From NCBI GenBank assembly GCA_043798915.1, contig JAZDOG010000102.1:1-64000 (forward strand): a stretch of DNA of 64,000 nt. The letters run 5' to 3'. Position numbers and translations under genes: made by a program. The notes beneath the pieces were generated by a model. That model did no database searches. It had not been told where the DNA came from and saw nothing but the letters and a program-made list of their open reading frames with translations. The DNA comes from Pseudomonadota bacterium (GTDB lineage: Bacteria > UBA10199 > 2-02-FULL-44-16 > JAAZCA01). Shown here one piece after another: positions 1-64,000 of this stretch (positions are counted from its first letter, which is position 1; each line of letters starts with the position of its first letter).

Positions 1-81
1 ATTGCGCTTCGTGAACTGCAAGGCGGGAATAAAATCTAGAAATTCAATCAAAACCCATCAAGAATATCCCTGAATCAAACC

Positions 82-143
82 CAAACCGGCTGGTACACCT
101 CAAACCGGCGATTCTGGCTGGTTTTCAAACCGGCGCGCCCACA
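82..143. mobile_element. Probable IS21-family-like element end (element extends left out of the window)
   Basis: Ends in ...CACA at 143 (TG.. on minus strand); CAAACCGGC repeated at 82, 101 and 126; boundary coincides with the point where the Fic reading frame loses similarity. No transposase in window. Confidence 0.5.
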
Positions 144-393
144 ATGTTGCCTGTGTTCCTTCTATGCGGCTGGACAACACCGCTTCGCGCCTTATAAATG
201 GCCGCATGAGAAGATGCGGATTGGTCAATTGTCGTCCTTCGCCCGCAAGCTTGCCAATGAGACGGTCTGCATCGGAAAGCGCTCTGGAAAGTTTGGTCGT
301 CCAATTTATTTCAGGAGGCAGTGGATTTGGTATAAAAGCCGCGTACCCCTCCGGACAACGTTTTCTTTGGCCAGAATTCCTTGTTTTGGGCAT
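144..393 (-). pseudogene. Fic-family protein, N-terminal fragment, interrupted
   Basis: AFIPNPLPP...ADRLIGKL...EAVLSSRIEGTQATL is the typical Fic N-terminal region; no HPFxDGNGR motif; frame runs into unrelated sequence and stops at 100. Confidence 0.8.
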
Positions 394-552
394 AAAACTC
401 CCTTTAAAGAGGCGCTAATAGCAATGCTTGCTATTAGCGATTTTATATCATAACGCTAATAACATGTCTATCTATTTTCATAGATGACCGGCGGCCTGCC
501 TTGGATGAGCCGACTTGCGCAATCTCAAAATAATTGTTAGCGAATAGATCAT

Positions 553-1953
553 ATGAAAAAACAGGGGCATTTTGTAAAAGGCCTGGGCCTTTTTGACACC
601 ACGAATCTGGTCATCGGCGTCATGATAGGTTCGGGCATCTTCATCGTCTCCGCCGATGCGGCGAGGCAGGTCGGCTCCCCCGCCCTGCTCCTCCTCGTCT
701 GGGCCGTCGTGGGGCTCATGACCATCGCCTCGTGCCTGATCTATGGCGAGCTGGCCTGCATGTATCCGCATGCGGGCGGCCAGTATATTTATCTCAAAGA
801 GGCGTTTCACCCGCTGATGGGCTTTTTGTACGGCTGGACGCTCTTCACGGTGATACAGACCGGGAGCGTTGCCGCCGTCGGCATTGCGTTCGCCAAATTC
901 AGCGGCATCATTTTCCCGTTCATTTCGCAGCAGAACATAATAGCCGACCTCGGGATAGTTAAGGTCTCCACCGAGCAGGCGACCGCCATCGTCGTGATAT
1001 TGTTTTTGACCTTCACCAATTGTCACAGCCTCAAAGTCGGAAAGCATATCCAGAACGTCTTCACGGTCATAAAGGTGTTCGCGCTCATCTCGATAATTTT
1101 CGTGGGCCTGCTGTTTGCGAAAAACCACGGGCTCGCAAACATCACATCGTGGTGGACGGCGCAAAATGGCGCCCCTTCCGGTTTCAGCATCTGGTGGCTG
1201 TTTGCGATAGCGCTGGTCGGACCGCTCTTCGCGGCGGACGCGTGGAACAACGTCACCTTCGCCGGCGACGAGGTAAAATCGGCCCACATAAACCTTCCCC
1301 GGGCGCTGGCCATCGGTTCCGCGGTGGTGATATTCCTGTATATCCTCGTCAACCTGGCCTATCTCAACGTGCTGCCGATGGATGGAATACAGCACGCCCC
1401 CGAGGACAGGGTCGCGACCGCCGCGATATCGGCGGTCCTGGGCACCCGCGGCGCGTGGGTCGTGGCGATCGCCATAATGATATCGACCTTCGGCTGCTTG
1501 AACGGCATGATACTTTCGGGCGCAAGGCTCTATTGGGCGATGGCTCAGGACAAACTTTTCTTCAAGGCTGCCGGCCAGCTCGGGGAAAAAAGCGGCGTGC
1601 CGCAGGCGGGGCTCATCCTCCAGGGAATATGGGCGGTCGCCCTGACGCTCAGCGGAACCTACGGCGACCTGCTCGATTACGTCATATTCGCCTCCGTTTT
1701 ATCTTATCTCCTGACAGTCGTGGGCGTCTTCATTCTGAGAAAGAAGGAGCCCGAAATCCCCAGGCCTTACAAGACTCCATGGTATCCCTATCTGCCGGCG
1801 CTGTACATTCTGGTGAGCGGAACTTTTCTTCTGGCGCTTCTGTGGAAAAAACCGATGTACACATGGCCGGGCCTCGGGATAGTCCTGAGCGGAGTGCCCG
1901 TCTATTATCTGTGGAGATGGATCACAAACAGTCGCCTTCAGGAGGCCGCCTGA
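553..1953 (+). CDS. APC-family amino acid permease
   Basis: MIGSGIF, YGELA, PHAGGQYIY and RPYKTP motifs; about 12 hydrophobic segments. Confidence 0.93.
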   Translation: MKKQGHFVKGLGLFDTTNLVIGVMIGSGIFIVSADAARQVGSPALLLLVWAVVGLMTIASCLIYGELACMYPHAGGQYIYLKEAFHPLMGFLYGWTLFTVIQTGSVAAVGIAFAKFSGIIFPFISQQNIIADLGIVKVSTEQATAIVVILFLTFTNCHSLKVGKHIQNVFTVIKVFALISIIFVGLLFAKNHGLANITSWWTAQNGAPSGFSIWWLFAIALVGPLFAADAWNNVTFAGDEVKSAHINLPRALAIGSAVVIFLYILVNLAYLNVLPMDGIQHAPEDRVATAAISAVLGTRGAWVVAIAIMISTFGCLNGMILSGARLYWAMAQDKLFFKAAGQLGEKSGVPQAGLILQGIWAVALTLSGTYGDLLDYVIFASVLSYLLTVVGVFILRKKEPEIPRPYKTPWYPYLPALYILVSGTFLLALLWKKPMYTWPGLGIVLSGVPVYYLWRWITNSRLQEAA

Positions 1954-2189
1954 AATTAATTAACTTGCTTATGGCGGACCGATGGCCTATAGGGGCCGCT
2001 CGTTAGGTGGTTTGGAACGGTTTGCGGAGTTTTTTAGTCGCTGCTCTTCTCCTGTTTTGAATCACACAAAAACCTGCCTGCTTTCAAGGGCGTCATATTG
2101 ACGCCCCCCTGCGGGTCCATTTGCGGCCAGCGTCTTGTCCGCGTGTCTTTACACGCCGACGTGCGTGCGGCCGAAGAAAAGGATGTACA

Positions 2190-3494
2190 ATGCAGAACCA
2201 GTCGTTCGATCAGCTGAACCTCATGCCGTCGCTGCTGCGCGCCGTGAAAACCGAGGGGTACGAGCGCCCGACGCCGATCCAGGCCGCGGCCATCCCGCAC
2301 CTCATCGCCGGCCGCGACCTCATCGGTTGCGCCAAGACGGGAACGGGCAAGACCGCAGCCTTCGCGCTTCCGATCCTCCAGATCCTCTCCGGGAATCGCA
2401 AGAAAGCTCCGCCCCGCGGAGCCCGCTCGCTCGTCCTCACGCCGACGCGCGAGCTCGCCGCACAGGTGGGCGAGAGCTTCAAGACCTACGGCAGGCATCT
2501 TGGCCTCACGCACGCGCTGGTCTTCGGCGGAGTAGGCCAGGGCCCTCAGGTGAAGGCCCTCTCGCGCGGCGTTGATATCCTCGTCGCCACGCCAGGCCGG
2601 CTGCTCGACCTCATAAACCAGAAACACATATCGCTCTCCAGCGTCGAGTTCTTCGTGCTGGATGAGGCCGACCGGATGCTCGACATGGGTTTCCTGCCCG
2701 ACATGAAGAGGGTGATCGCCATGCTCCCGAGGGAGAGGCAGACGCTGCTATTCTCGGCGACGCTGGCGCCTGAGATCCGCAATCTCGCCGTCGGCCTGCT
2801 CCGCGATCCGGTGAGCGTGGCTGTGTCGCCGCCGGACGCCACAGTCGACAAGATCGACGAGCGCGTCCTGTTCGTCGACGAGGGCGACAAGCGCGCGCTC
2901 CTCACCGACCTGCTCAAGGATCAGGATGTCGACCGCGCGCTGGTCTTCACGCGCACGAAGCACGGCGCAAACCGCCTCGTGAAGCAGCTGGGACAGGTCA
3001 GGGTCGAGGCCCGCGCGATCCACGGCAACAAGTCGCAGACCGCGCGCATCGCAGCGCTCGAGGACTTTCGCGCCGGGCGCTGCCGCGTTCTCGTAGCCAC
3101 CGACATCGCCGCCCGCGGCATCGACGTGGACGGTATCAGCCACGTGGTCAACTATGATCTCCCGAACGTGCCGGAGAGCTACATCCACCGCATCGGCCGC
3201 ACCGCGCGCGCCGGGGCGAGCGGCATCGCCATCTCCTTCTGCGCTGCGCCGGAGCGCGCGTATCTGCGCGACATCGAGCGGATGCTCAAGCGCCCGGTCC
3301 CCGTCATCAAGGACCATCCGTATCATTGCGCGAAGGCGGCCAACTCGACCGCCGCAGCGCCGGCCATTTCGCCGCGCAATCAGCACAACCCGAACCGAAA
3401 TGCCCGCATGGGCGGCGGCAAACCGGGCTACCGGCCGGGCAGGAAGCCGGACGACAGGCGCCAACAAAGCCATTGCGGAGCAAGGGGGAGATAG
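2190..3494 (+). CDS. rhlE: DEAD-box ATP-dependent RNA helicase (RhlE-like)
   Basis: Q motif, TGTGKT, PTRELA, DEAD, SAT, ARGID, HRIGRTAR; ATG at 2190 after AAGGA. Confidence 0.93.
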   Translation: MQNQSFDQLNLMPSLLRAVKTEGYERPTPIQAAAIPHLIAGRDLIGCAKTGTGKTAAFALPILQILSGNRKKAPPRGARSLVLTPTRELAAQVGESFKTYGRHLGLTHALVFGGVGQGPQVKALSRGVDILVATPGRLLDLINQKHISLSSVEFFVLDEADRMLDMGFLPDMKRVIAMLPRERQTLLFSATLAPEIRNLAVGLLRDPVSVAVSPPDATVDKIDERVLFVDEGDKRALLTDLLKDQDVDRALVFTRTKHGANRLVKQLGQVRVEARAIHGNKSQTARIAALEDFRAGRCRVLVATDIAARGIDVDGISHVVNYDLPNVPESYIHRIGRTARAGASGIAISFCAAPERAYLRDIERMLKRPVPVIKDHPYHCAKAANSTAAAPAISPRNQHNPNRNARMGGGKPGYRPGRKPDDRRQQSHCGARGR

Positions 3495-3525
3495 ATATAG
3501 GTAGCCAAATTTGGAGGGCTTCCCT

Positions 3526-4839
3526 ATGGCACACGCACAGTGCACGAATCCGGTCAAGGCGAACGCTTCAGGCAGCAGTTACGCATTTCCGCTCGTCGTG
3601 CTCACCTCCCTGTTTTTCATGTGGGGTTTTCTGACCTGCTTGAACGACATCCTGATCCCGCATCTGAAGGCCCTCTTTTCGCTGAACTACACAGAGGTCA
3701 TGCTGATTCAGTTCTGCTTCTTCACGGCCTATTTCCTGGTCTCAATTCCTGCCGGCGCCCTGGTAGAGAAGATCGGCTATAAAAAAGGAGTAGTGGTCGG
3801 GCTCTCCACCGCAGGCTTGGGCTGCCTGCTGTTCTATCCCGCTGCCGGCACACACTCGTACCCGATCTTCCTCGTGGCGCTTTTCATCCTGGCGTCGGGG
3901 ATAACGCTCCTGCAGGTGGCGGCAAATCCCTACGTGGCCATCCTCGGAAAATCAGAGACGTCGTCGAGCCGCCTCACGCTGACTCAGGCATTCAACTCGC
4001 TCGGCACGACCGTGGCGCCTTATTTTGGCTCCCTCCTGATTCTCTATGAAGGGCTCAAGACCGCCGAGGCCTCGGCATCCGCCGTGCAAAGGCCTTATCT
4101 TGGTCTCGCCGTGGCGCTCTTCGTCATGGCCGCAATCTTTGCCCTCATAAAGCTCCCTGAAATTGAAGCCCCCAGCACTAAGGAAAATGAAGACGATTCT
4201 CATCCGGGCGAGGCAAAGAGCGCCTGGGCCTATCCCCATCTCGTGCTGGGGGCCATCGCCATCTTCGTCTACGTCGGCGCCGAGGTTTCAATCGGCAGCT
4301 TTCTGGTGAATTTCATCCATGAACCGCGCATCGGCAATTTGAGCGTGGCGGAGGCCGGTAAATTCATATCGTTCTATTGGGGAGGGGCGATGGTCGGCCG
4401 TTTCATCGGATCGGCCGTCATGAGAAAGATCAACCCCGGCAAGCTCCTCGCCTTCAACGCCTGCATGGCTTCGCTTCTGGCCATAGTCACGATGTCGATC
4501 TCCGGCCATGCGGCCATGTGGACGATACTCGCGGTGGGGCTCTTCAATTCGATCATGTTCCCGACGATCTTCGCGCTCGCTGTCGCGAAGCTCGGCAAAC
4601 ACACGGGCCAGGGATCGGGCATCCTCTGCATGGCCATCGTCGGCGGCGCAATCCTTCCGGTAATCTCGGGTTTCATTGCGGACAGTTGGGGCATCCAACA
4701 TGCCTTCGTCCTTCCGGCCATCTGTTATCTATACATCGCCTATTACGGTCTCAAAGGTCACATGAAGAGAAAATTGCACGGCGTATCGAGCCCTGTCGTC
4801 AATCTCAACAAGACAGAAGAAGCCGGGGCCGTTTCATAG
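3526..4839 (+). CDS. MFS fucose/glucose/galactose:H+ symporter (FucP/GluP family)
   Basis: [44 protein letters not shown]. Confidence 0.92.
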
Positions 4840-4903
4840 CTCTGCCTCCGCCAACACCTTGATATTATTGAATAAAATTAATACGAAAAAACTTCTAATT
4901 TTC

Positions 4904-4933
4904 ACGCAACTTTTGGGCACATCCTGCCGATAA
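4904..4933 (+). promoter_or_regulatory. Sigma28-like promoter motif (ACGCAAC-N15-GCCGATAA)
   Basis: Exact FliA -10 box GCCGATAA at 4926-4933; near-identical arrangement at 16811-16839. Confidence 0.5.
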
Positions 4934-4938
4934 CTATA

Positions 4939-5187
4939 ATGGAAGCACTGTTTCCAGGTGCGCCAATTACTATGGCAGATATCCGCGTAAAACCTTATGA
5001 GTCGCTGATAGATGGTTCAGCGGGATACGTCTACGGCTTCGCGCCTGAAAACGCCAGCGCCGCAGCTATCGATCAGTTCGTTCGCGGACCCTCTGAGGAC
5101 GCCGGACTGAAGGCCGTCGAAAAGACAGCCCCGTTCGCCGACAACGCTCCACCGCCGAAAAAGGGGATGACCCGCTTCTTCGGCTAA
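4939..5187 (+). CDS. Small hypothetical protein (start may be 4972)
   Basis: ORF fills the gap between convergent genes, directly after the promoter motif. Confidence 0.5.
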   Translation: MEALFPGAPITMADIRVKPYESLIDGSAGYVYGFAPENASAAAIDQFVRGPSEDAGLKAVEKTAPFADNAPPPKKGMTRFFG

Positions 5188-5188
5188 A

Positions 5189-6763
5189 TCAATCCGGCAC
5201 GCTCTTCTTGAAACTTCCCACGAATGCCACAAGCGTGCGCACCATCGCGCCCGTGCCGCCCCTCGGGCTCAACGGGATATCCTCGTCCGTCCACGATGAC
5301 GCGGCGATGTCCATGTGGACCCAGGGAACGCCGTTCACAAACTCCCTCAAAAAGATCGCCCCGAGGATCGTTTGCGCCTTGCCCTTGCCCACGTTGTTCA
5401 GATCCGCGATGCCGGATGTATAGCCCTTTTTGTAGGCCTCCACGATGGGCAGCTGCCATACCGGCTCGCCTGTCGTCTCCGCCGCGCGCCGGATGCGGTC
5501 TATGAGCTTCTGGTCGTTGCCCATCACCGGAGTATAGAGCTCGCCCAGGGCATAAAGGGCGCCGCCGGTGAGAGTGGCGAGATCGATGATGGCATCGGGC
5601 TTCGAGTCGGCGGCGTAGGAGAGGGCGTCCGCGAGGAGGAGCCGGCCCTCCGCGTCGGTGGAGATTATCTCGATCGTCTTTCCGTTTCTCGCGGCGTAGA
5701 TGTCGCCGGGTTTGATCGCCTTCCCGTCCGGGAGATTTTCTGCGGCAGGTATATATGCCGTCACCTCGACCGGAGGCGCAAACTTTGCGATGACATCCAT
5801 CGCGGAAAGGACCGCCGCGGCCCCCGCCATATCCGATTTCATGACCTCCATGCTGCGCGGGGGTTTGAGAGATATTCCACCCGAGTCGAACGTGATGCCC
5901 TTGCCCACGAGCGCAATGTGAGCCCTCGGCTTCTCCTTCGGGCGATAGTTGAGGACGATGAAGGCGGGCGGTTCTGCGGATCCCCTCGCGATAAGGAGGA
6001 GCCCGTTCATCCGTTCCTTGCGCATGGCCTCCAACCCAAACACCGTACATCGCATCCCGCTGGAAGCGGCCAGTTCCTTCGCCCGCTTTGCAAGGTCGGA
6101 GGGCGTCGCGTCCAGGGCCGGCGTGTTGACGAGGTCGCGGCAGTCGCACTGCGCCTCGGCTGCTATCCGGCCCATCTCGACGGCAGCCCTCACGGGCACG
6201 GCGTCGCCCTGATAGAGGAACGTCGTGAGCGTGTGCAGGGGCGGCTCTTTTTTGCCGTTAGTCTTGTAGCGGTCGAAGCGATACGAACCCAGTATCGTCC
6301 CCACCGCTATCGCCTGCGCGCGCGACGGGGCCGAATCATCACAGCCTGCCGCGGCGTCGCCGGCAGGGCCGACGGGGCCGCGCTCGAGAACCAGGGCGAC
6401 GGAGGAGGCGCGCACCTTTCGCGCGGCCTTCGCCATCTCAGAGCCCGCCTCGCGCAGGACCTCGAGGTCGAATTTTTCGCGCGGGCCCATTCCGATGAGC
6501 AGCACGAACCGCGCCGGAATCCTGCCGGCCGTGAAGAGCATCCGGGAACTCCCGCGCTCGCCGGTGAACTTCTCCGCCGCTATCTGCCTGGCGAGAGCCC
6601 CGCCCATCGCCCGGTCCAGAGCTATCCCGCCATCGGCGTGCTTGATGAGCGCTGGAAGAGGAGGCCCATCATCCCCATCATCCCTTGGCCTCTCGTAGCA
6701 TCCGATCGCGATGATCTCGGCCTTGGACTTCTCGGGGGCCGACTTCGACACGACAAATTTCAT
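5189..6763 (-). CDS. pepA: Leucyl aminopeptidase (M17)
   Basis: VGKGITFDSGG, MKSDMAGAA, STDAEGRL, DLATLTG, HMDIAA. Confidence 0.96.
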   Translation of the reverse strand: MKFVVSKSAPEKSKAEIIAIGCYERPRDDGDDGPPLPALIKHADGGIALDRAMGGALARQIAAEKFTGERGSSRMLFTAGRIPARFVLLIGMGPREKFDLEVLREAGSEMAKAARKVRASSVALVLERGPVGPAGDAAAGCDDSAPSRAQAIAVGTILGSYRFDRYKTNGKKEPPLHTLTTFLYQGDAVPVRAAVEMGRIAAEAQCDCRDLVNTPALDATPSDLAKRAKELAASSGMRCTVFGLEAMRKERMNGLLLIARGSAEPPAFIVLNYRPKEKPRAHIALVGKGITFDSGGISLKPPRSMEVMKSDMAGAAAVLSAMDVIAKFAPPVEVTAYIPAAENLPDGKAIKPGDIYAARNGKTIEIISTDAEGRLLLADALSYAADSKPDAIIDLATLTGGALYALGELYTPVMGNDQKLIDRIRRAAETTGEPVWQLPIVEAYKKGYTSGIADLNNVGKGKAQTILGAIFLREFVNGVPWVHMDIAASSWTDEDIPLSPRGGTGAMVRTLVAFVGSFKKSVPD

Positions 6764-6879
6764 AGGATCTCCTTGTGCTTCTGATAGCCACCCTTTTGTG
6801 ACGGAATTAAATATAACGATATTTCGCCCTGGTCAATCGCCTCTTGTCCCATGCCATTATTTCCGTTACATTCCCGGCA

Positions 6880-7653
6880 ATGGCTGAATCATTCGAAAAG
6901 AGCCTCAGGCACGGCATGGAGGCGCTTGGCCGGGTCGTGGAATCGCTGATCGGAAAGGCCAAACAGGCAAGGGTGCAGGTGAGCACGCGCGGGGGAGTTC
7001 AGCCGATCCTCTCGCTCGAGAGCCAGCTGGAACCGCTGCGCATCCGCGAGGTCATCGAGGCATCGGCGCAGAAGGTGCTCTCAGGCGCCATACCCGACCT
7101 TAACGGCGGCGAAGCGCTGGAGGTCGGCGAAGGCCCGGCGGCATTTGGCAGCCGGATGCTCGCCTGCCATGCCAAGGCAGCGCTGGGCGTCGAGATAGGC
7201 GGAGGCTCGGTCGCAAGGCAGGGCGACATATCCCGCGGGTTCACGATCCGCGCCCAGCTCATGAGGCTCCCCTTCGCGGACAACCGGTTTTCCTATTTTC
7301 TCGCGCGCCTGGCCACACAGTTTGCGGGCGATATGGTGCGAAACGCGAGGGAGCTCTCGCGCGTGCTGACTCCCGGCGGCCAGGGGATGATAGTCGACTA
7401 TCATCCCTTCGGCCTCTATGCGAAGCATGGCGCAGGGCGCGTGCGCTCGGCGGACTCCGGCGTCCACAGGATCGAGGATTATTACAGGCTCTGCCGGCAG
7501 GCGGGCCTGCGCATAGTCGACGTGCGGGAGGTCTTCATCGACGAGGGCATGAGGCAGCTCTTCGGAGAACAGGAGATAGGCGCATATCGGAATCTGAAAG
7601 GCACGCCGCTTTTGATTTTCATCTTCGTTTACAAACCGAAAGGGAAATCCTGA
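6880..7653 (+). CDS. Class I SAM-dependent methyltransferase-like protein
   Basis: ALEVGEG (degenerate motif I), LPFADNRF, ELSRVLTPGG, DYHP. Confidence 0.65.
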   Translation: MAESFEKSLRHGMEALGRVVESLIGKAKQARVQVSTRGGVQPILSLESQLEPLRIREVIEASAQKVLSGAIPDLNGGEALEVGEGPAAFGSRMLACHAKAALGVEIGGGSVARQGDISRGFTIRAQLMRLPFADNRFSYFLARLATQFAGDMVRNARELSRVLTPGGQGMIVDYHPFGLYAKHGAGRVRSADSGVHRIEDYYRLCRQAGLRIVDVREVFIDEGMRQLFGEQEIGAYRNLKGTPLLIFIFVYKPKGKS

Positions 7654-7665
7654 TTCGGAGAAATT

Positions 7666-8127
7666 ATGACTTTTGACAAAAAACTCGAAGAGCTCTTCAT
7701 CGACCTGCCCGAACCGCCGCCGGACATGGGCAATTCCATCGGCGCCCTGCAAACAGGCAAGCTCCTCTATATCAGCGGGGCGCTCCCCTGGTCTGAGGGC
7801 CGGCTGCAGCACCAGGGCAGAGTCGGCGTCGAGGTGAGGCCGGACAACGCGAAGCTCGCCGCGCGACTCGCGGCCGTCTTTGTGCTGGCGCTGGCCCGTC
7901 GAGAGCTGGGAGGTTCGCTCGCGCGCATACGCCGCGTGATCGGACTTACGGGATTCGTCGCCTGCGGCGTCGATTTCCGCGACCACGCAAAGATCATCGA
8001 CGGCGCCGGAGAACTCTTCACGCAGATATTCGGCTCGAACGGAAAACACGTCCGCACCGTGGCCGGCGCCACGAGCCTGCCGCAGAACGCATGTGTGGAA
8101 ATTTCGGTGGTGTTCGAATTGAAGTGA
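7666..8127 (+). CDS. RidA/YjgF-family protein
   Basis: LLYISGALP, G..GKHVRTVAG..SLP.NACVEI. Confidence 0.88.
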   Translation: MTFDKKLEELFIDLPEPPPDMGNSIGALQTGKLLYISGALPWSEGRLQHQGRVGVEVRPDNAKLAARLAAVFVLALARRELGGSLARIRRVIGLTGFVACGVDFRDHAKIIDGAGELFTQIFGSNGKHVRTVAGATSLPQNACVEISVVFELK

Positions 8128-8135
8128 AGTAGCCG

Positions 8136-8555
8136 CTAGGTATGTACCTGCGCTTCGAAATCAGAGCCGCGCTTCTTCGCCAGCATGTGCTCTATCTTGC
8201 GGACCAGCGACCTCAGATGAAAGGGCTTCGAGACGTAGTCATCCGCGCCGTGGGTCAAGCCCTCGATCCTGTCGGCCTGGTCGTCGCGTGCGGAGACGAT
8301 GAGGACCAGGATATCCCGAGTGGCAGGGTCAGATTTGAGGCGGTTGCAGACTTCAATGCCAGAGACCCTCGGCATCATTATATCCAGGATGATGATATCC
8401 GGCTTCTCCTCGGCAATCTGGCGATAGGCGTCCTCGGCGCTGTAGGCGCTGTCAACTGTAAAGCCCTCTTTTGAAAGGAGTTTTCCCAGAACCGTATGTA
8501 TCTCAGGCTCGTCATCCACAACCAGTATCCTGGTAGAATTGTTATTAAGCCCCAT
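8136..8555 (-). CDS. Single-domain response regulator
   Basis: ILVVDDE, DIIILDIMMP, SA, GADDYVSKPF. Confidence 0.93.
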   Translation of the reverse strand: MGLNNNSTRILVVDDEPEIHTVLGKLLSKEGFTVDSAYSAEDAYRQIAEEKPDIIILDIMMPRVSGIEVCNRLKSDPATRDILVLIVSARDDQADRIEGLTHGADDYVSKPFHLRSLVRKIEHMLAKKRGSDFEAQVHT

Positions 8556-8959
8556 AATTTCAAATACTTAGTAGACATACGGAGGGTCGGTCAAGAGAAA
8601 AATGAGTTTTTCATATCTTTTTTTGCACCTGAGGTGCCTACAACAAGAAACCGCTTGTCATACGCCAATTTCCCTTGAAACACTTAAAAGACTCCTTTAC
8701 ACTCTGACTCAGCAGCTTGAAAAGTCGGGGGCTCCACTCGCTTGACAGGGGGACGTTCACCAGTTAGAAACTCCTCCTCTGATTCTTTGAAACCCATGCG
8801 GAAATCCGGCCGGGAAAGGGGGTGCACTCTCCAAATGGCCAATCCGCGGGAAACATTGACATCTTTGTCCGGCATCTTGAGAAAACTTGAAGTGCCCTGG
8901 CAGGCGGGAATGATCCCGCTCAAAGCGGGGCAAGGAAAAGTAAAAAGGAGAGTTACAAC

Positions 8960-10153
8960 ATGAAGAAAATTCTAATATCATTGTTTATCGTCCTGGGCCT
9001 CTTCGCGTTCATCGCGACGGGCGCCGAGGCGAAGGCAGCATCGACGGGCGCCGAGAAGTATGTGGCCGGCGGTTTTGAGATGTCAGGCCACCTGATGACA
9101 GGTACCCAGTTCACTAAGTTCAGCAAGAGGGCATCGGCATACGGGACGTTCGACGGCGATAACGTTTATTTCGCGGGCGCCGGCGGCAAGTACATCGGCA
9201 AGCTCCCCTACTCAGGCGCGAAGAGCTTCAATTTCTTCGTGGACGATGTTGAGCTCGATATCATGAAGTCGTTCGGTGAGAACATCCGGCTGCGCGCTGA
9301 CCTGAATTTCGGCCGCGCGTTGTCAAGCGGCATCTTTTCGCCGGGATTCTTCCTCGAACAGGCCTATGCGACAGCCAACATCCCGCTGGGCAATGGCGTC
9401 GAGATCCTCTTCGGCCGTTTCAACACGCCGATCGGCTTCGAGGCAGCAGACGCGACCGACAACGATACGATTTCCAAGTCGGTCCTCGGCACGGCTCTTC
9501 GCCCCACGAACACGACGGGCGTGAAGATCTATTATGCATTCTCCGACCTCGTGGACCTGCACTTCTACGTAGTCAACACACTCACGCAGGACAGCACGCT
9601 GAAGGTCAACAACGTTCCGAGCCTGGGAATGCGCTTAGGGTTCAACTGGGGCCAGGAAGGCTCAGAGAGCACGTTCGGGATCTCCCCGTTCTTCGGGCCC
9701 GAAACCCGCGCATCGAACAGGCACTTCACGTACGGCGCTGACATGGATCTCAACTGGTGGATCACAGAAGCTTTCGCGCTCGGCGCTGAAGGCCTCTATC
9801 GTCGCGACAATTCGATCTCCGGTTCGCCGTATGACAACGTGAACTACATGTCCGGATTGCTGAACCTTCACTACGTATTCAGCGATGTGTGGGATGGAAC
9901 GCTCAAGTACGTGTTCGCCAAGCAGTTCAAGACGAGCAACAACGGTCTGGCAGCTGCAGCCACGATCTTCACCCCGGCCAACTTGACGGGCGAACACCAG
10001 TCGATCCAGCAGATCGCACTGGCAGGCGGTTACTCGATAGCGGACGGCGCGAAGCTGAAGCTCGAAGGCCGTTTCGACATCGTGAAGCCGGTCGGCAAGA
10101 GCACCACGCAGTATGTGTACGGTGCAGCCATGGCCTTCGCGTATAACTTCTAA
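8960..10153 (+). CDS. Outer-membrane beta-barrel porin-like protein
   Basis: Signal peptide ending AEA, LEQAY, GRFNTPIGFE, amphipathic strands, C-terminal YNF; AAGGAG RBS. Confidence 0.8.
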   Translation: MKKILISLFIVLGLFAFIATGAEAKAASTGAEKYVAGGFEMSGHLMTGTQFTKFSKRASAYGTFDGDNVYFAGAGGKYIGKLPYSGAKSFNFFVDDVELDIMKSFGENIRLRADLNFGRALSSGIFSPGFFLEQAYATANIPLGNGVEILFGRFNTPIGFEAADATDNDTISKSVLGTALRPTNTTGVKIYYAFSDLVDLHFYVVNTLTQDSTLKVNNVPSLGMRLGFNWGQEGSESTFGISPFFGPETRASNRHFTYGADMDLNWWITEAFALGAEGLYRRDNSISGSPYDNVNYMSGLLNLHYVFSDVWDGTLKYVFAKQFKTSNNGLAAAATIFTPANLTGEHQSIQQIALAGGYSIADGAKLKLEGRFDIVKPVGKSTTQYVYGAAMAFAYNF

Positions 10154-10193
10154 TCACGGAGTTATAAGCTTGGGTTGCTTCAAGAAAAAGAGA

Positions 10194-10224
10194 GGCCCCG
10201 GGAGAAATCCCGGGGCTTTTTTTT
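10194..10224. terminator. Intrinsic terminator between convergent genes
   Basis: GCCCCGGGA-GAAA-TCCCGGGGC followed by T8, A-rich on the other side. Confidence 0.85.
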
Positions 10225-11161
10225 ACTTTCTAAAATCCCTCCACGCCTCCCGAAGCAGATTCGAAGGGCGCTTCCAAGCCCTGACCGATAAGGGGACTAT
10301 GCAGCCGCAGCGATCGCAATCAGCATTGGGTCCGATCACGCACGGCTTCTTGATATTTCCCCATGCGTCGAATGCGACGCCGTTGTTTAAGAAGACGCAA
10401 TTTTTTCCTGTCGCGATGTGCCTGTTCTTTTCAAGCATCAGGTCGAACGTCGCAGGAGGACCCCCTATGAAATCTCCGTAGCGCATCTTGAGTTCTTTGA
10501 GCGTCGCGATCGCGCGATCCCTCTCCTCGAATGAAAGCCAGATATCCTCATTCACGCCGCGTATCGGCGTGAAGAAGTCGAACAGGATATGACGGATGTG
10601 CGGAACCTCCCGCCACTCGCGCACGAGTTCCTCGACGCAGCCGATGTTGGCGCGATTCAAACAGCATGCGATGGCGATGTTTGCGCCCTCGTGGCACCGA
10701 TCGCCGATATTATTTTTTATGCGCCCGTAGCAACCCTTGCCTCGGATCGCATCGTGCAGGGCTTCCGTGCCGTCGATCGACACGTGAAACTCGACGCCCT
10801 TCCAGTCGGGGAGCGGAAGCGTCCCGTTGGTCACCACGCGATTCGCGCGGAAAAGTTTTCTCCCCTTTTCGATCAGCTCCGGCCGGAGGAGGGGCTCGCC
10901 GCCGACCCATGTGCAGCAGAAGAATGCCCTTTTTCCGCGCTGCATCATCCTCATTCTCATCAGCCAATCCTCGACGGAGAGCTCCGGGCCCCGATCCTGA
11001 TCGTACGAGAAAAAATAGCAGTGCTTGCAGCGGAGGTTGCATTTTGCGGTGACATCGATGGAGCAGAAGGTGTTCCTGGGCAGAGGCCAGAAGGTGAGCA
11101 GGAGCTTGGGCAGGACGCTGCCGCGCCAGAATCGATGCTTCGGTTTTCTGTCTTCGTCCAT
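10223..11161 (-). CDS. Radical SAM protein with Cys-rich C-terminus
   Basis: CNLRCKHC, GGEP, TNG, SIDG, C-terminal CVIG...CDRCGC. Confidence 0.9.
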   Translation of the reverse strand: MDEDRKPKHRFWRGSVLPKLLLTFWPLPRNTFCSIDVTAKCNLRCKHCYFFSYDQDRGPELSVEDWLMRMRMMQRGKRAFFCCTWVGGEPLLRPELIEKGRKLFRANRVVTNGTLPLPDWKGVEFHVSIDGTEALHDAIRGKGCYGRIKNNIGDRCHEGANIAIACCLNRANIGCVEELVREWREVPHIRHILFDFFTPIRGVNEDIWLSFEERDRAIATLKELKMRYGDFIGGPPATFDLMLEKNRHIATGKNCVFLNNGVAFDAWGNIKKPCVIGPNADCDRCGCIVPLSVRAWKRPSNLLREAWRDFRK

Positions 11162-11233
11162 AAGCTGTCTTATAAACCCCCAAGACGGCTGATTGACAAG
11201 GATATTGTTTTGGAGGATTGTCCACGGCTTGTC

Positions 11234-13570
11234 ATGATCTCCACTCTCGCCATAAACCCGATCTGGATAACCCTGGGGCCGATCGTCGTCATCAACGCGG
11301 TGCTGTTTGTCTCATATATCTTCTACCGGTTCCACGGCAGGAAGACCCTGGCCCGCGAGTTCAAAGGCGCCAAAAAAAGCGGTTCCAGCTTCCTCTCGAG
11401 CGGGACGAGGGAGTGGTGGTTCTGGACGACCGACCCCCTGGTCAGGCTCTTCGTGAAGCTCCACATAGGGCCGAACGTCATCACTGCGATGGGTTTTTCC
11501 TTCGCCGCGCTCGCCGGCCTCCTCTTCTCGCGCGGATGGTTCGGCTACGCCGGATGGGCGATGATCGGAGGGGCCTCCTTCGACATATTCGACGGCCGCG
11601 TGGCGCGAATCACCGGCAAGGTCTCCCGCTCCGGCGCCTTCTTCGACGCGGTGATGGACCGCTTCAGCGAGGGCATCTGCTTTCTGGGCCTCGCTGTCTA
11701 CTTCCGCGACAGCGCGATGCTCGGCGTCGTCATCGCCGCGCTCATCGGGTCGCTGCTCGTCTCCTACGCGAGGGCGCGCGCCGAAGGCGTGGGAATCGAA
11801 TGCACGGTCGGGATAATGCAGAGGCCGGAGAGGATCGCATACCTCGGCGTCGCGTCCGTCCTCGATCCGATCATGAACATGGTTCTTCACAGGTGGTGGG
11901 CGGTGCCGCCGCCGGTCCTCGTCATCCTGGCGCTCATCCTCATAGCGGTCATGACCAATGGCACCGCGATATACCGGATGGTCTATGTGATGAACGCCCT
12001 CGACACCGCCGACAAACGCGGCAGGGAATCGATACCTCAGATCATCACCAGGCTTTCGACGTCCGAGGGCAGGGAGGCGCTCTGGGAAAAGGCCCGCTAC
12101 GGCTACGACCGCACGAAGTCTCCGCTCGCCCATGTCGTCCTCTTCCTCCTGGACGGGATCTCGCCGGAGACCGTCTCCGATCTCGCGAAGGCCGGCGATC
12201 TTCCTAACATATCCAGGTACATCCTGGAACGAGGAGGGAGCGCAGAGGCCACCAGCGCATTCCCCTCCGCCACCGGCCCGGCCACCGCGCCGTTTGTCAC
12301 CGGATGTTTCCCCGGCACGTGCGACATCCCGGGTGTGCGATGGTTCGACCGCTCCGTCCCTTCAAGCCGGGTTCTCACCATGAACCGCTTCCGCGACTAC
12401 GCCGGCTGGGGCGCATACGCGATGGACCACGATCTGTCCAAATCGGTGCGCACGATCTTCGAATACTCGCGCCAGGCGGTGAACATCTTCGGCGTGCCCA
12501 ACCGCGGCTGCGGCCTGGTGCGCGATCCGGCGTTCTTCCGCATGAGGAGCCGCTTCTATCGGCCGCGGCGCGAGGAGGACATCGCTGACGCCGAGGAGGC
12601 AGCTTTCAGCTGGTTCCAGGCGGCCATGCACCGCGAGACGGATTTCGTTTTGTACTCGTTCCCTCCGCTCGGCCTCCCTTCAAATCAAGGCGCATCCGCC
12701 GACAAACTCAAGGAGAGGGCAAGGAAGGCAGACGAGCACGTCGGCCGCGCCGCAAAGCTTCTTCAAGAGACCGGCATCTACGAGAGGACCGCGCTGCTCT
12801 TCTCCGGCGCACACGGCAGACGCGAGCTTGAACGCCGTTTCGATCTGGGCGGGTTCCTCTCGAAGCGCCACAAGACGGTCTTCTCGGTGCGCGGGCTCAA
12901 GGAGTGGCATGATTCCGATGTGATCGCCCTGGCCTCAGGGACGTCGATGGCGCACATCTATGTCCGCGCGGGCGACTGGGCCGACCGCTCTTTTTTCGAA
13001 GACATCGAGCGCAGGGGCCTTGTGGGGTCGCTCCTGGAGCAGGATGGAGTGGACATCCTCGCCGGCAGGAGCATCGAAGGCGGGATCGTCGTGCAGACGA
13101 GGCAGGGCCGCGCGCATATCCTGGAGGACGCCGACGGCCGCATCACCTATCTCATAAAAGGAGGGGACCCCTTCGAATTCCCGCCGCTGCCGCAGGTGCT
13201 CGACGCAAAGGGGGCATTCGCGGCAACCGCGGAGACAAAACACCCGGACGCAATCCTCCAGCTCCTGCAGATATTCCGCTCGCGCCGCACCGGCGATCTC
13301 GTCCTCAGCGCTGAAGGCGGCGTCTCGCTCATCTCTCATCCCAAGGGCGCCACGGGCCTCACGCGCGGTTCGCTCTGCCGGGAGCACATGCTCGTGCCCT
13401 TCATGGCGAGCGTGGCGCCCGGCGCCGCAAAGATCCGCACCGCAGACGTATTCGCAATCACGCTGGAGCTTTTGGGGATCGAGCCGGCGCATGCCATGGA
13501 TGGCGCAACACCCAGGAATCAACAACTCATTTCCCTCTCCCTTGAGGGGAGAGGGTCAGGGAGAGGGTGA
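11234..13570 (+). CDS. CDP-alcohol phosphatidyltransferase fused to alkaline-phosphatase/phosphodiesterase-like domain
   Basis: DIFDGRVAR...GAFFDAVMDR signature; C-terminal LFLLDG, FPSATGPA, IPG.RWFDR. The ORF-track extension to 10589 is antisense to the radical SAM gene. Confidence 0.85.
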   Translation: MISTLAINPIWITLGPIVVINAVLFVSYIFYRFHGRKTLAREFKGAKKSGSSFLSSGTREWWFWTTDPLVRLFVKLHIGPNVITAMGFSFAALAGLLFSRGWFGYAGWAMIGGASFDIFDGRVARITGKVSRSGAFFDAVMDRFSEGICFLGLAVYFRDSAMLGVVIAALIGSLLVSYARARAEGVGIECTVGIMQRPERIAYLGVASVLDPIMNMVLHRWWAVPPPVLVILALILIAVMTNGTAIYRMVYVMNALDTADKRGRESIPQIITRLSTSEGREALWEKARYGYDRTKSPLAHVVLFLLDGISPETVSDLAKAGDLPNISRYILERGGSAEATSAFPSATGPATAPFVTGCFPGTCDIPGVRWFDRSVPSSRVLTMNRFRDYAGWGAYAMDHDLSKSVRTIFEYSRQAVNIFGVPNRGCGLVRDPAFFRMRSRFYRPRREEDIADAEEAAFSWFQAAMHRETDFVLYSFPPLGLPSNQGASADKLKERARKADEHVGRAAKLLQETGIYERTALLFSGAHGRRELERRFDLGGFLSKRHKTVFSVRGLKEWHDSDVIALASGTSMAHIYVRAGDWADRSFFEDIERRGLVGSLLEQDGVDILAGRSIEGGIVVQTRQGRAHILEDADGRITYLIKGGDPFEFPPLPQVLDAKGAFAATAETKHPDAILQLLQIFRSRRTGDLVLSAEGGVSLISHPKGATGLTRGSLCREHMLVPFMASVAPGAAKIRTADVFAITLELLGIEPAHAMDGATPRNQQLISLSLEGRGSGRG
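13533..13570. repeat. Half copy of palindromic CCCTCCCC..GGGGAGGG repeat family
   Basis: CCCTCTCCC-TTGA-GGGGAGAGGG-TCAGGGAGAGGG; overlaps gene end. Confidence 0.75.
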
Positions 13571-13572
13571 CA

Positions 13573-14175
13573 ATGAAATCTTCAAAAAACATCCCGGCTG
13601 AGAGCGGCGAGGCACTCCTCGACAGCGCCACGGATATATTCATCCAGGGCGCGGGAAAGATATCCTCCGCGCTCCTCGGGATGATCAACAAGGTCGGCGG
13701 CCAGATATACGCCATCCTCTTTCTCTCGGACGAACCGCTGTCGCTGGACGACATCGCCGAAAAACTCGCCGTCTCCAAGAGCAACGTGTCGATCAACATC
13801 AGGATGCTCGAGGACTACAGCCTCGTGAGGAAGGTCTGGGTGAAGGGCTCTCGGAAGGATTACTACGCGGCGGAGCGCGCCTATCCCAGGAAGGTGCTCC
13901 GGGACTTTCTCGAGAAGATCCAGGGGACGCTCACCGACGCCATCACGACCATAGAGCGGACGCGCGCCAGGGCCTCCGAGGCGAAGGTCGCCCTCGTCGG
14001 AGACAAGAAGGAGAAGGCCGAGTTCATCCTCGACCAGGTGAACCTGATCGGCCTCTTCTATTATGCGGCGAGCCAGTTCTTCGAGGATTTCTTCGCCGGG
14101 AAAGAGATCAACCTCGACCTCCTGCGTCAGACAGTGCTGAACACGGACGAAGTTATGCAGGGAAAAGAAAAGTGA
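13573..14175 (+). CDS. GbsR/MarR-family transcriptional regulator
   Basis: GQIYAILFLSDEPLSLDDIAEKLAVSKSNVS...GSRKDYY winged helix. Confidence 0.88.
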   Translation: MKSSKNIPAESGEALLDSATDIFIQGAGKISSALLGMINKVGGQIYAILFLSDEPLSLDDIAEKLAVSKSNVSINIRMLEDYSLVRKVWVKGSRKDYYAAERAYPRKVLRDFLEKIQGTLTDAITTIERTRARASEAKVALVGDKKEKAEFILDQVNLIGLFYYAASQFFEDFFAGKEINLDLLRQTVLNTDEVMQGKEK

Positions 14176-14223
14176 TAAACTGCTGTCATTAATAGTTACT
14201 GAGCACCAAAAAAGGAGAGGACA

Positions 14224-16242
14224 ATGGATGCTGCCACCGGAGGAGTCGCGGAAAAGGCCGGTCTGCCGGAGAACGCCTTTCGCGAGCTGAGCAAAGGCGA
14301 GATATACAGCTCCGTGGTCGGCGCGGATGAGCATGTGGCTGAGGTGACGCCTCGCTCGGTCATCCTCGGCATCCTGATGGTGATCATCTTCTCCGGATCG
14401 ATAGCGTACCTGACGCTCAAGATCGGCACGGGGATCGAAGCGGCGATACCGATCGCAATCATCGCGGTCGGGCTCTCGTTCGCATTCAAGCGGCGCTCCA
14501 CGATCCTCGAAAACGTCATGATCATGGCGATCGGCGCCACCTCGGGGATAGTCGTGGGCGGCGCCGTCTTCACGCTGCCGGCCCTCTACATCATGGGGCT
14601 CGACGGCCACACGAGCATCTTTCAGCTCTTCTTCATCCCCATGCTGGGGTCGGTGCTGGGCGTCATGCTGCTCATCCCGATGCGCCGCTATTTCTGCTCC
14701 GAGATGCACGGCAAGCTCCCATTCCCGGAGGCCACCGCCACCACGGAGGTGCTCGTCGCCGGCAAGAAGGGCGGCCGCGACGCCAGGGTGCTGGCCTACA
14801 CGATGATCATGGGAGGGGCCTACGATTTCGTTTCGTCCGCGATGGGCGCCTGGCGCGACACCTTCTCGACCGAGCTCATCGGCGCCTTCGGGACGATGAC
14901 CACGAAGGTCAAGGCCGTGTTCTCGCTCAACACCGGGGCTGCGATCACCGCAATGGGATATATCGTCGGCCTCCGCTACGCCTCGATGATGGCCGCGGGC
15001 GGCGCTCTCTCGTGGCTCGTCCTGATACCGATCTTCGCGCACATAGGCTCGATCTCCGGCAACACGCACATCATGGAGATGACCAACGCAAAGATCTTCG
15101 CCGAATACGTCCGGCCGATCGGCATCGGCGGAATCTTCATGGCCGGCGTGATCGGCATCATCAGGTCGATGCCCGTCATCTACAACGCCTTCGCCACCGG
15201 GTTCCGCGAACTCTTCGAATCGAGGAAGCAGCGCGACCGCGAGGAGAAAAAGATCGCCCGCACCGACCGCGACATCCGCATGTACGGCGTAGTGGCCGTG
15301 CTCGTCGCGACGCTCGCGGCCCTTCTGGTCTACTTCCGCTTCTCGGTGCTGGCCGGACAGCCCAATCCGTTCCTGCTGGCAGGCGTGGCGCTCATCGTCA
15401 CCTTCCTGCTCGCGTTCCTGTTCAACTCCGTCTCCGCCTATGCCATCGCCACGATCGGCACCACGCCCATCTCCGGAATGACGATGATGACGCTGGTCAT
15501 CGCGTGCCTCCTGCTCATGAAGGCCGGTCTCACCGGGCAGAACGGAATGGTCTCCGCGCTCCTGATCGGCGGCGTGGTCTGCACCGCGCTTTCGATGTCA
15601 GGCTCGCTCATAACGCAACTCAAGGTGGCATACTGGCTGGGGGCGACCCCCCGCTGGATCCAGTGGGCGAACGTCGGCGGTTCTGTCATCGCGGCGGTGG
15701 TCTGCTCGTTCGTCATCGTCATGCTCTCAAAGGTCTACGGTTTCGCGCCGTCGCCACAGCACATCCACCCGCTCCCCGCTCCGCAGGCCAACGCCATGGC
15801 CGCCGTGATCCAGGGCATAATGTTGCAGGGCAATGCGCCGTGGTTCCTCTACGCAATGGGCGCGATGATCGCGCTGCTCGTGGAGCTCGTGAGGGTCTCC
15901 CCGCTGGCGTTCGCGCTTGGCATGTATCTTCCGTTAGACCTCACGGCGCCCATGCTCGTCGGCGCGCTCGTCGCCGAGGCCGTGAAGAGGAGCTCGAAGG
16001 ACAAGAAGGTGAGCGAGCGCCGCTTTAACCGCGGCACCCTCATCGCGTCGGGCCTCATCGCTGGCGGCGCCCTCATGGGCGTCGTAGGCGCCTTCCTCGA
16101 GTGGATTTCGTCCGAGGTCGTCCACACAAACATACTTCCCAAGTTCGGAAACGACGGCACCGGCGGCAACTGGCTGGGTATCATTATGCTCCTGATGCTC
16201 TGCGGCTACATCTATTGGGACAGCAAGCGCGCGAAGGAATAA
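14224..16242 (+). CDS. OPT-family oligopeptide transporter
   Basis: EVTPRSVILG, AAIPIAI, ILENV, LPFPEA, APQANAMA, ASGLIAG. Confidence 0.93.
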   Translation: MDAATGGVAEKAGLPENAFRELSKGEIYSSVVGADEHVAEVTPRSVILGILMVIIFSGSIAYLTLKIGTGIEAAIPIAIIAVGLSFAFKRRSTILENVMIMAIGATSGIVVGGAVFTLPALYIMGLDGHTSIFQLFFIPMLGSVLGVMLLIPMRRYFCSEMHGKLPFPEATATTEVLVAGKKGGRDARVLAYTMIMGGAYDFVSSAMGAWRDTFSTELIGAFGTMTTKVKAVFSLNTGAAITAMGYIVGLRYASMMAAGGALSWLVLIPIFAHIGSISGNTHIMEMTNAKIFAEYVRPIGIGGIFMAGVIGIIRSMPVIYNAFATGFRELFESRKQRDREEKKIARTDRDIRMYGVVAVLVATLAALLVYFRFSVLAGQPNPFLLAGVALIVTFLLAFLFNSVSAYAIATIGTTPISGMTMMTLVIACLLLMKAGLTGQNGMVSALLIGGVVCTALSMSGSLITQLKVAYWLGATPRWIQWANVGGSVIAAVVCSFVIVMLSKVYGFAPSPQHIHPLPAPQANAMAAVIQGIMLQGNAPWFLYAMGAMIALLVELVRVSPLAFALGMYLPLDLTAPMLVGALVAEAVKRSSKDKKVSERRFNRGTLIASGLIAGGALMGVVGAFLEWISSEVVHTNILPKFGNDGTGGNWLGIIMLLMLCGYIYWDSKRAKE

Positions 16243-16248
16243 CTGCAA

Positions 16249-16632
16249 ATGAAAAAACTGATCTCCATAGCACGCGCGGCGCGGCTCAAGGCGTACGCAC
16301 CCTACTCGAAGTTTCGCGTGGGCGCGGCGCTCGAGGCCAAGGATGGGAGGGTGTTCACCGGCTGCAACGTCGAGAACGCTTCCTATGGCGTCTCCTGCTG
16401 CGCCGAGCGCGTGGCGCTATACAAGGCGGTATCGGAGGGTGCCAGGTCATTCAAGAGGATCGCGATCGTCGCCGGCACTCCGGAACCCTGCCCGCCCTGC
16501 GGCATCTGCAGGCAGGCCCTCTTTGAATTCAGCCCAGCCATGGAACTCGTGAGGGCCGGCACGAGAGGAGCTGCCGTCGTCGTATCCCTCCGGGACATGC
16601 TCCCGCGGGGTTTCCACAAAAACGGCCAATAA
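16249..16632 (+). CDS. cdd: Cytidine deaminase
   Basis: AYAPYSKFRVGAA, GCNVENASY, CAER, PCGICRQ. Confidence 0.96.
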   Translation: MKKLISIARAARLKAYAPYSKFRVGAALEAKDGRVFTGCNVENASYGVSCCAERVALYKAVSEGARSFKRIAIVAGTPEPCPPCGICRQALFEFSPAMELVRAGTRGAAVVVSLRDMLPRGFHKNGQ

Positions 16633-16641
16633 TGGGAAGTG

Positions 16642-16733
16642 CTCCCTCCCTTTATAAGGGAGGGATGGGGAGGGTAGACCGTGTATTAGCACGATCTACC
16701 CCACCCTGACCCTCCCCTTACAAAGGGGAGGGA
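16642..16733. repeat. Palindromic repeat doublet (REPIN-like, inner GTAG..CTAC)
   Basis: Two inverted hairpin units, right arm CTACCCCACCCTGACCCTCCCCTTACAAAGGGGAGGG identical to copies at 28960, 30519 and 34993. Confidence 0.9.
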
Positions 16734-16810
16734 AGCGTCCGTTAAAACCGTCAAAATTCTGACGGTTGGCCCCCTTTCTGCCACCCCCCCAAAAAAATAA
16801 TTAAAAAAGT

Positions 16811-16839
16811 ACGCAACAAATTTTGAGATCTGCCGATAC
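16811..16839 (+). promoter_or_regulatory. Sigma28-like promoter motif (ACGCAAC-N14-GCCGATAC)
   Basis: Second copy of the motif at 4904, upstream of the orphan operon. Confidence 0.5.
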
Positions 16840-16862
16840 CACTAGTGGAGGCTGCCGTGTGA

Positions 16863-17807
16863 ATGTCCGGCGCTCCATCGGGTGGGAGAGGGAATAACAT
16901 AAACAACGACACACGAAGGAGGGTTCAGATGGGAGCAACATCGGTAATCTGCAGTGGTTCATTGCCTGGCGGAAACGCCGAATCGATTCAGGCCGCGCTC
17001 CTCCTCTACAGCGCCGACGAGGCTGCCAAGCAAGGCACGGAGGGGATGACCACGGAGGAGATTTTAAACACCACCATGCTCCCTGTGTCTGCAAAGGACG
17101 AAGGTGCCGCGCGTTTCTGCGCGGAGATCAGCAATTTTTATTCCGAACCCCAAAGCAGAAACGTCTTAGGTCGCATCAATGCCGCGCTGAACAAGAGTCC
17201 GTTCTTCAACTTCAGCAGCCTGCAAGGGCAGAACTTTGGAGCGTTCCGAGAGATAGCGGCAAACCTCAGGGGACGAAAAGACAAGCAGGATGTAAGTGTC
17301 AACGAGTACTGGAAGGGCGTGAAGCTGATGCTCGAGGCCACATTTATGCCGCCTGCTGCGCCGGTCTGCCAGGCCGGCAAGACCGACCTCCTCTCGCTTC
17401 TCGAAGTTTTCGCTCAGCCGCTGCTTACGATACCGGCGCTGGATGACATCCAAATCGCAAAAGCCCTGAACATCCGCGGCAATTCGGACCCGAATTGCGC
17501 CGATCCCTTCGCGTCGGTCATCATGGCGTATCACTTCTTCAAGAAGGGACAGCTGCCCGGCACAACGCCAGTCAACGCAAAGATGTATTCACAAAAGGCC
17601 AGGGAACAGCTGGATTTCGCGATAAAGAACATGGCTCAGATAAGCGATAGCCAGAGGGCATTTCTCACAGCGGTGATCGAAGTCATTGGGGCGGCTCCAA
17701 AAAAGCCCCTAGGGCCGAAAAAGCCTACAGGCCCGACAAAACCCAAACCACCCAAGCCACCCAAGCCGGATGACAATCCGTTTGGTGCTTCAGTTCCAGG
17801 GGAATAG
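16863..17807 (+). CDS. Hypothetical protein with Pro/Lys-rich C-terminus (start may be 16929)
   Basis: Long ORF, GGAGG upstream of both candidate starts; no recognisable family. Confidence 0.75.
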   Translation: MSGAPSGGRGNNINNDTRRRVQMGATSVICSGSLPGGNAESIQAALLLYSADEAAKQGTEGMTTEEILNTTMLPVSAKDEGAARFCAEISNFYSEPQSRNVLGRINAALNKSPFFNFSSLQGQNFGAFREIAANLRGRKDKQDVSVNEYWKGVKLMLEATFMPPAAPVCQAGKTDLLSLLEVFAQPLLTIPALDDIQIAKALNIRGNSDPNCADPFASVIMAYHFFKKGQLPGTTPVNAKMYSQKAREQLDFAIKNMAQISDSQRAFLTAVIEVIGAAPKKPLGPKKPTGPTKPKPPKPPKPDDNPFGASVPGE

Positions 17808-17840
17808 CGAACACAACCGTAAAAACGTCGAGGAGGGAAT

Positions 17841-20825
17841 ATGTTTGCAGGCGGCGATCAGAACTACATCACGGGACGCGCGATAAAATACCTCTGCGGC
17901 GGAGCGGCCTATCCCGACACCGGACCGAAGGCCTTCGATCTCGCCAAGGCCGATAAGGACTGCGCGAAAGCCGTGACGGCGGAAATTCAAGACGCCTTTG
18001 CCGCGCTTGCCGGAGGCACTCCCAAACAACTGGACAACCTCGAAGCCTATCTCAAGCTCCGGAACGATACGGCCTATATGACCTGCTTCATATCATCCGG
18101 CGCGGGCGACAGCGGCGTCAACAGAACGACCGGCACGCTGCTAAATAAGTGCATGGATGAATTCTACAAGGGCAAGGACTCCAGCGGCACTGATAAAAAG
18201 GTAAATCTATATAAGACCAACGTCGGCGGTGATTTGCATTTCAAAGTCATGGGCGAATACGTGCCGTGGGCGGTGGAACAGGTCAAGGCAGGTATCCCCG
18301 CCGCAAGCACCATTCCGCTCCCGGCCGCGTTCATGACCTATCTCGATAGCATCAAGGACCCCAAATACTTGGTCCTCTACAGAACCATATTGCGCCTCTA
18401 CTCCGAAGCGAAGGCAGAACTCACATCTGAGCAGCAGCTCGATTCAAGAATTGCCACGAGGATCGCCGACCAGCTGGTGGAGTGGGCCAGGCTCAGGAAA
18501 GATCTCCTCGACCATGCAACAACGGATACCGATAAATATAACGTCGAGGCGGCGATCGTCACGTCCCTCGTCGAGGGCGTGGACGCTGCACACGACTTCG
18601 CAGTAAAGATAGTCGACCTCATCGCAACCGATCTCTTCAAGCCCGAAAAAATCGGCTACAAGCAGGGAGAAAAGATTGCGCTCGAGGCCCTGGAAGAGCT
18701 CCGCCAGCGCTCCTACGAGGTGAAAACCGACGCCGCAAACAAGGAGGCCGTGGGAAGGGACTTCGGTCGCCTGACCTCCGAGACGGCCAAGACGACGAGC
18801 AACTTCGTCAGCAAGCTGCATCCTTCGATGGAAAAACTGGCCGGCAAGCTCCACAAGTACGCGGCATCGGTGAAGCTCAACGAGGACAAGACGATCAAAG
18901 AAGTGGTCTTCAAGAAGAGGGGCGCATCGGAAGTCCCGTCCAAGCTTGTTGACGCCTTCGGGGCGAAGAATGACCCGCTCCTCACCGCAGTCCTGGCCGA
19001 ATTGTTGAAACAGCTCATGGATGCGGCCGCTGGGGCGCTCGGCGGCAAAGACAAGGCCCGCGACAGAGAAGCGGAGCTCATGGAACAACTCATCGACAAG
19101 CTCAACAGGCTCTCGACTGCCAACGGCGGCGACGTGAGCCCGGAGTTCTTCGCCCGCATCTGGATATTCGGAGTGGATCCTGACGGAAAGATACATACGG
19201 GGCTCGTTCCTGATGAGCTCTTCTCGCCCAAAATAATGAGACTCATCAACGGTCCGGGCGGCATCGCGATCCTCCATGCCCTGAAGCGCCTCTTCATCGA
19301 GGCGATACTGGAAGATCCGAAACGCTACATGGGACAGGGAGCGGCTGAGGAAGGAAATCGCAGCGCCCTGGCCAAGCAGATAAGCGGCGCAGCCCGCAAA
19401 AAGATTTATGGCGGCGAGGACCTCGAGTCAGGCGTGAGGGACTTCCTCGAAGACCAGCATTTCGTCGAATTAAAAACGACCAAGGGCAAAAAGGGCAAAC
19501 CGGATGTCGTCGAGGCCGTCATCGCGGCGCCTCCGCATTCAGCCAACGAGATATGCGCCGACAAGAAATGCAGGACGACGCTCACCGTGGGCCTGGACAG
19601 CGAGTTTGGCGGCGTGACCCCGACAGAAAAAGCGGAGACAAATCCATTCCAGGCGCTGGTCATAGCTGGAGTCAAGGGACGTGTTCGGCTGAATGATGAA
19701 ATAGGCATCACGGCCGACGCTCAGTACATCTACGGAAAATGGGTGGAGACGTTCGCCAAGGCCGGCATAAACGACGGCTTCCAGCTCGACCCGAACAATG
19801 CGGGTGAAATCTCGGCGTTCAGGGAACTGTCGGTTGGAATCAATGGGCACCATGATTTCGAGGATGAAGATGGCAAGGTAACAGGAAAAATAAAAGGAAG
19901 CGTCAAGGGAGGCCTTACAAGCAAACGCGTTCCGGCGCTTGGCGCCATGGATCTGCTGCCTGATGTTGGAATGGCATATATGCTCTATCCAACAGCCGGA
20001 TCCAGCGCAACGGCTGGCGGCATCGGACACGTTGAGGGCTCCTACAACACATCCGAGGATGGAAAACTGATAATCGGCGCAGCGGTGGGATTCAACACCT
20101 TCCGATACAACGTGAGCTTGAGGCAGGATGCCGACGCGCCTCCCACCCCGGACGGACCGGGCGGCTGTGTCGTGAGCCCATCGCTCTATGCCGGATATCA
20201 GGGCAAGAGGGTCCACGCTGGAGTGGCCTATCGCGGAAACATGACTGTTGGTGGCGATTATTCGCCGGATATACCGCTAAGAAACGTCACAGACGGCATC
20301 AGCCGCCACACCGGGGAAGCGGGCGCTAAGATCTTTTTCGGCGGCGAGGAGAGCCAGGATCACAGCCTCTTGCTGCATGCCCGATATAACGCCCTCCTGA
20401 GCAACCATGCCACAAGTTTGAGCCAGGTCATGGCCACGCTTCAGTACGAAGGCGTCTGGTTCAATAGAACCAGGTGGATGATACAGGGAGTCGCCAATCT
20501 TTCATACATGAGGACGTTCGGCAACGTTGATCCGTCGCTCCCAGGGTCCACACTTTCAGGCGCAGGCGGCGCGGGCGACATATCGCAGACCAACATATCT
20601 GGAGACGTGTCCGTTTTCAACGAGGCCTTCGTAGCCACACTAAAACCCAAAGTCATTTTGCGGCAAGGACCGCAGTACAGCAGCGGGATTTACTTACAAC
20701 CAATAGCTCAGTTGATCTGCGCCGACCAGGGTCATGACGGCAACGGCATGTCCTGTGCCTTCTTCGGCGGCGCCGCTTTTGGCTTCCTGGGCGATCTCAT
20801 TGACTTGTTCAAAAAGGGCAACTGA
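17841..20825 (+). CDS. Hypothetical 994-aa protein; helical N-half, beta-barrel-like C-half
   Basis: GAGGAGG RBS; alternating hydrophobic/Gly/aromatic strands after about residue 580; no signal peptide. Confidence 0.8.
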   Translation: MFAGGDQNYITGRAIKYLCGGAAYPDTGPKAFDLAKADKDCAKAVTAEIQDAFAALAGGTPKQLDNLEAYLKLRNDTAYMTCFISSGAGDSGVNRTTGTLLNKCMDEFYKGKDSSGTDKKVNLYKTNVGGDLHFKVMGEYVPWAVEQVKAGIPAASTIPLPAAFMTYLDSIKDPKYLVLYRTILRLYSEAKAELTSEQQLDSRIATRIADQLVEWARLRKDLLDHATTDTDKYNVEAAIVTSLVEGVDAAHDFAVKIVDLIATDLFKPEKIGYKQGEKIALEALEELRQRSYEVKTDAANKEAVGRDFGRLTSETAKTTSNFVSKLHPSMEKLAGKLHKYAASVKLNEDKTIKEVVFKKRGASEVPSKLVDAFGAKNDPLLTAVLAELLKQLMDAAAGALGGKDKARDREAELMEQLIDKLNRLSTANGGDVSPEFFARIWIFGVDPDGKIHTGLVPDELFSPKIMRLINGPGGIAILHALKRLFIEAILEDPKRYMGQGAAEEGNRSALAKQISGAARKKIYGGEDLESGVRDFLEDQHFVELKTTKGKKGKPDVVEAVIAAPPHSANEICADKKCRTTLTVGLDSEFGGVTPTEKAETNPFQALVIAGVKGRVRLNDEIGITADAQYIYGKWVETFAKAGINDGFQLDPNNAGEISAFRELSVGINGHHDFEDEDGKVTGKIKGSVKGGLTSKRVPALGAMDLLPDVGMAYMLYPTAGSSATAGGIGHVEGSYNTSEDGKLIIGAAVGFNTFRYNVSLRQDADAPPTPDGPGGCVVSPSLYAGYQGKRVHAGVAYRGNMTVGGDYSPDIPLRNVTDGISRHTGEAGAKIFFGGEESQDHSLLLHARYNALLSNHATSLSQVMATLQYEGVWFNRTRWMIQGVANLSYMRTFGNVDPSLPGSTLSGAGGAGDISQTNISGDVSVFNEAFVATLKPKVILRQGPQYSSGIYLQPIAQLICADQGHDGNGMSCAFFGGAAFGFLGDLIDLFKKGN

Positions 20826-20874
20826 TGATCCAAATTGTGGGTTGAAAGACAACCATTAAGCGAGGGTCAGGGAT

Positions 20875-23550
20875 ATGAAAATCAAAGGGATGAAAAGAAC
20901 GTGGTGCTTCATGGCCGCGGTCGTCTTCGCGGCGATGGCAGCCGGCTGCGACGACGGTTCGCTCCAGATGCCGGGGCTGGGGGCGAACATCACGCCGCCG
21001 ACGCCCAACATCATCGCCTTCAGTGCGGACCCGAATCCGGCCAAGGCCGGAGAGACGACCAATATCTCATGGGAGGTGGCAAACGCCGACTCCGTCGAGA
21101 TCACGGCGACGTCCGGCGGAAAGGCGATCTCGTTTGACGTGAAGACGACGGACCTCAAGGGCACCGCGCCATCACCCGCCCTCACCGCCACGACGGAATT
21201 CACCCTGACCGCAACAAAGAAGGCCCCAACGGAAACGGCCGCACCGGCCAGCGCAAACGCCGCGAAGGCCGATGAGACAAAACCGCCAGCGGGAACCAAT
21301 GATTCGCCATCGCTGACCTCGGTTTCGCAGACGATCACCGTGACCGTCGATCAGGCGAACGAGATCAAAGCGACGATAGACGCGGACAGCAAGAGCCTGA
21401 CACCGGGCGACCAGACGGTCATCCGATGGAAGGTAGGGCCCGCTGACGGTCTGACGATCAAGGTTGAGTCCGACACCGGCGAGCCGATCTCGGCCACCGA
21501 AAAGTGCGACGGGGACATCAAGACGATTCTGGGACAGACGCCGGCATCAACCATTCCGGCAGTCGGCTGCGCCGTCGTAGCGCCCCAGGTGAAGACAACC
21601 TACACCGTGACGGCCTTGGCCGGCGAAACGGCATTGCTGGCCGGGAAAAATACAGCCAGCGTGGTGGTAGACGTCAACACACAACTGGAAGTTGCGCGCT
21701 TCACGGTCAACCAACAGGAAAATGCGGTGGTCGCCGACTTCAGCGCACCTGTCACTCTCGAGTGGACAGTCATCCCCAAGGGAGCGCTCGTGACGATCGT
21801 CTCCAGCCCGAGGGCCGCATGCGACCTGCCGGTGGACAGTGCGTCGGCCGGCGAGGCCGAGCAGCTGCCGTGCATGATCGCCGCCAACACGACGTTCACG
21901 CTGACCGCAAAACTCGGCAAGGACGGCGCGTCTCAGACGCGCACCGCGACCGTCAGGCAGCAGCAGGCCGGCGGCGCCGACCTCAAAATCACATCCGACG
22001 GAGGGGGATGGGCGTTCGCGGGAGAACAGGTCGCCGTGGTGATCGAGCCGATCGGAAACGCGCAGATGATAGGCAAGGTGACCATCAGCAACGGAAACGG
22101 CCTGGCGGTGGTCCCCCCCTTAAGCTCTGGAGCAGTGACCGTAAAGGTTCAGGTTCCGGCATCCGGCGTGCACGTGAGCTGGACCTGCGATACCTGCGAA
22201 GTCAAAGAGCGCAGCGTCCTTGCAGTGCAGGCGATGCCGATGAACCCGAAGGCCTTCGGCGAGGAAAGCTCCTCCGTCATGCGGATCACGAGCGTGACAC
22301 CCATCGCCGGATCAGATGGCGTATTCCTCTACGGCGTGGATCGCGGATACAACAAGGGAGTCGCATCGATTTTCAAGTCCGGGATCTCGCTCTCCGATGA
22401 GCTGATGATGAACATAGACTTCGGCAGCGCGATGCTCGGCGTCAACGGATCGGCGGCCTTCTTCAACCCGGATTTCCTCAGCAAGATGGACTATCCGGTC
22501 GGCGCGATCGGCGTCACCAAGGACAACCGCATATATGTCGGAACCTCCGGCGCGCTGATGTATGAGATCAAGGGCGCCAAGGGTCCGGAATGGAAGATCT
22601 TCGACCAGTTCTTCGGCTGGGCAGACAGCGCACACCCCTATCCAGGGTCGCATCCGACGTGCGCCGGCGAAACGCAGAAGGGCAATCCGGCGAGCGGTTC
22701 GAGCACGATTGCAACACTCCATGAGTTCTGCGACATCGCCTTCTTCGGCGAGAAGGGCCTCATGGTCGCCACGGACCGCGGCGTGTTCGCAATGAAGGAT
22801 GCGGATGCATATCTCACAGACAGAAAAGCCAACGTGTGGAAGGGAATTCCGCCCGCCGGCAAGACCTACAAGGACGGTGCAGCCTTCCTGACATTCTCGA
22901 GGGTGGCGAACGACCTTCAGCAGGTTGACACCAGGATATTCGCGGCGACATCGAAGGGCTCCGGGACTGCGCTCGGCGGCGTGTTCGTCACCGCCGACAA
23001 CGGCGACACCTGGACTGAATTCGGCCTCAAAGATACGGATGTCTACAGCCTTGCCTACGACGACCAGGCCAAGAAGCTATACGCAGGCACGGCCAGCGGC
23101 GTGCAGGTCTCGGATGTATCCGCCGCATCTTCATGGACTCAGGTCGGTACGCTCAAAAAGGCGGTCTTCTCCCTCGCCGTCGACCCGTACAGCTCCGGCG
23201 GCGTGCTTGTCGCCGGCACCGCTGACGGCCTGTCGGTCCTGCGCGGGGTGGGCACGGGAGACTGGGTCGATATCGGGGACAAACACGGCGTTAAACTGGG
23301 CAAGATCCGGGCGCTGACCATGGTCAACAAGGTCGACGATGCCAAGGGCCTCATCCAGCATTACGTTGCGATCGGCACGCTCAAAGGCGCGATCAACGGA
23401 AGCGTTGCGGTCCACAAGGCATCCGTGATGCCGACAGCAGTTGTTCCTGAAACTCCGCAGATTCCGTCGGCGACGCCTGTGGTTACCACCGTGCCGCCAA
23501 AAGCAAATGTCACCTCGGCATATATTATGAAGAAGCCAACCGGCATTTGA
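20875..23550 (+). CDS. Large lipoprotein with Ig-like repeats and C-terminal beta-propeller
   Basis: Lipobox AAGC; repeated (I/L)xWxV...TTFTLTA units; Asp-box-like ADNGDTW and VYSLA/VFSLA blades. Confidence 0.8.
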   Translation: MKIKGMKRTWCFMAAVVFAAMAAGCDDGSLQMPGLGANITPPTPNIIAFSADPNPAKAGETTNISWEVANADSVEITATSGGKAISFDVKTTDLKGTAPSPALTATTEFTLTATKKAPTETAAPASANAAKADETKPPAGTNDSPSLTSVSQTITVTVDQANEIKATIDADSKSLTPGDQTVIRWKVGPADGLTIKVESDTGEPISATEKCDGDIKTILGQTPASTIPAVGCAVVAPQVKTTYTVTALAGETALLAGKNTASVVVDVNTQLEVARFTVNQQENAVVADFSAPVTLEWTVIPKGALVTIVSSPRAACDLPVDSASAGEAEQLPCMIAANTTFTLTAKLGKDGASQTRTATVRQQQAGGADLKITSDGGGWAFAGEQVAVVIEPIGNAQMIGKVTISNGNGLAVVPPLSSGAVTVKVQVPASGVHVSWTCDTCEVKERSVLAVQAMPMNPKAFGEESSSVMRITSVTPIAGSDGVFLYGVDRGYNKGVASIFKSGISLSDELMMNIDFGSAMLGVNGSAAFFNPDFLSKMDYPVGAIGVTKDNRIYVGTSGALMYEIKGAKGPEWKIFDQFFGWADSAHPYPGSHPTCAGETQKGNPASGSSTIATLHEFCDIAFFGEKGLMVATDRGVFAMKDADAYLTDRKANVWKGIPPAGKTYKDGAAFLTFSRVANDLQQVDTRIFAATSKGSGTALGGVFVTADNGDTWTEFGLKDTDVYSLAYDDQAKKLYAGTASGVQVSDVSAASSWTQVGTLKKAVFSLAVDPYSSGGVLVAGTADGLSVLRGVGTGDWVDIGDKHGVKLGKIRALTMVNKVDDAKGLIQHYVAIGTLKGAINGSVAVHKASVMPTAVVPETPQIPSATPVVTTVPPKANVTSAYIMKKPTGI

Positions 23551-23582
23551 GGAGAAAATAGAAAGCCCAAGAGGGTGGGGAT

Positions 23583-23630
23583 GGAAATCAAGGCCGGGCC
23601 AACAATGGTCCGGCCTTGGTGTTTTATATT
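23583..23630. repeat. Terminator-like hairpin repeat, copy 1
   Basis: GGAAATCAAGGCCGGGCCA-ACAA-TGGTCCGGCCTTGGTGTTTTATATT; related copies at 25212 and 26641. Confidence 0.7.
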
Positions 23631-23709
23631 AAAAAGGGATGGCGGTTCAACTATTTGACAATATCTGCCTAGAAAGCTACACGCCTCGCCAGAAGCTATT
23701 TAACAAACG

Positions 23710-25197
23710 ATGGGAGACAACATGATCAACATCTGTGACCCGATTCAATACATACCGAAGCTGAACGGAAAACCGGAGGATTATTGGCAAAAGCTTCAAG
23801 ACCAATGTGACAAAGGCCGCAATGCTTTCGATGTCGACAACGCGCCTCTGATGGAAATAAGAAGGCAAATTGGAAAAGCACGTCTATTGCCTGATGCGAG
23901 CACTAAAATTTTTGCGCTGGTCCAAGAGCTGAAGAAAAAAGCCGCTACCATTAAAGATGATTATATTAAAAACAAGACACTATGTAAGAAAGGCAAAGAA
24001 CAGAACGCTGAAGCCTGTGGCTACGTCGACTACTACGACAAATTTGAAACCATCCTGGGTCCGGTTGACGAGATAAGAAAGCCTGCCAAGTCGCCGACAT
24101 CTGTCCCCCTCGTCCCATTGAGGAGCGGCAATCCAACAATCAATCTCCCCCCTCCATTCAAAGGCCATCAAGTCCAATTTGATACGGGCTCATCAACCTC
24201 TCTCTTCTCCAAGAGATTCGTAGAATCTCGCCCTGATAATTTTTTGCCATTACAGATTACATCTGGAGATTATGGCCTGGGGGTATACAGGATCGAAGAT
24301 ATCAAAATCAACATAGGCAACGCAGCATTTTCACCTCAGGTGGGCGTAGCTGTTTCGGCGGTCGATGAGGACGGTGGAACTGACAGGGAAGGTCAGCTTA
24401 TTGCGACGTTGGGTTTGGACTTTCTCCTCATGAGATCGGTCAGATTCAATTACTCCAAACAATCGATCGTCTTTGATCAAAACTTAGACAAGGAACTTCG
24501 CACAGGGAAGTGGGAGGCAATCCCCCTGCAGATCCGGAGGGAAGGGCTGTTTGGAGGGCTTTTTATAAGTCTCGAGGTTCTTCTGAACGGACAAGCAACT
24601 CAAATGCATTTTGATACCGGGGCAGAACTGTCATATGTTTTTGAGAGCTGTCTCCCCAAACTCCCTGAGTTGCCTGATGCCACAAATGACAAATCCTGTG
24701 GTTACACGGGCGTAAATAGCCGTGGCAGCTCCAGCAAAACCATTTCCGATGTAAAAGTCTCGCTCGGTGGATACGACATCAGAATACCGATGGATGTGCT
24801 CCCGGCAGATCTACCACACGTTAAACTGCTGCTGAGTAAAAATATCTGCGGAATGGCCGGCCTTAATATGTTTACGCGCTTCAATCCAATATTCGATCCA
24901 GCGACATCCACGCTGTACCTCGAATCACCCCAAAAAGGGCAAAAGATATACAGCTTCAAAAATTTTGATTTTATCTACAGACAACAATTCAGCTATCGCT
25001 ATGCCAGTGATGTCACAAAGGGCGGGTCTGCAGAAAAGGCCGGCTTGAAAACAAACGATATAATTTTAAAAATCAACGGCAGCGATGCTGCCAGCATGAC
25101 AGGACGTCAATATATAGAATTGTCCTACGCTGATACTATAACGCTGCTCATAGATCGCGATGGCAAAAAAAAGACAATCAGAATAAAACTCCATTAG
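23710..25197 (+). CDS. Double retropepsin-like aspartic protease with C-terminal PDZ domain
   Basis: FDTGSS and FDTGAE, LGLDFL and AGLNMF, SAEKAGLKTNDIILKING. Confidence 0.85.
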   Translation: MGDNMINICDPIQYIPKLNGKPEDYWQKLQDQCDKGRNAFDVDNAPLMEIRRQIGKARLLPDASTKIFALVQELKKKAATIKDDYIKNKTLCKKGKEQNAEACGYVDYYDKFETILGPVDEIRKPAKSPTSVPLVPLRSGNPTINLPPPFKGHQVQFDTGSSTSLFSKRFVESRPDNFLPLQITSGDYGLGVYRIEDIKINIGNAAFSPQVGVAVSAVDEDGGTDREGQLIATLGLDFLLMRSVRFNYSKQSIVFDQNLDKELRTGKWEAIPLQIRREGLFGGLFISLEVLLNGQATQMHFDTGAELSYVFESCLPKLPELPDATNDKSCGYTGVNSRGSSSKTISDVKVSLGGYDIRIPMDVLPADLPHVKLLLSKNICGMAGLNMFTRFNPIFDPATSTLYLESPQKGQKIYSFKNFDFIYRQQFSYRYASDVTKGGSAEKAGLKTNDIILKINGSDAASMTGRQYIELSYADTITLLIDRDGKKKTIRIKLH

Positions 25198-25211
25198 CCT
25201 ACGAACCGCCG

Positions 25212-25236
25212 ACCAAGGCCGGGCCTTGATTTTTTA
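25212..25236. repeat. Collapsed inverted copy of the hairpin repeat
   Basis: Reverse complement AAATCAAGGC-CCGGCCTTGGT equals the outer arms of the 23583 copy. Confidence 0.55.
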
Positions 25237-25266
25237 GCTACACTGAGGTTTGCCGACCATTCAACT

Positions 25267-26511
25267 TCAAAAATCAAAACTCTCTGGCGTGATGAGTTTG
25301 ACCTCGCGCCCCATCGCTGGCTTTAGAATCTGCGAGCGCGACTTCACTTCATATAGCATTGTCTCTTCTCCTCGCCTGATGACGAGGTCCACTTCCTGCC
25401 CGGTGCTGGAGGAATACCAGAAGTAAGTGCGCTCAAATTGATGCGCGAACTGAGAAGCAACTATCGATTCGAACAAATTTCCCCTCATTCCGGCGTCTGC
25501 CAGTGCGCCATCCCACCATCTGGCCACATTTCTGATGCCGCGCAGATACCCGCCGGCCACCTGGTAGAGCAGCGGGTCTATGAAATAAATTTTTTTTGCC
25601 TTTCTAGGGGCAGCCATGTCCTTGTCAGGATCGTAGCAGGAAAGGACATTGCATAAAAACGCCGATTCAAGATGCTCCACGTATGCCGCGGCGGTCTCGT
25701 GGCTGCGCACCGGCGATTTTTCAATCAGGCGCTGCCAGGTAACCTGGCTCGCCAGGGTGTCATAGACACGAAACAGGATGTGGAGCAGCACCTCCCGCGC
25801 CAGCTTAAAACGATACGCATCGCCAAAAATCCAGTTTGCATATGTTTCGCACGTTTCATCTGTAACTTCGCCGCGCTCACAGTAATCCCTGACAGCGTGA
25901 GGAAATCCTCCGACGCGGCTGTACACCTTCAAAATTTCATTTTTTTCCCAGCCTTTAAAAACTGGAAGAATTCGATAGTCGGAAGGGGATAAAGGATAAA
26001 TCCTGCTTTCGACCACCTTCCGTCCCGGGAAACGCTCCCCCATCTCTTTTAAGTCCCTTGCGTTCGATCCGGAAATAAATGTCGTGGCGTTGGCCAGAAG
26101 TCCGGAATTGATTAACCAGAGCAAAGCGCGTTGCCACCCCACGACAAAAGTTATTTCATCCAGACACACCAGGACCGGACGGTCTTTTCTCCCCTCCATC
26201 CATTCAACGATGGTCGCCCGCAACTCGGAATGAGAATCGATGTTTTCGCAGGTTAAAAACAGGCAATCCTTTGCATTCACCATCTCTTCCGTCAGCGTTC
26301 GCGCAATCATCTCCTTCATCAAAGTTGTTTTTCCTACCTGCCGCGCGCCACGGAGAATGCAGGTCTTCCCTTTTTTGAAAACAAGGTCGGCTTTGACGGG
26401 ATTGTCGAAATAAAAGTGCTTGCCGGCAATGGCTTGCAGATGTGAATCGCTTTTTATCGCCTCAGGGTTTTCCCACCACGGATTCAATACTTCGATCGAC
26501 TTTCGGTCCAT
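25267..26511 (-). CDS. AAA+ ATPase, AAA_14/DUF4143 type, with C-terminal nuclease-like motif
   Basis: NPWW, GARQVGKT, LDEI, SGSN, GGFP, KKIYFIDP, EVDLV...YEVK. Confidence 0.9.
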   Translation of the reverse strand: MDRKSIEVLNPWWENPEAIKSDSHLQAIAGKHFYFDNPVKADLVFKKGKTCILRGARQVGKTTLMKEMIARTLTEEMVNAKDCLFLTCENIDSHSELRATIVEWMEGRKDRPVLVCLDEITFVVGWQRALLWLINSGLLANATTFISGSNARDLKEMGERFPGRKVVESRIYPLSPSDYRILPVFKGWEKNEILKVYSRVGGFPHAVRDYCERGEVTDETCETYANWIFGDAYRFKLAREVLLHILFRVYDTLASQVTWQRLIEKSPVRSHETAAAYVEHLESAFLCNVLSCYDPDKDMAAPRKAKKIYFIDPLLYQVAGGYLRGIRNVARWWDGALADAGMRGNLFESIVASQFAHQFERTYFWYSSSTGQEVDLVIRRGEETMLYEVKSRSQILKPAMGREVKLITPESFDF

Positions 26512-26547
26512 AACACCTCGATAATTAAGGATAAACAACCACTTTGT

Positions 26548-26575
26548 AAATTATGCGATCATGATCGCATAATTT
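26548..26575. promoter_or_regulatory. Perfect 28-bp palindrome upstream of the ATPase (operator-like)
   Basis: AAATTATGCGATCATGATCGCATAATTT. Confidence 0.6.
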
Positions 26576-26640
26576 AAATTTCAAATCAAGGCATTACCAC
26601 AAGCCAGGGAGTTGTCTGTTGCTGGACATGGGGCGGGGAA

Positions 26641-26689
26641 GGAAATCGAGGCTGGACCAGCTTTTAGCCCGGCCTTGGTGCTTTATGTT
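26641..26689. repeat. Hairpin repeat, diverged copy 3
   Basis: GGAAATCGAGGCTGGACCAGCTTTTAGCCCGGCCTTGGTGCTTTATGTT aligns with 23583-23630. Confidence 0.7.
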
Positions 26690-26691
26690 GT

Positions 26692-28146
26692 TCAGCGTGC
26701 GGCCTTCCGTTTCGTTCGGTCGATGATGATATTCATCCAGTCCCCGTTCCGGCGGATAAGGATTTTGGATCTCTTCCTTCTCGCGTAAGCCCACTCGACG
26801 ATCCAGAACGGCGTCAGCTTCGATGCTGGCGTCTTGTCAATCCCTACGATTTCATCGCCAGACCGCAGCCCGCTTTTGTATGCAGTGCTGTCCTCAGTGA
26901 GGTTGCCAACAACGAGCCTTCCGTCATCCCGGCGTTCTGTGAGGAAACTAGGATTGATCGACGCCTCTCCCTTGGATTTTCGAGGGGAAATAAAGAGCGT
27001 GCGCGTCTCGGGGTCAATAATCATATTGAAGCGGGCGAGGACATCGAGCCCAATCGAGCCGCAGAGGCCATTTTTTTCCACCGTAGCGGAATTGGGGTCG
27101 CTCGTCGAAGTTACCGTAAGGCTATCAAGCGGGATATGTGATCCGCCTAATGTCAACGTAATGTTCCCAATTGCCATTGCGTCGACAGTTGTTCCGTCTG
27201 CAATTCGTCCACCACCCAGACTGCGGACGGTCTGTTTCGGAAGTTTCAATAGGCAAGACGGGATAATAGAGCTTAAATTTGAACCCGTATCCACGGCAAA
27301 GGGAAAGCTCACACCGTCGACGTCTGCCTTGACCAGAATGAGAACACCCAAATTCGAACTTTGAATTCCCGCTATAGAAAATGGGACAGGCCCCCATCTC
27401 TTTTCTGCCAGGCGCCTGCCTACGTCCTGGTTCTCCGTCACCGTCCAGGAGTCGTAGTTTATCTCAACGGGACTTTGGAGAAAAAAATCGAGACCAAGCA
27501 ATGCAACAAGGCGTTTGCCGGGTTCCGTGCCCTCGAGCTTGTCGAGAAGACCGACCTCAACGACGAATGGAGGCGAGTACGATATCTGGCCGAGGACAAA
27601 AGCGAGACCGGAGGTATTGTACGCCTTGAGACCATATATTGGAACTCTGTTCTTCTCGGTAAAATGGGCCGACTCCAAGGTCTGCAAATATTTCGAAACT
27701 CCTGAACTACTAGAACCAGTATCGAGGAAGACTTCCCGCCGCTCCCCTCCCTTTGTCGAAAGCTCGGCGACAAGATAGCCGCTTTTGAGGGGAGTAAGTT
27801 TTGCCGAGCGAGGCTCCCCGGAAAAACGCCCAATCTCGCCCGGATTCCCGAAGAGTTTGACAAAATTATCATAGACGGCGGTGAACCCGCAGGCAAAGGC
27901 ATCGGCGTTCTCGGAGCAAGACTTGGCCTTATCGAGATACTCCTCTTCGACTGGCCGGGCTCTTACTGGAAGAAGCCGTTTGAGATTTTCAATCTCGGGG
28001 TCTGTGAGGGAAGCGGCCTTCCTCCTCCCAATTTCGCGCCGGATCTCTATGAGAGGTGAAATCCATCTATCAAAAGTCACTACGCCTTGGGAGCACTGCT
28101 GCCGATCGGATGCGTTGATGTTCGGGGAAAAGCAAAGATTGCCCAT
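26692..28146 (-). CDS. Double retropepsin-like aspartic protease with PDZ domain, paralogue of 23710-25197
   Basis: LDTGSS and VDTGSN, LGLDFF and IGLDVL, TAYKSGLRSGDEIVGID; shared PLxEIRRxIG and ACG..YD.F N-domain; AGGAG RBS. Confidence 0.85.
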   Translation of the reverse strand: MGNLCFSPNINASDRQQCSQGVVTFDRWISPLIEIRREIGRRKAASLTDPEIENLKRLLPVRARPVEEEYLDKAKSCSENADAFACGFTAVYDNFVKLFGNPGEIGRFSGEPRSAKLTPLKSGYLVAELSTKGGERREVFLDTGSSSSGVSKYLQTLESAHFTEKNRVPIYGLKAYNTSGLAFVLGQISYSPPFVVEVGLLDKLEGTEPGKRLVALLGLDFFLQSPVEINYDSWTVTENQDVGRRLAEKRWGPVPFSIAGIQSSNLGVLILVKADVDGVSFPFAVDTGSNLSSIIPSCLLKLPKQTVRSLGGGRIADGTTVDAMAIGNITLTLGGSHIPLDSLTVTSTSDPNSATVEKNGLCGSIGLDVLARFNMIIDPETRTLFISPRKSKGEASINPSFLTERRDDGRLVVGNLTEDSTAYKSGLRSGDEIVGIDKTPASKLTPFWIVEWAYARRKRSKILIRRNGDWMNIIIDRTKRKAAR

Positions 28147-28273
28147 ATTGTTCTCCTGTTCACATCCCCCAAGACTCCATAGGCCAGGCCCTTTTGAAAA
28201 TCAATGCCCGGTTATGATTTCCCCAATAGTATTGTTGATTATCCAGATAAACAGCATTACAATTGCTATTAGT

Positions 28274-28690
28274 ATGAAACACACACGCATCATAGCCGCA
28301 GCTGCAATCCTCATCACCGCCTTTGTGCCGTATGCATCGCTGACGCACGGCGACGCCATGGCCTCCGCAAAGGCGCCCGTCAAAGGCGCCGGATTCGAGG
28401 GATCGGCCGCATGGGCAAAGGCCGATCTGCGCCTGCGCGAGGCATGGCGCGGCGCCTCTGAAAAGGGAAAGGGATCGGAGAGGCTCGAATGCCTGATGAA
28501 GACCCGCATGCCTATCGGCGCGAATGAACGGGCCCTGCTCAAGAGCGCGGGTTTTGTCGTGCACACCGTGATCGTGACCATCGCAACGGGGGATCTCGCC
28601 GCGAAAAACCTCCCCGCCGTGGCTTCGCTGGATTTTGTGGAGTCGATGGAACTGGCGGCGCCGATGTCTATAAAACGGAAGAAGGATTGA
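28274..28690 (+). CDS. Small secreted protein resembling a subtilase-type propeptide domain
   Basis: Signal peptide MKHTRIIAAAAILITAF; GFVVHTVIVTIATGDL...VASLDFVESME. Confidence 0.6.
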   Translation: MKHTRIIAAAAILITAFVPYASLTHGDAMASAKAPVKGAGFEGSAAWAKADLRLREAWRGASEKGKGSERLECLMKTRMPIGANERALLKSAGFVVHTVIVTIATGDLAAKNLPAVASLDFVESMELAAPMSIKRKKD

Positions 28691-28949
28691 CTGCGGCAAC
28701 TGAATCTACGAATACGCTTGCCGCGTCCTTTGTCACTTCCACAAATCCACTGCCCGCATCGTAATCCTCGCGCCTCGGCTTTTTCTCTTTGTCCAGATAT
28801 CGAAAATAGATCCTGCCCGGCTTCAAGCCAGCGATCAGGCGGTCGTGGCCGGGAAGGACCGTGAGCTGGCCCGCCTCACCCGGCAGCGTCACCGAATCGA
28901 CGTCGCGCTCGAGGACAATCTTTGCAGGTGTAAGAATTTTTAGTTTCAT
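28668..28949 (-). CDS. atpC: ATP synthase epsilon subunit (N-terminal domain only)
   Basis: LKILTP, VTLPGEAGQLTVLPGH, GFVEV; last gene of atp operon. Confidence 0.9.
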   Translation of the reverse strand: MKLKILTPAKIVLERDVDSVTLPGEAGQLTVLPGHDRLIAGLKPGRIYFRYLDKEKKPRREDYDAGSGFVEVTKDAASVFVDSVAAVNPSSVL

Positions 28950-28959
28950 CGGCAACTCT

Positions 28960-29060
28960 CCCCCCTCCTTTGTAAGGAGGGGATGGGGGAGGTAGATCAG
29001 AGGTGAATCTGTTTCAAATATCTACCCCACCCTGACCCTCCCCTTACAAAGGGGAGGGGA
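28960..29060. repeat. Palindromic repeat doublet between atpD and atpC
   Basis: Same family as 16642. Confidence 0.92.
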
Positions 29061-29077
29061 TTAAAGCCCCTTGATTT

Positions 29078-30613
<1,536 letters not shown>

Positions 30614-30620
30614 TTAAAAA

Positions 30621-31472
30621 TTATTTCAGCGCCTCGGCCCCACCAACGATATCCATCAGCTCGGAGGTGATGTCCTCCTGGCGGGCGCGGTTGTAGACGA
30701 ACGTCAGGTGGGCGATCATGTCGTCAGCGTTCCGGGTTGCGTTGTCCATCGCGGACATGCGCGCCGCAAGCTCCGCCGCGCGCGACTCGAGGATCGCCTG
30801 CCGCATGCTGGCGGTGATCGCCATGGCGCAGAGTCTATCCAGGGCCGTCTCTCTCGTCGGTTCATAGAGATATTCAAGGTGCCTCTCCTTCGCGTTGCCC
30901 CGCTTGTGGAGGGGCAGGAGGTTCCAGAACGTCAGCTCCTGCCTGCCGGCGCTTGCAAACCTGTTGAACGCCACGTTTCCACCGGCGCTCTCTCCCTTTC
31001 TGTAGCGCTCCATGAGGCGGGCGGCGATCCACGATGCCACGCCAGCGTCGTCGCCTCCCGGCACCGCCTCAACATCGCGGCCGCGGGCGCTTAAGTACCG
31101 CATACCCTTTTTGCCTATGACGTAGAGCCTGGTATCTATGTTGTGGCTCGCGGCGTTTGTCACGGCCTCCTCTATCCTGCGCAGGAGGTTCTCGTTGAAG
31201 CCGCCGCAGAGACCGCGGTCAGAAGTCACGACGGCCAGATCGACGCAGTTCAAATCCTTGGGCCTCTGCCACATGAGAGGGGCCCGGGGCCCAAGCCGCC
31301 TCGAGACGAGCATAGCAGTATCGATTATTCCGGAGGAGTAGCTGCGCGCGTCGAAGGCGGTCTGCTGCGCGCGCTTGAGCCTCGCCGCGGCGACAAGCTT
31401 CATCGCGCGCGTCATCTTCTGCGTGCTCTTCACCGCCTGAATCCGCCTTTTGATGTCCTTGAGCGCAGCCAT
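30621..31472 (-). CDS. atpG: ATP synthase gamma subunit
   Basis: IKRRI...KMTRAMKLVAAA, SDRGLCGGFN, ARMSAMDNAT, NRARQEDITSE. Confidence 0.97.
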   Translation of the reverse strand: MAALKDIKRRIQAVKSTQKMTRAMKLVAAARLKRAQQTAFDARSYSSGIIDTAMLVSRRLGPRAPLMWQRPKDLNCVDLAVVTSDRGLCGGFNENLLRRIEEAVTNAASHNIDTRLYVIGKKGMRYLSARGRDVEAVPGGDDAGVASWIAARLMERYRKGESAGGNVAFNRFASAGRQELTFWNLLPLHKRGNAKERHLEYLYEPTRETALDRLCAMAITASMRQAILESRAAELAARMSAMDNATRNADDMIAHLTFVYNRARQEDITSELMDIVGGAEALK

Positions 31473-32998
<1,526 letters not shown>

Positions 32999-33002
<4 letters not shown>

Positions 33003-33538
33003 GTCAAACTCTCCTTCATTCGTTCCAATTTGCCCCTGATGCTCGCATCGTAGCGCATGTCCCCGAGCCAGACTTCGATGCCGCCGAGGAGCGATGCATC
33101 CACGCTGACATCGCATCTGCTCGCAAGCTTCAGGACATCGCTCAATATCTCCTCGATCCGCCCTTTCACCTCGGCCGCGAGACCGCCGTCGGCCACGTGT
33201 GCGCGCGCCACCGCGAGGCGCTCGTGGCGCTCAACCCTTGCGGCAAAATCCTCCGAGACGAGTTCGAGAATATTGAGGCGGCCCCTTTCAATCAGGAGTT
33301 TCAAGAGATTTTTCGCCATTTTCCCGACCCCGAGCGCGTCTGCTGCGTCGCCTGCAGCAGCAAGCCGCCTCTTGAGATCGACGCGCTCGTCCGAAAGACC
33401 CTTGATGAAATGCGGCACGTCGTTCGCACATTCGCCGATGCGCTGCACGTCTGCGAGCAGACGCTTCGCGTCTCCGGACTCCAATGCGAGGTCGAAGATC
33501 GCCTTGCCATAGCGCTTTGCGATTGCGCTCTCCCTCAT
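32999..33538 (-). CDS. atpH: ATP synthase delta subunit
   Basis: [27 protein letters not shown]; operon position. Confidence 0.93.
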
Positions 33539-34056
33539 CAGCGTCCCCCCGATTGCAGGCCGGCGAGCGAGCCCGGAAGGATTGTCGAAAATTCACCGAG
33601 CCCTTTGCGGACCGCCGCCTTCTTCATCTCTGCCGACATCTCCTCTTTGAGGATTGATTCGGCCCGAACGAACGCCCCTTCCACTATCCTCCGCTTGAAA
33701 TCCGCGATGGCAGCGATGATCTCCCCTTCCCCCTGCCTCTCTGCGTTCTCCCTGATGCGTTCCGCCCGCCTCTGCGCCTCTTCCAGCGCCGCCTTGCTTT
33801 CCTCCTCTGCGAAACGCGCGATCAACTGCTTTCGCGCCGCGAGGTCGTCCGGGAGGCGGGAAGCGAGGCGCGAACTCTCTGCCGCGCGAGCCTTCGCCGC
33901 CTTGATCAGCTCCGCTGCGTCGCCGATCTCCTTTTTGATTTTAGCGCGGCGCGCATAGAAGAAATGGCGCCCCACGCGATGCCAGCTGCGCAGTATCAGG
34001 CCGATGAGAAGCCCCAGATTGCCGAGGCCGAACAGGAATATTTTGAATTCGCTCAT
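33538..34056 (-). CDS. atpF: ATP synthase b subunit
   Basis: N-terminal TM helix plus Ala/Glu/Arg coiled coil; position. Confidence 0.8.
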   Translation of the reverse strand: MSEFKIFLFGLGNLGLLIGLILRSWHRVGRHFFYARRAKIKKEIGDAAELIKAAKARAAESSRLASRLPDDLAARKQLIARFAEEESKAALEEAQRRAERIRENAERQGEGEIIAAIADFKRRIVEGAFVRAESILKEEMSAEMKKAAVRKGLGEFSTILPGSLAGLQSGGR

Positions 34057-34066
34057 CGGGCCGCCT

Positions 34067-34513
34067 TTATGATTCGGACGTAATGCGGGAGACTATCTCC
34101 CTTGCCAGTTCGCTCGACCGCTTCCCCACCTCTGCGGCGATCGATTCCTCCGACGGCTTCCCTGCGCGGGACATGCCTGCGATGTTCTTGGCCTCGGCGC
34201 GCGCCTCGGCGACGATCTTCCCCGCGGCAATCCTCGCCTCGGCAAGTTTCGTCGTCCGCTCTGCGTTGGCATCCGCGAGCGCCTTCGACACCGCAGCCAC
34301 CCTTTCCGCTTCGAGGGCAGCGGACTCTGCGGCCAACAGCGAAGCATCCTCGCGCGCCCCGCTGGTGAGCTTTTTCCTTTGATCGATTATGCGGAGCACG
34401 GGCCTCAAGACAAAAAAGTGGATCGCAGCGGCCGCCGAAAAAAAAACGCACAGCTGGACGGCGACAGTCCAGTCCGGCATGAGGTGTATCTCTGCACCCA
34501 AAACGGCGAGCAT
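34067..34513 (-). CDS. ATP synthase b' subunit
   Basis: PDWTVAVQL..F...LRPVLRIIDQR plus coiled coil. Confidence 0.82.
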   Translation of the reverse strand: MLAVLGAEIHLMPDWTVAVQLCVFFSAAAAIHFFVLRPVLRIIDQRKKLTSGAREDASLLAAESAALEAERVAAVSKALADANAERTTKLAEARIAAGKIVAEARAEAKNIAGMSRAGKPSEESIAAEVGKRSSELAREIVSRITSES

Positions 34514-34542
34514 TTATTTGATTTCCCCCGAGATAGGCTTGT

Positions 34543-34965
34543 TCACATCATGAGCGAGTCTTCGCCCTCTTCGGCTATTCCAGAGCTCTTGTGCGCAGTT
34601 GTTTGAGCGACCCCTGAGGGAAGCGGCTCCTCCATCATCTGGCACTGTCCCTGAAAGATGGACCCCTCTTCGATCATGAGCGAGGGCGCGACGATGTTCG
34701 CTGAGACGCGGCAACCCCTGCGGAGTTCCACCTTGCGCTTGGCTTCGATGAGCCCCTGCAAGGTGCCCTCCACGATGATCGTGTCCACCTGGACCTTGGC
34801 GTTCACCTGCGCCTCCGCCCCCACGACGAGCGTACCGTCCGAGAGGATCTCCCCCCTGAAGTCGCCGTTGATCTGCACGGTGCCGTCGAACATGAGCTTT
34901 CCCTCGAAGCTGCAACCGCGATCGAGCAAGCCATTCAGCTGAGATTCATCCTTGTTGCGTCCCAT
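34543..34965 (-). CDS. Bactofilin (polymer-forming cytoskeletal protein)
   Basis: GCSFEGKL.FDG.VQING.FRGEI...IEEGSIFQGQC; GGAGG RBS. Confidence 0.92.
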   Translation of the reverse strand: MGRNKDESQLNGLLDRGCSFEGKLMFDGTVQINGDFRGEILSDGTLVVGAEAQVNAKVQVDTIIVEGTLQGLIEAKRKVELRRGCRVSANIVAPSLMIEEGSIFQGQCQMMEEPLPSGVAQTTAHKSSGIAEEGEDSLMM

Positions 34966-34992
34966 TGTGTGCCTCCATTGTGGTTTCACAAT

Positions 34993-35087
34993 CCCCTCTC
35001 CTTTGTAAGGAGGGGCTGGGGGAGGTAGATATCGCATCTCTGGAAGGTCTACCCCACCCTGACCCTCCCCTTACAAAGGGGAGGGGA
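34993..35087. repeat. Palindromic repeat doublet between parB and bactofilin
   Basis: Same family as 16642. Confidence 0.92.
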
Positions 35088-35091
35088 AATG

Positions 35092-35952
35092 CTAATGGTT
35101 TATGATCCTTTTGTATATCCTGTCCAAGTCCTGTGCCGAATAATATTCTATGATGAGCTTCCCTCCGTTCCCTTTGGGGAGAAGCGAGACCTTGGTGCCG
35201 AGCGAACTCTTCATCGTATCGAGAAGCTCGTTTGTCTGGGCGCTTATCTCTGAGCGCTTGCGGAAGGCTCTTCTACCACCGCTCTGATATGACTGCACCA
35301 TTTTTTCAACATCGCGCACCGTCGGCACTTCGCGCAGGATACGCTCGCGCAGTTTGAGCTGTTCGTGTATTCCCTCCACAGCGAGTATCGCCCTCGCATG
35401 CCCCGCCGTATATCTTCCGCTTGCCACATCATCTTGAATCACGCGCGGCAGCGCGAGGAGGCGCAAGCTGTTTGCCACGGCAACCCTCGACTTCCCCACT
35501 TTTTTCGCGACGTCATCCTGCGTGTAGCCGAACTGCTGCGTGAGTTCCAGATACGCGCGCGATTCTTCGATCGGATTGAGATCCTCACGCTGGACGTTCT
35601 CCATGATGGAGAGGGCGAGAAGCCCCTCGTCATCCACCTTCCTGATGACGACAGGGACATCGCTCAGACCCGCCAGGCGAGACGCCCTGAAGCGCCGCTC
35701 TCCTGCGATAAGTTCGTAGCGGCCGCCTTCGATAGGAGAGACTGCAAGCGGCTGGAGCACCCCCTGCTCCCGGATGGAGTCGGCCAACTCCCTGATCTTT
35801 TCCTCGTCGAAGACGGAGCGCGGCTGGAGCCGATTGGGCACGATCGAGTCGATCGATATCATTCTAAGGCCATCTCCCTCCGTCTGCCCTTGAACCATGG
35901 GCGGAGGTATGAGCGATTCGAGCCCTCTTCCCAGACCTCGTTTGAGCTGCAT
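35092..35952 (-). CDS. parB: Chromosome partitioning protein ParB
   Basis: LGRGLESLI, QPR, GERRFRA, ENVQREDLNPIE, HTH. Confidence 0.97.
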   Translation of the reverse strand: MQLKRGLGRGLESLIPPPMVQGQTEGDGLRMISIDSIVPNRLQPRSVFDEEKIRELADSIREQGVLQPLAVSPIEGGRYELIAGERRFRASRLAGLSDVPVVIRKVDDEGLLALSIMENVQREDLNPIEESRAYLELTQQFGYTQDDVAKKVGKSRVAVANSLRLLALPRVIQDDVASGRYTAGHARAILAVEGIHEQLKLRERILREVPTVRDVEKMVQSYQSGGRRAFRKRSEISAQTNELLDTMKSSLGTKVSLLPKGNGGKLIIEYYSAQDLDRIYKRIINH

Positions 35953-35989
35953 CAATTCCTCCGCATTACAAATAAGTTATACATATCAA

Positions 35990-36796
35990 CTAGTTATTAT
36001 CGAAAACTCGTGGAGACTCGGTTGCAACAGAAGAAACAGCCGTTCCCAGGACCTCTCGCGCGAGGTCGAAATAGCTGGTCGCGCCCTTCGAACTGACGTC
36101 GTATAAAAGAATCGGTTTGCCATGGCTCGGGGCTTCGCTGAGCCTCACATTTCGGGGTATCACGACATGAAAGACCGACTCCTTGAAATGGCCGCGGATC
36201 TCCTGTTGGACCTGGTGTGAAAGATTGTTTCTCGCATCAAACATCGTGAGCACGATACCCCTGATCCTCAATTTTGGATTGATTCTTCCCTTTACGAGCG
36301 AAATCGTCCGCTGAAGATCGGCTATCCCCTCCATGGCATAGTATTCACACTGCACAGGGATAAGCACCGACTCGGCTGCGGCGAGGGCGTTGAGCGTCAC
36401 GAGACCGAGCGAGGGGGGACAGTCCATTATCACAAAATCGTAATCATCCCTTATCGCGTCGATGTGAAAACGGAGACGTGTTTCACGTGAAACAACTCCG
36501 ACGAGCTCTATCTCGGCACCGACCAGCGACGGGTTCGATGGCACCATCTTGAGATGGGTGAGATCTGTAGGCTGAACTATGGATGCGATATCGACGCCGT
36601 CGACCAGCACATTATATATGCTCTGGCTGATATGATGCTTGTCGAGGCCCATCCCGGTGGTGGCATTTCCTTGTGCGTCGAGATCTATGAGGAGGGTCCG
36701 CTTTTCAGCGGCTGCAAGCGCAGCGGAAAGATTGATGGCGGTCGTCGTCTTGCCCACACCGCCCTTTTGATTGCATATGGCTATGACTTCTGCCAT
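35990..36796 (-). CDS. parA: Chromosome partitioning ATPase ParA/Soj
   Basis: NQKGGVGKTTT, DCPPSLG, PVQCEYYA, IPRNVRLSEAPS. Confidence 0.98.
   Translation of the reverse strand: MAEVIAICNQKGGVGKTTTAINLSAALAAAEKRTLLIDLDAQGNATTGMGLDKHHISQSIYNVLVDGVDIASIVQPTDLTHLKMVPSNPSLVGAEIELVGVVSRETRLRFHIDAIRDDYDFVIMDCPPSLGLVTLNALAAAESVLIPVQCEYYAMEGIADLQRTISLVKGRINPKLRIRGIVLTMFDARNNLSHQVQQEIRGHFKESVFHVVIPRNVRLSEAPSHGKPILLYDVSSKGATSYFDLAREVLGTAVSSVATESPRVFDNN
36479..36494. promoter_or_regulatory. parS site inside parA
   Basis: Perfect TGTTTCACGTGAAACA. Confidence 0.92.
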
Positions 36797-36853
36797 CGGA
36801 CCCCCACGTTGAATCTTTTCTAGGTTGTTTTATCTGAAAGTGCAATGGAAAAT

Positions 36854-36869
36854 TGTTTCACGTGAAACA
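36854..36869. promoter_or_regulatory. parS site upstream of parA
   Basis: Perfect TGTTTCACGTGAAACA, extended to a 22-bp palindrome 36851-36872. Confidence 0.95.
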
Positions 36870-36930
36870 ATTGCCATAAAACTATATTAAATTAGTTATT
36901 TAACCAATAATATCAACGAGTTAGCTTTGG

Positions 36931-37032
36931 TGTCATTGCGAGGAGCGAAGCGACGTGGCAATCCCGTGCTAACCACTGTTTTAAGGGGATCGCCACGTCG
37001 CTCCAAGTCTATCAAGGGCTCCTCGCGATGAC
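36931..37032. repeat. GTCATTGCGAG-type palindromic repeat doublet (second family)
   Basis: TGTCATTGCGAGGAGC..GCGACGTGGCAATCCC / GGGATCGCCACGTCGC..GCTCCTCGCGATGACA; half copy at 62363. Confidence 0.85.
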
Positions 37033-37130
37033 AGCCCGGCTCGAGAACAATCTTCATTTGAGCACAAAAAAACACAACTCACCCCTTGACTATGGGGAGA
37101 CAGGTATTATATGAAGACCAACTGAAGCCG

Positions 37131-37157
37131 TTAGCACTCAACTGCAACAAGTGCCAA
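37131..37157 (+). promoter_or_regulatory. CIRCE element (HrcA operator)
   Basis: TTAGCACTC-N9-AAGTGCCAA, two mismatches to consensus, upstream of groES. Confidence 0.88.
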
Positions 37158-37209
37158 CAATAAAAATCGATTAGTTGTTAATAACTTAACAACCACAAGG
37201 AGGAAGGGT

Positions 37210-37509
37210 ATGGCAACATCAAAGATCAGACCGCTGCAGGACCGCATCCTGGTCAAACGCCTCAATGAAGAGGAGAAGACCAAGGGCGGAATCATCATCC
37301 CCGACTCGGCGAAAGAAAAACCGCAGGAGGGCGAGGTCATCGCCGTGGGCAACGGCAAGGTGCTCGAGAATGGCACAAAGGTTCAGCTCGACGTGAAGAT
37401 CGGAGATCGCATCCTGTTCTCAAAATATTCCGGCTCAGAAGTGAAGATCGACGGCAACGAGTACACGATCATGCGCGAAGACGACGTCCTCGGCATCCTC
37501 ACGAATTGA
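37210..37509 (+). CDS. groES: Co-chaperonin GroES
   Basis: [22 protein letters not shown]. Confidence 0.98.
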
Positions 37510-37544
37510 TCAGCAGACAAAAAATTAAACTGGTGCACAAATAA

Positions 37545-39200
<1,656 letters not shown>

Positions 39201-39235
39201 TTGGAGCGGCTTAAGCTTTATTCTGAGAAATACAG

Positions 39236-39269
39236 GGCGGCATCCTCAAATTGGATGCCGCCTTTTTTT
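39236..39269 (+). terminator. Intrinsic terminator of groESL
   Basis: GGCGGCATCC-N7-GGATGCCGCC-T7. Confidence 0.9.
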
Positions 39270-39380
39270 GTTCGATGGCTCTTCTTGACGTCAATAAAAT
39301 CAACGTGTTACTATGCCGCGTTCAGTTGCTGGCTGGCTCTCATCGCAAGGAGCTTTAGCGGCGTGACAATCCTTTTGAAA

Positions 39381-41072
39381 ATGATATCGCGAGCGGCCCT
39401 TGCGGGCATCGTCTTTGTTTCGCTCGCTGCATCCGCATCCGCATCCGATTTCTCCCTGCATGGTTATTACAGGAACCGCGTCGTAGCCAACGACAACCTG
39501 GATCTGCAGAACAAAAATTCAGGCATTGCACACAGCAACGATCGCTTCGGCTTCATACAATATAACCAGATGCGGCTTCGGCTCGAGCCCAGCTTCAAGC
39601 TGAACGACAACCTCTCCCTCCATGCCCAGTTCGACGTCCTCGACAACATCGTCTTCGGAACGAAGGACACCCGCCAGCTGCAGATCACCGCTCCAATCGT
39701 CGGGAACCAGACTCTGCCCGCCGGCGGGGGATCGTTCTACATGACAGGCCCCTCCACGATGGGCGAAAACGGCGCGATCAACGTGCGCCGCATCTGGGCG
39801 GACATACTGACGCCCGTCGGAAAGTTCCGCATCGGTCGGCAGCCGTCGCACTGGGGGCTCGGCATATTCCAGAACGACGGAAACGAGCTGCAGGGCGATT
39901 TCGGCGACACGGCAGACCGCATACTCTACCTCCTGCAGTACGATATACCCGACGCGGGCTCGTTAACAGGCGGGCTCTTCTGGGATATCGCCTATTCGGC
40001 GCAGTGGGATCCGCGCACCGACACGAGGATGACCTCCGTCGCCATGCCTTCGCACAACAGGGATACGCAGCAGTTCGGCGGCCTGTTTTTGTTCGACCGG
40101 CCGGAGGTCTCCGCGGGGCTCTTTGGGGGCATGCGCTACAGAAACGGGCCCGATGGAGCGACGACGATGACGGCAACGGATGCGCTTGGCACTCCCACCG
40201 CTGCCGGAATCGACGGCGACACGCTTCTCTACTTCATAGATCTCTATGGTCGCTACGCGTTGGAAAACTACACGTTCAAGCTCGAGGGCGTCTTCGTCGG
40301 CGGGAAGGTGACGACCGGCCTTGCGCTCAATGCCATACCGTTTGCGGGCCTCGGGGCAGGGCAGGGTATCATACAGCTGCCGCCTAAGCAGGACATGCGG
40401 GTCTTCAATGCCGCATTTGAGGTAGAGGGGCACTACAAGTTCGGCGGGGCATGGAAATTCCAGACTGGATATGCGGAGGGAGACGGTTCGCCGCTGTCTC
40501 AACGGGTCACACAGCTGGGATTCAGGCCCGACTACCAGATCGCCCTCATCATGTTCGACATGCCGCTCGGCACCTCCCCGGCCCTCTATGGCGCCAAGGC
40601 AGGCGGCGGCGCGGCAACCCAGTTCCTGGCCGGCAACCAGCAGATCACCGGCAACTTCATAAACAACGCGTTCTACGTCTCTGCCGGCTACAAACACACC
40701 TTCAACTTCAAGGGCAATGACTGGGTCGACTGGTTGAAGGTAGGTGGGAAGGTAACAACTGCCTGGGCGCCCCAGAAGAACACAAACATAAACTTTCAGG
40801 ATCTCATCGCCCAGACCGGCAACTGGCCAGCCATCTCCGATACCGCCAACTCCATGTTCAAGCGCTGGTACGGACTCGAGGTCGACGTCGCGGCTGAGGC
40901 CATGCTGTGGCAGCACTTCTATGCCGCGCTTGAGGGCGGCCTCCTGATGCCCGGCAGGGCCTACGACATCAATGTCAATCTCTTCAACCCTGGCTCAATC
41001 GTGGATCCAATCCCCAATGACAAAGCTGAGTTGACGTGGATGATAAGGCTCTCGGCGATCATGGAATTCTAG
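39381..41072 (+). CDS. Outer-membrane beta-barrel protein (start may be GTG 39363)
   Basis: Signal peptide ASA, HGYYRNR, QFDVLDN, GRQPSHWGLGI..NDG, C-terminal MEF. Confidence 0.8.
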   Translation: MISRAALAGIVFVSLAASASASDFSLHGYYRNRVVANDNLDLQNKNSGIAHSNDRFGFIQYNQMRLRLEPSFKLNDNLSLHAQFDVLDNIVFGTKDTRQLQITAPIVGNQTLPAGGGSFYMTGPSTMGENGAINVRRIWADILTPVGKFRIGRQPSHWGLGIFQNDGNELQGDFGDTADRILYLLQYDIPDAGSLTGGLFWDIAYSAQWDPRTDTRMTSVAMPSHNRDTQQFGGLFLFDRPEVSAGLFGGMRYRNGPDGATTMTATDALGTPTAAGIDGDTLLYFIDLYGRYALENYTFKLEGVFVGGKVTTGLALNAIPFAGLGAGQGIIQLPPKQDMRVFNAAFEVEGHYKFGGAWKFQTGYAEGDGSPLSQRVTQLGFRPDYQIALIMFDMPLGTSPALYGAKAGGGAATQFLAGNQQITGNFINNAFYVSAGYKHTFNFKGNDWVDWLKVGGKVTTAWAPQKNTNINFQDLIAQTGNWPAISDTANSMFKRWYGLEVDVAAEAMLWQHFYAALEGGLLMPGRAYDINVNLFNPGSIVDPIPNDKAELTWMIRLSAIMEF

Positions 41073-41104
41073 CAAGCCGTTCACAAATCTGCCAGAAGCT
41101 AAGA

Positions 41105-41449
41105 TTATTTCACAACAATTGTCTGCGTGGATAACCCGCTATCGTTGCAGGTTGCGATGATACGAAACGTGTCGCCGGAACCGGCCGGGATGGCAAACGG
41201 CGACATCGCCTGATTGCGGTGGCTCGTCTGAAAATCGAAATCCCGTCTTGCAACCTCCGTCCCGTTTTTGAAGATCACGACTTCCTTGATAAAATGCCCG
41301 TTGCGGTCCGCCGCATGGTGCTGCACGGTGACGTGCAGCTTCTGATGCTCCAAATCATAGCTGGCGTGAATCGCATTGGGGGCATTAGCCATCAGGACGC
41401 CTGAAACCAGCATCCCTGCCACAAGCACGATGTAGAAGATTATCTTCAT
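41105..41449 (-). CDS. Small secreted protein, His-containing beta-sandwich (desulfoferrodoxin-like, tentative)
   Basis: Signal peptide; HVTVQHH...HFIKEV...ATCN. Confidence 0.6.
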   Translation of the reverse strand: MKIIFYIVLVAGMLVSGVLMANAPNAIHASYDLEHQKLHVTVQHHAADRNGHFIKEVVIFKNGTEVARRDFDFQTSHRNQAMSPFAIPAGSGDTFRIIATCNDSGLSTQTIVVK

Positions 41450-41470
41450 CATTCTTATGAATGGAGCCAG

Positions 41471-41544
41471 CGCGCCCGGCAGGATTCGAACCTGCGACCC
41501 TCTGATCCGTAGTCAGATACTCTAATCCGCTGAGCTACGGGCGC
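41471..41544 (-). tRNA. tRNA-Arg(ACG)
   Basis: GCGCCCGTAGCTCAGCGGATTAGAG..CTGACT-ACG-GATCAG..GGTTCGAATCC; CCA not encoded. Confidence 0.95.
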
Positions 41545-41619
41545 GCTGACTCCACCACACATCTCTGTAAACTCGGCCCGGCAGGGTAAACCAGCCGGCC
41601 TCAACCTGTCAAGCGCGCC

Positions 41620-45706
<4,087 letters not shown>

Positions 45707-45920
45707 CCACCGGCTTCGCATTTTGGTGTCCGCTATGAGCCCCAAGCCAAGGCGAATTTCGATGACCTGACGCCGGAGGATAAATATCGCGTCCTTGAGG
45801 CGCTCCGGGAGGATCCCTTCAAGAGCCGCCAGTTTCTGGCAAAGCTCCTCCCAACTCCGTTTCATCTATTCAACATCGCCCCCCTTGAAATGAAGCCTCA
45901 TTCATGATAGTAAGTGCTCA

Positions 45921-46328
45921 ATGGTTGAATCGAAAAATATCGTGCTCCAGTGGATGGAGCGGGCCGATTACGATTTGAGTGCAGCGGCAGCGATGAGAAA
46001 AAGCGGCCACTTGCTTTATGTCGCCTTCATGTGTCAGCAAGCAGTGGAAAAAACGCTCAAGGCAACGTGGTGCCGCCGGCGCGACGATTCTCCTCCTTTC
46101 ACACACAATCTGGCCACGCTGGCGGAGTCTCTTGGTCTGGACATATCTGAAAAACAAAAGATACTTCTCGATAGGCTTGGCCGGCACTATATTGTCGGCC
46201 GGTACCCCACCTTCAAACAGAAGCTGGCGTCGGCTCTGAACAAAGAAGATGTGTCTGATATGCTCAAACAGACGGAGGATTTTGTAAAATGGTGCAGGAA
46301 ATCTATCCCAACGTTGAAGAAGTCGTAA
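45921..46328 (+). CDS. HEPN-domain protein
   Basis: W...ADYDL, F.CQQAVEK.LKA, THNL, RYP. Confidence 0.88.
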   Translation: MVESKNIVLQWMERADYDLSAAAAMRKSGHLLYVAFMCQQAVEKTLKATWCRRRDDSPPFTHNLATLAESLGLDISEKQKILLDRLGRHYIVGRYPTFKQKLASALNKEDVSDMLKQTEDFVKWCRKSIPTLKKS

Positions 46329-46624
46329 ATGCCTTCATAGCCGAGCTGAAAAAACGCGTGCATGTGCGAAGGGTGATTCTCTTTGGTTCCTATGCGCGCG
46401 GGACTCCAAGGCCGTGGAGCGATATCGACCTGGCCGTCATTTCATCAGATTTTCATGGCGGGACAGAAGGGGATCATCTCCTATTGGCCGAGGTGGCACG
46501 CAGAATAACACCTCAGATAGAAGCCATCCCTTATCTGCCCGAGGATTTTGCCGGGTGCGACTCGAGGAGCTTCGAGGCTGATATCCTTCGAAACGGGAGG
46601 GTCATGTTCGACGAAGCGGCCTGA
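46289..46624 (+). CDS. Minimal nucleotidyltransferase (MNT)
   Basis: ILFGSYARG...SDIDL; overlaps HEPN gene. Confidence 0.9.
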   Translation: MVQEIYPNVEEVVNAFIAELKKRVHVRRVILFGSYARGTPRPWSDIDLAVISSDFHGGTEGDHLLLAEVARRITPQIEAIPYLPEDFAGCDSRSFEADILRNGRVMFDEAA

Positions 46625-46632
46625 CTCAGCAT

Positions 46633-47118
46633 TCACGCTATTTTGAGGCTCTTGAGGAACAGCTGGAAAGGTTTGTAGTATTCCTGGAACCTGTCGTCCG
46701 GGAAGCTGGCGGTCATGTTGATGGCGAGGTTGCCCTTGAGCAGGGTGACCTGGACCTGCTTTACGATCTGGCCGGGCTTGATGTTCGGCGCAGGCGCGTT
46801 GGGCTGCTGCTGCTTCATCAGATCGGCCATCGCCGAGACGTCCCAGCTGCAGACCATCATCTTGCCGCGCACCCCGGAGATCGCGATGTCGCGCTCGTCG
46901 GAGATCTTCAAATCCTTTATGCCACGCTTCTCGATCGACTCCTTTATGCGGCCGAAATAGCTCGCCAGATCGATTTCCTTGGGAAGGTACTCCTTGGTGA
47001 GGATTACATTCGGCTTGACGTTGGGGTCGGGAGAGGGCAGCGTAAGAGTCAGCATCCCCTGAACGTTCCAGTCTTCCGGGGTCTCCGCAGCCAGCTCCGC
47101 CATCTCGATCCGTGGCAT
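46633..47118 (-). CDS. Hypothetical protein, DcrB/PsbP-like fold (tentative)
   Basis: PEDW, PNVILTKE; AGGAGG RBS. Confidence 0.6.
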   Translation of the reverse strand: MPRIEMAELAAETPEDWNVQGMLTLTLPSPDPNVKPNVILTKEYLPKEIDLASYFGRIKESIEKRGIKDLKISDERDIAISGVRGKMMVCSWDVSAMADLMKQQQPNAPAPNIKPGQIVKQVQVTLLKGNLAINMTASFPDDRFQEYYKPFQLFLKSLKIA

Positions 47119-47196
47119 GTGTCCCTCCTGAAATGGAGGTGAGGGATAACACGGGCTTGAGAGGCTTAGCAAGCGGAATTGCCAAGGTGCGATCTT

Positions 47197-48330
47197 ATGG
47201 AAAACCATTTCACAGTTGAAAACAGGGACATCGGCCAGCGCCTCGACAAATGGCTCTGCACGCGACTACCCGGCTTATCGCGAAACCAGATCAAGTCGCT
47301 ATTGGATGATGGGCGCATCCTCATCAACAACCGCCGGGTTGTGATCGCAGGCTGGGAGCTGGAGGCCGACGACGTGGTCGAGGTGAGGATCCCGCCGGAC
47401 TTCGAGAAGAAGGCCGGGGGAGAAGGCTCCGTCCCCAGTCCGCAACATGCCGCCCCGGCAAGCCCAGTCACGCCGGATGGGGCGGAGGTCCCCGCTGAAA
47501 AGGCCAAGATCAGGGCCTCGATCGAAAGGCATTTCACAAGGCAGAAGGATCGGCACCACCGCAAACCCGAGGAGACAAAAAAAGAGAACAAGGAAAATAA
47601 GGAGGGCGCACAGTCGAGGCCCGGGCGCCTGAAGATATATCATGAGGACAGGGACCTGATCGTAGTCGAGAAGCTGGCTGGTTTGCTCTCGGTTGCATCC
47701 CAGGAGGAGCGCGGGAGCCAGGACCTCGTGCGCGAGATCAAGGGCTACATGCGCCGGCGCCACCGCGGGAGCCAGCACTCTTTCGTCGCGCCTCTCCACC
47801 GGCTTGATGCGGAGACCAGCGGCATCATGGTCTTCGCACTCTCGAGGGAGGGACAGAAGCTCGAGCATCAATTCCGCGACCATTCGATCAGGCGCGAGTA
47901 TACAGCCATAGCAGCCGGACGACTGGAAGAGGAAAAGGGAATCATAGACATCCCGCTCGAAAAGGGTGACTTCCACGGCGGGAAGAAAGTGCGCAGCGCA
48001 GAAGGCGGCGGGAAGAGGGCGGTGACGGAATTCAGCGTCAAGGAGCGCTATCGCAACGCGACCCTCCTCGAACTCCGGGTGCGCACCGGCCGCACGCATC
48101 AGATCCGCGTCCATCTGGCTGAGAAGGGCTTTCCGCTGATAGGCGACAAGCTCTACGCCGACCGTGTGCCGGAGGGCATCCCGCCTTTCAGCCGGCACGC
48201 GCTCCACGCTCACTCGCTTGGCTTCCGTCATCCGGCGACCGGCAAAAAACTGACCTTTCACTCTCCGCTGCCCCGGGACATGCGCGAGTTGATCGATAAG
48301 CTCCGCGAAGCTATTGCCAAGGGTGAATGA
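47197..48330 (+). CDS. RluA/RluD-family pseudouridine synthase
   Basis: S4 domain RLDKWL, HRLDAETSG, TGRTHQIRVH, GDKLY, LHA. Confidence 0.94.
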   Translation: MENHFTVENRDIGQRLDKWLCTRLPGLSRNQIKSLLDDGRILINNRRVVIAGWELEADDVVEVRIPPDFEKKAGGEGSVPSPQHAAPASPVTPDGAEVPAEKAKIRASIERHFTRQKDRHHRKPEETKKENKENKEGAQSRPGRLKIYHEDRDLIVVEKLAGLLSVASQEERGSQDLVREIKGYMRRRHRGSQHSFVAPLHRLDAETSGIMVFALSREGQKLEHQFRDHSIRREYTAIAAGRLEEEKGIIDIPLEKGDFHGGKKVRSAEGGGKRAVTEFSVKERYRNATLLELRVRTGRTHQIRVHLAEKGFPLIGDKLYADRVPEGIPPFSRHALHAHSLGFRHPATGKKLTFHSPLPRDMRELIDKLREAIAKGE

Positions 48331-48345
48331 TGATGTTGATTTTTG

Positions 48346-48426
48346 TGCCCAGGGCGGGACTCGAACCCGCATAGGTTGCCCCACACGCCCCTCAAACGTG
48401 CGCGTCTGCCATTCCGCCACCTGGGC
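48346..48426 (-). tRNA. tRNA-Leu(GAG)
   Basis: GCCCAGGTGGCGGAATGGCAGACGC..CACGTTT-GAG-GGGCGTG, variable arm, GGTTCGAGTCC; follows secG. Confidence 0.95.
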
Positions 48427-48450
48427 TAAAAAATTCGCAATACATTTTCC

Positions 48451-48765
48451 CTATTCGCTTTCCTTGGGCGTCTCTCCCAAAGGCGCTGCCGGCTCCGACT
48501 GCGCCGGCATCGCCTTGTCGATCACCGTCTGGACCGAGCGAGTCTTGGATATCTGCGCAAGCCATATCGACGTGACGAGGAATGCGATCGCCATCCCGGC
48601 GGTCATCTTGCTCAGGAACGTCGCAGGGCCACGGCCTCCGAATACAGTCTGCGAGGCCCCGCCGAACACCGCTCCGATGTCCGCACCCTTGCCCACCTGC
48701 AAAAGGATCACGACGATCAAAAAGAAGCAGATCAAATAGTGGACTGTGATCAATACCGTTTCCAT
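48451..48765 (-). CDS. secG: Preprotein translocase SecG
   Basis: ILLQVGKGADIGAVFGG, FLSKMT; follows tpiA. Confidence 0.95.
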   Translation of the reverse strand: METVLITVHYLICFFLIVVILLQVGKGADIGAVFGGASQTVFGGRGPATFLSKMTAGMAIAFLVTSIWLAQISKTRSVQTVIDKAMPAQSEPAAPLGETPKESE

Positions 48766-48774
48766 GTCATCCTC

Positions 48775-49530
48775 TCAATGCGCGCTGCGCACGATCGCAG
48801 CGAACTGTTTCGGGTCCAGCGATGCGCCGCCCACTAGCGCGCCGTCTATATCCTCCTTCGACAGGAGTTCCCGGCTGTTGGACGGCTTGACGCTGCCACC
48901 GTATATTATCCTGATATTTTCCGCAACAGCCGCGCCGAAGGCCTTGGCAAAGTGTCTGCGGATGAGCGCGTGCACCTCCTGGGCCTGTTCTGGCGTTGCC
49001 GTGCGCCCTGTGCCGATCGCCCAGACCGGCTCGTAGGCGACGACGGCGCTTGCCGCGGCCTCCGCACTCATGCCCATGAGGCCCCCTTTAAGCTGGCGCT
49101 CTATGACATCCCACGTCCGGTTCGCTTCCCGCTCGCCGAGCGTCTCTCCCACGCAGAGGATCGGAATCAGGCCATGGCGCAGCGCCGCCCGAAACCGGCG
49201 ATTCGCCGTTTCGTCGGTTTCGCCGAAGAGCTGCCTGCGTTCGGAGTGGCCGATCAGCGCGCAGCTGCACCCGACATCCCTGAGGAAGAGGCCCGATATC
49301 TCGCCCGTGTAGGCGCCCGAGTCCTCCCAGAAGATGTTCTGGGCGGCGAGCTTGAACTCCGTCTCGGCCAGCGCCACACCGATGGAATAGAGCGCGGTGA
49401 AGGGCGGGGCGATGACGACATCGACGTGCCCTGCGGCCTTGAGCTCGGATGCGAGCGCGGCAACAAACTTGAGCGCCTCCGGGACCGTGTTGTTCATCTT
49501 CCAATTTGCGGCGATGAAGGATTTTCTCAT
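48775..49530 (-). CDS. tpiA: Triosephosphate isomerase
   Basis: NWKMN, GHSERR, AYEPVWAIGTG, LVGGASL. Confidence 0.98.
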   Translation of the reverse strand: MRKSFIAANWKMNNTVPEALKFVAALASELKAAGHVDVVIAPPFTALYSIGVALAETEFKLAAQNIFWEDSGAYTGEISGLFLRDVGCSCALIGHSERRQLFGETDETANRRFRAALRHGLIPILCVGETLGEREANRTWDVIERQLKGGLMGMSAEAAASAVVAYEPVWAIGTGRTATPEQAQEVHALIRRHFAKAFGAAVAENIRIIYGGSVKPSNSRELLSKEDIDGALVGGASLDPKQFAAIVRSAH

Positions 49531-49542
49531 ATTCACCCTTGG

Positions 49543-50730
49543 CTATTGCTCAAGTGCTGCTATTCCAGGCAGCTTCTTGCCTTCCAGAAATTCCAGCGAC
49601 GCACCGCCGCCGGTGGATATATGGTTTATCTTGTCAGCCACGCCAGCCTTTGTCACGGCCGCCACGGAATCGCCGCCTCCCACGACCGATACGGCGGCGC
49701 TGTCCGCCACCGCCTGCGCCATCCGGTCCGTGCCGACGGAGAAGGGCGCGAGCTCGAAGACTCCCATCGGCCCGTTCCAGAAGATGGTGCCGGCCTTTTC
49801 GATCGCCGACGTGAATTTCGATATCGTCCTGGGGCCGATGTCCAGGCCCATCATCTCGTCCGGAATCGCCTGGCCCTCGGTCTCCTTGGGGAGCGCCTCC
49901 GCACTGCAGACCGAAGCGACGATGTGGTCGAGGGGAAGCATTATCTGGATGCCCCTGGTCTCCGCACGTTCGAGTATGCGCCTGGCCGCGTGGATCTTCT
50001 CCTCCTCGACGAGCGATTTGCCGACCGCGATACCCTTGGCCTTGAGGAATGTGTAGGCCATGCCGCCGCCGATCAGGAGCCTGTCGCAGATGTTCATCAG
50101 GTTCTCGACAACGCCCAGCTTGTCCGAGACCTTTGCCCCGCCGAGGAGCGCAACGAACGGCCGCGCCGGATTCTTGAGCAGGCGCGTGAGCGCCTCCACC
50201 TCGGCGCGCATGAGAAAGCCGGCGCCTTTCTGAGCAACATAAGGAACCATCCCGACGGTGGATGCGTGAGCCCTGTGGGCGGTGCCGAAGGCGTCGTTCA
50301 CGTAGACCTCGGCGAGCGAGGCCAGCTGTTTTGCGAAGGCGTCGCCGTTTGCCTCTTCCTCGGGATGAAAGCGCAGATTTTCGAGGAGCATGACCTGCCC
50401 CGGCGCAAGCTCGGATGCTAACTTCTTCACTGCATCGCCGACGCAGTCCTCCGGGTGCAGGACATCCACATCCCCCAGAAGCTCCGCGAGCCTCTCGCCC
50501 ACCGGCCTCATCGAATATTTGGGGTTCAGTTTTCCCTTTGGCCGGCCCAAGTGCGACGCAAGGATGACCCTCGCGTTCTGTCCCAGGGCGTAGCGGATGG
50601 TGGGAAGCGCTGCGCGGATGCGCGTGTCATCGCTGATCGCCCCCCCTTCGTCCATGGCGACATTGAAATCCACGCGGATGAAAAGCCGCCTCTCCGCAAT
50701 CTGCAGTTCGTCGATGTATTTGATGGTCAT
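49543..50730 (-). CDS. pgk: Phosphoglycerate kinase
   Basis: RVDFNV, NDAFGTAHRAH, WNGPMGVFE, STGGGA. Confidence 0.98.
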   Translation of the reverse strand: MTIKYIDELQIAERRLFIRVDFNVAMDEGGAISDDTRIRAALPTIRYALGQNARVILASHLGRPKGKLNPKYSMRPVGERLAELLGDVDVLHPEDCVGDAVKKLASELAPGQVMLLENLRFHPEEEANGDAFAKQLASLAEVYVNDAFGTAHRAHASTVGMVPYVAQKGAGFLMRAEVEALTRLLKNPARPFVALLGGAKVSDKLGVVENLMNICDRLLIGGGMAYTFLKAKGIAVGKSLVEEEKIHAARRILERAETRGIQIMLPLDHIVASVCSAEALPKETEGQAIPDEMMGLDIGPRTISKFTSAIEKAGTIFWNGPMGVFELAPFSVGTDRMAQAVADSAAVSVVGGGDSVAAVTKAGVADKINHISTGGGASLEFLEGKKLPGIAALEQ

Positions 50731-50740
50731 AGAATGAAAC

Positions 50741-51745
50741 CTATAGTTTCTTGCCTATGTATTCCGTCAGCCTCAGCATCTGGTTGCAGAAGCCGATCTC
50801 GTTGTCGTACCAGGCCAGCACCTTCACCATGTTGTCGATCACCTTGGTGGACAGCGCATCGACGATGGAGGGGTGGGTCTCGCCCATGAAATCCACCGAG
50901 ACGCATTCATCCTCGCAGTACGCCAGTATCCCCTTGAGCTCCCCTTCGGACGCGGCCTTCAGCGCGGAGTTCACCTCAGCTGCCGAGACGGCCTTCTTGA
51001 GGACCGCGACGAGATCGACGAGGGAGACGTTCGCCGTCGGAATGCGGATCGCCAGTCCGTCGAGCTTGCCGGCCAGAGCCGGCAGAACGAGCCCCACGGC
51101 GCGTGCGGCGCCGGTCGTCGTCGGTATCTGGGAGACGGCCGCAGAGCGGGCGCGGCGGAGGTCCTTGTGGGGGCCGTCGACGACGCGCTGGTCGTTTGTG
51201 TAGGAGTGAACGGTCGTCATGAAGCCGCGCTCTATGCCGAACGAGTCCTGCAGAACTTTTGCGACAGGCGCCAGACAGTTGGTCGTGCAGCTGGCGGCGG
51301 AGAGGACGTGGTGCTCGGAAGGCCTGTAGCTCTCGTGATTGATGCCGAAGACAAACGTCGGCGTGTCCTTGCCCTTGCACGGCGCGGAGACGATGACCTT
51401 CTTCGCGCCCGCCGCGATGTGTTTGGAGGCGGACTCCCTGTCCGTGAAAATACCGGTGCATTCGAGCACGATGTCACAGCGTTGGTTCTTCCAGGGAAGC
51501 GCCGAGGGATCCTTCTCGCTATAGACGGGAATCGTGTGGCCATTGACGACAAGGCCGGATTCCGAGGCCTTCACCTCGCCTTTGAACCTGCCGTGCGTGG
51601 AGTCGTACTTGAAAAGGTGGGCCATCGTAGCCGGCGGGACGATATCGTTGATCCCGACGCACTCCAAACCCTTTTTCTCCGCCATCACCCGAAGAGCCAG
51701 TCTGCCTATACGACCAAAACCGTTGATGCCTATGCGCAATGTCAT
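50741..51745 (-). CDS. gap: Glyceraldehyde-3-phosphate dehydrogenase, type I
   Basis: INGFGRIGR, ASCTTNCL, WYDNE. Confidence 0.98.
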   Translation of the reverse strand: MTLRIGINGFGRIGRLALRVMAEKKGLECVGINDIVPPATMAHLFKYDSTHGRFKGEVKASESGLVVNGHTIPVYSEKDPSALPWKNQRCDIVLECTGIFTDRESASKHIAAGAKKVIVSAPCKGKDTPTFVFGINHESYRPSEHHVLSAASCTTNCLAPVAKVLQDSFGIERGFMTTVHSYTNDQRVVDGPHKDLRRARSAAVSQIPTTTGAARAVGLVLPALAGKLDGLAIRIPTANVSLVDLVAVLKKAVSAAEVNSALKAASEGELKGILAYCEDECVSVDFMGETHPSIVDALSTKVIDNMVKVLAWYDNEIGFCNQMLRLTEYIGKKL

Positions 51746-51930
51746 GACATGCCTCCTTTTATAGATTTTATATTAGCACAAACGCCCGTTTCTATCGAGG
51801 GCGGCGCAGTATACACCTTTGCGATTGCCCGTCAAGCCTTCGCCCGCACATGCACAACAGGGGCTCAAATGCGGCTATTTTGCCTTTTGAATGATTGACA
51901 GGTACGCATTGGCGGGGATATGAGCCGGAC

Positions 51931-53295
51931 ATGCGTGAGTTGGGCGTGGGCGACACGATCTGCGCGATAGCGACCCCGCCGGGGCACGGCGGCATCGGGG
52001 TCGTGCGGATAAGCGGTGCGGATGCGCGCAGGGTCCTGGCTTCGGTCTGGCGCGGCCGCGTGGCGGTGTCCGATTTCGAGCCGAGGAGGCTCTACTTGGG
52101 CGATGTCGGGGTCGATCGCGTGATGGCGGTCTTCATGCCGGCGCCCGCTACCTACACCGGCGAGGATGTGGTGGAACTCTCGGCCCACGGATCCCCCGCG
52201 GTCCTCCGTCAGATCATGGAGGGCTGTCTTGCCTCCGGCGCCAGGGCGGCAGGTCCTGGAGAATTTACGAGAAGGGCGTTCGTGGCCGGCAAGCTCGACC
52301 TCGCACAGGCAGAGGGCGTCGCGGACCTCATAAACGCGACGAGCGAGAGGGCCGCGAGGCTGGCCGGCGAGCAGCTCAAAGGCGCGCTCTCGGAGAAGGT
52401 CTCCGATGCGGGGGATGCCCTCGCAACTTTGCGCGCCGAGATCGAAGCGGGGATAGATTTTCCTGAGGAAAATCTGGAGCAGCGCGCGATGGGCGATGTC
52501 ATCGATCGCCTGCAAGATATTGCATCGAACCTGAAGATCCTCTCGTCGACATATGCCGGAGGGCGCCTGATCCGCGAGGGCGCGCGCGTGGCTATCGTCG
52601 GCCGCCCGAACGCCGGCAAGTCGAGCATCTTCAACCGCCTCGCCGGCGCTGACAGGGCCATCGTCCACCATGAGCCGGGGACCACGCGCGATGTGGTGGA
52701 GGAACAGATATCGCTCGGCGGGCTTTCGTTCAGGCTCCGCGACACGGCGGGGCTTCGGGCAAACGCCGGCGAAATCGAGGCGATCGGCGTGGGCCGCGCC
52801 CGCGAGGAGATCGCCGCAGCGGATATCGTCGTAGCCGTCTTCGATGGCTCGCGCGCATGGGACGGCGAAGATGCCGAGCTCATGGCCACGCTCGATCCTC
52901 GACGATGTATCGCGGTGATCAACAAGTGCGACCTTACCCTCGCGTTCGATCCGGAGAAACTTCCCGTGCTGAGCGGGGGCATAAAACCGCTGCATCTCTC
53001 CGCAAGGACCGGATCGGGCATCGAGTATCTTGCAAGCCAGCTCGTCGGATGCGCCGCAGCGGATGCGGGCAAGGCCGAAGGCGTCATGGTCGCGAGCGCC
53101 AGGCACAAGGCGCTCATCGACGAGGCCCTCCTCGCCATCGACGCCGCACAGAACTCGCTCGAAAAAGGCGAGCCGGCCGAATGCGCGGCGGCAAGAATGC
53201 TCGCCGCGCAGGATGCGCTGGGCTCCATCACGGGCAGGGTGACAACAGACGACATCCTCGACCGGATATTCTCGACCTTCTGCATAGGCAAGTGA
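51931..53295 (+). CDS. mnmE: tRNA modification GTPase MnmE
   Basis: [38 protein letters not shown]. Confidence 0.97.
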
Positions 53296-53302
53296 GCCTA
53301 AT

Positions 53303-55273
53303 ATGAAATACGACATCATCATCATAGGCGCAGGACACGCCGGCTGCGAGGCCTCCCTCGCCGCGGCGCGGATGGGCGCCCATGTGGCGCTTGTCACGGC
53401 GAGGCGGGACACTATAGCGGCGATGAGCTGCAATCCTGCGATCGGGGGATTGGCCAAGGGCCACATCGTCCGCGAGATAGACGCTCTCGGCGGCGAGATG
53501 GCCCGCGCCGCCGACGCCACTGGCATACAGTTTCGCCGCCTCAACATGAGCCGCGGCCCGGCGGTGCGCGCCACGCGCTGCCAGTCCGACCGAAAGCACT
53601 ACCATCTCTATATGCGGGCGGCGATCGAGGCAGAGGAGAACATCGATATCATCGAGGCTGAAGCAGTTGCGCTTTTGACAGACCCCTCCCCCTCGATGGG
53701 GGAGGGCAAGGGTGGGGGTGATCTTGGCAATCGCGGCCACCCTCACCCCGACCCTCTCCCCTCAAGGGAGAGGGAAAAGAGTGTCATCAAGGGCGTTACG
53801 ATAAAAGGCACGGGAGAGGTCAACCCGAAGCAGGAACTCAGCGCATCGCGTGTCATCGTCACGACCGGTACTTTTTTAAACGGCCTGCTTCATTTCGGAA
53901 TGGAATCGGGACCCGGCGGTCGCATCGGCGACCACGTCGCCGGCGGCCTCTCTGCATCGCTCGCATCGCTGGGCTTCGCGCTCGGTCGACTCAAGACCGG
54001 TACTTGTCCCAGACTCGCGCGCGACACCGTCGACTTCAGCGTCTGTGAGCGCCAAGATGGGGACGATCCACGGCCGCGCTTCTCGGACGACGATGTGGGG
54101 AATATGTTGCCTGAGCTCCCCTGTCACATCACGTACACGACGCCGGAGACGCACGCCGTGATCCGGGCAAATCTCTCGCGCTCTCCGCTCTACAGCGGCC
54201 GCATCAGGGGAACAGGGCCCCGCTATTGCCCCTCGATCGAGGACAAGGTCGTCCGCTTCGCCGAGCGCGACCGTCACCAGCTCTTCCTTGAACCGGAGGG
54301 TATCGACACCGACTGGATCTATGTGAACGGCCTCTCGACATCACTGCCGCTGGACGCTCAGCGCGAGATGTTGAAGACGATACCGGGACTGGAGCACGCA
54401 GAGATAGTGCAACCCGGCTACGCCGTAGAATACGATTTCGTCCCTCCCACGCAGCTCAAGGCCACGCTCGAGACAAAGCTCGTGGACGGCCTCTATCTCG
54501 CCGGACAGATCAACGGGACGTCCGGCTATGAGGAGGCGGCGGCGCAGGGGTTGATCGCCGGAATCAACGCGACGTGCGCACTGCGCAAAGAGGGCGAAAT
54601 AATCCTCAGGCGTGACGAATCGTACATCGGCGTCCTCATCGACGACCTCGTCACGAAGGGAACGGACGAGCCGTACCGCATGTTCACATCGAGGGCGGAA
54701 TACAGGCTCCTGCTTCGTGAGGACAACTCCGCAGAGAGGCTCTCTCCGCTGGGACGGAAGCTGGGCCTGATAAAGGACGAGAGGTGGCAAAGATTCAAAG
54801 ACAGACAGGAGGCGCTGAAACGAACCATCTCGATCCTCAAGGAGACGGCGGTGGCACCCACGACGGAGACAAACGCCGCGCTCGGCGCGATGGGGAGCTC
54901 CTCGCTCAAGAAACCGGCCTGCCTCGCCGACCTCGTGGCGCGGCCCGAGCTCGGCATCAGGGAGGTCCTCTCCGCATTCGCCCCGCACGCGATCACGAAA
55001 GACTACGGAGGAATGCTGGAGAGCGCAGAGATGGACACGAAATACGCCGGCTACATCAGGGCCGACCTGGAGCGCGTCGGAAAATTCATGCATCTGGAGG
55101 AGATAGGGATTCCCGCCGACTATGAATATTCCTCTACACATGGCCTCTCGGCCGAGGCGCGCGAGAAGCTCTCGCGTATCAGGCCGGCGACTCTCGGGCA
55201 GGCCTCGCGGATTCCGGGGATCACTCCCGCGGCCATATCCGTGCTCATGGTGGCCCTTGCGTCGAGGCGCTGA
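53303..55273 (+). CDS. mnmG: tRNA uridine 5-carboxymethylaminomethyl modification enzyme MnmG
   Basis: [41 protein letters not shown]; carries in-frame repeat insertion. Confidence 0.98.
53683..53775. repeat. Palindromic repeat doublet inserted in-frame in mnmG
   Basis: CCCCTCCCCC-TCGAT-GGGGGAGGG..GGGTGGGGGTG..CACCCTCACCCCGACCCTCTCCC-CTCAA-GGGAGAGGG. Confidence 0.88.
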
Positions 55274-55940
55274 TCTTTCGCACCGGAAAAAGGAACGACA
55301 CTCCCCCGTTCATGATGACGTCCGCGTTGAACTTGTCGCCGGAGGGAATAGGCGTCGGATGGAGGAGGGCGTTGACGTCGAAGCGCACCGCGAGCCACGG
55401 CAACGGAGTGTAGACCTTGATGCCCCCGCCCACCACGAAGGCGGGTTTCCATTCGTGGTTGATGTAGATCGTGCCGCCGCCAAGCGTAAAAAAGAGATCG
55501 CTGTCGATGATCGTCTTCCCGGCGCGGATGGCACAGTCGTTGCTGATCGAAACCTCGGCATCGAGTATGTGTGAATTGTTGGTCGTGAGGCTGTTGCCAA
55601 ACGATGTCGAGGAGTTGGCCCTTATGTAGCTGTAGAGATACGACGCGCCGACCGAAAAGGCATTGCTGACATGGAGCATGTACCGGGCGCCCGCGTCCCA
55701 GGTGTTGAGCCACTCGTCCCCCAGATAATCCCCGCCGGAGATCTCGATTTCGCTCTGCCATTTCTTCGAGAAGCGATCGCGGCGGTCGAGCGCCTTGTGC
55801 AGGGGCGCGAACTCCGGCCCTCCGGCCGGGGCCTCACTCGAGATTGTCGCTGGTTTGTCCTCCGACGAATGGGCAACGCCGCCCGCCAGACAGATGAGGA
55901 GCGCCGCAATCATAAATCTGTTCAGGATTTTACGAGTCAT
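55245..55940 (-). CDS. Outer-membrane beta-barrel domain protein
   Basis: Signal peptide; about 8 amphipathic strands, GGGIKVY..WLAVRFD, GVSFLF. Confidence 0.75.
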
Positions 55941-55945
55941 GGTAA

Positions 55946-57361
55946 CTATTCGGCATACGCCTCGGCTTCCTCTTTTGCCAGCTTGCCGGACTTGGAGGCA
56001 GCGGCCGCCAGATCCTTCGTCACCTTCCAGGCGCTGCCGGGGAAGCGGTGGCACCCCTCCATCACCTGCTCGAACGCGGAGAGGAACCTCGTGACGTGCA
56101 CCTCGTTCAGCACCAGAGGCGGCAGGAGCTTGACGACGTCGAGGTTATGGCCGGCCACCTGCGTGAGTATATGGTGTTCCTTCATGAGTGGGACGACGAT
56201 CATCTGCGGGAAGAGGCTCTTTGAAAGCGCATGGACCAACTTCCAGCCAGCCTTGAGCCTGAGCGATTTCGGCTCGCCGAACTCAATGCCTATCATGAGG
56301 CCCATGCCACGCACGTCCGAGAGCATTTCGAAGCGACACTGCATCGCGCGGAGCCCGTCGACGAGCAGCGAACCCATCTCCGCAGAGTTTTCAACAATTT
56401 TTTCCTCCTCGATCGCGTCGATGGCAGCGAGGCCCGCCGCCATCGCGAGGATGTTGCGGCCGAAGGTGTTGGAGTGGACCACGCAGTGTTCCATGTCGGT
56501 GAAGACGCGGTCATAGATGCTGCGCCTGTAGCAGATCGCGCCCACCGGGACGAAGCCGCCGGAGAGGGCCTTGGCCATCGTGACGATGTCGGGCTCGATC
56601 CCGAAGTGCTGGTGTGCGAACATTTTGCCCGTGCGGCCGAAGCCGGTCTGCACCTCGTCGCAGATCATGACCGCTTCGTAGCGCCGGCAGAGCGCCTGTG
56701 CCTCCGTGTAGAAGGAGCGCTCTGCGATGTAGACTCCCTTGCCCTGGATCGGCTCGAAGACGAACGCCGCCACGTCCCCCTTTTTGAGCTCTGCCTCGAG
56801 CGCTTCGACGTCGCCCATCGGAATCTTCGTGGCCTCGAGGAGTTCGCCGAAACCTTTTCGGAATTCTTTTCCGCCGTTGAGCGAGAGAGACCCGGTGGAG
56901 AGGCCGTGAAAGGCGTGGTCCCAGAATACGATGCGGTTCTTGCCCGTGCTCTTCCGCGCGAACTTGATCGCACCCTCGTTGGCCTCCGTCCCGGAGTTCG
57001 TGAAGAAGACCGTGTCCACGCCCTCGGGCATGTGGGAGAGGAGCCTCTCGGCGAGCAACCCTGCCGCAAGCGGGGCGTCCATCTGCACCATGTTGGGATA
57101 CGAGAGATCCAGCGCATCGTGGAGGGCCTTGCGAATCTTGGGGTGCGAACGGCCGAGAGCGAAGACACCATAGCCGGCGAGCATGTCGAGGTAGGAGTTC
57201 CCCTCGCGGTCGAAGAGCAGCGCCCCCTCAGCGCGGACGTAGTCGCGGTCGAAGCCGATGGTGCGCAAAACCCTTACTAGCTGGGGATTTACGTGCCGGG
57301 CGAAGAGTTCGTGCTGACGCCCGGCGTTCTCTTCCAGAAGCTGCCTGATATCTATCGTCAT
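55946..57361 (-). CDS. Class III PLP aminotransferase (HpnO-like)
   Basis: [41 protein letters not shown]. Confidence 0.9.
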
Positions 57362-57416
57362 AGGCCGCAACACCTATCAGATGCTGACTTTGGAGGCAAG
57401 CCCCGTCAACAGCGCA

Positions 57417-57506
57417 CCCTCCCTTTGTAAGGGAGGGATGGGGAGGGTAGACCACGGATATTTCGCACGATCTACCCCCTCTAACTCCCCCTTACAAAGG
57501 GGGAGG
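57417..57506. repeat. Palindromic repeat doublet
   Basis: Same family as 16642; left arm nearly identical to it. Confidence 0.9.
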
Positions 57507-57510
57507 ACTA

Positions 57511-58446
57511 TCATTCCAAGTGCTGGATACAGCCCTTTGTGAGGCCCAGACGGTGCAGGGCATCCTCCGCCTCGGCGAATTCTGCCTTCACGACCTTCCG
57601 ACCGAGGATCGGATCGCCAACCGCCTGGTCCGCCGGAAAATACTGGCTCATGAGGTTGACCGGCACGTCGGTCGAGAGCTCGCCCGCGATGAACTCGAAT
57701 ACTTTTTCGGATGACGCGAAGCCTCCGGGCAACACGAGGTGGCGGATCAGGAGGCCGCGCCTGCCTATCCCCTCGCCGTCCATCTCAAGCGGCCCGACCT
57801 GCCTGAACATCTCCTTCACCGCAGGGCGGACGTGCTCCCAATAGTCCGGCGCATCCGAGCATCTCGCCGAGGCATCCCTCGTCGCATACTTGATGTCGGG
57901 CATGTAGATGTCGACCACCCCATCGAGGAGCTTGAGCGCCTGCATCCCGTCGTATCCGCTGCAGTTGTAGACGATCGGGATGCAAAGCCCTTCTTTCGCA
58001 GCGATCGCAAGCCCGGCCAGGAACTGCGGGACGACGTGCGAGGGCGTGACGAGGTTGATGTTGTGCGCGCCGCGCTTCTGGAGATCGAGCATCATCCGCG
58101 CGAGGGCCTGCGGGGGTGCGGGCCGCCCGTGGCGAAGCCGGCTGATCGGGTAGTTCTGGCAGAAGCGGCAGTGGAGGTTGCAGCCCGTGAAGAAGATCGT
58201 GCCAGAGCCGCGCGTCCCGGATATCGGAGGCTCCTCTCCAAAATGGAGATTCGCGCTGGCCACGCCGGCAACTTTGTCCGTCCTGCAGACTCCGGGCTTC
58301 CCATGAATGCGGTCGACCGCGCAGTCGCGAGGGCAGAGCCGGCAGCTTTTCAGCGCCGCATATGCCCGCCCAACGCGGCGGGAGAGTTCTCCTGAGGGCA
58401 AGAGGTGGAGATATGAAGGATATGATTTAGCTGAATCAGTCACCAT
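57511..58446 (-). CDS. Radical SAM protein, PflX family
   Basis: CRLCPRDC, HFGEEP, GSGTIFFTGCNLHCRFCQN, YMPDIKY, RHLVLPG. Confidence 0.92.
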   Translation of the reverse strand: MVTDSAKSYPSYLHLLPSGELSRRVGRAYAALKSCRLCPRDCAVDRIHGKPGVCRTDKVAGVASANLHFGEEPPISGTRGSGTIFFTGCNLHCRFCQNYPISRLRHGRPAPPQALARMMLDLQKRGAHNINLVTPSHVVPQFLAGLAIAAKEGLCIPIVYNCSGYDGMQALKLLDGVVDIYMPDIKYATRDASARCSDAPDYWEHVRPAVKEMFRQVGPLEMDGEGIGRRGLLIRHLVLPGGFASSEKVFEFIAGELSTDVPVNLMSQYFPADQAVGDPILGRKVVKAEFAEAEDALHRLGLTKGCIQHLE

Positions 58447-58837
58447 ACGACTCTGTTATGATCTGTCCGGCCTTGTAGTCGATGGTCACGCGGAACTGCC
58501 TGAAAAAATCGAGGCCAATGAGCGCGTCGATGCCCCAGGATTTTTCAAAGTGAGAGACATAGACCGCCAGACTCTTCATCGCACAAGAACATGCTTCTAT
58601 ATGAGGCAAAACAATTTGGCCGTATTTTTGGGTCTGCAATCCTGGTTTCAATTGAACATTCGGGTTTGTGTCCTCAAGGAAACCAAGATGTTGGAGAACT
58701 TCGTCAGAAAATTCTGTAGATGGGGCCCCTGTATCGAGAAGCGCAATACAATCTCGTTTCCTGCCATTCTTACCTTCTACATAAATTTGAAGGAGGATAT
58801 ATCGACCCTGAGTATCAAACGCCGTGACATTGCGCAT
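58436..58837 (-). CDS. Single-domain retropepsin-like aspartic protease
   Basis: ALLDTGA, DALIGLDFF. Confidence 0.85.
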   Translation of the reverse strand: MRNVTAFDTQGRYILLQIYVEGKNGRKRDCIALLDTGAPSTEFSDEVLQHLGFLEDTNPNVQLKPGLQTQKYGQIVLPHIEACSCAMKSLAVYVSHFEKSWGIDALIGLDFFRQFRVTIDYKAGQIITESYGD

Positions 58838-59057
58838 GGGCCCTCCACCCCCCAGGAAACTGGCTTTCTCCTGTATATCGAAAAGCACAGTCCTTATCTA
58901 TCGCAGGCAATTGGTAAACCTCGTTCTTTTCGATAGAATGCCTTTGCACCACCCCCTCAACTATACAACCAAGCGAATTGGTCTTATAGTCGGTGATCAG
59001 CAACCACTCGTCCGGATACGCCTTCTTCATCTCTTCCCAAGTCATCCTTTGACCCAT
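58815..59057 (-). CDS. Small protein (DUF5678-like) coupled to the protease
   Basis: WEEMKKAYPDEWLLI...YTG; overlaps protease start; AGGAGG RBS. Confidence 0.7.
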   Translation of the reverse strand: MGQRMTWEEMKKAYPDEWLLITDYKTNSLGCIVEGVVQRHSIEKNEVYQLPAIDKDCAFRYTGESQFPGGWRAHAQCHGV

Positions 59058-59150
59058 GACGTCCTCCTTCTTGTTCGATCTTGCCCAATTCTACGGCTGT
59101 GGCCGTTTACTTATCAAGGAGAATTTCGGAACTATCCGTCACTACAAATT

Positions 59151-59423
59151 TTACGCTGCCCGTTTATTGAACACAGCCTTTTCAAGTTTCTGCAGCCTCT
59201 CCATGATTGTCGAGGTTTCATCCACAAGTATTTGTCGAAGCATTTGATTGAGGACTGTCTGATACCTTCCCCCAGATTTGTTCGCCAATTCCTTCAGGGC
59301 CTTAAGAACGTCCTCATCAAGATACGTTGTCACGCGAATCTTTGTGCCGCGAAGCTCATACCTAGACATTTTTGGCCCGGATATTCTTTTCATCTTATTT
59401 GGATCTGGAATTTTCTTTTTCAT
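59151..59423 (-). CDS. brnA: BrnA-type antitoxin
   Basis: KIRVTTYLDEDVL...YQTVLNQMLR ribbon-helix-helix; overlaps brnT. Confidence 0.82.
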   Translation of the reverse strand: MKKKIPDPNKMKRISGPKMSRYELRGTKIRVTTYLDEDVLKALKELANKSGGRYQTVLNQMLRQILVDETSTIMERLQKLEKAVFNKRAA

Positions 59424-59685
59424 AAAATTTCCTCCATTTGCGCCACCTGGCGGCGCCGAATATTCTGACGGTCTTCCCTCTGACGGTATAACGCACAATG
59501 ATCACTGTGCCTTTTAACGTTTTTCCCACAGCATAGAACCTGTCTTCCTCTGATGAATGTTTTTCATCTTCCAAATGTATAACCTTCGGATCAGCGAATA
59601 CCTCAATTGCCTCCCGAAACATCACCTTATGTTTGGAAACATTCTTCAGCTCTCTATAAATGTCCCACTCAAAAGCCAAGCTCAT
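59395..59685 (-). CDS. brnT: BrnT-family toxin
   Basis: FEWD...NVSKH..F.EA..VF.DP...HSSEEDR...RI..A. Confidence 0.88.
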   Translation of the reverse strand: MSLAFEWDIYRELKNVSKHKVMFREAIEVFADPKVIHLEDEKHSSEEDRFYAVGKTLKGTVIIVRYTVRGKTVRIFGAARWRKWRKFYEKENSRSK

Positions 59686-59691
59686 ACTATG

Positions 59692-59721
59692 ATTATACAT
59701 ATATTATATGTATAATGTCAA
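59692..59721 (-). promoter_or_regulatory. Sigma70 promoter overlapped by a 25-bp palindromic operator
   Basis: Minus strand TTGACA-N18-TATAAT; palindrome ATTATACATATA-T-TATATGTATAAT at 59692-59716. Confidence 0.8.
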
Positions 59722-59836
59722 TGTCCTTATTGAGATTGCACCGGAAGCTTGGGCTCTAAATAAAGCTCGACAATTAAGCTCAATATAGGTAATCTTTAAC
59801 CAATATTAAGGCCATTCTGCTTCAATGGAAGCGCAA

Positions 59837-60202
59837 ATGAAACATTTAATCGTGTCACTGAAGACTTCAGATGAAGTCCTCGATGAATTCAAGAAGGCTT
59901 TCCGCAAGGCCAAAAAGGGGAAAGTTAAAACTCCTCATTTTGAAATCAGCTTCGACAATAAAAGAGACTTCGACCGATTCGTGCGTAATCTCTATATCTT
60001 GAAATACATCCTCATTTTCAAACCGAAGTCGGTCTATGAGTTGGCCAAGATAGCCAAGATCGATGTGTCGAATTTGAACAAGGTAATGCTTTTCTTCGAA
60101 GAAGTAGGGGCCATCAAGGTCAAGACGATTAAAACATCCGGCCGCGAAGTCAAAACGCCCACGGTGGCATACGACGCCATAGAATTTAAACTGACGGCTT
60201 GA
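59837..60202 (+). CDS. HTH DNA-binding protein (HVO_A0114-like)
   Basis: ISFD, KPKSVYELAK...DVSN, GRE.K.P.V.YD. Confidence 0.75.
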   Translation: MKHLIVSLKTSDEVLDEFKKAFRKAKKGKVKTPHFEISFDNKRDFDRFVRNLYILKYILIFKPKSVYELAKIAKIDVSNLNKVMLFFEEVGAIKVKTIKTSGREVKTPTVAYDAIEFKLTA

Positions 60203-60324
60203 GACACGTGGCAGGCCCCAACTGCTCCGGGACCGATGGTTCGAGACTGATGGTTGACAGTCAGTTGTTTTTATTAATCAGCTGCGCAAAGAGACTGTCT
60301 GGTGTCCAAACTTGATCCTTCTTT

Positions 60325-61788
60325 TCAATCAATAGGCAGCACATCACTTTTTTTAGCCTTTATGCGTTCAACTGTGTTTACGGCCTTTCGAAAGCATGGA
60401 TGGATTTGAACTTCCTCAAAACGGGGTTCATGACGTTCCTCATTAGAATAATAAATTTTGCTTCCACCCTCTCCCCCCTTCACAAAATCACCCAAAAACC
60501 CGATTTCATAAAGTACTCGCATAAAAGCTCTAATGTCAGTGCTCTCAACAATTTGGTTCCACCATTGCGCATTCAATTCCACTCCTGCTGCAAGTTGCAG
60601 CAGCATATCTTCAACCTCCATCTTCGACAAATGATATTTATGGCGAAAGAATTTCGTCTTCCAGTAGTTGAAGATTGCCACAAGACCCGGATATTGGTTT
60701 GAATACTCCGCGCAAAGGTCGTCCAGCTTCCATGATGAATATGGGCCTTCTGATGCCTTTAGCGCATCGGCGCTCGGCAGTGCTCCTTCAACAGATTCCG
60801 TGTAGTACCTTGCCAGCTGAATGAGCTCCCTGGGCCTGCCAAGTGTGCGCTCAACGAGCCAATTATCAGCATTGCTAGTTCCAATTGTGACTGGAAACAC
60901 AGTTGAGAAGGGAGATTTCTCGGCTAGTAAGTTGTGGCAAACTCTATTATAGTTTATTCGCTGATGGAGAATATTTAACAAGTCTTCCTTGTTCCAACGA
61001 ACGCGCTCAATATTTCTATACTTGTCTGCGTGCTGCGTTTTTGTGATAAGAATGGAATATACATCTTCACGCATAAACACACATGTGAAAATGTTAGGCG
61101 ATCTCCCAGAGAGATAATTTGTTGCAGCCAGGAGACCAAGGAGCATATTGTTCGCGGTTAAAGAATTATCCCAACCCAGATCAAGATCATCGATCAATAC
61201 AACAAATTTACCACCATCATTAGCAATCTTCTGCATATGGTGTTCAAGGGATTCAACTTCCGCAATACTACGAAGTTCTCGCTCTACGTTGATTCCAAAT
61301 TCTCCCAAGGATCCAACCTTGCCTTTAACTTTAGCAAGAATATCGGCTACATTCTCAACGAGGTCTTTTGAGGTGCGGTTCAGTTCCACTGCAATGTGTC
61401 GCGCAAATTCGATGCTGTCTTGGGCAAACTGACCTTTAGCTTTATCACCAACGACGCACAAAGAATCGAGTAGTATCTGGCGTAGCCAAACATGTTGAAA
61501 AAATATCTCCTCACCGAAAGTGTCAACTATATCTTTTTCATTAAGAACGCTCTTGATTGAATTATATTTGGGCGAGATATTAATAACGAAAGTATTAGCT
61601 TGATCTTGGAAGTTCTGTTCGAGCTTTTTTCTAAGAGCGCTCTTGCCTGAACCTTTGCGACCGATGACGATGCATTTGCTCTTTTCATAAATACGACGAA
61701 ACGCATCTGAGCTAACAAAATATTCAAGAAGATTGGGATCTTTTTCTGCGCTATCATCGCCCCATTGAATATCTGCGATCTTCATCAT
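60325..61788 (-). CDS. P-loop ATPase (Sll1717-like family)
   Basis: WGDDSAEKD, IGRKGSGKS, LIDDLD.GW, RTLGRPRELI, IHPCF; AT-richer codon usage. Confidence 0.85.
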   Translation of the reverse strand: MMKIADIQWGDDSAEKDPNLLEYFVSSDAFRRIYEKSKCIVIGRKGSGKSALRKKLEQNFQDQANTFVINISPKYNSIKSVLNEKDIVDTFGEEIFFQHVWLRQILLDSLCVVGDKAKGQFAQDSIEFARHIAVELNRTSKDLVENVADILAKVKGKVGSLGEFGINVERELRSIAEVESLEHHMQKIANDGGKFVVLIDDLDLGWDNSLTANNMLLGLLAATNYLSGRSPNIFTCVFMREDVYSILITKTQHADKYRNIERVRWNKEDLLNILHQRINYNRVCHNLLAEKSPFSTVFPVTIGTSNADNWLVERTLGRPRELIQLARYYTESVEGALPSADALKASEGPYSSWKLDDLCAEYSNQYPGLVAIFNYWKTKFFRHKYHLSKMEVEDMLLQLAAGVELNAQWWNQIVESTDIRAFMRVLYEIGFLGDFVKGGEGGSKIYYSNEERHEPRFEEVQIHPCFRKAVNTVERIKAKKSDVLPID

Positions 61789-62100
61789 GCCTCCTATTTG
61801 TCGTAAGACTTTCTCTTTTGCATCTGTACCAATTCAATGCCTTCAAGTCGAGGGTTCTTATCAGCTGGCGGCCGTTCATCTTGCCGGTTAGGGACCCATT
61901 TACACCACCACAGAGAGTTTGAATCCTTTTAATTTGAGCCTTCGATCATTTCATGGGTATATAAACAGGGGATTTAAGCGGGACGCCGCTTTAAAGATTC
62001 CACAAGCTGGGATCCCCCGTCCAGATTGAACAGGAACAGGGGTTGTGCCAGTTAGCCGATGAGGTGCCTAATTGCACACGAAGGTTGCTCGCTATATGGA

Positions 62101-62347
62101 GTGGTGAAAGAGGGGATGACCTCATCAGGCACCTCGCGGAACGAACCGATTTGGTCGGCGAAATGCCGCCGGTCGTGTTCCTTATGCTGTTCACGACGCC
62201 GAAGGCTGTTTGATCCGAGCGCTCAACAATCTGACGTTGATTCTGTTGAGCGCTCGGGAGTTGCCTGAGGCGAGGCGGCATGAGACCGTTACCAAATCGT
62301 GCGAGTGTAGCGCTGGTGCCTGGTGAGGTCATCCCATCTTTCGCCAC
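62101..62347. ncRNA. Candidate structured non-coding element (ncRNA or non-autonomous mobile element)
   Basis: 33-bp terminal stem enclosing 9-bp and 8-bp nested stems and four hairpins. Confidence 0.55.
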
Positions 62348-62362
62348 AACCAATGATTTCAC

Positions 62363-62401
62363 GGGATCGCCACGTCGGCCTTCGGCCTCCTCGCGATGAC
62401 A
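62363..62401. repeat. Half copy of GTCATTGCGAG-type repeat
   Basis: GGGATCGCCACGTCG..CTCCTCGCGATGACA matches the right arm at about 36986-37032. Confidence 0.8.
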
Positions 62402-62412
62402 GCGAGGACTGA

Positions 62413-63579
62413 TTATTTATACAGGAGATGCACCTTGCGTTCGGACAGAAGATTTGCGGGTGTCTTACACATCGACTTCAAATCGTCCAAAGAAAGCGCG
62501 TCGATTCCCTCGCGGAATTTGGATGAACCGGTGAGGAGGTCGATCGCCGGGCGGTTCGTGACGAATTCGTATGGCTCATGGCGCCACTCGAAGCCGCGCC
62601 CTTTGTAGAGCTTGTTCACAAGCCAGAGGAACGCGAGCCCCGTGAGATATGGCTCAAATGCGCCGACGTCGCTTATTATCCATCGGACTCCGTTGCAGAT
62701 GAGGCTCTTCCATTTCTGCCGCGTCGGGATGAAGGATGAAGGGGCGACTCGCACGCCGGGGAGTTTCAGCGCCCCAAATGCCTCGATGATCTCCTCCGAA
62801 TCGATATAGGGTGCGCCCACTATCTCAAACGGGGTGTCGGTCCCGCGCCCCTCGGAGATGTTGGTCCCCTCGATGAGGCACATCCCGGGATAGAGGAGCG
62901 CTGCGGTGTATGAGCACATGTTGGGCGAGGGGTTGGTCCATGGGATGCCGGTGTCGGTCCAGCTCATGTCTCGCCGCCAGCCCTCCATCGGGACGACCGT
63001 GAGATTTGCGCCGATCCCGGCCCGATTGTTCATTAACTGAACGATCTCGCCGATCGTCATCCCGTGCCTGACCGGCAGCGAATGGAGGCCGACGAATGAC
63101 TCGAAGTCCTCCTCGATCCCGCCCCCCTCGACCCGCGTGCCGCCGATTGGGTTCGGCCTGTCGCAGACGACGACCTGCTTCCCCGCCTCCGCGCAGGCCT
63201 CGGCGCAGAGGCTCGCGGTCCAGACGTAGGTGTAGTAACGGCTGCCGACGTCCTGGAGGTCGACCACGAGGACATCTATGCCCTCTAGCATCGCCGCCGT
63301 GGGTTTGAGCGAATCGAGCGTTGCGCCGTAGAGGCTGTGTATCTGGATGCCGCTCGACGGATCGACGGCGGAGGAGACCGCCTCCATGTCCTGTGCCATC
63401 GTGAGCAGCCCGTGCTCCGGACCAAAGAGGGCGGCCATTTTCCCGCCGCCTCTCGCAATCCGGTCCACTGCATGCAGTCCCTCCGCGTTCAGGCTTGCTG
63501 CATGCGCAAGGACGCCGATCCTCCGGCCCTTGAGGAACTCCAACCGCGAATCCATGAGGACATCTATTCCGAGACGCAT
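62413..63579 (-). CDS. namZ: Exo-beta-N-acetylmuramidase NamZ family (DUF1343)
   Basis: LFGPEHG, DLQDVGSRYYTY, DRPNPIGG, RHGMTIGE, PSPNM, SEGRGT. Confidence 0.92.
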   Translation of the reverse strand: MRLGIDVLMDSRLEFLKGRRIGVLAHAASLNAEGLHAVDRIARGGGKMAALFGPEHGLLTMAQDMEAVSSAVDPSSGIQIHSLYGATLDSLKPTAAMLEGIDVLVVDLQDVGSRYYTYVWTASLCAEACAEAGKQVVVCDRPNPIGGTRVEGGGIEEDFESFVGLHSLPVRHGMTIGEIVQLMNNRAGIGANLTVVPMEGWRRDMSWTDTGIPWTNPSPNMCSYTAALLYPGMCLIEGTNISEGRGTDTPFEIVGAPYIDSEEIIEAFGALKLPGVRVAPSSFIPTRQKWKSLICNGVRWIISDVGAFEPYLTGLAFLWLVNKLYKGRGFEWRHEPYEFVTNRPAIDLLTGSSKFREGIDALSLDDLKSMCKTPANLLSERKVHLLYK

Positions 63580-63693
63580 ATGAAGTTTCTATCAGAATTT
63601 TTTCTGAAAGTCAGGCACAGAGTCGGGTGATTGACGTCTGAGGCGGTTCACGATAGAGCACGAAGCCTGTTCGCCAATCAAGGAGGGAGATCC

Positions 63694-64000
63694 ATGAAGC
63701 TCAATCAGGACCGGCTCGTCGACAGATTCGTGAAGTACGCCCGGATCGACACCCAATCGGACCCGGAATCCAAAGCCACCCCCAGCACGCCGGGGCAGCT
63801 CGTGCTCGCGACGATCGTCGCCGAGGACATGCGCCAGGCTGGGATCGCCGACGTCCAGATGATGGCGGAGGGCTTCGTCTTCGGGACCATCCCCGAGAAT
63901 CTCCCCGAGAACCATCCGGCGAAGGGCAAGGCCCCGACGCTCGGTTTTCTGGCGCACTTCGACACGGCGGGCGAAGCGCCGGGGGCGAACGTCGAACCAC
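63694..64000 (+). CDS. pepT: Peptidase T (M20), partial at window edge
   Basis: Manual translation MKLNQDRLVDRFVKYARIDTQSDP...PSTPGQ...GFLAHFDTA; AGGAGG RBS. Confidence 0.9.
   Translation, partial: MKLNQDRLVDRFVKYARIDTQSDPESKATPSTPGQLVLATIVAEDMRQAGIADVQMMAEGFVFGTIPENLPENHPAKGKAPTLGFLAHFDTAGEAPGANVEP

Follow-up and report, generated by a model that had tools for sequence, protein, structure and literature searches.

A dispersed family of branched structured repeats with a conserved core and a variable closing stem in an uncultured bacterial phylum

Bacteria have few large non-coding elements that combine an intricate fold with dozens of invariant unpaired bases, and earlier finds of this sort (OLE, GOLLD, ROOL, and HEARO/omega RNA) have repeatedly led to new biochemistry. 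The HEARO/IscB omega RNA (Rfam RF02033) is a large, multi-copy structured RNA tied to mobile elements, and its complex fold of 200–300 nt, its several copies per genome, and its patchy distribution are all features of the element described here as well. The present element differs from it in having no match in Rfam, no adjacent nuclease or transposase gene, and a long stem that joins the 5′ and 3′ ends, with no free guide end. It likewise differs from the non-coding RNA of retrons in that no reverse transcriptase gene was seen among the neighbours of the annotated copies.

Dispersed repeats provide the second comparison. In the account of Bertels and Rainey (2011, PMC3116915), REPINs are paired REP sequences mobilised by RAYT Y1 transposases; they are described as units of about 100 nt in which the ends, the REP 16-mers, are conserved and the spacer varies. 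The features that the element has in common with them, as they are portrayed, are a multi-copy, extragenic, replicative unit forming a long hairpin, compensatory changes, and persistence within lineages, with the single-stranded fold thought to be the substrate; REPs, too, are reported as targets of IS110/IS1111 insertion sequences. In the present element, however, it is a branched interior of ~190 nt that is conserved, while the basal stem is free and its arms are not conserved units, copy numbers are 1–15 instead of hundreds, no RAYT gene was seen flanked by copies, and Y1 genes do not track the element. A review (PMC3184786) describes bcr1, ERIC, and Correia/nemis as dispersed intergenic repeats of 100–300 bp at non-conserved genomic positions, of which bcr1, from the Bacillus cereus group, is transcribed and carries compensatory changes that keep its structure at the RNA level. 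The element resembles bcr1, so described, as a dispersed intergenic repeat whose structure is held by compensatory changes, but it has no sequence relation to bcr1, its structure is larger and has been conserved between taxonomic families within a phylum, and neither the 5-bp direct repeats given there as flanking bcr1 nor the conserved terminal inverted repeats of typical MITEs were found. The architecture, a conserved branched interior with ends that are free but strictly paired, is unusual for a repeat. The element, most likely a non-autonomous mobile structured repeat, resembles REPINs and bcr1 but has the reverse layout, the interior being conserved and the ends variable.

Structure of the element and the strand on which it folds

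The window analysed is a stretch of 64,000 nt (contig JAZDOG010000102.1, assembly GCA_043798915.1; genome G000 of the set searched), in which the element occupies positions 62101–62347. The minimum free energy of its + strand, folded as RNA, is −151.7 kcal/mol (z = −13.2) as against −88.1 ± 4.8 kcal/mol for 200 dinucleotide shuffles, none of which (0/200) was as good, so that the comparison with shuffles proposed in a preliminary description of the window came out strongly in favour of a fold; the − strand of the same interval reaches −137.6 kcal/mol (z = −12.3). The closing stem (P1) pairs 62101–62133 with 62315–62347 on the + strand, two arms of 33 nt with 91% complementarity (30 matches, two G·T, and one other mismatch) that were recovered both by an inverted-repeat search (repeat I1) and by the fold, in agreement with the 33-bp stem with two G–U pairs and one mismatch in the preliminary description. 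P1 was found in 32 of 32 genome copies and in the 28 metagenome copies examined. Its conserved innermost step (P1a) pairs CGC (62135–62137) with GCG (62310–62312); these are columns 22–24 and 219–221 of an alignment of 26 copies (A1), where they are paired in 100% of cases with compensatory change in two of the three pairs. Inside P1a lies a 7×7 internal loop, with a conserved, purine-rich 5′ strand (GGAACGA, 62138–62144; family consensus GGAGAGA) and a 3′ strand (GAGTGTA, 62303–62309; consensus GARYGKA) that is followed by the GCG of P1a, and the columns of this loop are invariant or near-invariant in A1 and unpaired in the consensus structure.

The interior begins with P2, which pairs 62146–62159 with 62284–62301 over about 15 bp and corresponds to helix 3 of the consensus (15 pairs, 99.5% of cells paired, both-side changes in nine pairs); its 3′ strand bears the conserved GAGACCG and CGTGCGA motifs, which run on into the loop. 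Between P2 and P3 there is a small loop with invariant GCGAA and GAGACCG. P3 (62164–62170 with 62274–62280; helix 4, seven pairs, six with compensatory change) closes a three-way junction, the side arm of which is the P4 hairpin at 62172–62197 (stem 62172–62177/62192–62197; helix 5, seven pairs, four compensatory); copies from genome G003 have a different P4 that is still paired. The other arm starts with P5, whose strands GCC-GA-AGGC (62198–62206) and GCCT-GA-GGC (62263–62271) pair 62198–62200 with 62269–62271 and 62203–62206 with 62263–62266 around a GA/GA internal loop (helix 6; six pairs, four compensatory, 96.7% paired). Beyond it, the junction strand TGTTTGAT (62207–62214; consensus TGTYTGAK, with T94 and G95 invariant in A1 and their neighbours near-invariant) leads to the apical hairpin P6 at 62215–62257, a perfect 14-bp stem (62215–62228/62244–62257; inverted repeat I4) with a 15-nt loop, and a conserved GAGTT strand (62258–62262) leads back to P5. 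P6 varies in sequence and length across the family and covaries between copies, with two types of P6 within genome G005 alone. A full copy is therefore a giant hairpin of about 250–400 nt, in which P1 closes a conserved core of ~190 nt (P2–P6), with about 40 invariant positions located in interior loops and junctions.

Most of the helices drawn in the preliminary description are upheld by covariation among the 26 homologues: its pairing of 62147–62155 with 62291–62299 is part of P2, that of 62163–62170 with 62274–62281 is P3, and its hairpin at 62172–62197 and 14-bp stem are P4 and P6. It had also read GCC-GAA-GGC and GCC-TGA-GGC as two separate mini-hairpins. These are instead the two strands of the single helix P5, because A1 pairs 94–179, 99–174, and 100–173 change from GC to UA or AU in 9–12 of the 26 sequences, and because the G003 copies (TCC..GAA..TGA) are unable to form the mini-hairpins.

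The structure as a whole is supported by the pattern of substitutions. Of 49 consensus pairs predicted with RNAalifold, 34 have changes on both sides, a count which, like the wobble counts given below, overstates the number of independent events because copies of one genome are kin. Standard pairs occupy 94.6% of A1 cells as against 76.7% when the 3′ partners are shuffled (0/500 shuffles reach any of five measures), and the covariation score is 0.507 compared to 0.185 in the control. While kinship inflates the covariation counts, controls in which the partners were slid by 1–3 columns keep the relatedness of the copies and still collapse, to 34–45% paired. The helices are maintained by compensatory change, with covariation support comparable to that of curated Rfam families.

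Mismatches and stability both distinguish the two strands. In P1, G·T mismatches outnumber A·C mismatches 52 to 23 in the 32 genome copies and 60 to 13 in 23 distinct metagenome copies (112 to 36 combined), and a hand count of consensus pair types in the core helices gave about 43 GU/UG cells as against about 12 AC/CA. Of the two strands, the + strand gives the more stable fold in 28 of 32 copies (RNA parameters) and in 29 of 32 (DNA parameters). From this excess of G·T over A·C and the greater stability it follows that selection acts on the fold of the + strand of the window, either as RNA or as single-stranded DNA; the argument from G–U pairs that the preliminary description had made on the window copy thus holds on a larger scale, in P1 mismatches, core pair types, and fold stability.

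No Rfam family matches the element at the loci searched. A search of the region 61500–62900 against Rfam 15 (4227 families) returned nothing but sub-threshold noise at E ≤ 10, with AaHKsRNA54 as its best match, at 21.1 bits relative to a gathering score of 37 (E = 0.93), and eight further loci of the family returned only mir-3145, at 28.7 relative to a gathering score of 98, with none at E ≤ 0.1, which bears out the proposal of an undescribed structured non-coding element. 6S RNA is usually encoded by one gene per genome and forms a rod with a central bubble. A divergent 6S-like RNA, another of the initial suggestions, is ruled out, as the element is multi-copy and branched and has no 6S match, and the canonical 6S RNA of G000 (RF00013) is located elsewhere (contig C12, 70676–70894; 97.4 bits, gathering score 46.4). 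This is a genuine fold, under strong and strand-specific selection, for which Rfam has no entry.

Distribution of copies and divergence of the closing stem

The genome of the window contains two copies of the element, that of the window itself, on contig C53, and a second, diverged copy found with nhmmer on contig C37 (~885–1152; E = 1.4e-35) with its own 36-bp closing stem; both are structurally intact, with covariance model scores of 181 and 188 bits. BLAST matches occurred in 6 of the 13 genomes of the taxonomic family (the genome of origin and five others, several per genome) and covered the inner 190 nt, leaving out the outer stem. The covariance model R1 (229 positions, 49 pairs), which is ready for use, matched 8 of the 22 genomes of the order and 12 of the 93 genomes of the class, the latter being the whole phylum in the genome set searched (a single class), with 1–15 matches per genome in genomes spanning four taxonomic families. 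Pattern scans of a genome collection and of metagenomes used the GAGACCG and CGTGCGA motifs as queries. On metagenome contigs, the motif scan followed by R1 yielded 44 covariance model matches in 39 loci. A strict motif scan of one genome per species across 185,579 species gave 27 matches, 23 of them in four MAGs of this lineage (labelled ‘bacterium’, ‘Pseudomonadota bacterium’, and ‘uncultured Myxococcales bacterium’ at NCBI), and the other four, from unrelated taxa, failed nhmmer. The element is a dispersed, multi-copy family with unrelated genes on either side, and the searches found it in one uncultured phylum only. Homologues, covariation, and copy number had been named as informative in the preliminary description: 12 of 93 genomes are positive, 34 of 49 pairs are compensatory, and the source genome has two copies.

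Several features of the family point to its spread within genomes. Core identity is 0.82–0.93 among copies of one genome compared to 0.66 between genomes, and the nearest relative of nearly every copy is in the same genome; the exceptions include both G000 copies, which are 0.63 alike and each closest to a copy in another genus. The family has undergone separate expansion in different genomes. Genomes of the same genus differ in its presence, with 8–9 matches in G001 and none in G010, two in G012 and none in G007, and one in G011 and none in G006, and truncated, internally deleted, and interrupted copies are present. In G003, arrays of two or three same-orientation copies are spaced 1.1–1.6 kb apart, and head-to-head pairs occur in three metagenome contigs.

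Signs of the insertion event itself were sought in the flanks. Target-site duplications or other flanking direct repeats were found in none of the 31 copies scored, although duplications of 2–3 bp would be masked by the fuzzy stem ends; for the best flanking direct repeat, only 3 of the 31 copies had ≤7 of 200 shuffles as good, and the repeat was never adjacent to both arms. No conserved termini were found, with the outer ends of P1 differing between copies even within one genome. In same-genus comparisons (G001 with G010, G012 with G007), the flanks were either not collinear or had an intergenic part that could not be aligned, the genomes being too diverged, and we infer insertion rather than observe it, since no pair of empty and occupied sites is alignable between same-genus genomes. 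The element departs from a cut-and-paste MITE in that its terminal inverted repeats are not conserved and that neither a target duplication nor a parent insertion sequence with the same ends was found. Many dispersed copies with target duplications had been put forward at the outset as the mark of a MITE: the dispersed copies are there, and the duplications, along with conserved termini, were not found.

The closing stem varies in sequence between copies and nevertheless stays paired. Across the family, P1 measures 25–100 bp and is nearly perfect (G003 examples pair at 36/36, 33/33, and 29/29). Copies within G003 have cores that are 0.87 alike and P1-proximal columns that are 0.41 alike, with corresponding values of 0.92 and 0.44 in G008. 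Among the 100 pairs of copies with a core identity of at least 0.85, gapped alignment shows that 67 share P1 (at least 0.75), and in the remaining 33 pairs P1 is no more alike than shuffled arms (mean 0.54). That P1 is made anew from the target at each insertion is ruled out by the 67 close pairs in which it is common to both copies, which indicate that P1 is inherited with the element and then diverges quickly. Turnover of P1 that is much faster than that of the core, with pairing kept, fits a constraint on pairing only, and arm-to-arm correction within the long inverted repeat may possibly help to keep the arms paired.

The variable arms were also compared with other DNA. The P1 arms of both G000 copies have no other match in G000, and a search of G003 with the 36-nt arm of one of its copies recovers nothing beyond that arm and the one it pairs with. 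The complete element of the window is without a match among 50,697 phage records (a collection without phages of this lineage), and against 72,556 plasmids it has only a chance match of 37 nt (E = 0.8). A role for the arms as guides or spacers directed against other DNA therefore has no support in the genomes of origin, phages, or plasmids, with phages of the lineage being absent from the collection. The outer P1 of G001 resembles a short repeat that is abundant in its sister genome G010; insertion into pre-existing repeated palindromes is not a general explanation, as the G003 arms are unique.

On balance, we regard the element as a non-autonomous mobile structured repeat whose closing stem is copied along with the rest and whose conserved core serves for recognition, a reading that we hold as probable with only modest confidence and that was among the options of the preliminary description. 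Under such a scheme, the whole unit, P1 included, would be copied by way of a single-stranded form of the + strand, either DNA or RNA, and a factor encoded elsewhere would recognise this form in the conserved core. The role of P1 would only be to bring the two ends together, and after insertion it would diverge quickly under the constraint of pairing alone. Against this reading, the layout, with about 40 invariant interior positions and free termini, is the opposite of what a cut-and-paste DNA transposon needs and looks more like that of a functional RNA. Further, the presence in G000 of two copies that are only 63% alike and both intact could reflect selection on each resident copy for a function in the host.

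It is also conceivable, if rather doubtful, that the family represents a replicator or RNA of a new kind, with the ~190-nt core and its three-way junction as the sole sequence-specific part, accompanied by an arbitrary self-complementary ‘handle’ of 25–100 bp. One form that this could take is a bacterial DNA-encoded, viroid-like rod RNA that is excised from whatever transcript contains it, at the long duplex, for example by RNase III, and that would act with, or be copied by, a further protein. Alternatively, it might be a transposon whose enzyme recognises structure and cleaves the foot of the hairpin whatever the sequence there; if true, transposition would proceed by a chemistry that involves neither recognition sequences at the termini nor duplication of the target.

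Genomic neighbourhoods of the copies

In the window, the element is located 66 nt past the stop codon of the gene for the NamZ exo-muramidase (namZ, 62413–63579, − strand) and 313 nt from the start of a gene on the − strand (60325–61788) encoding a 487-aa ATPase that is AAA_16/STAND-like by Pfam matches which all fall below their cut-offs. Read along the folded + strand, the ATPase gene lies behind the element, in divergent orientation, and the 3′ end of namZ ahead of it. The ATPase belongs to an islet (about 58400–62100) that also encodes a BrnT toxin and a winged-helix protein and has a G+C content of about 0.42–0.43, compared to about 0.61–0.62 around it, while the G+C content of the element is host-like (0.58). 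The second G000 copy lies between a Gp49/HigB-like and HTH (HigB/HigA-like) gene pair and the stop codon of pckA. About 70 copies are flanked by unrelated, mostly housekeeping genes, including those for Dus, YkuD, FolE, PrfB, QueA, PpiC, RsmG, MnmG, DnaK, GltB, FlhA, Lon, PEPCK, and many others, and no neighbouring protein recurs at the 38 metagenome matches except where the same locus was recovered from several samples. By hand tally, copies are sense (6), antisense (10), convergent (11), or divergent (4) relative to their neighbours, with no preference.

These neighbourhoods bear directly on the option that the preliminary description had found most appealing, an RNA that works with the adjacent AAA/STAND-like ATPase as a two-part system. 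The adjacency on which this rests, 313 nt from the start codon and on the opposite strand, exists in the window only: no AAA/STAND ATPase was found beside other copies, whether at the 7 + 29 + 5 annotated copies or at the 38 metagenome matches, and the second copy in the same genome adjoins the HigB/HigA-like pair and pckA. The family is dispersed and no other copy has such a neighbour, which means that the element is neither an RNA of this one locus nor tied to the ATPase. Given also that the folded strand and the ATPase gene diverge, and that the islet with the ATPase is low in G+C whereas the element is host-like, the two-part system is, for practical purposes, ruled out, and the removal of a false lead toward an ‘RNA-ATPase system’ is a gain for annotation. 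The window copy merely happens to have the 3′ end of namZ on one side and the low-G+C islet of toxin-antitoxin and ATPase genes on the other.

A minority of the copies have an accessory gene or islet directly 5′, often of low G+C content: the window copy, the C37 copy, two in G003 (L128, with an HTH and YafQ-like pair between two same-orientation copies, and L103, with Fic between mnmE and mnmG), and two in G012 (L106, with Vsr, and L097). Such an arrangement would be expected of a structure-specific recombination or integration site, comparable to attC or a folded attP, that captures small accessory islets. Strand-specific selection is likewise a property of attC sites, and IS1111 members are reported to target attC (PMC11187229) as one targets the core of the element. 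We nonetheless consider a site of this kind improbable. About 30 of the roughly 40 annotated copies have only housekeeping neighbours, neither a second copy or remnant at the far end of the window islet nor direct repeats bounding it were found, and no recombinase gene was seen beside the copies. In addition, the element is conserved toward its apex and variable toward its base, opposite to an integron attC, which has R″/L″ and L′/R′ boxes at the base of a folded bottom strand and forms arrays next to an intI gene; arrays of two or three same-orientation copies of the element do occur in G003.

Features that might serve transcription are present at some copies. The window and G005 copies have in common an upstream motif (ATTGCA..N15–16..TATATG/TATCTA), weak and promoter-like, that ends about 7 nt before P1, and a terminator-like hairpin follows the element on the + strand at 62388–62408. 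These features are compatible with a trans-acting family of structured small RNAs, transcribed from the + strand by a weak promoter of its own or by read-through, in which RNase III would cut P1 and free the ~190-nt core so that the purine-rich loops could bind protein. RNase III needs a long duplex irrespective of sequence, which is what P1 provides, and the roughly 40 invariant loop and junction positions, the six covarying helices across four taxonomic families, the tolerance of G·U but not A·C, and the intactness of both diverged G000 copies would all suit an RNA. Against this, there is no conserved flank upstream or downstream in G001 or G003, a consensus scan found 0 sigma-70-type promoters in the window, and, by hand tally, 17 copies have a left-hand neighbour that points the same way and 14 one that points the opposite way, so that read-through is unable to feed most copies. 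The distribution, patchy (12 of 93 genomes, 1–15 matches each) with lineage-specific bursts and with truncated and IS-interrupted copies, also argues against it, and we rate a small RNA family as a serious rival, possible without being probable. As a gauge of replication-strand bias, the flanking G–C skew on the strand of the element is negative in 24 of 33 copies, a value that for a 3-kb flank mostly reflects gene orientation.

Insertion sequences and candidate mobilisers

IS1111-group insertion sequences are characterised by subterminal inverted repeats and a non-coding region after the transposase gene, and members other than the one found here target REP sequences, integron attC sites, and Tn21 inverted repeats, as set out by Siddiquee et al. 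(2024, PMC11187229). In G003, two weak R1 matches lie 65 nt upstream of genes for IS110-family DEDD transposases, on the same strand, an arrangement that suggested a bridge RNA. The junction sequences show the opposite, namely that an IS of 1.4 kb has landed within two different element copies, each of which reads as the 5′ part of the element, the IS, and the 3′ part of the element. The IS has 14-bp subterminal inverted repeats and a DEDD transposase gene followed by a non-coding region of ~200 nt, and its two copies are 97.7% identical over 1,608 nt. In both cases, the insertion point is the same, after the GAG of the conserved GAGTT (GAG|TT; the window equivalent is 62258–62262), and in each interrupted copy the copy’s own, different P1 arms pair across the IS.

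As the same point was used in two different copies, the core of the element is targeted specifically by an RNA-guided, IS1111-type recombinase in G003, for which it is a natural, repeated landing site. The REP, attC, and Tn21 targets described for the group are likewise repeated and potentially folded landing sites; this likeness concerns what another element uses the present one for, not what the element is. The alternative that the element itself serves an IS110/IS1111-type element as its guide RNA (bridge or seek RNA), or is a derivative that has no transposase and still encodes such an RNA, would explain the two matches upstream of DEDD genes. It is effectively eliminated by the position of the IS inside the element, with P1 arms that pair across it in two different copies, and by the genomes (G000, G001, G008, G011, and G020) that bear the element with no match to PF01548.

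The mobile structured repeat favoured above would have to be moved by an enzyme supplied from elsewhere, and candidate enzymes were surveyed across the genomes. Y1 genes (RAYT/IS200-type, PF01797) occur in 71 of the 93 genomes, element-negative ones included, and were not found in element-positive G040; G000 has three Y1 matches, and the two of them listed are on contigs C93 and C71, while its element copies are on C53 and C37. Reverse transcriptase genes (PF00078) are present in 11 of the 22 genomes of the order, with no match in element-bearing G000 and G008 and none among the neighbours of annotated copies. IS110-type genes are present in 5 of the 22 genomes, and most carriers of the element in the order have no PF01548 match. 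No IS with the same ends as the element was found, and the only IS that touches the element is the one inserted in it, with unrelated ends. As Y1 transposases, reverse transcriptases, and IS110 do not track the element, none of them is identified as its mobiliser, which is a counterpoint to the mobile-repeat reading. The phylum is known here only from MAGs, and the element offers a way into the biology of its mobile DNA or RNA. These genomes abound in further families of nested palindromic repeats, and the element is one member of a rich, unexplored repeat flora.

Insertion sequences and possible recombination at element copies

In the related genome G003, the cores of two different element copies each contain an inserted IS1111-type element about 1.4 kb long, one at L130:11979-13410 (contig C3) and the other in locus L131 (C1:838200-840700), and in both cases the insertion point is GAG|TT of the core. 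The insertion sequence carries 14-bp subterminal inverted repeats (ATATGGATGCCCAG/CTGGGCATCCATAT) and encodes a DEDD transposase ORF, 3' of which is a non-coding region of about 200 nt. The strings GAGGCGAG and ATGAGG within this downstream region are similar to the two target flanks, the likeness that a seekRNA would need.

An IS110-family transposase gene was also seen about 260 nt from an element-related fragment in the relative G005 (L055, C90:198-617 and 880-969). The match of this fragment to the G005 copies of the element is confined to their 5' flank and 5' arm, and the arrangement may represent another junction between an insertion sequence and the element.

On the metagenome contigs L138, L148 and L170, full element copies are paired head-to-head with 60-130 nt between them. 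A comparison of L136 with L139/L168/L169 and with L142, all of them metagenome contigs, indicated that its left flank is common to one locus, while its element and right flank are common to another, a mosaic explained either by copies having recombined or by the assembly being chimeric at the repeat.

Surroundings of the element in its own genome

Positions 58400-62100 of the window form a low-G+C islet (about 0.42 versus about 0.62), adjoined at its left edge by a radical-SAM gene, and no integrase was seen within it. The islet holds a probable antitoxin ORF (59151-59498, minus strand), a BrnT toxin gene (59395-59700, minus strand), an HVO_A0114-like winged-helix gene (59825-60202, plus strand), and an AAA_16/STAND-like ATPase of 487 aa (60325-61788, minus strand). 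The interval that separates the element from the stop codon of namZ contains a terminator-like hairpin at 62388-62408 (TCCTCGC..GCGAGGA, with a T-rich tail after it), and immediately before this structure is a GGCCTTCGGCC hairpin.

The same genome possesses a second, diverged element copy (C37:885-1152), with a core identity of 63% to the window copy. The 3' arm of this copy shares 2 nt with the stop codon of pckA, and a Gp49/HigB-like toxin gene has its start codon 18 nt from the copy. The genome's canonical 6S RNA gene is located at C12:70676-70894 (RF00013, 97.4 bits). Phylum-wide, Y1 transposase-like genes, many of them ORFs of 220-340 aa, occur in 71 of 93 genomes with several per genome, including two copies at contig ends in the window's genome (C93:62-391 and C71:22-351).

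Other repeats and palindromes in related genomes

A different composite giant hairpin of 490 nt (MFE -315 kcal/mol, z = -15.6) adjoins an endonuclease III gene in G010 (C258:2200-2720, minus strand), a genome without the element. It is composed of several short repeat modules, each present 5-10 times in G010 and its same-genus sister G001, and one 48-nt module is similar to the outer P1 arms that element copies have in G001. The perfect palindrome CCCTGCCTGCCGGCAGGCAGGG (20-22 nt) replaces the GGCGAA loop of one element copy in G012 (C51, about 1540-1562; L025/L106), where it is an insertion, and, as it recurs within the G010 composite hairpin, is a small, independent REP-like repeat. G005 has a second family of repeats, with at least seven loci (L056, L057, L059-L063), which ends in a 35-nt module (GGCGCTAGAACCAAAACC...CCCAGCTAAT). 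In the element copies of G005 this module also comes directly after the 3' arm, and several of these copies have a related module upstream.
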